A stretch of 24,000 nt of DNA from Acaryochloris marina S15 (GTDB lineage: Bacteria > Cyanobacteriota > Cyanobacteriia > Thermosynechococcales > Thermosynechococcaceae), in contig NZ_CP064923.1 of NCBI RefSeq assembly GCF_018336915.1, forward strand, positions 3,380,371 through 3,404,370, in the 5' to 3' direction. The notes under the pieces are model-generated. The model saw only the letters and a list, made by a program, of their open reading frames with translations. It was not told the DNA's origin and searched no databases. How positions within the stretch are numbered: the first letter of the stretch is position 1; each line of letters begins with the position of its first letter. The translations under genes and the position numbers were made by a program. Of this stretch, positions 1 to 24,000 are shown one piece after another.

Positions 1-2
1 CC

Positions 3-1277
3 AGCCAATCTTCCCTTCTCTCTAACTCATCCACACAACTGATAGCTGAAGCTGAAGCCCCTAAAGAGCTTTCTCCTGCTGCCTTGAAAGTTCTATGCAA
101 GAACTTCCCTCTGAACTCTCGTTGCACTGGAGCAGCAACCGAAACTAGCGAAGATGCTTCAGCAACGGATAGTGCTCCTGCTGATACTACAGTATCTGCA
201 GAAGAAGAATCGGCTGATTCCCCCGCCATGAGCGATGCTCCAGGTGGTGAAGTAGATGCTGCGGCTGAGCCGACAGATACTGCAGAGGGTGGCGCAGAAC
301 AACCCACCGAAACACCGACTGCCAGTGACGCTCCTGCTGACGATGCAATGGGAGCTACTGATGAAACGGATGCCGCTGCAGAAGGTGGTGCAGAACAACC
401 TACTGACGATCCATCTGTCAGTGATGCCCCTGCTGACGATGCAATGGGAGCTACTGATGAAACGGACGCCGCTGCGGAAGGTGGTGCAGAACAACCTACT
501 GACGATCCATCTGCCAGTGATGCCCCTGCTGATGATGCAGTGAATGCTACCGACGAGACGGACGCCACTGCAGAAGGTGGTGCAGAACAACCTGCTGACG
601 ATCCATCTGCTGGTGATGCCACTACACCGGATGCCACTGCTCCGACAATGACAGCTCCCACTGTCGCTCCTCCCACTGTTACTCCCCCAACCGTAACTCC
701 CCCTGTTTCAGGTCCTGAAGGCGGTGAAGGTGGTGCTGCACAACCCGCTGATGATACCGGTGCCACTCCTACAGCTCCTATAGAGGAAACGAGCCCTGAA
801 GGAGCAATGCCTTCAGAAACTGAACAACCCTCCAGCAGTACCCCTGAAACCACTCCAAGTGCTGATGCTTTAAAGCCAGAAGCTGATTCTGCATCAGGAG
901 AACAATCCTCCATCTCTGAGGGTGAGCTTAAGCAATTTGCAACCGCCATACCTCAATTAAGTTCACTTGAGAAAACAACCAAAGGGGAAATTTCCCAAGT
1001 GATTGGTCAGTCAGGACTGACCCAAGATAAGTTCAATTCTCTATACAATGGGCAGCAAGCCAGTAGCCCAGCAGTAGATGCCACTGATGCAGAAAAACAG
1101 TCCTTTGAACAAGCAATGACCAAAATTCAGGCCATTGAAAAAAAGGGGCAAGCAGAGCAAGAAAAAGTGATTCGTTCCCAAGGACTAGAACCTCAGAGAT
1201 TTAGTCAGATCTTAGCGGCTGTTCGCCAAGACCAATCCTTGCGAACCAAAGTTCAGCAGATGTTACAAACAAACTAG
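3..1277 (+). CDS. Acidic low-complexity repeat protein with a DUF4168-like helical C-terminus (5' end lies outside the window)
   Basis: The frame is open from the window edge (nt 3) to TAG at 1275-1277, so the TTG at 84 in the ORF track is probably internal. The body is Ala/Asp/Glu/Thr/Pro-rich, with 32-aa tandem repeats (AEGGAEQPTDDPS.SDAPADDAMGATDETDAA) and a PTV(A/T)PP mini-repeat. The Gln/Lys-rich helical C-terminus (ELKQFATAIPQL..., QRFSQILAAVRQDQSLRTKVQQML) resembles the duplicated motif of DUF4168 proteins. That family call is from memory, not from a search. Confidence 0.6.
   Translation, partial: SQSSLLSNSSTQLIAEAEAPKELSPAALKVLCKNFPLNSRCTGAATETSEDASATDSAPADTTVSAEEESADSPAMSDAPGGEVDAAAEPTDTAEGGAEQPTETPTASDAPADDAMGATDETDAAAEGGAEQPTDDPSVSDAPADDAMGATDETDAAAEGGAEQPTDDPSASDAPADDAVNATDETDATAEGGAEQPADDPSAGDATTPDATAPTMTAPTVAPPTVTPPTVTPPVSGPEGGEGGAAQPADDTGATPTAPIEETSPEGAMPSETEQPSSSTPETTPSADALKPEADSASGEQSSISEGELKQFATAIPQLSSLEKTTKGEISQVIGQSGLTQDKFNSLYNGQQASSPAVDATDAEKQSFEQAMTKIQAIEKKGQAEQEKVIRSQGLEPQRFSQILAAVRQDQSLRTKVQQMLQTN
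282..625 (+). repeat. In-frame 96-bp (32-codon) tandem repeat, about 3.5 copies
   Basis: Unit starts (GCAGAGGGTGG / GCAGAAGGTGGTG / GCGGAAGGTGGTG / GCAGAAGGTGGTG) fall at 282, 378, 474 and 570, exactly 96 nt apart. The units are nearly identical at the nucleotide level. Confidence 0.9.
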
Positions 1278-1315
1278 AGCAGTTCACTAAATTAGTGAAA
1301 CTACTGTTTTGATAA

Positions 1316-1354
1316 GAAAACATTACGGCACAACCAGTTTGCCGTAATGTTTTC
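1316..1354 (+). terminator. Strong hairpin downstream of the acidic repeat gene (putative intrinsic terminator)
   Basis: A perfect 15-bp inverted repeat, GAAAACATTACGGCA (1316-1330) / TGCCGTAATGTTTTC (1340-1354), encloses a 9-nt loop. It starts 39 nt after the stop codon. The T-run is partly inside the 3' arm (GTTTTCTGT), so this is not a textbook U-tract. Confidence 0.55.
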
Positions 1355-1423
1355 TGTATAGGACATTTGGTGAGTGGCTGGATCTTCTCCAGTTAGTATT
1401 GAGACAAAGAGAGAAAAAGCGGC

Positions 1424-2101
1424 ATGAAGCTTCTACTAGTAGAAGATGACGAGCGAATTGCAGAAGCATTGGCAGAAGATCTGACGGATCAGCACTATGC
1501 AGTAGATATAGCCCATGATGGAGAAATGGGCTGGGAACTACTGGAGGCATTTACCTATGATTTGGTTTTGCTAGATGTTATGTTGCCCAAGATGGATGGT
1601 TTGGCTTTCTGTCGGCAGATGAGAGACCAAGGTTTGGATATTCCCGTACTGATGCTGACAGCTCGAGATACTACAGCAAATAAAGTCGATGGGCTAGACG
1701 CAGGTGCCGATGATTATGTTGTCAAACCTTGTGAGTTAGAGGAAATATCGGCCAGAATTCGGGCCCTTTTGCGTCGGAGTCCCATGACTTCGCCACCAAT
1801 CCTGGAATGGGAGGATCTGAAGCTAAATCCCAATACCTGCGAGGTCTTCTTTCAAGAAGGGCTGATTGCTTTGACTCCCAAAGAATATAGCCTGTTGGAG
1901 CTTTTTTTAAGAAACAAACGTCGAGTATTCAGTCGAGCCCAAATCCTGGAGCATCTTTGGGCTTATGAAGTTTTACCAGAAGAAGATACGGTAAAAGCCC
2001 ATATCAAAGGGTTACGGCATAAGTTGAAAGGGGCAGGAGCCCCCAATGATTTAATTCAAACGGTCTATGGTTTTGGCTATCGTCTTAAACAGGTTTCGTA
2101 A
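1424..2101 (+). CDS. OmpR/PhoB-family two-component response regulator
   Basis: The receiver domain shows MKLLLVEDD, the phospho-acceptor context DLVLLDVMLPKMDG, and LMLTARD...GADDYVVKP. The C-terminal winged-helix region shows LTPKEYSLLELFL...VYGFGYRL. Confidence 0.9.
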   Translation: MKLLLVEDDERIAEALAEDLTDQHYAVDIAHDGEMGWELLEAFTYDLVLLDVMLPKMDGLAFCRQMRDQGLDIPVLMLTARDTTANKVDGLDAGADDYVVKPCELEEISARIRALLRRSPMTSPPILEWEDLKLNPNTCEVFFQEGLIALTPKEYSLLELFLRNKRRVFSRAQILEHLWAYEVLPEEDTVKAHIKGLRHKLKGAGAPNDLIQTVYGFGYRLKQVS

Positions 2102-3470
2102 TCCTCTCTTTCAAGGATTGCGGTGGCGTTTATTGCTGTCTTACTTATTGGTTATGGCAGCAATCTTGGCCGTTTTTAGCGTACAAGTCTATGTCTTTGT
2201 AAGTCGACGACTCTACGCCCAAATTGATGCAGAGCTACAAACTTTAGCTCAATCTGCAGCCCTTTCTCTCTCAGATATTAAACAGGAAGGCAAGCCCTAT
2301 CTCGATAAAGTAGATAAAGTTCCATGGCGCGATATCTTTAATCGAGACCGACATAGTTTGGAATGGTTCACAGCAGATGGTCGGTTGTTGGCTCGGAAAG
2401 GGGCGATTACACTTCACTTGCCACCCAAACTGAGAGAACAAAATATTGTTGTCCGAGTCATACGAGAAGAGAAGTCTTTTCAGGTTCGTGCATTTACTAT
2501 TTCTGTTCATAGCGATGCCGATGCGCTAAAGCGCCCCTTACTAGAAGGATATATTCGGGCTAGTCAGTCCATTACTCCTGTAGAAAAAGCTCAGCTGAGG
2601 CTGCTTTGGGGACTAGGAGTAGGAGGAACGATTGCACTAGGTTTAGTCGGAATAGGAGGGTTGTGGCTAACGGAATATTCACTAAAACCAGTTGAGCAAA
2701 GTTTTTTGAGGCTAAAGCAGTTTACTGCGGACGCTTCCCATGAGTTACGAACTCCCCTAACAGTGATCAAAACATCTGTTGAGGTGATGATGAATCATCC
2801 AGAAAGAGTCCACCCCAAAGATGCAAAAAAACTGGCGGCTATTTCTAGTGCAACTGCACAAATGAACCGATTAGTTGAAGATCTACTCTTTTTGGCGAGA
2901 ACAGATACATCTGTACCAACTGCCCGACGAGAATGGACTAGAGTGGCTTTAGATGAAGTCCTGAAGGACTTAGTCGACTTTTTAGATCCTTCTGCTCAAA
3001 CTCAAGGGGTTGAATTAGTGACCCAAGGCATTGTTCCAATGACATTAGTTGGAGATGCCATGCAATTGGCTCGATTATTCTCAAATCTATTAAGGAATGC
3101 TGTGGCTTACACCCCTTCTGGGGGAAAAGTGACTCTATCTGTAGCGCGGACTAACCAGGTCACCATTATTAGTGTGGAGGATACTGGAATAGGCATCTCT
3201 AAAGAACAAATTCCCTATATCTTTAACCGCTTTTATCGTGTAGATAAGCACCGAGCTCGAAGGCAAGGAGGCTTAGGCCTTGGGTTGGCTATAGCTCAAT
3301 CCATTGCTCAACTTCATAAAGGCAAAATTACTATTCAGAGTCAAGTTGGGGTAGGGAGTTGTTTCCGAGTTCATTTACCAACGGTACAAATGGGTGTCAT
3401 TGAAGTATCTAATAACTCTATTCAGTTAGCTTCTAGGAGTACTCCACTAGTATCTCCAAAAGTTAAATAA
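2067..3470 (+). CDS. Membrane sensor histidine kinase (BaeS/CusS/CopS-like architecture), cognate to the upstream regulator
   Basis: Two hydrophobic segments (LLLSYLLVMAAILAVFSVQVYVF; LLWGLGVGGTIALGLVGIGGLWL) flank a sensor loop of about 150 aa. Kinase motifs are present: H-box FTADASHELRTPL, N-box LLRNAVAYTP, G1 EDTGIGI, G2 GGLGLGLAIA. The ATG at 2067 overlaps the regulator gene by 35 nt. An in-frame TTG at 2118 (giving MRWRLLLSY...) is an alternative start. Confidence 0.85.
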   Translation: MVLAIVLNRFRNPLFQGLRWRLLLSYLLVMAAILAVFSVQVYVFVSRRLYAQIDAELQTLAQSAALSLSDIKQEGKPYLDKVDKVPWRDIFNRDRHSLEWFTADGRLLARKGAITLHLPPKLREQNIVVRVIREEKSFQVRAFTISVHSDADALKRPLLEGYIRASQSITPVEKAQLRLLWGLGVGGTIALGLVGIGGLWLTEYSLKPVEQSFLRLKQFTADASHELRTPLTVIKTSVEVMMNHPERVHPKDAKKLAAISSATAQMNRLVEDLLFLARTDTSVPTARREWTRVALDEVLKDLVDFLDPSAQTQGVELVTQGIVPMTLVGDAMQLARLFSNLLRNAVAYTPSGGKVTLSVARTNQVTIISVEDTGIGISKEQIPYIFNRFYRVDKHRARRQGGLGLGLAIAQSIAQLHKGKITIQSQVGVGSCFRVHLPTVQMGVIEVSNNSIQLASRSTPLVSPKVK

Positions 3471-3685
3471 AGGGTAGTGCCCCAACAGTAAGAATCGCTT
3501 AAACTTAGTATCATCAGTACTTTCACCAAACTCACCCAAGTGTCTTAACCTTAAGTCTCTGAACAAATCAAAGGCTAGGAAGCTAACCTACCATCAGCTT
3601 CTTAAATACATTGAGGTAAAGGCATACGGAGATGCAACGGGTTCGTCACTAGTTGGAAGACCCGACTGACAGATACAGAGCATGA

Positions 3686-3910
3686 TTAATAATCGCAAAA
3701 AAGTTCAGATTGCTTGATCAACTGCTGTAGTTCATCACATTCCATACCTTGAATCGCCATTGCAAGGCCAGTATGAACAAGCGCCAGTCTCTGTCGCGCT
3801 TCTGGGCTCAAATCTTCGGCAGCTTCTTCTGCACAATCTAGGATTGTAGCTGTCATGGTCAAGTTATCAAAGGTAACTGCTAATGCTTCGGCTAACAGGC
3901 TGGTTAACAT
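3686..3910 (-). CDS. Hypothetical small acidic helical protein (74 aa)
   Basis: The ATG at 3910 is preceded on the minus strand by GGGGAG with 4 nt spacing (aggaaaaaagcGGGGAGatcATG). I recognise no family. Confidence 0.4.
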   Translation of the reverse strand: MLTSLLAEALAVTFDNLTMTATILDCAEEAAEDLSPEARQRLALVHTGLAMAIQGMECDELQQLIKQSELFCDY

Positions 3911-4010
3911 GATCTCCCCGCTTTTTTCCTGAGTTCTCTTTTATCATCTGCCAAAGTAATTGAGAGCGAAACAGAGTTATCACGGATTTGTTCTGCGAGA
4001 TGGCCCAAAA

Positions 4011-4087
4011 CTCTAGTGGTTTACCCGGATAGAGATCCTACGTAGTCCGAGTTCGAATCACTGATAGGCTCTAGTGGTTTACCCGGA
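4011..4087. repeat. Pair of identical 19-nt direct repeats separated by 39 nt, non-coding
   Basis: CTCTAGTGGTTTACCCGGA occurs at 4011-4029 and again, without mismatch, at 4069-4087. The region lies between the 74-aa ORF and the Spy-like gene. Confidence 0.8.
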
Positions 4088-4260
4088 GGAGAATAAAAAA
4101 TAAGACTCTGGAACTAGAACATTTCTGTCTGGTTACATATGATGCTCCATGGTGAATATCTATGGACCAGAGGAGGAATTCAATACTGTACTCAAGGCAC
4201 TAAATCACACTTCCTATAGGTTTGCAGAGTAAGAAGATCTATTAACTACTCCAATAACCA

Positions 4261-4291
4261 GAATTCCCAACCTGCGTTTGGTTGGGAATTC
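4261..4291 (-). terminator. Hairpin 18 nt downstream of the Spy/CpxP-like gene (putative terminator)
   Basis: A perfect 12-bp stem, GAATTCCCAACC (4261-4272) / GGTTGGGAATTC (4280-4291), encloses a 7-nt loop. The trailing T-tract on the minus strand is weak (TGGTTATTGG). Confidence 0.5.
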
Positions 4292-4308
4292 GGTGTAAGT
4301 TTGTGGCG

Positions 4309-4830
4309 TTATTTCGCTTGAGAGTTTTCTGGCCCGTGATGTCGGCGGCCATGTCGGCGGCCCCAACGGCCTCTCCTTTGCTTCTTTAGCTCTGCCATTT
4401 TAGTTCGTTGCTCAGGAGTGAGGACTTGTCGAATCTTTAGTTTAGTTTCAAATCGGGCCTCACCCATGTCACGGCGCAAATCTTGTAAAATTCGATGTTG
4501 CGCTCTCAATTCATCATCAGATGCATCGCTAGCCATCAAGGCTTGCATTTTGTCTTTAGCCGCTCGCAAAGCTTCTCGTTTTGCTTGCTTATCCTGTTTA
4601 TTCTGCTCCCGAATTTGATCGATTTCTGAGACTTGATCCGGGCTAAGATTCAGTTGCTGGCGGAACTGCTCTCGTCGACGTTTTCTAAATTCTTCCTTAT
4701 TCGGTTTTTCAGTCGTTTCTTGTGCAATTGCGTAACTAGGAAACAAAGATTCGGTCGCAACAGTCAAACCATTACCTATTGGGAGTAATAGCGGTAGGGC
4801 AGCCAGTAAATAAACAGCACGGAATTTCAT
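4309..4830 (-). CDS. Spy/CpxP-family (LTXXQ motif) periplasmic protein with an Arg/His-rich C-terminal tail
   Basis: I place the start at the internal ATG at 4830, which gives a signal peptide (MKFRAVYLLAALPLLLPIGNG). The 50 residues upstream in the ORF track look non-coding. Two LTXXQ-type motifs are present (LNLSPDQ, VLTPEQ) in a charged helical body. The tail reads QRRGRWGRRHGRRHHGPE. Confidence 0.75.
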   Translation of the reverse strand: MKFRAVYLLAALPLLLPIGNGLTVATESLFPSYAIAQETTEKPNKEEFRKRRREQFRQQLNLSPDQVSEIDQIREQNKQDKQAKREALRAAKDKMQALMASDASDDELRAQHRILQDLRRDMGEARFETKLKIRQVLTPEQRTKMAELKKQRRGRWGRRHGRRHHGPENSQAK

Positions 4831-5684
4831 ACTAAAAAACCTCTTGTTTGGAGATGTTGGGTGATGTATGTGCATAAGTGCTCCCAACGCTCTAATCATA
4901 AGAAAAGCACTACTATGACCGAAAGGATCACATTTCCCAAATTGGTATGGATCTAAAGAACCGGATTGGAGTAGTACCAAAGTTCTAGATCTCAGGACAA
5001 AAAACGAAGATGGATAAACTTCACTTTAGTCCGATTCAGACAATTATGAGTTCCAGGTGTACCTAACAAAGACTTTGACATAAGCATTCTTTTGGTGATT
5101 AAAAACTATTTTCAGGCATAGTTTCAACACTCTTGATATATTTTCACTAAAAAATCATTTCTCTCCAAGATTGTTTATTCACCTCATTCAAACCTTGATA
5201 TCATTCAATTCCTAAAAACAAGGCATACAACTCTTGAATTAATTAAATCCTAAAAGAATACCCCATCCTCAATAAATATGCTGCCTACAAGATTCACGAA
5301 ATATCTAATAATTTATTCATAGTCTGATTTAAGAATAGGGACAATAGTCTTAACGGAAGAATTAAATCTAGAGATCTTGCAGATCAAACTTACTAGCATA
5401 TAGCTCAATACCTCTCTGAGATTAAACTATGACGATAGATCCAGAACTAAAAACTCAGTAAGATCACGCTGACAAGCAGAAAGTATCACGTTGTTCATGT
5501 GATCCAAATCGGATGATTCATTGGCCTTTACCGATAAGTTAGGAAAAGAGAGATAAACAGATTAGAAGCAAGTTCATTGCTCTTCTATTAATAAGAAATA
5601 GAGACTCTAGCATCACTTCATCTAATATATCTCTGACAAATCAGTCAACGTTCTTATTCTATTTTTCTGTTGGAAGAATCTATC

Positions 5685-5822
5685 ATGCTAAAGCCAATTA
5701 AAGTTACGCTGCTAGGTCTAATGGCAGCAACCACAACCACACTTGCTATCCCCCAAGCTAATGCTTACTCTTCATCGTCGGTTGGGCAACAATCAGAAGC
5801 TGCAGAACAAACTCAAAATTAG
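5685..5822 (+). CDS. Possible small secreted peptide (45 aa)
   Basis: This ORF is below the size cut-off of the ORF track. It reads MLKPIKVTLLGLMAATTTTLAIPQANA/YSSSSVGQQSEAAEQTQN, a clear signal-peptide-like N-terminus with an A-x-A site, and ends in a double stop (TAGTAG). There is a weak GGAAG about 10 nt upstream. Other frames overlap here (see findings). Confidence 0.35.
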   Translation: MLKPIKVTLLGLMAATTTTLAIPQANAYSSSSVGQQSEAAEQTQN

Positions 5823-6139
5823 TAGTATCTCATCATCGCTGGCGAGGAAGACGCAAATTGCGTCGAGTACGCTGGCGCAAAAAGTGGGTATGCTTCAAGC
5901 GCCCTGTCGTTTTCTATCGCCATGGACGTAAAATCGTGAAATTCAAGCGCCACTGCCACTGGAAAAAGTTCCGGGTACATCATGGGGGACATCATTTCTA
6001 AAATTGATGCAAGTTGATTTCAACCTCAGGCCTGAGATTCATCAATAATGTCATCGATTCAATATAATTAAGCGGCTCTAGAAAACTTCAATCCCATAAA
6101 GCCGCTTAATTGAGAAACTACAAAGTCTGGCGCAGTCTT

Positions 6140-6982
6140 TTAAAGGGCCTTCAGAAATTCAAGTACAGTCTCGACAAGGGCAGGATCGCCCTGGCGATAA
6201 CCCATAGGTGTGAGATGTTCACCTTCCAGCTCTCTCATTTTGGTAGGTTTATTGGGTAAATTAGCTTTCAGCCAGTCAACGGTATCTTTAGCAATTTTAT
6301 CTTTTGTAAAAGAGATTAACCCCATAAGACCGAATAATTGACTTTCTTTTATGAGGCAATAGGTCTCTTCTACGCTGGGTTGAACATCTAAGCCCAGACG
6401 TTTAACAAAATCAGCAACTGCTTTTACTGGTATCGCACTTTCAATGCCCGTAATAGCTGGAGCCATCAGTATAGAAGGCTGATTCAATAGAGAAATATCT
6501 TTGAAATCCACCCCATTTAATCGATCTTCAAGTTCCTGGTACTGATCCCGTCCAACACAGCCTCCTAAGATCTCTTTTTCTGACTTGGTTTCTAGATCCG
6601 TCAATAGCTCGAGTAAAGCTATATATTTATTCCCTAAGCTATGTCCCAACCAAAAATAATTCTTAGCTGCTGACTTGGGATCCTCTTCATAAATTTTGTA
6701 ATCATAGTCTCGACGTTTCGCCTCATCTAGAATGGCTTGACGGAGAGCTCTTTGCTCACGCACTAATCCGATTGCAACAGACCAATGGCGAAATGTGAAT
6801 CGATAAGGCAATGCAATGATTGTATATCCTTGGTCATAGATCTTTTGTAACAGAAATCGGTAAAAGATGGTGGGGAATGACCCAAAAAAAGCACCACCAA
6901 TAAATTGAACAACCCCCACAGGCTTGGGATGGATTGCAACCCAACTAAATTGCAATGGTAAAAACTTAAATTTTGATTGCAT
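6140..6982 (-). CDS. DUF1350-like alpha/beta-fold protein (cyanobacteria/plastid-lineage family)
   Basis: The N-terminal pattern W.AIHPKPVGVVQFIGGAFFGSFPTIFYRFLL...GYTIIALPYRFTFRHW matches my recollection of DUF1350. A GHSLG nucleophile-elbow-like motif is present. I chose the ATG at 6982 because GAGGG lies 5 nt upstream. The TTG at 6997 and ATG at 6994 are alternatives. Confidence 0.6.
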   Translation of the reverse strand: MQSKFKFLPLQFSWVAIHPKPVGVVQFIGGAFFGSFPTIFYRFLLQKIYDQGYTIIALPYRFTFRHWSVAIGLVREQRALRQAILDEAKRRDYDYKIYEEDPKSAAKNYFWLGHSLGNKYIALLELLTDLETKSEKEILGGCVGRDQYQELEDRLNGVDFKDISLLNQPSILMAPAITGIESAIPVKAVADFVKRLGLDVQPSVEETYCLIKESQLFGLMGLISFTKDKIAKDTVDWLKANLPNKPTKMRELEGEHLTPMGYRQGDPALVETVLEFLKAL

Positions 6983-7597
6983 AAAAACCCTCATCAATAA
7001 TAAAATTTAGAACAATCGAATAATGAGCAATTTCATTAGTTAAAAATGCCACCATTCACCTAATCCAGAAAGAAGAAAAAACTGCCTATTATTGAGATTT
7101 AAATTCATCCTGTACCTATGAGATGAATGCCAATAGTAAAAATAAAGCTATTATCTCGACCTAGGTATGAATCAGAGAAACTAGAGGCCCCATAAGCTAT
7201 ATCAGCGATATCTTACTTTTTTATGCAAGTATGTCTGTTAAAGACAAAGCTTGGGAATATTTTCTACTATCAAATCTTGCTGCATCCATAAATTCAATTA
7301 CATATTGCTAAGAGAATAGTTATTGCAACGATACATAGTTAACATTGGAGAAGTTGTCGTGTCTTGACACTAATCACTACAGCAATATCCAGTCCCTAGA
7401 CCCATGACAAAAAGGAAGTCTTTTCAATAACGTGCATACAGATGCTGGGCGTAGAAAGTCGGTCTTTTCAGAATCCTGACAATTGTTTATAGAATTTAGC
7501 TGAGCTTAAGCCTATTTCCAGAAAGAGTGATCTATCATCTGACAGGAAAATCTTCCGAATTGATCGAAATCCTCACTATTGCAAGGATTAAGCCTTT

Positions 7598-9082
7598 ATG
7601 ATTGCAACTGCACCATCGCCTGATTCTCATCAAGATGATCTTCAGTCTCTGTTACCCAATCTCACAGGTCGGGAATCAGAACTAGCAGCTCTGGCGAACC
7701 ACTCTGAACCGATTTATTTACCCACTACTGATCTACGGCTAGAGAACATTCACTCCAGTTTTGCTTGTGCCCTTCATATGCACCAGCCCACCATTCCAGC
7801 CGGCTCTGAGGGAGCATTGATCAGCAACCTGCAGCATATGTTTGAGAATCCTGGCGATGGTGATAACCATAACGCTGAAGTTTTTGCCTGGTGTTACAGC
7901 CGAATGGGAGATTTTATCCCTGAATTGGTAAGCGCTGGCTGCTCTCCAAGAATTATGCTGGATTACTCCGGCAACCTTCTGTGGGGACTCCATCAGATGG
8001 GTCGGAACGATATTCTGGATAATCTGAAGAAGCTGACTTGTAATCCTCAATATCAACCCTATGTTGAGTGGTTGGGCACCATGTGGAGTCATGCTGTTGC
8101 ACCTTCCACACCCATCCCCGATTTAAAATTACAAATTCAGGCATGGCAGCAGTATTTTGCCAGCCTGTTTGGGGATGAAGCACTGAAACGGGTCAAAGGG
8201 TTTTCTCCCCCTGAAATGCATCTGCCTAACCATCCCGATACCCTCTTTGAATACATCAAAGCTCTGAAAGAATGTGGTTATCGTTGGCTGATGGTACAAG
8301 AACATTCTGTTGAGCGCCTAGATGGATCAGACTTATGGCATGACGATAAGTACATTCCTAATCAGCTCGTAGCCCGCAACTCACAAGGCGAGACCATCAG
8401 CATCACCGCTTTGATCAAAACTCAAGGTTCTGATACGAAGCTTGTTGCTCAAATGCAGCCTTACCACGAGGCCAAAGGTCGACAACGCCAAGAAATTGGA
8501 GGTATCTCAGTCCCCTCTTGTGTGACCCAAATCGCCGATGGTGAAAATGGGGGCGTAATGATGAATGAATTCGCTCGTGACTACCAGCCCGTTTGGCATG
8601 AGCTGAAAAATCAAGGATCTGGTGTCACGGGTATCCATGGTACGGAGTATTTAGAGCTATTGGATGCTGCGGGCGTAAGTCCAGACGATTATCCCACTTG
8701 CCAAGCGGTGGGCCAATATAAGATCTGGAACAAGATTGGGACTGACACGGTTAGCCCGAAAAAGGTTGAAACCGCGATTCAAGAGCTACAAGCTACCGAT
8801 CATCAGTTCCATATGGATGGGGCCTCTTGGACGGACGACTTGAGCTGGGTGAAGGGGTATGAGAATGTTCTCGAACCCATGAACCAGTTGAGCGCTATGT
8901 TTCATCAGAAATATGATCTATTAGTCCAAGCTGATTCAACCACTACTCAACAGGCTGATTACCAGGAAGCTTTACTCTATGTTCTCTTAGTAGAAACGAG
9001 CTGTTTCCGGTATTGGGGCCAGGGGACTTGGACTGACTATGCTCGTGAACTATTTCGACGGGGGGAAAGTCTACTGAAGTAG
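7598..9082 (+). CDS. Glycoside hydrolase family 57 (GH57)-like protein
   Basis: GH57 conserved-region signatures are present: CALHMHQP (region I, HQP), SPPEMH (candidate nucleophile Glu) and QIADGENGG (DGEN, candidate acid/base Asp). Confidence 0.75.
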   Translation: MIATAPSPDSHQDDLQSLLPNLTGRESELAALANHSEPIYLPTTDLRLENIHSSFACALHMHQPTIPAGSEGALISNLQHMFENPGDGDNHNAEVFAWCYSRMGDFIPELVSAGCSPRIMLDYSGNLLWGLHQMGRNDILDNLKKLTCNPQYQPYVEWLGTMWSHAVAPSTPIPDLKLQIQAWQQYFASLFGDEALKRVKGFSPPEMHLPNHPDTLFEYIKALKECGYRWLMVQEHSVERLDGSDLWHDDKYIPNQLVARNSQGETISITALIKTQGSDTKLVAQMQPYHEAKGRQRQEIGGISVPSCVTQIADGENGGVMMNEFARDYQPVWHELKNQGSGVTGIHGTEYLELLDAAGVSPDDYPTCQAVGQYKIWNKIGTDTVSPKKVETAIQELQATDHQFHMDGASWTDDLSWVKGYENVLEPMNQLSAMFHQKYDLLVQADSTTTQQADYQEALLYVLLVETSCFRYWGQGTWTDYARELFRRGESLLK

Positions 9083-9169
9083 TCATTTCTCTACTTTTTA
9101 AGGTTAAAGCCGGACTTGCTCTTTTAAGCAAAAGTTTGGTTTTAATCTTCATGGTTGGGAATAAGCGAC

Positions 9170-9550
9170 TTAATACATGTTGTCAATCAATGCGCTGGAA
9201 AGAGTATTTGCGCCTCGTCCATAACCGCTTACCATCACAGTGATACGCTTATTGGCACGACGTCGTTTCGCAAATTGAGAACAATCGATAATGGCAGAAT
9301 AGTCTGCATTATCAGCGAATATAAACGGGGTATTGTTGATATTCACATCTGGCTTCCGCACCTTAAGGCCTTCCCGTCTGAGGGAAACTGTGGCTCTGCG
9401 CATACAGTCCCATTGATTTAATCGGACCGTACCGTAGCGATAAAAGAGGGCAGGCCCCGCAAATGCGCCAAAGGTACTGACGGCTTGAACGCCTACGGCT
9501 ACAGATGCCATCACTAGTGCTTTTGTAGAAATCTTATTGAACTTAGACAT
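9170..9550 (-). CDS. Hypothetical secreted protein (126 aa)
   Basis: The ATG at 9550 is preceded by AAGGAG (acagAAAGGAGaaatacatcATG). The signal-peptide-like N-terminus reads MSKFNKISTKALVMASVAVGVQAVSTFGAFA. I recognise no family. Confidence 0.55.
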   Translation of the reverse strand: MSKFNKISTKALVMASVAVGVQAVSTFGAFAGPALFYRYGTVRLNQWDCMRRATVSLRREGLKVRKPDVNINNTPFIFADNADYSAIIDCSQFAKRRRANKRITVMVSGYGRGANTLSSALIDNMY

Positions 9551-9770
9551 GATGTATTTCTCCTTTCTGTGACTCAAGCAGAAAGCGTAAATCCTCTATA
9601 TAGGTGCTGTTTGACCTGCTTTGGCATAAGTCCTTGGTTATCTACAATTTAGGCTCTATAGATGGGACTGAACGTGACAGTTATCACGGGTTTTCATTGT
9701 TCTATGTCATGCTGCTGCCGTACATCGAAAAAATTCGGCATTATAAAGAGGCAGTCACCTCTTCGCCCTA

Positions 9771-11777
9771 ATGACAGCTTTTGACCTCCATGCTCCATTT
9801 GTCCCTAAAGGTGATCAACCCCAAGCCATTGAGAAACTGACCGCTCTCCTTCAATCTGGCCATTCTAGGCAAACTTTGCTGGGCGCTACGGGTACGGGTA
9901 AGACCTTCACGATGGCTAAGGTGATTGAAGAGATTGGTAAACCCACGCTAATCCTGGCCCATAACAAAACGCTAGCTGCGCAGCTCTGTAACGAAATCCG
10001 TTCCTTTTTTCCCAACAATGCAGTTGAGTATTTCATCAGCTATTACGACTATTACCAGCCTGAAGCCTATATTCCGGTCACAGATACCTTTATTGAAAAG
10101 ACAGCTGCCATCAATGAAGAAATTGATATGCTGCGGCATTCCGCGACACGATCGCTATTTGAACGTCAGGATGTCATTGTGGTGGCATCAATCAGCTGTA
10201 TTTACGGTTTGGGTATCCCTGCTGAGTATCTCAAGGCCTCAATCCCCCTCAAAGTTGGAGCTGAAGTTGATCAGCGGCAATTGCTGAGAAGTCTGGCAGC
10301 CGTGCAATATACCCGCAATGATGTGGACTTAGGGCGGGGGCGATTTCGAGTCAAAGGAGATGTTCTGGAGATTGGTCCAGCCTATGAAGACCGGATTATT
10401 CGGGTGGAGTTTTTTGGGGATGAGATCGATGCCATTCGCTATGTCGATCCCGTTACTGGAGCAACATTACAGAGTTTGGAAGGACTGAATGTTTATCCTG
10501 CCCGCCACTTTGTAACGCCAACAGAACGATTGGAAATGGCAGTTGAAGCCATTGATGAGGAGAGAAAAGCACAGGTCGAACATTTAGAAACGACCGGGAA
10601 ACTTTTGGAAGCTCAGCGCCTCAACCAACGGGCTCGCTACGATCTAGAGATGCTGAGAGAAGTTGGGTATTGCAATGGAGTAGAAAACTATTCTCGTCAT
10701 CTGGCTGGACGGGAAGCAGGGGCTCCACCTGAGTGTTTGGTGGATTATTTTCCTCAGGATTGGTTGTTAATCGTAGATGAGTCTCATGTATCGGTCCCCC
10801 AAATTCGGGCCATGTATAACGGCGATCAGGCTCGCAAGAAAGTTCTGATTGATCATGGTTTTCGTCTACCCAGTGCGGCAGACAATCGCCCCCTTAAGTC
10901 CGAAGAATTTTGGCAAAAAGTTAACCAGTGTGTGTTTGTGTCCGCTACTCCAGGGCAGTGGGAAATAGAGTTATCAGAAAATCGGGTAGTGGAGCAAGTT
11001 ATTCGACCGACGGGGGTAATCGATCCAGAAATTTTTGTCCGTCCGACAACTGGCCAAGTGGATGATTTACTAGCTGAGATTCATGAGCGAGTCAGTCGCC
11101 AAGAACGGACTTTGATCACCACCTTAACCAAACGGATGGCAGAGGACCTGACGGAATACTTTGAAGAGCGAGGCGTGCGAGTCCGATATCTGCATTCGGA
11201 GATTAATGCCATTCAACGTATCGAAATTCTTCGGGATTTACGCCAGGGAGTATTTGATGTCTTAGTTGGGGTCAATTTATTGCGAGAGGGGTTGGATTTA
11301 CCTGAAGTTTCTCTTGTAGCCATCTTAGATGCTGATAAAGAAGGGTTCCTGAGAGCTGAGCGTTCTCTGATTCAAACCATTGGTCGAGCCGCTCGCCATG
11401 TCCGAGGTCAAGCCATTCTCTATGCTGACAATCTGACGAATAGCATGGAAAGGGCTATTTCCGAAACTGAGCGGCGTCGGACCATTCAGCTTGCCTATAA
11501 TGAAAAGCATGGCATCACTCCACAACCGGTCAAAAAAGGATCTGATAATGCGATTTTGGCCTTTTTGGAGGTCTCCCGCCGCCTCAATACCCAAGAACTT
11601 GAGGATGCCTATGAACAGGCAGATGATCTACCCTTGGAGAGTGTGCCAGAGTTGATTACCCAATTGGAGGCAAAGATGAAGGAATCAGCTAAAAATCTGG
11701 AGTTCGAAGAAGCTGCAAAGTATCGAGATCGCATCAAGAACCTGAGATCTAAACTCTTAGGTCAAAAGTCTCCTTGA
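9771..11777 (+). CDS. uvrB: Excinuclease ABC subunit B
   Basis: The sequence is canonical UvrB along its full length. It has Walker [20 protein letters not shown], helicase motifs DESH and [15 protein letters not shown], and the C-terminal UVR motif ([11 protein letters not shown]). Confidence 0.97.
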
Positions 11778-12054
11778 TCCCCTTGCCCTTTCTTTGGGCA
11801 ATATCATCTTAGGTCTGCTTTAAGTCCATCCTTTTTTATGAGGTCTCGATCTGCTAGGAACTCTGGCATTTCATGAAATAATACAAGCAGCCACTCTAGC
11901 TCAAGATTTTCATTCGATTTCTCCATACATCGCTTTTTAGTATCCTTTCTCGTCCTAATACCTGCAAATCTCACCCGAAGTTCTCCTTTATATCTTTTTA
12001 TCAGTATCGATATTGGCCAAACTTTCAAGCCGATCATGAACTAAGACGATAACT

Positions 12055-14193
12055 GTGTTATTCGAACAAACAACTGTCGGTGAGTTTTTGCAGCAGACAT
12101 TAGTCTGTCAAGCTGACACTCCCATTCAAGAAATATTAGATATACTCCAGCATCAAAGTTCTGCATCTCCAGTTGCTCAGTCTGAGGATGAGTCTGGCGA
12201 TGGGGTCGATCTATCCCAATTAGTGGTGGTTAATGCACAGCAGCAACCCACTAGTCTCATTCCCCTAGCGCAATTTATTCATTTATTTATTACTGAGCAA
12301 AAGTCCCCTGACGCTGTTTCTCCTCAGCAGCCGATTGGAGAATGGGGCGATTTACACAATCAACCCTTGCAGCAGGTAGCGGTAACGAACTCTCTCAAGC
12401 AATTTTGGCAATATTTACAAACTTTTTCCCAAGATCTCAGCTTGTCTTGGGCCATTGTTGAGGATGAAACCGGCAAATATTTGGGGTTATTGGATACGCC
12501 TAAGTTAATTCAATTCCTGGCCCATCATGCCCCCTTGAGTGTTGCGATCAAGTTTTCCTCGGATTTAAAAAGTTCACTTTCACCTGCCTTAGAGATATCC
12601 GATACACCACCCGCCTCAACAGAGTCATTGCCCCCTCAAGATTCAATCTCTGCCGCTGCTCCATTGAGTGCCGAACTATTGGCTGAAATTAGCCATGAAC
12701 TCAAATCTCCCCTCACGGCAATTCTGAGTTTGTCCAATGTTCTGAGTCATCAGGGCATTCAGAATTTATCTGAGCGGCAGTTGCAATATGTGCAGTTGAT
12801 TCATCAGAAAAGCCAGCATCTGATGGGTATCCTCAATACGTTACTGGACTTAACTCAACTTCCTGTCCAAGTTCAGCCTGAAGCACAAACAGCTGTTGAT
12901 ATTGATTCGCTGTGTGACGATGCGATCGCACAAGCGAAACGATACTACCAACTGGAAGAAGGCACAGCGAATCAGGCTTCTCTCATCATTCGTCGGCATC
13001 CCCAGGGAGTCCTCGGCTCGATCACAAGTGATGAGCTGAAATTACGCCAAATCCTGATACATCTTTTGCACAACGCTTTAGGAGCGACTCAAGGGCAATC
13101 CTCCATCGAACTGGGAGTTAAGCAGTGGCAAGGGTGGACGATCTTTACCATTTCCGACCAGGGTGCTCCAATTCCCCACCTACAGCAGCCCCTTATCTTT
13201 CAAATCCCCCAAACTTGGACGATTCCAGACCAAGACATTCTCGGTAAAACAGGGCTAGGATTGGTGCTGGCCCATCGATTAGCAGAACAGATGTCAGGGG
13301 ATATTTCTTTTATCTCTGGACCGACTCAGGGCAATACCTTCTCCTTGTATGTGCCTCCAGACCCTCTTCAAAGACAGCAGACTAAAACCACCCAAGGTTT
13401 AGTTCTTCTGATTGCCACAAATCCCAATCTAATTGAACAAGTGAGTCAGTATCTGTCTGATCAATCTTTACAAGTTGTCGTGGCCCGTTCAGAGCCAGAA
13501 GTCGCTCAGAAAATCGCCTTATTCAAGCCTCAAGCCGTTATCCTACAAACTCTGCTTACCACTGGCTCAGGGTGGGATATTCTTTCACTCCTTCAACAGC
13601 GAGATAGGGATTGTCCCATCTTACTGATAGGAAGCACCGATGACTGTCTACGTACTACTGATAGTGTAGATGGCTGCCTAACCTTACCCGAACTTCAACC
13701 CGGCTTGGCACAATGGTTAGAAACTTGCTTAAAAGCCAAAATTTCAACCTCTGGTTCTACCCCTAAGCAGAAACACCTCGCCCCCTCTAACTCTCCTAAA
13801 GCGCAAAAATTAACCGTTCTCCATCTAGACGGCAATCTAGATCAATTCGGCAATACCTTACCCATTGATATTAGTCACTCGCTGTATGAACATCAGTGGA
13901 GAGTGATATCGACCACAACTTTAGATGAAGCTGAGTTATTAGTAGATATTTGGCAGCCCGATATCATTCTCTATACAGATGATGATTCTGCTCCCTTCTT
14001 GAACATGGCCGCAGAATCTCCCTTAGTCTCCTTCCCCTTTGTTATTCTTCACCCTGAAGTCCGGCAGATAGCCCTTGAGCGGGGAGACCTGGAGGTCTTT
14101 TCTCATGCAAACATAACCACACTTTCGAACTCTGAACTATCAGAAGTATCGTCACTGCTAGAAATACTCAACCACTCCACCGCAGCCGAGTAG
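12055..14193 (+). CDS. Cytoplasmic sensor histidine kinase with C-terminal pseudo-receiver domain(s)
   Basis: Kinase motifs are present: H-box AEISHELKSPLTAIL, N-box LLHNALGAT and G2 GKTGLGLVLAHRL. The G1 box is atypical (ISDQGAPI). A receiver-like fold follows but lacks the acidic pocket and the phospho-acceptor Asp (LLIATNP, AVILQTLL, CLTLP). A second receiver-like segment follows it. GTG at 12055 is the only start near the 5' end of the open frame, which opens after TGA at 12037-12039. Confidence 0.75.
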   Translation: MLFEQTTVGEFLQQTLVCQADTPIQEILDILQHQSSASPVAQSEDESGDGVDLSQLVVVNAQQQPTSLIPLAQFIHLFITEQKSPDAVSPQQPIGEWGDLHNQPLQQVAVTNSLKQFWQYLQTFSQDLSLSWAIVEDETGKYLGLLDTPKLIQFLAHHAPLSVAIKFSSDLKSSLSPALEISDTPPASTESLPPQDSISAAAPLSAELLAEISHELKSPLTAILSLSNVLSHQGIQNLSERQLQYVQLIHQKSQHLMGILNTLLDLTQLPVQVQPEAQTAVDIDSLCDDAIAQAKRYYQLEEGTANQASLIIRRHPQGVLGSITSDELKLRQILIHLLHNALGATQGQSSIELGVKQWQGWTIFTISDQGAPIPHLQQPLIFQIPQTWTIPDQDILGKTGLGLVLAHRLAEQMSGDISFISGPTQGNTFSLYVPPDPLQRQQTKTTQGLVLLIATNPNLIEQVSQYLSDQSLQVVVARSEPEVAQKIALFKPQAVILQTLLTTGSGWDILSLLQQRDRDCPILLIGSTDDCLRTTDSVDGCLTLPELQPGLAQWLETCLKAKISTSGSTPKQKHLAPSNSPKAQKLTVLHLDGNLDQFGNTLPIDISHSLYEHQWRVISTTTLDEAELLVDIWQPDIILYTDDDSAPFLNMAAESPLVSFPFVILHPEVRQIALERGDLEVFSHANITTLSNSELSEVSSLLEILNHSTAAE

Positions 14194-14224
14194 GAGCCGC
14201 AAGTTATTTTGTAATCAAGGGAGA

Positions 14225-15817
14225 TTACTGGAAGCTTTCTGGGGATTCTGATGGAGGCGGTGTTGAGAAATCAGGCCGAGCAAAGGGGTCGAACGGAGAT
14301 GGCTCTGGGCTGGGAGCCAGGCTGTCAGGATAGGAGTCTATTGGCGCTTGAAGAGTAGGATCCGGGCCTAGGGAATCAGGACTAAGAGGGACGGAGTCCT
14401 GAAGGGTGGGATCTGGCCCAATATCACCCTGATCAAACTGAGGATCAACCGTTGGTTCTTCTAAAGTTGAGGGAATGGGGGACTCAAGAGGTGTTTCAAT
14501 CGGAGTGGGCAAAGTTTCTAATTCCCTTCTGGTCGTCCCTGGCTTAGGTAGAAAATCTTCATTTTGAACCGGGGCAGCCTTTGCAGGCACTTGCGGGTTC
14601 GCGAACTGATTCTGGTAATGAAACCGTAGCAACAGGCCAAAGGCAATTCCCACAACACCTGAGAGCACTGAACACACGATTAATGCTCGGAAGGGAAATC
14701 TGGGAGGCGCGGAATAAGGTTGGAGACGAGTGGTTGACACAGTCTGGCTGGGCTCCTGGCTAGGGACTGTTGATTCTGAAAGTGTTGTCGGAAGATCCTC
14801 AGTCTCAGGGGCTATAGATAATTGCTCTGAAGGGTAAGGAATTGCTGGGCCTGAAGGTTCTGAGGCTGGAGGTTCTGAGGCTGGAGGAGGAGAGGTCTCT
14901 AGAAGAGAAGAGTCTATTGAGGATACAGGTTTCGCAGTTAGGGAAGGGGAAGCTGCGCCTATGTTACCCGATTCTGTTGGGAATGATACAGGGGGAGAAG
15001 GTGCCTTGGGTAGGAGTTTCATCCACTCTGAGATAGATTGAGGGCGATGCTGAGGTTGCATCGCCATTCCCCGTAGCAGGGCAACAATCGTTGCCTGGCT
15101 TAGGTCTGGGTGATGCATTTCCAAGCGAATATGTTGCCGCTGGGAAGCTGCTATCGGCATTTGCCCCATCACCAAGGTGTATAAGGTTGCGGCTAATCCA
15201 TAGATATCGGTTGTAACGGTTTGTTGACCTTGAGCGGATTCAGGTGCTGCATAGGCATGAACCAGAGGAGGAGGCAAACTAGGGTTGCTGGGTTGCCAAA
15301 CCCAATTCACAAGCATCGGATGATCAGTATGGGGAGGGTCAACAACATTTTTCGGTTGAACATCTCCATGCCGAAGCTGCTGCTGATGCGCTTGGTTCAA
15401 GCCGTTAGCAATTTGGGTGATTTGGGCAATCGCCTCCGCTTCTGATAGGGGCTGATTTTTTCCATTTATGGCCCAGGTCTGTTCTGGTAGCTTGTCCCTG
15501 ACCAGAAAGGGGAGAACCGAATCTACAAAAACGTCTCGGATGGGTTCTAGGGAAGGATGTTTTAAGCGCTGCCAAGCTTGAGCTTCTTGTATGAAAGCAT
15601 CGCGATGTAGGAGGATTTTTTTAGGGTGTTGACGGGACGGATTAAGGGTATTGATCAGAACAGGCTGCTGACTAGGTAAATGAGTGCCCTCATAGGTTAG
15701 CTGCAAGCCCTGATGCCTGACCAGTTGCTCTAAACGATACGTTCCTTTTTGTAAAAGTGTTCCGAGGGGAAGCAAAACCATTGTTGGCAGAGGGGGGCGC
15801 ATGGTAGCTAACGGCAA
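14225..15817 (-). CDS. Membrane-anchored Hanks-type Ser/Thr kinase homologue with degenerate catalytic motifs (pseudokinase), Pro-rich C-terminal region
   Basis: Kinase-fold landmarks are retained: FIQEA...LKHP, HGDVQPKN, YAAPE, TDIYGLAATLYTLVMG, HRPQSISEW. One TM helix (ALIVCSVLSGVVGIAFGLLL) is followed by a Pro/Ser/Glu-rich tail with short repeats. The start is uncertain: TTG at 15817, ATG at 15802 or ATG at 15781. Confidence 0.75.
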   Translation of the reverse strand: MPLATMRPPLPTMVLLPLGTLLQKGTYRLEQLVRHQGLQLTYEGTHLPSQQPVLINTLNPSRQHPKKILLHRDAFIQEAQAWQRLKHPSLEPIRDVFVDSVLPFLVRDKLPEQTWAINGKNQPLSEAEAIAQITQIANGLNQAHQQQLRHGDVQPKNVVDPPHTDHPMLVNWVWQPSNPSLPPPLVHAYAAPESAQGQQTVTTDIYGLAATLYTLVMGQMPIAASQRQHIRLEMHHPDLSQATIVALLRGMAMQPQHRPQSISEWMKLLPKAPSPPVSFPTESGNIGAASPSLTAKPVSSIDSSLLETSPPPASEPPASEPSGPAIPYPSEQLSIAPETEDLPTTLSESTVPSQEPSQTVSTTRLQPYSAPPRFPFRALIVCSVLSGVVGIAFGLLLRFHYQNQFANPQVPAKAAPVQNEDFLPKPGTTRRELETLPTPIETPLESPIPSTLEEPTVDPQFDQGDIGPDPTLQDSVPLSPDSLGPDPTLQAPIDSYPDSLAPSPEPSPFDPFARPDFSTPPPSESPESFQ

Positions 15818-15999
15818 GGAGGAGGGTTAGATCATGAAGATGCTTGTAAAATTCCTTAGGTTCCTGGCTAATTATTGTTTCCCTGAACCCTAAACCTATT
15901 CCGTCAAGTATCTTCAAACTGTAATGTGTCTCACAATCGGGGCTGAGAGTTAGCCAAAAAAGAGGTTGAGAACCGCTTGTAGAGAGACATTCAGTCTAA

Positions 16000-16908
16000 T
16001 TAGATGATGCCTAATTTCTCTAGTATGGGTCGTGTGGAGACCACATGCTTTTCTAGCCCAAGTTTCTGCGGTTCAATCCCTAAAGCCAAACCGACTAACT
16101 GAGGTAAATGCAAAACAGGCAAGCCTAGCTTGGTATTAATGGATTTTTCAACTTCAGGTTGACGAGAATCTAAATTCAGATGACAGAGGGGACAAGGGGT
16201 CACCAAGCAGTCAGCTCCAGCTGCAATTGCGTCCTGAATTCTACCTCCCGCCATGGCAAAGGACTGGGGGGTGGCATAGCTAGCGAGGGGCCAACCACAA
16301 CATTGGGTGCGACCCGAGTAGTAGATTGGCGTAGCATCGAGGGCCAGAAACACATTTTCCATGGAAGAAGGGTGAATTGGATCGTCGAAGGGGAGACTCT
16401 GTTGGGCTCTGAGAAGATAGCAACCATAAAAAGCCGCACACTTTAATCCGCTGAGTTTACGCTTGACTTGAAGGGAAAGGGCTTCTAAGCCATAATCTCC
16501 GACCAAAGCCCACAGGAGATGCTTGACTTCAGTACTGCCTTGATAGGGAGAACAATGTTGTTCGGACAACAAGCTATTGATCTGATCAAAATACTCAGGG
16601 TTACTCTCTTTGGCGTCTTTCAATCGCTCATCGACATGACCAATCACTCCTTGGCAGGTACTGCAATGGGTGAGGAGGGGTAAATTGAGCTGTTCGGCTA
16701 GGGCAATATTGCGGGCATTAACGGTATCTTCGAGTAATTGCGAATCTTCTTTAAAGGTGCCAGACCCACAACAGGCCGCTTTCTTCAATTCAATGAGTTT
16801 AATCCCTAAGGCCTGGGCAATTTCCTGAGTTGACATGTATAGTTCTCGACAAGCGCCTTGAGCGACACATCCTGGGAAGTATGCATATTGGAGTGTTGGG
16901 ACCGACAT
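16000..16908 (-). CDS. HdrB-like CCG-domain iron-sulfur protein (heterodisulfide reductase subunit B / SdhE-type succinate dehydrogenase subunit family)
   Basis: Two Cys-rich CCG-type modules are present: YFPGCVA...CCGSG...C..C and FYGCYLLR...CCGWP...PCPLCH. Confidence 0.8.
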   Translation of the reverse strand: MSVPTLQYAYFPGCVAQGACRELYMSTQEIAQALGIKLIELKKAACCGSGTFKEDSQLLEDTVNARNIALAEQLNLPLLTHCSTCQGVIGHVDERLKDAKESNPEYFDQINSLLSEQHCSPYQGSTEVKHLLWALVGDYGLEALSLQVKRKLSGLKCAAFYGCYLLRAQQSLPFDDPIHPSSMENVFLALDATPIYYSGRTQCCGWPLASYATPQSFAMAGGRIQDAIAAGADCLVTPCPLCHLNLDSRQPEVEKSINTKLGLPVLHLPQLVGLALGIEPQKLGLEKHVVSTRPILEKLGII

Positions 16909-16940
16909 CTGATGAATTACTCGCTGTTACTGAGCCTTTG

Positions 16941-17026
16941 CTAGAGCAACGCTAGCATGTTGGTCTGAGAATTCGGCTTACCTGTGATTGAACATTACAA
17001 AACGGTGAAGTCTTTTTGCCTGAAGG
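16941..17026. repeat. Direct repeat copy A, flanking the 3' side of the LRR-Roc-COR gene
   Basis: The core 16969-17012 (GAATTCGGCTTACCTGTGATTGAACATTACAAAACGGTGAAGTC) matches 20647-20690 at 42 of 44 positions. An upstream 16-mer at 16941-16956 matches 20619-20634 at 14/16 with the same 28-nt offset to the core. A shared TGAAGG lies further downstream. Confidence 0.85.
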
Positions 17027-17083
17027 CACAGGTATTTCAATGTTTCAATTGGTCATATTGAAAGTTCGCAGAATTTCCATTAC

Positions 17084-20000
17084 TTACAAGCGTTTATCCT
17101 CCCGGAGCTTGTCCAGTTGGCCTCGGAAGTGTCCCTGCAATCCTTCGATCGATTCATATTCCTTGTAAAAGTGGCTTAAATTACTAAGCTTATCTTTGAA
17201 GTCACGCAGAGAAATAAGATCATCAACATTGACATCACTGGTTGAAACCGTGGTCTTCCGGAAGTAGGTATAGATCAGCGGTTTCTTAGTCTTCTTGAAG
17301 GTTTTGTATGCAACGTCAAATTCTTCCTCTGTGTATTTACCTGTTTTAGTCTTGAACAAGCTGACGAAAATGTCGCAGTGTCGAATTTTTTGGTTATATT
17401 CATTCTGGAGTCGGGTTGTCGACATGGCATCAAGGAAGTTTTCCCAGCGGATAACTTCTAAGTAGATGCCTTGTTTGCGTAGACGGTCATTCTGCTGGCG
17501 AAAATATAGATCGAAAGCGTCGCGATCTTCGCGAAGCTCAGCTGAGGACGCTAGGAAGATCCGAATCGTCTTTTCCTTCACAGTATCCGCCGACTTAGAT
17601 TGATTTGATTCTTCAGGTGTTTCTATCTCACTATTGTCTTGAGGTAGCTCTTGTTTTGCTCTCGCCAACCATTGTTCTAGATTCATGCCATCCAGAAGTT
17701 CTAGCACGCTGACATCATGGTAGTCAGGTGGATTGGGGCACTCAATGGATGGTTTGCCTCTACTTTTCCGTTCAATTAATTTTTTCTGCTCGAACATTGC
17801 TGGTTCTGTTAGGTTCATGCAGGTTTCACAGATGCAAGGCACCCATTTACTGACTTTGTCTTTGAGTCCTTGGAAGCTGTCGTTTAGTGCATCAAGTTCA
17901 CTGGCAATAGTGCTGAGCAGCGATTTTTTTTCTGGACCACGGCTGCGGAGAATAATTTCATTACCTTTTTCGGCTGTCACCACTAGCATCTTTGTTTCAC
18001 CATGCTCGAATAAGGCACCCTGCAACCAACATAGATTCGGCTGCTTTACAAAACGGTGCACTCGAACGATCAGTCGGCTTACCAGGCCCCGAGGTAGAAA
18101 CTCGTAGCGGTAGGTCAACATCAGATCGCCACTCCTGGCCCAATTGTCTAGCTCTGAAGGCTTTGAAGGTGACAAGTGTTGTGGAACCAGCCATGTCTCT
18201 TTGTTCATATCCGGCAGCCGATAACATAGCTCGAAACGGACCATGAGGGCACGCAACTCTATTTCCTTATCCGCGTAGCCTTTTTTGGACCACAGACGAT
18301 CGCAATCATCCAGGGTAAAGCGACCTTGCTGGGATTTGACATTTTCGTCGTCAAGGATACGAAATACTGCATCTGTCATCCACTGGTTCTGTAAAAATAT
18401 AGTCCGTCGGAGTTCCCGTGGTTCCTGAAAGTGTAGGAACACTCCCAGGTCATGCAGGTACTGGCTTAGCTTTAGGGCCTTATCGAGATCTGCTTCAAGA
18501 TGACCTGCATAGACTGTGAAGTAGTTATCCAGTGAGATATAGGGCTGGGTCTTTGCCAATTCCTTCAATTCATCGCGAATGGCAACCCATTTAGCTGGTA
18601 CATCTTCACCAATATGTGGCAATTTCTGAATGTAGTATTCTACCGCTTGGCGCAGTTTATCCGCCGCACATGGATGTTCCAGATTGCCCCGATGGAACTC
18701 CTCTACGTTGGGAAAGCGCCCTCTGATGCCCACCTCGTCGATCTGTTTACTGCGTCCGCCTTTCTCATTTTGAAAAATTAGTAGGGGACTAGCTGCGCTA
18801 AGGGTTTCAACTACCTCCAGCCAGAACTTAAAACCTTCGTCATAGACTGATTTGTGATCACTGCGGGTGTCATCGACCAATACATACAAGGAACGCTTTG
18901 TGAGAAAGAACTGATGGGTCGCATGATAAATCTGCTGACCGCCAAAGTCCCAGGCATTAAGTCGAAACTTGCGTCCATTAGACATTGAGAACTCATGACG
19001 GTGGATATCGATGCCACGGGTTGTTTCGTCTTCGTTAGGCAGTCCTAATTCGGGCAGAAACATACGACGCAGAATGCTAGTTTTTCCAGCCCCACCCTCG
19101 CCAACAATTAGTAGTTTGGCTTCAAACAGCCGATCTACCCCCTGCGCTTCAACCTCATGAAAGTAATTGAGTACTGCCTCCGGCCCCTGCTTTACGATTT
19201 CCGGCGAGGGATGTGTTAGCGGACAATCTTCGACATAGATACCTACTCCCCGCCATGTTGCTTGGGACCAATGGATCGGTCGTTTGGCTAAGACCCACGA
19301 TTTTAAAGGTGATAGATCTACCACGTTTGTCTCAGCAATGTTCAGTGTCACGAGTGGAAGCTGTGCTAATGGAGCAACCGTCGTTATCTGTTTATTTGAA
19401 TTTAGATGTAGATCGTTGAGAGCTGTTTGGTGTTGACCAATGGCAATGACAACTGCATCACCCACATTGTTGTTACTCAGATTGAGTGACGAGAGCTGTT
19501 GGAGGTTCTCTGCGATGGCCCGCGCCCCGTCATCACCCACTTTGTTGTTTCTCAGATTGAGTGACGAGAGCTGTTGAAGGTTCTCTGCGATGGCCCGCGC
19601 CCCGTCATCACCCACATTGTTGTTTCTCAGATTGAGTGACGAGAGCTGTTGGAGGTTCTCTGCAATGGCCCGCGCCCCGTCATCACCCACTTTGTTGCCA
19701 CTCAGATCAAGGGACGAGAGCTGTTGGAGGTTCTCTACGATGGCCCGCGCCCCATCATCGCCCACTTCGTTGAAACTCAGATTGAGTGACGAGAGCTGTT
19801 GGAGGTTCTCTGCAATGGCCCGCGCCCCGTCATCACCCACATTGTTGTTACTCAGATTGAGTGACGAGAGCTGTTGGAGGTTCTCTGCGATGGCCCGCGC
19901 CCCATCATCGCCCACTTCGTTGAAACTCAGATTGAGTGACGAGAGCTGTTGGAGGTTCTCTGCAATGGCCCGCGCCCCGTCATCACCCACTTCGTTGTCA

Positions 20001-20515
20001 CTCAGATCAAGTGACGAGAGCTGTTGGAGGTTCTCTGCGATGGCCCGCGCCCCATCATCGCCCACTTCGTTGAAACTCAGATTGAGTGACGAGAGCTGTT
20101 GGAGGTTCTCTGCGATGGCCCGCGCCCCGTCAGCGCCCACTTCGTTGTCACTCAGATCAAGTGACGAGAGCTGTTGGAGGTTCTCTGCGATGGCAGTGAT
20201 GTCTGTATCCTGCAGGCTGAGGGACCAAAAGGTGAGAGTTTGCAACCGATTGAGTCGCAATAGTTCAAGGGGGAGACTAGATAACTGGGTGGTAAGTTGG
20301 AATACAACGCGCCCCTGAAACTCCTTTGGCCAATTGTCCATTGATGGTGAAAGGCTAACTTCTGGTCCAAAGAGGGCTAGGTCAGTCCGATGTTCATTGC
20401 TGAGCCGCATTAGTAGATCGGGCAATTCATCTGGATTTATGCGCTGCAGCCCAGTTTCTCCAGTCATATTAGGTACTCCCAGCTTGTCCATCGGCTTTTT
20501 TTGGGTATTGCCCAC
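17084..20515 (-). CDS. ROCO-type multidomain protein: LRR (10 near-identical 25-aa repeats) - Roc GTPase - COR - Cys cluster - C-terminal TIR-like/DUF4062-like domain
   Basis: The ORF is 1143 aa. The LRR unit is LQQLSSLxLSxNxVGDDGARAIAEN. Roc motifs include P-loop LLIVGEGGAGKTS and switch II WDFGGQ. COR landmarks are VPAKWVAIRDELKE, YISLDNYF, LHDLGVFLHFQ and WLVPQHLSPSKP. The C-terminal 160 aa carry IRIFLASSAELREDRD...CDIFVSLFKTKTGKYTEEEFDVAY...KPLIYTYF. The annotated start is GTG at 20515. The ATG at 20467 (GGAG 8 nt upstream) is an alternative. Confidence 0.9.
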   Translation of the reverse strand: MGNTQKKPMDKLGVPNMTGETGLQRINPDELPDLLMRLSNEHRTDLALFGPEVSLSPSMDNWPKEFQGRVVFQLTTQLSSLPLELLRLNRLQTLTFWSLSLQDTDITAIAENLQQLSSLDLSDNEVGADGARAIAENLQQLSSLNLSFNEVGDDGARAIAENLQQLSSLDLSDNEVGDDGARAIAENLQQLSSLNLSFNEVGDDGARAIAENLQQLSSLNLSNNNVGDDGARAIAENLQQLSSLNLSFNEVGDDGARAIVENLQQLSSLDLSGNKVGDDGARAIAENLQQLSSLNLRNNNVGDDGARAIAENLQQLSSLNLRNNKVGDDGARAIAENLQQLSSLNLSNNNVGDAVVIAIGQHQTALNDLHLNSNKQITTVAPLAQLPLVTLNIAETNVVDLSPLKSWVLAKRPIHWSQATWRGVGIYVEDCPLTHPSPEIVKQGPEAVLNYFHEVEAQGVDRLFEAKLLIVGEGGAGKTSILRRMFLPELGLPNEDETTRGIDIHRHEFSMSNGRKFRLNAWDFGGQQIYHATHQFFLTKRSLYVLVDDTRSDHKSVYDEGFKFWLEVVETLSAASPLLIFQNEKGGRSKQIDEVGIRGRFPNVEEFHRGNLEHPCAADKLRQAVEYYIQKLPHIGEDVPAKWVAIRDELKELAKTQPYISLDNYFTVYAGHLEADLDKALKLSQYLHDLGVFLHFQEPRELRRTIFLQNQWMTDAVFRILDDENVKSQQGRFTLDDCDRLWSKKGYADKEIELRALMVRFELCYRLPDMNKETWLVPQHLSPSKPSELDNWARSGDLMLTYRYEFLPRGLVSRLIVRVHRFVKQPNLCWLQGALFEHGETKMLVVTAEKGNEIILRSRGPEKKSLLSTIASELDALNDSFQGLKDKVSKWVPCICETCMNLTEPAMFEQKKLIERKSRGKPSIECPNPPDYHDVSVLELLDGMNLEQWLARAKQELPQDNSEIETPEESNQSKSADTVKEKTIRIFLASSAELREDRDAFDLYFRQQNDRLRKQGIYLEVIRWENFLDAMSTTRLQNEYNQKIRHCDIFVSLFKTKTGKYTEEEFDVAYKTFKKTKKPLIYTYFRKTTVSTSDVNVDDLISLRDFKDKLSNLSHFYKEYESIEGLQGHFRGQLDKLREDKRL
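17087..17569 (-). other. C-terminal putative effector domain (aa 983-1143), TIR-like / DUF4062-like flavodoxin-type fold
   Basis: The beta-alpha pattern runs IRIFLASS (strand), ELREDRDAFDLYF (helix), IYLEVIRWE (strand), CDIFVSLF (strand), GKYTEEEFDVAY (conserved-Glu helix), PLIYTYF (strand). This matches my recollection of the DUF4062 / TIR-like consensus (vFiSS..dL.eeR ... cDvfv.i.g.rYG...TE.Ey..A...kP.l.f). It has not been checked with an HMM. Confidence 0.5.
17846..18628 (-). other. COR (C-terminal of Roc) domain, aa ~630-890
   Basis: It follows the Roc domain directly. Typical COR strings are present: KWVAIRDELKE, YISLDNYF, LSQYLHDLGVFLHFQ, FLQNQWMTDAVFRILD, ELCYRL and WLVPQHL. Confidence 0.7.
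18641..19123 (-). other. Roc (Ras of complex proteins) GTPase domain, aa ~465-625
   Basis: G1 is GEGGAGKTS (nt 19076-19102). G3 is DFGGQ (nt 18935-18949). The G4 position reads NEKG (nt 18758-18769) instead of the canonical NKxD. Confidence 0.85.
19430..20203 (-). repeat. 75-bp (25-codon) in-frame tandem repeat array encoding 10 LRR units
   Basis: The period is 75 nt (for example, CCCAC at 19461 and 19536). The units are nearly identical in DNA sequence, with a few recurring subtype variants (SFNE, SDNE, S/RNNN/K). Confidence 0.9.
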
Positions 20516-20618
20516 CCTCTATTTCTCGATGTGTTTTATCCATTACCATCAATATTTCTTGACCTTCTCAATACAATATCTCAGCCGAATCAGTGACATT
20601 TACGCATTTATCTCTATG

Positions 20619-20726
20619 CCAGAGCAATGCTAGCCCTATGACACCAGAATTCGGGTTACCTGTGATTGAACATTACAAAACGGTGAAATCAGTGGTCCTG
20701 AGTCGGGAGACCTTTTATCTTGAAGG
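20619..20726. repeat. Direct repeat copy B, flanking the 5' side of the LRR-Roc-COR gene
   Basis: See copy A. The core 20647-20690 is 42/44 identical to 16969-17012. Copy B carries a 20-nt insertion (20691-20710) before the shared CTTTT..TGAAGG tail. It lies 28-135 nt upstream of the pip start codon. Confidence 0.85.
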
Positions 20727-20753
20727 ACAAGAGATAGCTGTTGGACCTCCAAA

Positions 20754-21704
20754 ATGCGCGAACTTTACCCAGTCATCACCCCTTATACAACGGGTAAACT
20801 CCAAGTTTCTGATCTGCATACCCTCCATTACGAAGAAGTGGGAAATCCCCAGGGGAAACCAGCTATATTTCTGCACGGGGGACCCGGGGGCGGCATTGAT
20901 CCGGTCTATCGACAGTATTTTGATCCACAGGAATGGCGGTTAGTGCTGTTTGACCAGCGGGGTTGCGGGCAAAGCACCCCCCATGCAGAGCTAAAAGAAA
21001 ACACCACCTGGGATTTAGTCAGGGATATCGAAACCCTGCGTCAGCATCTCGACATTGATCAGTGGGTAGTCTTTGGAGGGAGTTGGGGCAGTACTTTAGC
21101 CCTGGCCTACAGCCAGACCCATCCTGAATCCTGCAAGGGACTCATCTTGCGGGGGATATTTATGTTGCGTCATCAAGAACTGCAATGGTTCTACCAAGAA
21201 GGAGCCAGCAACATTTTCCCAGATGCCTGGGAAGCCTATCTCCAGCCCATTCCTCTGGAAGAGCGTCAGGATTTAATCAGTGCCTATTACCGCCGACTCA
21301 CAAGTAACGATCCAAACATTCAACTGGAAGCGGCCAAAGCCTGGTCCGTCTGGGAGGCCACAACGAGCAAACTGTTGCCCGATCCTGAATTGCAAGAAAA
21401 ATGTGGTGAAGACACCTTTGCCACGGCCTTTGCTCGGATTGAATGTCACTATTTCATGAACAAGGGCTTTTTAGACACAGAAGATCAGCTGATGCGGGGA
21501 TGCGATCGCATCCAGCATCTCCCCATCGTTATTGTTCAAGGCCGTTATGATGTCGTTTGCCCCGTCATTTCAGCCTGGGAACTCCATCAGCAACTTCCTC
21601 AATCAGAGCTGCAAATCATTGCCGATGCCGGCCATTCCATTACAGAACCTGGCATTCGCAATGCTTTGATCGAAGCAACCGACCGCTTTGCTCAAATTCC
21701 ATGA
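20754..21704 (+). CDS. pip: Proline iminopeptidase (prolyl aminopeptidase)
   Basis: Family signatures run through the full length: LYP.ITPY, HYEEVGNPQGKPAIFLHGGPGGG, LFDQRGCGQSTPHA, NTTWDLVRDIE, FGGSWGSTLALAY, LRGIF and WFYQEGAS.IFPDAWE. Confidence 0.95.
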   Translation: MRELYPVITPYTTGKLQVSDLHTLHYEEVGNPQGKPAIFLHGGPGGGIDPVYRQYFDPQEWRLVLFDQRGCGQSTPHAELKENTTWDLVRDIETLRQHLDIDQWVVFGGSWGSTLALAYSQTHPESCKGLILRGIFMLRHQELQWFYQEGASNIFPDAWEAYLQPIPLEERQDLISAYYRRLTSNDPNIQLEAAKAWSVWEATTSKLLPDPELQEKCGEDTFATAFARIECHYFMNKGFLDTEDQLMRGCDRIQHLPIVIVQGRYDVVCPVISAWELHQQLPQSELQIIADAGHSITEPGIRNALIEATDRFAQIP

Positions 21705-21756
21705 CATGCCTTGGCTAAGACTTAATTTATGCTCCAGCAAGAAAACAAGATCGATG

Positions 21757-21811
21757 CTTTCAGAGGGGCGGTTTCAGATTACTATGGAAGGAATGGCTGA
21801 AACCCTGAAAG
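21757..21811 (+). promoter_or_regulatory. Nested two-stem RNA/DNA hairpin in the pip-acpP intergenic region
   Basis: The outer stem is CTTTCAG (21757-21763) / CTGAAAG (21805-21811). The inner stem is GGTTTCAG (21770-21777) / CTGAAACC (21797-21804). There is a 6-nt 5' bulge (AGGGGC) and a 19-nt loop. No U-tract follows. The function is unknown. Confidence 0.3.
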
Positions 21812-21952
21812 ACTGGATCAGACATTCCCTGGCCTTGATCTTTGAGCAAGGACATTGAAATATGCTCAGGGAAGGAAGTAAAGCATTTGGCCTCATTTGA
21901 AGCCGCATTTAACCTTCTGCTAGAGTCCGTAGTTTTAGAGAAAAGAGAACCC

Positions 21953-22198
21953 ATGAGTGAGTCGGAAATTTTTGGCAAAGTAAAAGATATTGTTGCCGAG
22001 CAATTAAGTGTTGATGCTGAAAAGGTAACGCCAGAAGCGAGCTTCCAGAACGATCTAGATGCTGACTCCCTGGATGTTGTGGAAATGGTGATGGCTCTAG
22101 AAGAAGAGTTTGATATCGAAATTCCAGACGAAGCAGCCGAAGAAATCCTTACGGTTCAAGCTGCTGTTAACTTTATCTCAAGCAAAGTAAAGGCTTAG
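21953..22198 (+). CDS. acpP: Acyl carrier protein
   Basis: I place the start at the internal ATG at 21953, giving 81 aa ([18 protein letters not shown]...). The phosphopantetheine site [27 protein letters not shown] is canonical. The 37-aa N-terminal extension in the ORF track is not ACP-like. Confidence 0.95.
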
Positions 22199-22212
22199 CA
22201 ATCCTGATAGAC

Positions 22213-22240
22213 CGTGTTGCATGCTCTAGCATGCAACACG
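22213..22240 (+). promoter_or_regulatory. Intercistronic hairpin between acpP and fabF
   Basis: A perfect 12-bp stem, CGTGTTGCATGC / GCATGCAACACG, encloses a 4-nt loop (TCTA), starting 15 nt after the acpP stop. No U-tract follows. It could be a partial terminator or an mRNA-stabilising element. Confidence 0.45.
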
Positions 22241-22290
22241 ATTGCTAACCCCTAAATATTTTCATCCTATGCTGATCACATGTGACCATC

Positions 22291-23544
22291 ATGACTAACC
22301 TAGAGCCTAAGCGCGTTGTAATTACAGGGCTGGGGGCCATCACTCCGTTAGGGAATACCCTCTCTGAATACTGGGATGGGTTGCTTGCGGGTCGCAGTGG
22401 AATTGGCCCCGTCACCCGGTTTGATGCAGCTAAGCATGCCTGCCAAATTGCCGGAGAAGTGAAAGGCTTCGATCCACAAGACTATATGGATCGTAAAGAC
22501 GCCAAACGCATGGACCGTTTTGCTCAATTTGCGGTGTCTGCCAGCAAACAAGCCCTAGCTGATGCTAACTTCACCATTGACGATACCAATGCAAACGATA
22601 TCGGTATCATCATCGGCACCGGTATTGGGGGTCTAAAAGTTCTAGAGGATCAGCAGGAAATTTATCTCACCAAAGGGCCGGATCGCTGCAGCCCCTTTAT
22701 GATTCCGATGATGATTGCCAATATGGCGGCAGGCTTAACAGCCATTCATGTGGGTGCTAAAGGTCCTAACTCCTGTTCAGTGACGGCCTGTGCTGCCGGG
22801 TCTAACGCCATTGGTGATGCCTTTCGCTTTGTCCAGAGGGGCTATACCAAAGCGATGATTTGTGGTGGCACCGAAGCTGCAGTGACTCCCTTATCCATGG
22901 CTGGATTTGCGGCCTGTCGAGCCCTCTCCACCCGCAATGATGATCCCACAAAAGCCAGCCGCCCGTTTGATCGTGATCGGGATGGTTTTGTCCTGGGAGA
23001 AGGAGTTGGCATTCTCTTAATTGAAGAATTAGAGCATGCTCTAGCGCGAGGCGCCAAAATTTACGCCGAGCTGATTGGCTATGGGGTCACTTGCGATGCT
23101 CATCATATGACATCCCCCTCCCCTGGTGGCGTTGGCGCGGCCCGAGCCATTGAGTTATGCCTTAAAGACAGTAACTTGTCCCCTGACCAAATCAGCTATA
23201 TCAATGCCCATGGCACCAGCACGAACGCCAACGATACAACGGAAACAGCTGCAATTAAGCATGCAATCGGTGATAATGCTTACCGAGTAGCCATTAGTTC
23301 CACAAAATCGATGACGGGTCATTTACTGGGCGGGTCGGGTGGTATTGAAGCCGTAGCCACTGCCATGGCCATTGCCAATGATCAAGTCCCGCCGACAATT
23401 AACCTAGATAATCCTGACGAAGGATGCGATTTAGACTATATTCCCCATACCAGCCGTAAATTAACGGTTGATGTTGCTCTTTCCAATTCCTTTGGTTTTG
23501 GCGGTCACAATGTCACCCTCGCCTTCCGAAAATATGCCGATTGA
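22291..23544 (+). CDS. fabF: 3-oxoacyl-ACP synthase II (KAS II)
   Basis: MTNLEPKRVVITGLGAITPLGN, the active-site Cys in SVTACAAGSNAIG, and the His motifs (CDAHHMTSP, NAHGTSTNAND) and GFGGHN are all present. ATG at 22291 is preferred over GTG at 22282. Confidence 0.95.
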   Translation: MTNLEPKRVVITGLGAITPLGNTLSEYWDGLLAGRSGIGPVTRFDAAKHACQIAGEVKGFDPQDYMDRKDAKRMDRFAQFAVSASKQALADANFTIDDTNANDIGIIIGTGIGGLKVLEDQQEIYLTKGPDRCSPFMIPMMIANMAAGLTAIHVGAKGPNSCSVTACAAGSNAIGDAFRFVQRGYTKAMICGGTEAAVTPLSMAGFAACRALSTRNDDPTKASRPFDRDRDGFVLGEGVGILLIEELEHALARGAKIYAELIGYGVTCDAHHMTSPSPGGVGAARAIELCLKDSNLSPDQISYINAHGTSTNANDTTETAAIKHAIGDNAYRVAISSTKSMTGHLLGGSGGIEAVATAMAIANDQVPPTINLDNPDEGCDLDYIPHTSRKLTVDVALSNSFGFGGHNVTLAFRKYAD

Positions 23545-23579
23545 TGTTGGATTTACTTGCCATGATGGCATTGATATTT

Positions 23580-23608
23580 GAGGCTTGTCTGTTCCAAGCC
23601 TCTTTTTG
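23580..23608 (+). terminator. Rho-independent terminator after fabF
   Basis: GAGGCTTG (23580-23587) pairs with CAAGCCTC (23595-23602) around a 7-nt loop, followed immediately by TTTTTG. Confidence 0.7.
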
Positions 23609-23691
23609 ACGCCCATAGAAAACATAGACAACGTCGTTTTCTTGCCGCTTATTCCTTCTTGCCGTTCAGTAAATACTAAAAATTCAAGCTT

Positions 23692-24000
23692 ATGGTTGTT
23701 GCGACCCAATCCCTAGACGAACTTTGTATTAATGCAATTCGTTTCCTGGCCATTGATGCCGTCGAAAAAGCCAAATCGGGACACCCAGGTTTACCCATGG
23801 GTGCCGCTCCCATGGCCTATGTCCTTTGGGACCGCATCATGCGGTTTAATCCCAAAAATCCTTATTGGTTTAACCGTGATCGGTTTGTGCTGTCCGCCGG
23901 GCATGGCTGCATGTTGCAGTATGCTCTTTTGCACCTGACGGGATTTAACAGTGTTTCCCTTGATGAAATCAAGAATTTCCGTCAGTGGGGTTCCAAAACC
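23692..24000 (+). CDS. tktA: Transketolase, N-terminal 103 codons (runs off the window)
   Basis: This gene is absent from the ORF track because there is no stop in the window. My own translation from ATG 23692 gives [84 protein letters not shown]..., the canonical transketolase N-terminus. Confidence 0.95.

Follow-up and report, generated by a model that had tools for sequence, protein, structure and literature searches.

A ROCO gene flanked by two copies of a CCG upstream module in Acaryochloris marina, and its likely arrival by homologous allelic replacement

Genes and features at the CCG-pip locus

The window, meaning the whole 24-kb stretch of DNA analyzed, carries a ROCO gene between two conserved housekeeping genes, a CCG-domain gene and pip, with one copy of a direct repeat at each end of the insert (Table 1). 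The sole ORF of this 3.6-kb insert is ROCO. The preliminary description had likewise given the LRR-Roc-COR ORF as the only gene between the copies and had placed the starts of the CCG gene (16908, minus strand) and pip (20754, plus strand) outside them, and the ORF list and domain search returned the same arrangement. The best NCBIfam matches of the CCG gene were MFR_anch_SdhE and CoB_CoM_SS_B, both under their equivalog cut-offs. Its Acaryochloris orthologues are 87-97% identical, and the closest named ones come from this genus. The pip DNA is 99.6% identical to that of population mates. The non-coding DNA 3' of ROCO (A_right) showed no likeness to B_right beyond chance and gave no meaningful blastn match in any locus compared.

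Table 1. Features of the CCG-pip locus, in window coordinates
Feature	Position	Strand	Basis
CCG-domain (SdhE/HdrB-like Fe-S) gene, 302 aa; 5' two-thirds within the putative imported tract	16000..16908	-	Pfam CCG PF02754, E 1e-27
Divergent recombination tract, visible left part of the putative imported segment	16261..16928		~10% different from 10 population mates
Repeat copy A, CCG upstream module: block 16940-16956, spacer 16957-16968, core 16969-17012	16940..17012	+	Pattern search, shuffles
A_right: insert-specific non-coding DNA 3' of ROCO	17013..17083		Absent from all empty sites
ROCO gene	17084..20467	-	Pfam domains
75-bp tandem array in ROCO, 9.9 copies, 91% matches, encoding 25-aa LRR units	19456..20194		
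ROCO upstream non-coding DNA, insert-specific	20468..20617		Absent from empty sites; no meaningful match in other loci
Repeat copy B, mosaic: block and spacer 20618-20645, core about 20646-20690	20618..20690	+	Comparison with other lineages
B_right: native pip 5' region	20691..20753	+	Identical to empty-site alleles
pip, prolyl aminopeptidase	20754..21704	+	TIGR01249, 443.7 bits vs cut-off 259.75

The ROCO product comprises 1127 aa when read from the ATG at 20467, as does its database copy (P0001); a start at the GTG at 20515 would lengthen it to 1143 aa. Its architecture is LRR-Roc-COR-A-COR-B followed by a C-terminal domain of approximately 150 aa. The Pfam scores were 73.2 bits for Roc (cut-off 27), 122.8 for COR-A (35.3), and 97.5 for COR-B (27), and LRR_6 also exceeded its cut-off. 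By its predicted domains, with Roc followed directly by COR-A and COR-B, the protein is a member of the ROCO family. The closest solved structure was that of CtRoco from C. tepidum (PDB 6hlu/8r4b), a bacterial LRRK2 homologue that has the LRR-Roc-COR architecture in common with it (E 2e-78 over residues 145-871), and the Roc-COR part is homologous also to that of LRRK2. However, the two bacterial proteins are only distantly related in sequence, and ROCO differs in its longer LRR region, in the near-identical 25-aa tandem array, and in its distinct C-terminal domain, which matches the N-terminus of the PADLOC candidate PDC-S60. This match was the sole one that PADLOC returned, and it was partial, aligning residues 982-1135 with positions 3-164 of a 906-position model (E 8e-13); it is the one hint of the candidate defense role suggested earlier. 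In cyanobacteria and verrucomicrobia, Roc-COR GTPases occur rarely as parts of predicted conflict systems, for which no experimental test was reported (Kaur et al. 2020, PMC7159879).

The nearest ROCO homologue found was 72% identical and came from unrelated marine bacteria, and no close homologue was found in any Acaryochloris. Plasmids (PLSDB) held only paralogues with 35-38% amino acid identity, and viral contigs only relatives with 26-29% identity. The GC content, GC3, codon usage, and tetranucleotide composition of ROCO lay inside the range of the host or at its edge, and the gene is not foreign-looking. ROCO is a rare accessory locus, possibly of an immune type.

The direct repeat and the module upstream of CCG

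The two 44-nt cores (16969-17012 and 20647-20690) are identical at 42 of 44 positions, lie in the same orientation 3678 bp apart, and differ at 16977/20655 (C/G) and 17010/20688 (G/A). They include a perfect direct repeat of 32 nt (16978-17009 = 20656-20687). A 41-nt core pattern allowing up to three mismatches matched twice in the window and never in 100 shuffles. A block, G-C(T/C)AGAGCAA(C/T)GCTAGC, stands 28 nt ahead of each core (16940-16956 and 20618-20634; 15/17 identical), and only 2 of 2000 shuffles equaled the likeness of the two left flanks. The 12-nt spacer between block and core was identical at 3 of 12 positions, which is the random level, and the likeness between the copies to the left of the block was non-significant (equaled by 917/2000 shuffles). 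On the right, the repeat ends sharply at 17012/20690; beyond the core, the local alignment score was 9.0 against a shuffle mean of 9.1, and 980 of 2000 shuffles equaled it. The repeat unit is 73 nt long (16940-17012 and 20618-20690), consisting of the 17-nt block, the spacer, and the core. The preliminary description had reported the core, with the same identity, orientation, and spacing, and the block at its 28-nt offset, and both were reproduced. The imperfect direct repeats that it described are real, but its estimate of approximately 85-110 bp was too long when the flanks were tested against shuffles, and its decaying CTTTT..TGAAGG match with a 20-nt insertion is at the chance level just given. 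The 17-nt block is palindromic, and an imperfect inverted repeat is present within the core.

In the module, the palindromic block is followed by exactly 29 nt and then by GATTGAACATTA. The strict 29-nt spacing from GCTARC to GRTTGAAC was found upstream of CCG in every Acaryochloris lineage examined. Because the module is retained ahead of CCG also at loci that lack pip as a neighbor (L007 and L013), it belongs to CCG. On the strength of this conservation, the repeat is best described not as an anonymous segment but as a cis-module conserved upstream of CCG.

In the collections searched, the module is not dispersed. Across 185,579 species-representative genomes, the core pattern matched twice, once in the A. 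marina MBIC11017 chromosome and once in the IP29b MAG. The bipartite motif gave only two matches in metagenomes, both at the orthologous site (L017 and L018). Viral contigs gave no match to the core, and plasmids (PLSDB) lacked the module. The possibility raised earlier that the core is a dispersed genome-wide repeat is contradicted by its single-copy state in the reference genomes.

Neither repeat copy has a sigma-70-like promoter according to the promoter scan, and the terminator scan gave terminator-like matches only at chance frequency. An Rfam scan of 16000-21500 at E<=5 returned nothing relevant, the one match being a spurious eukaryotic lncRNA. The RNAalifold consensus of nine module copies contained almost no covariation and did not recover the local hairpin of the module, whose 5-bp stem showed only two single changes, both wobble-compatible. 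A structured cis-regulatory RNA (riboswitch or leader) is unsupported as the identity of the repeat, there being neither an Rfam family nor covariation support. None of the NtcA, CRP, LexA, and HLR1 sites fitted the core in a by-eye comparison with their consensus sequences. Copy A would still serve CCG. Copy B, in the same orientation, lies upstream of ROCO and also makes up the distal upstream region of pip, and it probably supplies regulatory signals for ROCO.

Empty sites in relatives

Empty CCG-pip sites of 163-168 bp were found in 11 same-population assemblies, MBIC11017, L005/L006, L008-L012/L017/L018, L019, and L020. The 11 intact population junctions are contigs L021-L030 among the matches listed (10 samples, L001-L003 among them) and one similar contig. 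In L001-L003, the pip protein is identical to that of the window and the intergenic region is 164 bp long. The site was empty at all 11 population junctions and likewise in each of the six more distant lineages where pip and CCG are still neighbors. The empty site corresponds exactly to A-left, core, and B-right, with both junctions mapping inside the core. These findings show that the presence of ROCO is a derived accessory insertion, because the junctions of relatives are empty and have precisely this composition. Within the population, polarity was assigned by parsimony, with 1-2 occupied against 11 intact empty junctions on a star-like, unrooted phylogeny.

One other sample probably carries both repeat copies. 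Its contig, L004, is 100% identical to the window in pip-fabF and begins at the first 31-mer unique to copy B. A break at this position is expected of a de Bruijn branch when two copies are present, and the repeat structure is thus independently supported.

These results bear out the short divergent intergenic region that had been proposed as the ancestral state. The contrary expectation, in which all relatives carry ROCO and no empty sites exist, does not hold, as empty sites are abundant. The accessory, horizontally acquired character suggested earlier for ROCO also agrees with the empty sites in relatives and with a nearest homologue in unrelated marine bacteria.

Diverged tract adjoining the insert

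SNP density rises from a background of approximately 0.5% to approximately 10% at 16261-16928, adjoining the insert, and there is no excess to the right of copy B. The tract contains 62-67 differences in 667 bp, compared with 0.3-0.9% in its flanks. Of its 69 variable sites, 60 are specific to the window, and all 10 population mates have the other tract allele in common. Outside the tract, the strains are approximately 0.5% apart in a star-like pattern. Most of the tract SNPs (56/65) fall at third codon positions, and the affected codons comprise 54 synonymous and 9 non-synonymous changes. In the tract, the alleles of the window, L001, and MBIC11017 lie at about equal distances from one another, with identities of 90.4, 89.7, and 89.0%. 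The locus displays what is expected of import by homologous recombination, namely a contiguous, mainly synonymous divergent tract that adjoins the insert and ends in homologous sequence, on the right within the core, in a near-identical background.

Copy B is a mosaic. Its core is identical to those of L001 and MBIC11017 at 35 of 35 positions, and its block side, the ROCO-linked half, is about equally distant from all lineages, with 29-34 of 49 positions identical to each of them. The core of copy A is identical to the native type at 34 of 35 positions.

The searches found no ROCO-bearing donor lineage, as there was no homologue above 72% and no contig with the exact CCG, ROCO (with either start), or kinase product of the window. 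A genomics paper on 37 A. marina strains (PMC8949462) discusses neither the CCG-pip locus nor recombination.

Mobile-element signatures

No ORF of the 24-kb window encodes an integrase, recombinase, or transposase domain, and the insert ends show no terminal inverted repeats, only pairs at chance level. This agrees with the earlier remark that transposase, integrase, and terminal inverted repeats are lacking. A transposon was defined by a transposase, terminal inverted repeats, a target-site duplication of 2-14 bp, and multiple genomic copies. Transposon, IS, and MITE were rejected, as the insert has neither transposase nor terminal inverted repeats, the duplication measures 73 nt, and the core is single-copy in reference genomes. 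Of the marks of a site-specific integrative element, direct repeats with a common core and a matching empty attB were found, and an encoded tyrosine or serine recombinase was absent from the 24-kb window. Such an element could also occur at its att site with no linked host divergence; in the single case observed, the insert is linked to a diverged host tract.

Proposed route of arrival and rival explanations

We consider it likely, from these comparisons, that this strain acquired ROCO through homologous allelic replacement, the donor being an unsampled lineage approximately 10% diverged, and the duplication would already have been present in that donor. The imported DNA would extend from a left crossover inside CCG, at about 16220-16260, across copy A and ROCO, to a right crossover inside the core of copy B (20646-20690). 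The right end is placed in the core because no other stretch in that region is unchanged from lineage to lineage. Since the import tract is contiguous with the insert, the unit entering the strain would not have been bounded by the two repeats, and copy A would lie inside the imported DNA. A point against this reading is that RecA-type recombination does not usually cross over in as little as 45 bp of identical sequence, though a long left arm may help.

For the duplication itself, our best guess is a Campbell-type event at the core in an earlier lineage. ROCO would first have entered the CCG-pip intergenic region with its own diverged copy of the module, recombining at the core (Campbell-type or "ends-in") either through the recombination functions of the host or through a recombinase supplied in trans. 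That ROCO brought its own module copy is suggested by copy B, in which the ROCO-linked half is diverged to saturation and the core is native-type. This mosaic argues that a fresh in-situ duplication fits less well than the arrival of ROCO with its own diverged module. If the module linked to ROCO derives from a deeply diverged source, a diverged core would be expected in copy A; its near-native state (34/35) would then require later homogenization or a donor from the A. marina clade. The Campbell-type integration put forward in the preliminary description is thus disfavored for the arrival in this strain, where a tract of approximately 10% divergence adjoins the insert, but may have produced the duplication in an earlier lineage. 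The perfect 32-nt repeat would make the insertion reversible, since recombination between the copies would restore the empty allele.

Direct Campbell-type integration in this strain, in which a circular ROCO molecule with one copy of the segment recombined with the chromosomal core and the CCG tract arose from an unrelated recombination, would account for the structure of the empty site with both junctions within the core, for the foreign-like ROCO-linked half of copy B, and for its native core; small unrelated SNP clusters do occur elsewhere, for example at 22750-23000. We nevertheless consider it unlikely. No more than 48 bp separate the end of the diverged tract from the insert junction, and by our estimate the chance of such abutment within approximately 50 bp along the approximately 17 kb aligned is roughly 0.5%. 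Moreover, both core SNPs of copy A are non-native, the window encodes no recombinase, and neither viral contigs nor plasmids contain the core. The opposite polarity, with ROCO and both repeats ancestral and the empty sites produced by loss through the 32-nt repeats or by replacement with an imported empty allele, appears quite improbable. Deletion between the direct repeats would yield exactly the observed empty allele, and the two tract alleles are equidistant from MBIC11017, so that distance alone does not polarize them. However, such deletion would mostly leave C at core position 9 (32 of the 44 crossover positions), whereas L001, L005, and MBIC11017 have G. The uniformly empty junctions of the population and of the six distant pip-CCG lineages, the normal within-population diversity of the single tract allele of the empty strains beside the unique tract of the window, and the lack of a close ROCO homologue in any Acaryochloris also argue against loss.

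An old balanced presence/absence polymorphism, in which the linked divergence of the CCG 5' region accumulated within the species in the absence of recent introgression, is consistent with the deep coalescence (approximately 10%) of the tract in a population otherwise approximately 0.5% apart. It also suits the LRR-STAND-like sensor architecture, the fast-evolving tandem LRR array, and the partial match to a candidate defense model. We regard it as improbable, because the divergence is one-sided and step-like with no decay, and the haplotype is rare (the window and probably one other sample) and was unseen in MBIC-type strains despite coalescence at about that depth. Balanced polymorphism and introgression are genealogically hard to separate with the present data. 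A related reading, in which ROCO and its diverged CCG module would form a recombinase-free single-gene cassette that homes via the 44-nt core to one conserved divergent promoter, can be lost precisely, and is maintained as a long-lived presence/absence polymorphism of an NLR-like LRR-GTPase immune sensor, a prokaryotic parallel to plant R-gene alleles, seems doubtful. Two further readings, that the repeat has nothing to do with the arrival of ROCO and is either a dispersed element (a MITE or a regulatory box) or an artifact of assembly, are extremely unlikely. The palindromic block and the inverted repeat in the core may recall such an element, which was otherwise an a priori possibility alone; against it stand the single copies in MBIC11017 and the IP29b MAG, the absence from other species representatives, and the two metagenome matches at the orthologous site. 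An artifact is opposed by the independent short-read assembly, which breaks exactly at the de Bruijn branch expected of two copies, and by the exact correspondence of the junctions to empty sites.

Comparison with known systems

Homologous allelic replacement, the reading that we prefer, resembles other accessory-gene gains by homologous recombination in that the gene lies in a mostly synonymous divergent tract with homologous ends, no mobile-element genes, and exact empty alleles. It differs in its right arm, which here would be the approximately 45-bp core of a duplicated regulatory module instead of a long core-gene stretch. Such replacement of an empty by an occupied locus follows transformation or another route of DNA uptake and is related to homology-facilitated illegitimate recombination (HFIR), reportedly described by de Vries and Wackernagel in 2002. 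In classical HFIR, the second join occurs at a microhomology of a few base pairs, whereas the second join here would be in a short, truly homologous repeat. The gain is clean but unsurprising and leaves the current understanding of gene transfer unchanged. Its value would be that of a well-resolved natural case in which a cyanobacterium gained, and could lose, one large sensor-type gene without mobile-element machinery, with exact empty alleles, both putative recombination endpoints, and the linked imported tract visible together. It suggests that a short conserved regulatory module can serve as a recombination arm and end up duplicated ahead of the incoming gene.

Integrative islands in the 3' ends of tRNA and tmRNA genes have flanking direct repeats of 15-50 bp or more. 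As in such Campbell-type elements, the insert has flanking direct repeats, its empty site consists of the outer halves joined at the repeat, and the element-linked repeat half is a diverged replacement of host sequence, with both neighbors keeping an intact proximal region. Unlike them, it has no integrase in or near it, its target is a promoter/5' region and not an RNA gene, its cargo is a single gene, and it would have come together with adjacent host-gene DNA.

Plant NLR/R genes show presence/absence polymorphism, RPM1 in Arabidopsis being an example. The likeness lies in an LRR-NTPase sensor-type gene that is precisely absent in some individuals, with divergence raised beside the junction; the present case differs in being prokaryotic, in its one-sided and step-like divergence, and in the putative status of an immune role for ROCO. 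The CCG-pip junction offers a simple PCR-testable marker for A. marina population genomics.

Structure and extent of the flanking repeat

ORF and domain analysis confirmed that the only gene between the two repeat copies encodes an LRR-Roc-COR-A-COR-B protein (ROCO). Copy A lies beside the start of the CCG-domain SdhE/HdrB-like gene (CCG), and copy B precedes pip, a prolyl aminopeptidase gene that exceeds the curated cut-off and is followed by acpP and fabF. As the preliminary description had stated, the 44-nt cores of the copies are in direct orientation, 3678 bp apart and 42/44 identical, with 32 identical nucleotides between the two mismatches. With up to 3 mismatches tolerated, a 41-nt form of the core occurred at only these two places in the whole window and in none of 100 shuffles. 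The block GC(T/C)AGAGCAA(C/T)GCTAGC, 28 nt left of each core as described, was 15/17 identical between the copies and accounted for the significant similarity of the left flanks (2/2000 shuffles); the 12 nt separating block from core were unrelated (3/12). Shuffle comparison revealed no similarity left of the block, and the reported decaying continuation to the right (CTTTT..TGAAGG) scored no better than shuffled sequence (980/2000). Because neither flank is similar beyond the block or core, the imperfect direct repeat is real but measures 73 nt, with a sharp right edge, rather than 85-110 bp. Domain searches of the 24-kb window identified no integrase or transposase, and repeat analysis of the insert identified no terminal inverted repeats, in agreement with the earlier reading.

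Coordinates of features at the ROCO locus
Feature	Position	Strand	Remark
Kinase gene, segment with possible length variation	14225-14500
Kinase gene, differences from L003	14250-14500		21 differences
CCG gene	16000-16908	minus
Diverged tract	16261-16928		about 66 differences/670 bp
Copy A	16940-17012
Block of copy A	16940-16956
Core of copy A	16969-17012		mismatches at 16977, 17010
ROCO gene	17084-20467	minus	database copy: ATG 20467, 1127 aa
ROCO C-terminal region	17087-17570	minus	residues ~982-1135
ROCO 75-bp array	19456-20194		9.9 copies
Copy B	20618-20690
Core of copy B	20647-20690		mismatches at 20655, 20688
pip start	20754	plus
fabF cluster	22750-23000		7 differences/250 bp

The window is part of one 5.88-Mb contig. 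An independent short-read contig (L004) was 100% identical to it over pip-fabF and began at core position 12, the start of the first 31-mer holding the copy-B-specific base at position 42. With k=31, which we take to be the setting of the Logan assemblies, this start would be the expected de Bruijn branch point if both copies were present. The 75-bp array probably explains why short-read assemblies did not recover ROCO.

Identity of the repeat

The possibility that the core is dispersed genome-wide was rejected: across 185,579 species-representative genomes, a 22-nt core pattern matched just twice, in the chromosome of A. marina MBIC11017 and in an Acaryochloris MAG, each time at the orthologous position and as the single match in that genome. 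A bipartite motif search of metagenomes identified two contigs only, both at the orthologous site, and the core was not found in viral contigs or plasmids. Among named organisms, Acaryochloris has the closest CCG orthologues. In all nine further lineages or strains, the same module (GCTAGWGCAACGCTARC, exactly 29 nt, GRTTGAACATTA) was located upstream of CCG, about 30-110 nt before the start codon, including two lineages without a neighbouring pip (L007 and L013). This conservation shows that the repeat is the conserved upstream region of CCG. ROCO carries another copy, oriented towards its start codon as the first is towards that of CCG; the repeats are copies of a neighbour's putative regulatory module. 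In copy B, block and core stand 150 nt upstream of the ROCO ATG (31 nt in the case of CCG), and this copy may drive or regulate ROCO. For the module, Rfam returned no match, the sigma-70 consensus was absent, and covariation support for an RNA structure was not found.

The block, read in the CCG sense (GCTAGCGTTGCWCTAGC), was nearly invariant among orthologues and consists of inverted 5-bp arms separated by 7 nt. The two stem changes observed, one in the ROCO copy and one in L008, preserve pairing through G-U only when read in the CCG/ROCO sense; these few variants hint at a putative 5'-UTR hairpin or dimeric protein site. The strain represented by L002 and L028 (SRR17348483) differed at three sites on the left side of the core (GAATTCGACTCACC vs GAATTCGGGTTACC). 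One is a C at core position 9, as in copy A, and this position is therefore polymorphic within the population.

Empty sites in relatives

In three loci with a pip protein identical to that of the window (L001-L003), CCG is directly divergent from pip, and the 164 bp between them is exactly the outer flank of copy A, the core and the outer flank of copy B, as expected from the short ancestral region previously proposed. Of eleven similar contigs from near-identical strains, the ten listed (L021-L030; 10 samples, identical acpP) were all empty; L001-L003 recur as three of these ten. MBIC11017, L005/L006, L008-L012, L017, L018, L019 and L020 were also empty, with CCG identities of about 80-97% across the more distant lineages. 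No ROCO homologue above 72% identity was found, and its nearest relatives were scattered among marine gammaproteobacterial symbionts and other cyanobacteria. Empty sites at all these junctions and the lack of a close homologue make the presence of ROCO the derived, accessory state, and the earlier reading of an inserted cassette holds. Neither of the two outcomes named beforehand as fatal to that reading, occupied sites in all relatives or a dispersed core, was observed. Its composition was not foreign to the host, and Acaryochloris plasmids carried paralogues at 35-38% identity only.

The module was also kept in Acaryochloris sp. IP29b_bin.137 (L007/L016, 5560-6000), where a 78-aa ORF, a ferritin gene and a ParB_N gene replace pip, and in Acaryochloris sp. 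RU_4_1 (L013/L014, 5557-6000), where a 444-bp spacer leads to acpP and pip is not the neighbour. Because pip is not adjacent in either lineage, the intergenic region right of the module is a recurrent rearrangement site in the genus.

Route of entry and origin of the duplication

The window and L001-L003 were 99.4-99.8% identical in the kinase gene, pip and acpP-fabF, compared with only ~93% in CCG. These differences were limited to a tract reaching copy A directly; the background was 1-5 differences per 250 bp, with no excess right of copy B. All ten population mates shared the other tract allele, from which the window differed at 62-67/667 sites in each case. Outside the tract, four strains were ~0.5% apart and star-like; inside it, 60/69 variable sites were window-specific. 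The tract is a functional, diverged allele: 56/65 SNPs fall at third codon positions, and the changed codons comprise 54 synonymous and 9 non-synonymous ones. Within the tract, the alleles of the window, the L001 type and MBIC11017 were about equidistant (90.4, 89.7 and 89.0%), which places the donor in an unsampled lineage of the A. marina clade. A single import by homologous recombination would explain this most simply: its left end would lie at about 16220-16260, within CCG, and its right end in the core of copy B, so that copy A and ROCO would both belong to the imported DNA and the conserved core would be the right-hand homology arm. Campbell integration at the core in the window's own strain, as previously suggested, leaves the CCG tract unexplained; the tract points instead to allelic replacement, by homologous recombination, with DNA of a diverged relative.

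The duplication itself would have arisen before this import. Copy B is a mosaic: its core matched the native A. marina type at 35/35 positions, whereas its block side was 29-34/49 identical to each lineage, as diverged as the deepest within-genus comparisons. In-situ duplication within the donor fits less well, because the donor is only ~10% diverged, so the copy should not be saturated, and because the outgroups are all empty. We infer that ROCO more plausibly first entered the intergenic region with its own diverged module copy, recombining at the core, where a Campbell-type or ends-in topology would duplicate the target. The almost native core of copy A (34/35) is a difficulty for this diverged-module origin, which would require later homogenisation of that core. 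The preliminary description was essentially correct, apart from the length of the repeat, and its reading of an inserted cassette was right, with a different mechanism in this strain. The 32-nt perfect direct repeat would permit precise loss of ROCO, restoring the empty allele.

Features of ROCO and neighbouring genes

The nearest relative of ROCO with a solved structure is the Chlorobium tepidum Roco protein. The copies of the 75-bp array, each coding for a 25-aa repeat of the LRR_6 type, are 91% identical in nucleotide sequence; such similarity points to recent expansion or to concerted evolution in a sensor-like LRR region. The C-terminal ~150 aa after COR-B matched the N-terminal 164 positions of the PADLOC candidate PDC-S60 (E 8e-13) and, weakly and below the cut-off, Pfam NPHP3; the region may act as an effector or partner domain. 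One study (PMC7159879) places Roc-COR GTPases among the rare parts of conflict systems predicted for cyanobacteria and verrucomicrobia. The idea of a defence role draws on the architecture, the LRR array, the partial PDC-S60 match and this placement.

The fabF cluster, found against each of L001-L003 (background 1-2), may mark another short stretch of recombination. The Ser/Thr kinase beside CCG was 519, 520, 525 or 530 aa among near-identical strains (including L003, L022 and L029); these lengths and the clustered differences suggest indel or repeat variation at the C-terminus. In L022 (SRR12447962), CCG was called at 278 aa only (4795-5631) and the Exo_endo_phos gene as two ORFs (11271-11943), which may reflect frameshifts, pseudogenes or assembly errors.

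Follow-up and report, generated by a model that had tools for sequence, protein, structure and literature searches.

Background

Proteins that combine leucine-rich repeats (LRRs), an AP-GTPase (Roc), a COR domain and a variable effector were predicted to be counter-invader systems by Kaur, Iyer, Burroughs and Aravind (eLife 2021, PMC8195603, Fig. 6D and source data). Their catalogue contains an entry for "LRR + AP-GTPase + COR + DrHyd/TIR" proteins, and their table lists 53–57 'COR+DrHyd' and ~580–590 'COR+TIR' occurrences (PMC8195603). The study was purely computational and uses the domain name DrHyd. The DUF4062 proteins Swarozyc (KpSwz), Evangelion (Eva01) and human TEP1 are Glu-dependent NADases (bioRxiv 2026), and DUF4062 NADase activity in anti-phage defence and abortive infection was described in bioRxiv preprints of 2026. 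Swarozyc and Evangelion are single-gene systems in which the NADase is gated by an auxiliary region. Roc, COR, LRR or GTPase are not mentioned in the text of either DUF4062 paper (bioRxiv 2026).

The LRR-Roc-COR core is known from the Roco protein of Chlorobium tepidum (CtRoco) and Roco2 of Methanosarcina barkeri (structures 3DPU, 6HLU, 8R4B and 4WNR) as well as from human LRRK2, in which an output domain, a kinase, follows COR. The logic of sensor repeat, nucleotide switch and death effector is found in Avs, bNACHT and plant TIR-NLR proteins. Brown-algal LRR-ROCO proteins, which are ROCO proteins with diversifying LRRs, were proposed as immune receptors (Front Plant Sci 2024, PMC11378527); in the part of that article considered here they are eukaryotic, undergo exon shuffling and carry no TIR-like effector, unlike the protein described below.

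Here we analysed a gene within a 24,000-nt window of the Acaryochloris marina S15 genome. At a probability of roughly 60%, we read it as a stand-alone, NLR-like conflict sensor against phages or other invaders that belongs to the 'AP-GTPase/ROCO-centred' class and is inferred to possess an NAD(P)+-hydrolysing effector. The class itself is not new, as it was catalogued computationally in 2021; the indel polymorphism of the A. marina gene and the deviation of the G4 and G5 motifs in its Roc clade are described here. An experimentally characterised system with the exact LRR-Roc-COR-DUF4062 architecture was not known to the first-pass annotation of this locus, and that statement still appears correct. 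The computational checks suggested there all spoke in favour of its reading.

Domain architecture and genomic context

The gene is an intact ORF of 1143 aa with a GTG start on the minus strand (17084..20515), the strand of all protein domains given below. The corresponding NCBI product, WP_212661983.1 ('COR domain-containing protein [Acaryochloris marina]'), begins at Met17 and comprises 1127 aa. Ten 25-aa LRRs are followed by Roc, COR-A, COR-B, a variable linker and a C-terminal domain of ~160 aa, so that LRRs, AP-GTPase, COR and a C-terminal effector are joined in a single polypeptide, in an architecture identical to that of the systems of Kaur et al. with their variable N-terminal LRRs. HBH73318.1 (DDY43_07685) from their table is 59% identical to the A. 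marina protein over the Roc-COR-effector part. The Pfam matches bear out the division into LRR, Roc, COR and C-terminal domain made in the first-pass annotation, and GEGGAGKTS, DFGGQ, K478 and E1063–E1065 were found at the residues it had assigned. It had also described the neighbours as housekeeping genes, and the adjoining genes indeed encode an HdrB-like CCG protein and a pip-type alpha/beta hydrolase.

The N-terminal region (aa 1–112, 20180..20515), in which the first LRRs are irregular, is kept in a TIR_2-bearing variant from Thiodictyon (P0207). It precedes the ten RI-like LRRs of 25 aa (aa 113–362, 19430..20179), whose near identity had been noticed before and was recovered both by Pfam (LRR_6, 3.5e-46) and by TRF (75-nt unit, 9.9 copies, 91% matches, 19456–20194). 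The first nine repeats differ from each other at unit positions 8, 10, 11 and 13, with single substitutions at positions 16 and 23. The four variable positions are x positions of LxxLxLxxNxL and are predicted to be exposed. Irregular terminal LRRs and the connector to Roc occupy aa 363–460 (19136..19429).

The arrays differ between homologues, with 10 repeats of 25 aa in the A. marina protein compared to 19 repeats of 22 aa in the homologue at locus L021; the two arrays, with their different unit lengths, grew independently. Homologues with full Roc-COR coverage range in length from ~700 to 1230 aa. Rapidly evolving LRRs, a trait of the class according to Kaur et al. 2021, are therefore present in the A. 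marina protein and its homologues.

The Roc-COR switch

The Roc G domain (aa 467–584, 18764..19117; Pfam Roc 2.8e-20) is Ras-like and contains the P-loop GEGGAGKTS (aa 472–480, with K478), a switch I ETTRG and the DxxGQ-type switch II DFGGQ (aa 523–527). COR-A (aa 640–781, 18173..18598; Pfam 1.4e-35) and COR-B (aa 798–943, 17687..18124; Pfam 8.1e-28) are located directly C-terminal of Roc, as in other ROCO proteins. COR-B holds a Cys-rich stretch, VPCICETC...IECP, and ends with the residues LLDG. Among solved Roco structures, Roc-COR matched 4WNR at 1.6e-47 and 3DPU at 3.3e-39, within the range of 1e-39 to 1e-47 for the homologous LRR-Roc-COR cores of CtRoco and Roco2; it is also homologous to 8R4B, and LRRK2 was matched at ~1e-24. 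These proteins differ in what follows: CtRoco lacks an enzymatic output domain and LRRK2 carries a kinase plus WD40, whereas a TIR-like domain occupies this position in the A. marina protein.

No Pfam match to NACHT, NB-ARC or another STAND module was obtained, and AAA_16 reached E = 0.42 over the P-loop only. The switch consists of a Ras-like Roc and a COR dimeriser instead of a STAND AAA+ ATPase, which places the protein outside the STAND/NLR family despite the shared logic with Avs, bNACHT and plant TIR-NLRs.

The intact P-loop and switch II had been recognised in the first-pass annotation, which missed that the guanine-recognition motifs are non-canonical. The G4 segment reads FQNEKGG where 4WNR has LNKID, and the G5 segment reads GNLE where 4WNR has ISCK. 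Hence, neither the canonical G4 (N/T)KxD nor the canonical G5 S(A/C)K exists in the A. marina Roc, while CtRoco, Roco2 and LRRK2 possess the canonical NKxD and SCK. The deviation is shared by the clade, as [NT]KxD occurs in the G4 zone of none of 116 family members and GNLE is found at G5 in 90 of them. Calling this Roc a 'GTPase switch' is therefore an assumption. Because the phosphate-binding and switch motifs were retained and both guanine-recognition motifs were replaced (NKxD by NEKGG, SCK by GNLE), the switch might read another nucleotide and not be a GTPase at all. Combined with the idea that the gene may move as a single-gene cassette, using target-homologous arms of 40–130 nt and no recombinase of its own, this is a speculative scenario to which we give little credence. 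If true, the nucleotide sensed could be ATP or part of an infection-altered nucleotide pool, and the Roc domain would itself act, besides the LRRs, as a sensor for the TIR-like effector.

The C-terminal TIR-like domain

The C-terminal domain (aa 982–1143, 17087..17572) belongs, as a divergent representative, to the DUF4062/NPHP3 TIR-like superfamily, in agreement with the TIR-like/DUF4062-like identity that had been proposed from its strand and helix pattern and that is now supported by profiles, a structural model and motifs. Searched separately, it matched NPHP3 (PF25022, 2e-5; 25 bits against a gathering cut-off of 33), TIR_2 (5.6e-4; 20.8 against 28) and DUF4062 (PF13271, 5e-3; 17.4 against 24.7). 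These scores are below the cut-offs but consistent, recurring in 39, 38 and 42 of 71 homologues, respectively, and no competing fold family recurred among the C-terminal domains of these homologues. The sub-threshold DUF4062 score distinguishes the protein from Swarozyc, Evangelion and TEP1. The PADLOC profile PDC-S60 matched with 7.8e-13; the match covers positions 3–164 of the 906-position profile, so the effector domain alone is common to both. In addition, PGAP assigns the name 'DUF4062 domain-containing protein' to a 52%-identical relative encoded on the Acaryochloris plasmid pMB06, and the gene of this relative directly follows genes for an LRR and a Roc-COR protein.

Structural comparison gave a partial answer. 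The AF2 model of the domain (pLDDT 85, pTM 0.83) has a strict (beta-alpha)x5 order, but Foldseek against PDB and BFVD was non-discriminating, with Ras, NDT, flavodoxin and TIR matches intermixed at TM-scores of ~0.4–0.55. No solved structure was detectable for this domain by sequence search, and hhalign, comparing profiles of the domain and of the TIR_2 variants, gave no significant match (probability 0.3%).

The motifs comprise IRIFLASS in betaA, RWENFLDAMS in the BB-loop region and KTGKYTEEEF, with KYTEEEF at aa 1060–1066 and E1065-F1066 at the start of alphaC. W1024-E1025 (W49 and E50 of the domain) and E1065 (E90) are invariant in the 71 homologues, and F1066 (F91) and F987 nearly so. The domain thus holds the DUF4062-type set of a Glu plus aromatic residue, a betaA aromatic residue and a W/E motif that also characterises the Swarozyc, Evangelion and TEP1 effectors, in which the acidic ...TE.E-aromatic motif contains the catalytic Glu. 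E1065, located at the position of the TIR/DUF4062 catalytic Glu, is the putative catalytic residue. A canonical TIR domain would combine a TIR_2 or TIR match above gathering with a WxxxE-type catalytic motif, a combination that the domain does not show; the protein is likened to TIR in its predicted action, yet we do not file it as a canonical TIR protein.

The domain could alternatively be inert, serving for oligomerisation or as an adaptor only, or the gene could be a decaying, functionless passenger. The eukaryotic DUF4062 proteins NWD1, NWD2 and NPHP3 were assayed beside TEP1, and in the part of the source considered here only TEP1 is stated to be an active NADase; moreover, the pMB06 copy is broken into three ORFs. 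Against this, the A. marina ORF is intact over 1143 aa, and little or no variation occurs among the 71 homologues at the putative active-site residues and in the BB-loop motif WENFLDAMS. Such conservation across phyla points to purifying selection on an enzyme-like surface, and we consider a lack of enzymatic function very improbable.

A different enzymatic activity deserves more weight, although it appears unlikely: with the same architecture and conflict role, the 'DrHyd' domain might be an N-glycosidase whose substrates are (deoxy)nucleotides or nucleic acids, in the manner of nucleoside 2-deoxyribosyltransferase or Rcl, or might produce a signalling nucleotide instead of depleting NAD+. 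Aravind's group names the domain DrHyd and lists it among 'nucleotide and NAD+-processing domains', Osinski et al. put DUF4062 between the TIR and NDT clans, and Foldseek returned the nucleoside 2'-deoxyribosyltransferase 8qc0 at rank 2 (18% identity) and several BFVD NDTs. Nevertheless, every DUF4062 protein assayed (KpSwz, Eva01, TEP1) is an NAD(P)+ hydrolase with its catalytic Glu in the same motif, and the E-aromatic motif is kept in the A. marina domain.

Proposed mode of action

The effector position is modular. Similarity to TIR_2-bearing relatives stops at the linker (aa 944–981, 17573..17686), which varies in length and composition among homologues and is therefore the module-swap junction. 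Roc-COR chassis from other bacteria, 74–81% identical to that of A. marina, carry Pfam TIR_2 above threshold behind this junction, following LLDG in five variants (P0176, P0180, P0205–P0207) and LLEG in another (P0240). An exchangeable effector position among close relatives is a further class trait according to Kaur et al. 2021, and the canonical TIR_2 in the same position supports the sensor-switch-effector reading of the first-pass annotation. Homologues of the C-terminal domain with ~50–58% identity head NACHT/STAND-HEAT/TPR and FGE-sulfatase proteins, and the same TIR-like domain is also fused to EAD11 adaptors. It thus occurs N-terminally in NACHT/nSTAND proteins, as DUF4062 does in Swarozyc and Evangelion (with a short AUX region or a helical stalk) and in TEP1 and NPHP3 (NACHT-WD40), whereas it is C-terminal and combined with LRR-Roc-COR in the A. 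marina protein.

The fusion of an LRR sensor, an LRRK2-type switch and a TIR-like domain makes the protein, by inference, probably an NAD+-degrading immune sensor of the suicide type. At rest, the C-terminal domains would be kept inactive by the LRRs together with the nucleotide state of Roc-COR. An invader-derived ligand bound to the concave LRR surface would alter the nucleotide state of Roc and, through COR, dimerisation or oligomerisation, by analogy to the GTP-dependent monomer-dimer cycle of the Chlorobium Roco protein. The TIR-like domains would thereby be re-positioned or clustered into a competent active site that may hydrolyse NAD+ (or NADP+), releasing ADP-ribose and nicotinamide in the way of Swarozyc, Evangelion and TEP1, and the infected cell would then stop growing or die (abortive infection).

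Distribution and mobility of the gene

The family is patchily distributed over ~12 phyla at domain identities of 56–81%, with 384 confirmed stretches among 185,579 species genomes, and the A. marina protein forms a singleton 90% cluster. Eight neighbourhoods were inspected with regard to the suggested co-localisation with defence islands: only one (L004) resembles a defence island and one more contains toxin-antitoxin modules, while the remaining ones, including the A. marina window, are of housekeeping character.

These surroundings, the synteny of the gene in two Nitrospira species and the strong conservation of Roc-COR and effector across phyla would fit a non-immune ROCO signalling protein that tunes NAD or nucleotide metabolism, dormancy or cell-cell recognition upon an endogenous or environmental cue. 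We regard this as decidedly unlikely. The gene varies in presence among ~99%-identical strains, has a copy on a conjugative plasmid (pMB06), is rare in the surveyed genomes and shows independent LRR array growth, effector exchange with TIR_2 and fusion of its effector domain to EAD11 and NACHT. For the immune reading we counted the architecture, the PDC-S60 match, the motifs, the modularity, the accessory status, the patchy family and the literature; against it we counted the sub-cut-off Pfam scores, the non-discriminating Foldseek result, the non-significant profile-profile comparison, the lack of a detectable solved structure, the mostly housekeeping neighbourhoods, the non-canonical G4/G5 and a conservation of Roc-COR and effector that is unusual for an arms-race gene.

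The gene is accessory, a single-gene indel and not a conserved core gene, in line with the variability anticipated for an immune locus. It is absent from three sister assemblies (L085–L087), the flanks of which are 98.6–99.5% identical. The segment missing there is 3,678 bp long (17010..20687) and comprises the gene together with its own flanking sequence and one copy of the repeat. The gene thus is a strain-specific, horizontally mobile single-gene cassette. Direct repeats of 41 nt bound the indel on the left (16969..17009, plus strand) and on the right (20647..20687, plus strand), giving the gene cassette-like flanks. Just left of the right repeat, positions 20590–20645 repeat the native left flank in diverged form.

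A ROCO protein with an exchangeable C-terminal domain

The 1143-aa open reading frame claimed in the first-pass annotation is present on the minus strand at positions 17084–20515 of the window and begins with a GTG start codon. A 100%-identical protein, starting at Met17, has been deposited as WP_212661983.1/QUY40769.1 under the name "COR domain-containing protein [Acaryochloris marina]". Pfam matches comprised LRR_6 (3.5e-46), Roc at aa 467–584 (2.8e-20), COR-A at aa 640–781 (1.4e-35) and COR-B at aa 798–943 (8.1e-28). The Roc-COR part is homologous to the prokaryotic Roco structures 4WNR (1.6e-47) and 3DPU, 6HLU and 8R4B (~1e-39) as well as to LRRK2 (~1e-24). The ten near-identical LRRs described earlier were recovered as a 75-nt unit occurring in 9.9 copies with 91% matches, yielding ten 25-aa repeats at aa 113–362. 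Repeats 1–9 vary at unit positions 8, 10, 11 and 13, which are four of the solvent-exposed x positions in LxxLxLxxNxL; single substitutions were found at positions 16 and 23, and the scaffold is otherwise identical.

The motifs quoted previously were located at the residues assigned to them, with K478 in GEGGAGKTS, DFGGQ at 523–527 and E1063–E1065 in KYTEEEF. In the Roc domain the P-loop, the switch I Thr and the DFGGQ switch II are all intact. At G4, the NKxD of Roc/Ras is replaced by FQNEKGG (aa 581–587, window 18755–18775), and GNLE is found at the G5 position of the Roc/Ras SCK (window ~18670–18690). Throughout the clade examined (P0121–P0240), G4 takes the form FQNEK[GA]G, [NT]KxD occurs in the G4 zone of 0 of the 116 relatives, and GNLE is present at G5 in 90 of the 116 members. 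Because the guanine-specificity motifs are missing across the clade, the term "GTPase" is an assumption, and the nucleotide specificity of these Roc domains, judged from their motifs, may possibly not be for guanine.

Proteins of this design have been catalogued before: AP-GTPase (Roc) and COR follow rapidly evolving N-terminal LRRs and precede at least 24 alternative C-terminal domains, including TIR, DRHyd, caspase, trypsin, FGS, GT4 and EADs (Kaur et al. 2021, PMC8195603). The source data of that study list "COR+DrHyd" 53–57 times and "COR+TIR" ~580–590 times, and one of the proteins therein (HBH73318.1) shares 59% identity with our Roc-COR-effector query over 100% of its length. Proteins that NCBI names "DUF4062 domain-containing protein" carry the label DrHyd in these source data, so DrHyd and DUF4062 are two names for one domain. 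The DUF4062 domains of Swarozyc and Evangelion were reported to be Glu-dependent NADases mediating abortive infection, and DUF4062 domains are also active in human TEP1 (two bioRxiv 2026 preprints); Roc, COR, LRR or GTPase are mentioned neither in the text of either preprint nor in the searchable supplement. From the 2021 catalogue and the 2026 preprints, the class is thus already known computationally and its effector chemistry experimentally, and the Roc-COR-DUF4062 combination is a computational prediction.

Identity of the C-terminal domain

When residues 976–1143 were compared alone with Pfam, NPHP3 (PF25022, 2e-5), TIR_2 (5.6e-4) and DUF4062 (5e-3) were matched, all three below their gathering cut-offs. 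The same families were matched by 39, 38 and 42 of 71 homologues, respectively, and this recurrence upholds, at the level of profiles, the proposal of a TIR-like/DUF4062-like domain. No further Pfam family recurred among the 71 homologues, save a COR-B carry-over in six longer fragments. A match to the PADLOC profile PDC-S60 (7.8e-13), for which we found no literature, was confined to the N-terminal 164 of 906 profile positions.

In the homologue alignments, W1024–E1025 and E1065 are invariant and F1066 is nearly so. E1065–F1066 are placed in the first turn of helix C and match the catalytic region designated "E-Y" by the authors of the Evangelion and Swarozyc work. The invariant WENFLDAMS coincides with the sole low-confidence loop of an AlphaFold2 model, at the BB-loop position. 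This confident model, built with 71 sequences (pLDDT 85.3, pTM 0.83), has a strict (βα)x5 order, the topology also described for the KpSwz DUF4062 domain (bioRxiv 2026).

When the model was compared by Foldseek with PDB and BFVD, the matches were generic three-layer α/β folds with TM-scores of at most 0.55, Ras at the top and NDT, TIR and flavodoxin folds interspersed. The (βα)x5 model speaks for the claimed relationship, and the Foldseek matches are non-discriminating. A second Ras-like domain was rejected in view of the five strands in strict β-α alternation, the lack of a Walker A motif and Ras-family Pfam matches in 0 of 71 homologues; Ras has six strands and a β2–β3 hairpin, unlike the model. 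Two alignments of the domain, used as profiles against PDB sequences, gave no meaningful match, and hhalign of the domain family against six TIR_2 variants returned a probability of 0.3%, both profiles being narrow (Neff <2).

The NDT matches bear on the main rival explanation of the chemistry, in which the domain would be an NDT/Rcl-like N-glycosidase acting on (deoxy)nucleotides; "DrHyd", Aravind's name for this domain type, points in the same direction. On the strength of sequence profiles, motifs and context we assign the domain to the DUF4062/NPHP3 TIR-like superfamily, as a divergent member with fold membership unproven.

A 368-aa protein encoded on the Vibrio harveyi plasmid p.N8T11-A (L094, 2250–7083) carries an N-terminal domain homologous to the C-terminal domain (hhalign 95.7%, 9e-9). 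Its C-terminal part is unannotated and its gene adjoins that of a KAP-family P-loop NTPase, in a Swarozyc/Evangelion-like layout. As this protein has no Pfam match, it provides no bridge to bona fide DUF4062.

Relatives and effector exchange

The Roc-COR plus C-terminal domain query has more than 4,000 relatives. Full-length homologues of 58–78% identity occur in Cyanobacteria, Nitrospira, Gammaproteobacteria, Nitrosomonas, Planctomycetota and Desulfuromonas. Six relatives show 74–81% identity restricted to Roc-COR and possess an above-threshold Pfam TIR_2 domain in place of the C-terminal domain. The one from Thiodictyon (P0207) can be aligned between residue 17 and residue ~960, and the alignment ends just past a conserved LLDG, at the variable linker. 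The TIR_2 and DUF4062-type relatives thus show an effector cleanly exchanged on a common chassis.

An exhaustive representative search returned 3,476 clusters containing this domain type. It is C-terminal in ROCO-sized proteins and elsewhere forms the N-terminal part, followed by NACHT/nSTAND modules with HEAT/TPR repeats or by FGE-sulfatase domains; in short proteins it is fused to EAD11, an "effector-associated domain". Such a range of partners is what an effector module of NLR-like conflict systems would show.

By tblastn of plasmids, a 52%-identical relative named "DUF4062 domain-containing protein" by PGAP was found on the conjugative plasmid pMB06 of Acaryochloris sp. "Moss Beach" (NZ_CP071723.1). 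Three adjacent ORFs (L089, 5695–8486) encode there an LRR protein, a Roc-COR protein with truncated COR-B and the DUF4062 protein. Because the latter lies directly downstream of the LRR and Roc-COR genes, the plasmid locus represents the same architecture in split form, and is a decayed copy or else a version made up of several genes.

Accessory status and flanking repeats

Four Logan assemblies encode an identical pip protein. In three of these (L085–L087), whose flanks are 98.6–99.5% identical to the window, the ROCO gene is absent and a 164-bp spacer separates the HdrB-like gene from pip. The indel is a 3,678-bp single-gene segment with a 41-nt direct repeat at its boundaries (16969–17009 and 20647–20687), the two copies of which differ in one base; the empty site contains a single copy (~9893–9934 in L085–L087). 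Just inside the right repeat, the stretch 20590–20645 repeats the native left flank in diverged form.

When 15 billion proteins are grouped at 90% identity, the ROCO protein forms a cluster of its own; its nearest relative is 78% identical. A scan of 185,579 species genomes yielded 384 confirmed copies of the domain in ~12 phyla at 56–81% identity; Acaryochloris was not among the best 80 loci listed. Given its absence from three ~99%-identical sister assemblies and the patchy family, the gene is clearly not a universally conserved core gene. It is rare and patchy and appears to move horizontally. The A. marina copy is an intact and probably recently acquired example; judged from the sequence alone, the indel may be an insertion or a deletion.

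Long flanking repeats were found at 2 of the 26 family loci tested. A Bryobacteraceae MAG (L021) carries a second ROCO-DUF4062 gene (6791–10489) with 19 LRRs of 22 aa. On either side of it lies a copy of a 129-nt direct repeat of 99% identity (6286–6414 and 10612–10740), which originates from the 3′ region of the neighbouring citrate-synthase-like gene. No recombinase gene lies inside the window indel unit or the L021 unit.

Gene neighbourhoods

Eight gene contexts, the window included, were inspected for defence association. One, in a Planctomycetaceae MAG (L004), is defence-island-like, with transposases, a TIR_2/ThsB_TIR gene and SLATT; HicAB and YoeB modules adjoin in another, and the remaining contexts, including the window, are housekeeping. 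As only one or two of the eight are defence-like, guilt by association is weak, and co-localisation of homologues with defence islands was not counted as support. In line with the expectation that it would act alone among housekeeping neighbours, the gene behaves as a solitary unit.

In L004, the stretch 7091–9956 immediately upstream of the ROCO-DUF4062 gene encodes a TIR_2/ThsB_TIR protein of 180 aa and a protein of 762 aa without Pfam match. Transposases and a SLATT_2 gene are also close by, and the region may represent a composite defence locus. In Candidatus Nitrospira neomarina and Ca. N. allomarina (L003, L090), the ROCO-DUF4062 gene is at the same position, flanked by a MEKHLA-domain gene and shikimate kinase. 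Downstream, the two loci differ by an extra dCMP/MafB19-type deaminase gene in N. allomarina.

Proposed mechanism and significance

The proposed mechanism builds on the observed architecture, conserved putative catalytic residues, modular effector position and mobility. For ligand sensing, switch coupling, substrate and phenotype we infer the following course. An invader-derived ligand would bind the concave face of the LRRs, whereupon the Roc nucleotide state and COR-mediated dimerisation would change. The flexibly tethered TIR-like domains would then be released or clustered into an active arrangement, and hydrolysis of NAD(P)+ would lead to cell arrest or death. The interpretation as an NLR-style immune sensor is supported as far as computation allows, and the underlying observation was confirmed.

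Prokaryotic Roco proteins are the bacterial relatives of the Parkinson's disease protein LRRK2, and we know of none with an experimentally assigned biological role. A Roc-COR module gating an easily assayed NADase would make it possible to follow directly how an output domain is governed by the nucleotide cycle of Roc and the dimerisation of COR, and the family would allow a test of whether a Ras-like GTPase replaces the STAND ATPase in NLR-type immunity. For the Acaryochloris copy, a natural "empty-site" control strain exists. In view of the 2021 prediction and the 2026 effector chemistry, its value is that of a good, clean experimental candidate and not of a discovery.

Further observations in the window

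Promoter/terminator, Rfam and tRNA scans were uninformative. Positions 4980–6140, without an Rfam or tRNA match, comprise ~1.1 kb devoid of ORFs of at least 100 aa, with a GC content of ~0.37 compared with 0.44–0.48 around it.

Follow-up and report, generated by a model that had tools for sequence, protein, structure and literature searches.

Among described proteins, CtRoco from Chlorobium tepidum (PDB 5IL7, 6HLU, 8R4B-D) is a bacterial model of LRRK2. A GTP-dependent dimer–monomer cycle is known for this protein, and a nanobody bound on the concave side of its LRR domain collides with COR-B in the closed dimer and promotes the GTP-bound open active monomer (PMC11052575). The LRR-ROCO proteins of brown algae are candidate immune receptors whose genes are subject to internal shuffling of very similar LRR modules (Zambounis 2012; Teng 2024, PMC11378527); four sites per repeat are positively selected in them, and these sites are on the concave face (PMC11378527). 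For fungal NLRs (HET-E/D/R, NWD), published accounts describe near-identical repeats, few positively selected surface positions, instability of the repeat number, and problems with short-read assembly (Dyrka 2014, PMC4986451; PMC12222747).

The window analysed here, a stretch of 24,000 nucleotides from Acaryochloris marina S15, contains a gene with an LRR array of a type already known from fungal NLRs and brown-algal ROCOs. This array is probably the ligand-sensing arm of a Roco protein built like an innate-immune receptor. The NCBI label of the protein (WP_212661983.1) is "COR domain-containing protein", Acaryochloris marina. The mechanically determined ORF (17084–20515, minus strand) begins with a GTG at 20515 and is 1143 aa in length; all residue numbers refer to this frame, and the starts of the homologues align with its M17. 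According to Pfam, the order of domains from the N to the C terminus is LRR, Roc, COR-A, COR-B, and an uncharacterised C-terminal domain. The features of the gene, all on the minus strand, are as follows:

17084–20467, minus strand: LRR-Roc-COR (Roco) coding sequence, 1127 aa when started at the NCBI ATG (QUY40769.1 / WP_212661983.1)
20255–20467, minus strand: N-terminal α/β cap, upstream of the degenerate unit, with strands and helices in the model at aa 22–112
20180–20254, minus strand: degenerate LRR unit (LNRLQTLTFWSLSLQDTDITAIAEN) ahead of the array, from the translation
19430–20179, minus strand: array of ten 75-nt / 25-residue LRR units, aa 113–362 (Pfam LRR_6, E = 3.5e-46)
20179-75(k-1) down to 20105-75(k-1), minus strand: LRR unit k (1–10), with hypervariable codons 8, 10, 11 and 13
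19205–19429, minus strand: degenerate C-terminal LRRs and cap/linker to Roc (QTALNDLHLNSNKQITTV..., LVTLNIAETNVVDLSPLK..., CPLTHP), from the translation and the structure model; Pfam LRR_4 at aa 340–384
18764–19117, minus strand: Roc GTPase domain, aa 467–584 (PF08477, E = 2.8e-20; 73 bits, cut-off 27)
17687–18598, minus strand: COR-A (aa 640–781; PF16095, E = 1.4e-35) and COR-B (aa 798–943; PF25497, E = 8.1e-28), both above the Pfam cut-offs
17111–17572, minus strand: uncharacterised C-terminal α/β output domain, aa 982–1135, with a likeness below the Pfam cut-offs to the NPHP3 domain, DUF4062 and TIR_2

The protein has a Ras-like Roc, a COR directly C-terminal to it, and an N-terminal LRR, which are the features of the Roco family in its group-1 (prokaryotic) architecture. 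The P-loop GEGGAGKTS and the switch II motif WDFGGQ of Roc are both invariant across 24 homologues in the family alignment. Pfam finds no match to NACHT or NB-ARC in the protein, and Roc-COR takes the place of the switch. In its presumed working the protein is NLR-like, but it is not an NLR.

The initial annotation placed the array at 19430–20203. The array itself is at 19430–20179, while the last 24 nt of that span (20180–20203) are the "TAIAEN" tail of the degenerate preceding unit. The coding sequence runs as a single continuous prokaryotic frame through all units, and the minus-strand translation matches exactly the consensus given previously, LQQLSSL[D/N]L[S/R][D/F/N/G]N[E/N/K]VGDDGARAIAEN. 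Tandem Repeats Finder places 9.9 copies of a 75-bp period at 19456–20194, 91% matching and free of indels, with a score of 1198. The mean DNA identity of the ten in-frame 75-nt units is 91.8% (0.918), the highest among the 13 loci analysed, which agrees with the near-identity of the units noted before. Units 2 and 4 have the same DNA sequence, and unit 6 is one base away; these are the SFNE units. Their recurrence out of order is real and reflects a 150-bp two-unit higher-order repeat. Between blocks 1–2 and 3–4 there are 3 nt differences; between blocks 3–4 and 5–6 there are 6, of which five fall in nt 21–39 of the first unit, and nt 40–142 are identical.

The units are also mosaic: the 5' parts are shared within the groups {1,3}, {2,4,6} and {5,10}, and the 3' parts within {2,4}, {3,5,7} and {8,9}. 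All four gametes are present at nine site pairs, which, together with the mosaic half-units, fits exchange between units, in line with the recombination-driven diversification suggested earlier. The repeats are kept nearly identical inside the gene by concerted evolution or recent two-unit duplications, and segments are exchanged between units. Recombination shuffles the variants, and the variants themselves originate by point mutation.

When units 1–9 are compared, 85 of the 101 pairwise amino-acid differences (84%) are found at positions 8, 10, 11 and 13, which are x5, x7, x8 and x10 of LxxLxLxxNxL, exactly where the substitutions had been said to concentrate. Outside the hypervariable positions, replacements are limited to D to A (unit 1, position 16), A to V (unit 6, position 23), and those in unit 10, in its degenerate second half. 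The four hypervariable codons comprise 12 nucleotides, of which six vary, compared with 8 of 63 elsewhere (Fisher one-sided p = 0.007). By chance, the four positions with the most variation would all coincide with x positions, of which the motif has six, with a probability of 0.0012. Per-codon variability, a check proposed in the initial annotation, is uneven as well: in uncorrected NG86 counts, based on 12 nt per unit, on paralogous and hence non-independent units, and on one allele of the A. marina gene, pN is 0.306 at the four hypervariable codons (hv) and 0.010 at the other 21 codons, with a whole-unit pS of 0.137 and a pN(hv)/pS of 2.2. The pN(hv)/pS of ten independent homologous genes ranges from 0.99 to 2.58 and exceeds 1 in nine (sign test p = 0.011), whereas pN(rest)/pS ranges from 0.07 to 0.60. 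At four positions of each unit, change outpaces that at synonymous sites.

Variability also peaks at these positions within each of 47 homologues, where they rank in the order 11, 10, 8, 13, and in 411 units they carry paratope-like residues (D, N, S, G, W, R, Y, H, F). The similarity of units is 0.72–0.92 within a gene and 0.59–0.84 between genes; the nearest unit belongs to the same gene for 68 of the 79 units. The proposal of a rapidly evolving recognition surface is supported by this repeated pattern and by the ratios above 1, and every refuting test that could be applied to it gave a result in its favour. Since the three closest genomes are without the gene and no close allele of it was found in the databases searched, we infer rapid evolution from the within-array and family-level evidence.

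The LRR domain was modelled with AlphaFold2 (pLDDT 92.5). The β-strand comprises unit positions 6–8 and the helix positions 16–25; therefore, of the variable residues, which it had been recommended to map on a predicted structure, position 8 belongs to the strand of the predicted concave face, and 10, 11 and 13 fall in the loop between strand and helix. The convex helix of the model is made up of the half of the unit that is invariant. The best fold match of the model is the LRR domain of CtRoco (5il7_A, E = 1.1e-18, TM 0.61–0.64), and the GALA protein 9j7j is matched with E = 2e-15.

Homologues with 55–73% identity are spread across phyla. Among homologues with a well-conserved Roc-COR, the number of LRR units varies from 2 to 18. 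In a sister clade with LRR units of 24 residues, proteins from metagenome assemblies whose tails of 708 aa (Roc-COR and the C-terminal domain) are 100% identical carry 12, 12, 11 and 8 units, and the sole difference between two 9.3-kb loci is one 72-bp LRR unit. These metagenome assemblies are in line with the expectation that such an array is prone to copy-number change.

The Roco gene is an accessory insertion and is strain-specific within Acaryochloris marina. The inserted segment and its borders are as follows:

16968–17009, plus strand: left copy of a 42-bp direct repeat, with an imperfect extension back to 16940
17010–20645, no strand assigned: insertion segment of 3,636 bp, absent from three sibling assemblies, with Roco as its only gene
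20646–20687, plus strand: right copy of the 42-bp direct repeat, with an imperfect extension back to 20618

The flanks in the three sibling genomes without the gene are 98.5–99.6% identical, and a tract of ~10% divergence adjoins the insertion. The neighbours of the gene in A. marina S15 are housekeeping genes. At ten homologue loci, the neighbours are mutually unrelated, and no defence genes were found among them.

The C-terminal domain scores below the Pfam cut-offs with NPHP3 (24.8 bits, cut-off 33), DUF4062 (17.2 bits, cut-off 24.7) and TIR_2 (20.8 bits, cut-off 28, E = 5.8e-4). Its assignment as a TIR is supported neither by the TIR_2 score nor by hhalign, which gives a probability of 0.4% to the TIR_2 domain of homologues. 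No relative of the domain was found in PDB. In close homologues, a TIR_2 domain replaces it, and the output position is modular across the Roco family. Relatives of the C-terminal domain with 50–59% identity precede, on the N-terminal side, NACHT/nSTAND NTPases with HEAT/TPR repeats as well as FGE-sulfatase proteins. A search of PADLOC-DB 2.0 gave a sole match, of aa 982–1135 to positions 3–164 of the 906-position PDC-S60 model (E = 7.8e-13); no known system in this database matches the whole protein.

The A. marina protein shares the LRR-Roc-COR order with CtRoco, which is a strong sequence match as well as the best fold match (24–28% identity over the LRR domain), but for the C-terminal output domain no match to the CtRoco chains was detected. 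Brown-algal LRR-ROCO proteins have the same LRR-Roc-COR architecture, and by our own motif mapping three of their selected sites correspond to unit positions 8, 10 and 11. However, the brown-algal LRR is a separate 72-bp exon subject to exon shuffling and alternative splicing, whereas the A. marina units are intron-less, contiguous and 75 nt long, with unequal exchange or conversion; in addition, the brown-algal proteins are without the extra C-terminal domain. Fungal NLRs also have repeats that are nearly identical in a gene and vary at few surface positions; there, the repeats are WD40, ANK or TPR instead of LRR, a NACHT/NB-ARC STAND ATPase serves as the switch in place of Roc-COR, and the effector-NOD-repeats order is the reverse of that in A. 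marina. Bacterial NACHT/STAND NLR-like proteins and PDC-S60 share the output domain, which is N-terminal there, in the effector position. The NACHT/STAND proteins follow the same single-gene sensor-switch-effector logic, but the switch of the A. marina protein is a Ras-superfamily GTPase combined with a COR module for dimerisation. In GALA proteins, which are secreted F-box effectors, the unit length is 24 residues. The GALA-type LRRs of Ralstonia RipG4 (9J7J) and Legionella LegL1 (4XA9) share the repeat consensus LxxLxLxxNxIGDxGAxxLA with the A. marina array, whose units, unlike theirs, have 25 residues and are fused to Roc-COR.

Taken together, the array is probably the surface with which a stand-alone, horizontally mobile intracellular sensor recognises its ligand; this sensor would combine an LRR arm with a Roc-COR GTPase as the switch and the C-terminal domain as the output module. 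The reading that we favour, at somewhat better than even confidence, is a diversifying recognition surface in an NLR-like, GTPase-switched putative conflict sensor. A foreign or non-self protein would be held in the LRR curvature, in a position incompatible with the closed autoinhibited dimer, as with the nanobody on CtRoco; the GTP-bound open monomer would therefore be favoured, and the C-terminal domain would be freed or activated. The outcome may be a defence or cell-fate response, e.g., abortive infection. Specificity would be retuned by in-frame gain, loss and conversion of the 75-nt units and by point changes at the four positions.

Neutral relaxation after a recent tandem expansion, in which the four positions are simply the least constrained LRR surface with no diversifying selection or arms race, appears rather unlikely. 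In LRR proteins at large, variability is greatest at the x positions of LxxLxLxxN, the signal in the A. marina gene amounts to only ~8 minimal changes, and in the most diverged arrays pN(hv)/pS is ~1 (L024, 0.99; L017, 1.18). However, pN at the four codons is ~1.8–2.6-fold above pS in the seven arrays with pS < 0.3, where neutrality predicts a ratio of at most 1. The codon 11 variants need two steps (GAC/AAC/GGC to TTC), and five of the six nucleotides differing between blocks 3–4 and 5–6 are clustered in a 19-nt hypervariable stretch next to identical sequence. An assembly artefact affecting the copy number or the order of units, which would make the pattern partly artefactual, is very improbable. 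It could be suspected because the 750 bp of the array consist of units 92% identical, two of which do not differ at all, because a short-read assembly matching A. marina S15 (L004) breaks beside the gene, at 20658 inside the direct repeat, and because the exact protein has no record in the assembly indexes searched. Yet 8 of the 10 units are distinct and give an unambiguous path, the reading frame is intact over 1127 aa, the source contig is 5.88 Mb in length, and the positional pattern recurs in dozens of independent homologues.

Two other explanations concern the ligand. The array could serve host interaction or mimicry, with GALA-like LRRs targeting a eukaryotic host or partner, as in Ralstonia RipG/GALA and Legionella LegL1, instead of sensing invaders inside the bacterium. 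Acaryochloris is often animal-associated, several of the closest homologues come from marine-invertebrate symbionts or epibionts (Ca. Thiodiazotropha, Ca. Thiosymbion, Prochloron), and the sequence matches GALA proteins (9j7j, E = 2.9e-40; 4xa9). We nevertheless consider this improbable: no secretion signal or secretion-system context was apparent on inspection of the Roco locus and ten homologue loci, free-living Nitrospira, Nitrosomonas, Bryobacteraceae and Saprospiraceae frequently have members of the family too, and the C-terminal domain is common to cytoplasmic NACHT/STAND proteins. Slightly less credible still is an endogenous signalling scaffold, whose LRR binds a fixed cellular partner or its own COR-B (autoinhibition), so that the unit differences are an old conserved asymmetric interface and the homogeneity comes from gene conversion. 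In closed CtRoco, the concave LRR face does pack on COR-B (PMC11052575), and eukaryotic Roco proteins are signalling proteins (PMC6337361). The gene is dispensable, however, as sibling strains are without it, and the unit number varies widely beside a well-conserved Roc-COR; moreover, the LRR changes on an identical 708-aa tail in the sister clade, which argues against co-evolution of the LRR with COR-B.

Beyond the preferred reading of a putative conflict sensor, we tentatively suggest that bacterial Roco proteins with a hypervariable LRR may constitute a class of their own among innate-immune or non-self receptors, in which a Roc-COR GTPase stands in place of the STAND ATPase of NLRs, a foreign (e.g., phage) protein caught in the LRR curvature opens the closed dimer, and the domain shared with NACHT proteins executes the response. 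If this were true, the immune links of eukaryotic ROCOs (LRRK2, MASL1 and brown-algal ROCOs) would go back to a conflict system of prokaryotes. The receptor-like build of the A. marina protein suggests a testable function for the bacterial relatives of human LRRK2.

The 1143-codon minus-strand ORF at 17084..20515 encloses a 75-bp tandem repeat (19456..20194; 9.9 copies, 91% matches, and no indels in Tandem Repeats Finder). Translation of 19430..20179 in the frame of this ORF gives ten 25-residue leucine-rich repeat (LRR) units, matching the text read in the initial annotation. The encoded Roco protein is 100% identical to QUY40769.1 / WP_212661983.1 (NCBI, 'COR domain-containing protein', Acaryochloris marina), whose source contig is 5.88 Mb long, and is the one member of its 90% identity cluster. 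LRR_6, Roc, COR-A, and COR-B each exceed the Pfam cut-off. The mechanical ORF starts with GTG at 20515, whereas NCBI and the homologues use an ATG 16 codons downstream, at 20467; since the homologues align from M17, the latter is probably the true start of the gene.

Across units 1-9, pairwise DNA identity averages 0.918; units 2 and 4 have the same DNA sequence, and unit 6 is one base away from both. The initial annotation had placed the substitutions at x5, x7, x8, and x10 of the LxxLxLxxNxL motif, and unit positions 8, 10, 11, and 13 do hold 84% of the pairwise amino-acid differences. At the nucleotide level, 6 of 12 positions are variable in codons 8, 10, 11, and 13 versus 8 of 63 in the remaining codons (p = 0.007), and the probability that all four most variable positions land on the six x positions is 0.0012. 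The earlier observation on the array is thereby confirmed.

Synonymous markers at codons 7, 15, 17, and 22 reveal a 150-bp (two-unit) higher-order repeat. Blocks 1-2 and 3-4 are 3 nt apart; between blocks 3-4 and 5-6, 6 nt are different, and five of these fall in the hypervariable stretch (the first unit's nt 21-39). The units themselves are mosaic, their 5' parts being identical in {1,3}, {2,4,6}, and {5,10} and their 3' parts in {2,4}, {3,5,7}, and {8,9}, and all four gametes are present at nine biallelic site pairs. The two-unit blocks, the mosaic units, and the four-gamete pairs indicate that the array expanded by block duplication, accompanied by segment exchange between units or recurrent mutation. 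On the opposite strand, a 242-aa ORF (19590..20318, +) has a periodic 'MARAPSSPT...' reading; it was rejected as a gene, being a mechanical by-product of the repeat.

For units 1-9, the Nei–Gojobori estimates of pN are 0.306 at the four hypervariable codons and 0.010 at the remaining 21, against a pS of 0.137 for the whole unit. DNA of relatives was taken from one genome per species; 12 loci had at least three detected in-register 25-codon units, and the nine whose units resemble each other most were analysed together with the Acaryochloris gene. In all ten genes, the hypervariable codons have the highest pN. The pN(hv)/pS ratio is 0.99-2.58 and exceeds 1 in 9 of 10 genes (sign test p = 0.011), while pN(rest)/pS is 0.07-0.60. 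Units are more similar within a gene than between genes, which indicates that the arrays were homogenised or expanded independently and that each of the ten genes is a largely independent replicate. As estimated here from small samples, uncorrected and on paralogous units, these figures show that the four codons change faster than synonymous sites; they speak to rate, not to cause. Among 47 protein homologues with at least five units, the most variable positions within each protein are 11, 10, 8, and 13, followed by 16. The hypervariable positions use D, N, S, G, W, R, Y, H, and F, and the framework positions are 90-100% fixed. Proteins with detectable units contain 2 to 18 of them; internal unit identity in this set is highest for the Acaryochloris protein.

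The AlphaFold2 model of the LRR arm (aa 1-466) has a pLDDT of 92.5. In every unit, the model assigns positions 6-8 to a β-strand and positions 16-25 to a helix, with isolated bridges at 13 and 15; the invariant GDDGARAIAEN half is the convex helix. In LRR geometry, L7 and L9 point into the core, so position 8 would lie on the concave face. The loop bordering this face on its ascending side holds positions 10, 11, and 13 in the model. The best fold match is the Chlorobium tepidum Roco LRR domain (5il7_A, E = 1.1e-18), ahead of RipG4 (GALA), internalin A, NLRP3, and ribonuclease inhibitor; the sequence matches are consistent with these.

The last ~160 residues of the protein form an α/β domain (model pLDDT 77). 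Its Pfam matches are all sub-threshold (NPHP3, 2.4e-5; TIR_2, 5.8e-4; DUF4062, 5.9e-3), and sequence and profile searches found no PDB relative. Its invariants include the FLASS motif, RWE, YN, and EEEF. This domain is widespread (3,467 cluster representatives). Elsewhere, NACHT or novel-STAND NTPases containing HEAT/TPR repeats have it at their extreme N-terminus, as do proteins with a terminal FGE-sulfatase domain. The PADLOC defence candidate PDC-S60 likewise has it as its N-terminal domain. In eight close Roco homologues (58-73% identical), it is replaced by a closely related TIR_2 domain, and in another homologue, P0119, the C-terminal sequence is unrelated, although the precomputed Pfam list marks it, too, as TIR_2/SEFIR. 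This domain composition points to an architecture of sensor repeats, an NTPase switch, and an exchangeable putative output module. NLRs follow the same sensor–switch–output logic; however, the switch of the Roco protein is different, and the order is reversed.

The neighbouring proline iminopeptidase protein has identical copies on contigs of three other sequencing runs. In these three sibling assemblies, the CCG-domain gene lies directly beside pip, and the Roco gene is missing. The flanks of the insertion are 98.5-99.6% identical to those of the siblings. The insertion and its boundaries are as follows.

17010..20645, strand not assigned: insertion of 3,636 bp with the Roco gene inside, absent from the three sibling assemblies
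16968-17009 and 20646-20687: two copies of a 42-bp direct repeat (one mismatch between them), each with an imperfect ~28-bp extension upstream

No integrase, tRNA, or Rfam element was found at the insertion; given the lack of a tRNA or Rfam family at its boundaries, tRNA-targeted integration has no support. Its base composition carries no foreign mark, and a consensus promoter/terminator scan around the gene found nothing exceeding the shuffled background. The flanks contain ~0-6 substitutions per 500 nt relative to the siblings, a divergence of ~0.1-1%, except for 16,260-16,930, with ~65 substitutions (~10%). This block, which corresponds to the 5' two-thirds of the CCG-domain gene (16000..16908, -), touches the insertion directly, placing the Roco gene within a divergent tract of ~4.4 kb. 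The simplest reading of these alignments is that the gene was imported by homologous recombination from a diverged relative carrying it at the same locus, and block 16260-16930 looks like the left end of the ~4.4-kb recombination tract that brought it in. Alternatively, the gene may have been deleted in the other strains, with a separate exchange accounting for the divergent block.

Relatives with 55-73% identity are found in Desulfuromonas, Chloroflexota, Gammaproteobacteria, Nitrospirales, Planctomycetota, Acidobacteriota, Myxococcota, and Bacteroidota, which indicates horizontal spread. Marine-invertebrate symbionts or epibionts (Ca. Thiodiazotropha, Ca. Thiosymbion, and Prochloron) are the source of several of the closest homologues, and many others come from free-living Nitrospira, Nitrosomonas, Bryobacteraceae, and Saprospiraceae. 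A search of viral contigs revealed four distant relatives only (26-35% identity); thus, the family is not typically phage-borne. The neighbours of the Roco gene in the window are housekeeping genes, and those at ten homologue loci are mutually unrelated (lipase, LysR, GntR, TmcA, transglutaminase, and others). A multi-gene system with conserved partners was therefore rejected, and the gene appears to act alone. Other repeats were noted in the window. The DUF4168 protein ORF (84..1277) contains a coding tandem repeat at 280-620 (+; 96-bp period, 3.6 copies, 88% matches), adjoined by a 15-bp repeat at 655-700 (3.1 copies). In the Ser/Thr kinase gene (14225..15817, -), sibling L003 lacks 18 bp in frame (14384-14401), and a separate 15-bp tandem repeat (2.5 copies) is located at 14851-14887.

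The array had also been described as prone to copy-number change and assembly collapse. In a sister clade (24-residue units, ~51% identity), four proteins with 100% identical 708-aa Roc-COR and C-terminal parts have 12, 12, 11, and 8 units, along with substitutions at x5 and x8. Four contigs (47-73 kb), assembled from different samples, have the 12-unit allele; the neighbourhood of the 11-unit allele is the same, and the 9.3-kb loci differ inside the array only, by one 72-bp unit. These loci (L085-L088) come from JGI/ENA metagenome assemblies, so collapse may affect their unit counts, and the differences fit either copy-number instability or assembly collapse, in line with the earlier description. 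Their Roco gene is flanked by PIN-domain and FitA-like RHH genes of toxin–antitoxin type. As for the Acaryochloris gene, no second allele was found in the data searched: an exact-protein look-up of the full protein (the ORF and P0001) in the indexed assemblies returned no contig, and an exact scan of JGI metagenomes for the unit-junction DNA gave zero matches. A short-read contig (L004, Logan SRR12447961) matches 20658-24000 at 100% and stops inside the right direct repeat. This contig end and the unrecorded full protein are consistent with assembly breakage around the locus; arrays of such near-identical repeats are under-represented or collapsed in short-read assemblies.

The anatomy of the gene, the positional pattern, the excess over synonymous change, the accessory status, and the modular C-terminal position are direct observations. 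A possible mechanism is offered by the Chlorobium tepidum protein CtRoco, in whose closed dimer the LRR is folded onto Roc-COR; binding of a nanobody inside the LRR curvature, at central repeats 5-10, produces a clash with COR-B and shifts CtRoco towards the open monomer, which is GTP-bound and has increased GTPase activity (PMC11052575). By analogy, a natural ligand on the four-position surface would open the dimer and release the C-terminal domain. Specificity would be retuned by gain, loss, or conversion of units and by point changes. A defence or non-self function of the protein is plausible.

The phenomenon itself is of a known kind. Brown-algal LRR-ROCO genes have shuffled LRR exons and four positively selected concave-face sites per repeat (PMC11378527), and fungal NLRs have near-identical WD40, ANK, or TPR repeats with hypervariable positions (PMC4986451). 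According to Kaur et al. (PMC7159879), ROC-COR GTPases are rare components of bacterial conflict systems. What is new is the combination of prokaryotic LRR arrays, the Roc-COR switch, and a domain also present in NACHT proteins. In our literature search, whose coverage is incomplete, no paper was found on a bacterial Roco protein with hypervariable homogenised LRRs or with a defence role, and no physiological function had been assigned to prokaryotic Roco proteins in the literature searched.

The Roco gene unites several evolutionary marks of immune receptors: it is an accessory, horizontally moved, single-gene unit, with a modular C-terminal domain common to NACHT proteins, homogenised repeats, and dN > dS at the predicted ligand-face positions. 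For nearly two decades, structural models of LRRK2, the Parkinson's-disease kinase, have been provided by prokaryotic Roco proteins. The array is a natural LRR scaffold of a framework and four positions, and activation of the Roc-COR switch by a concave-face binder has already been demonstrated in vitro for CtRoco. The question of what bacterial Roco proteins sense thus becomes open to experiment.
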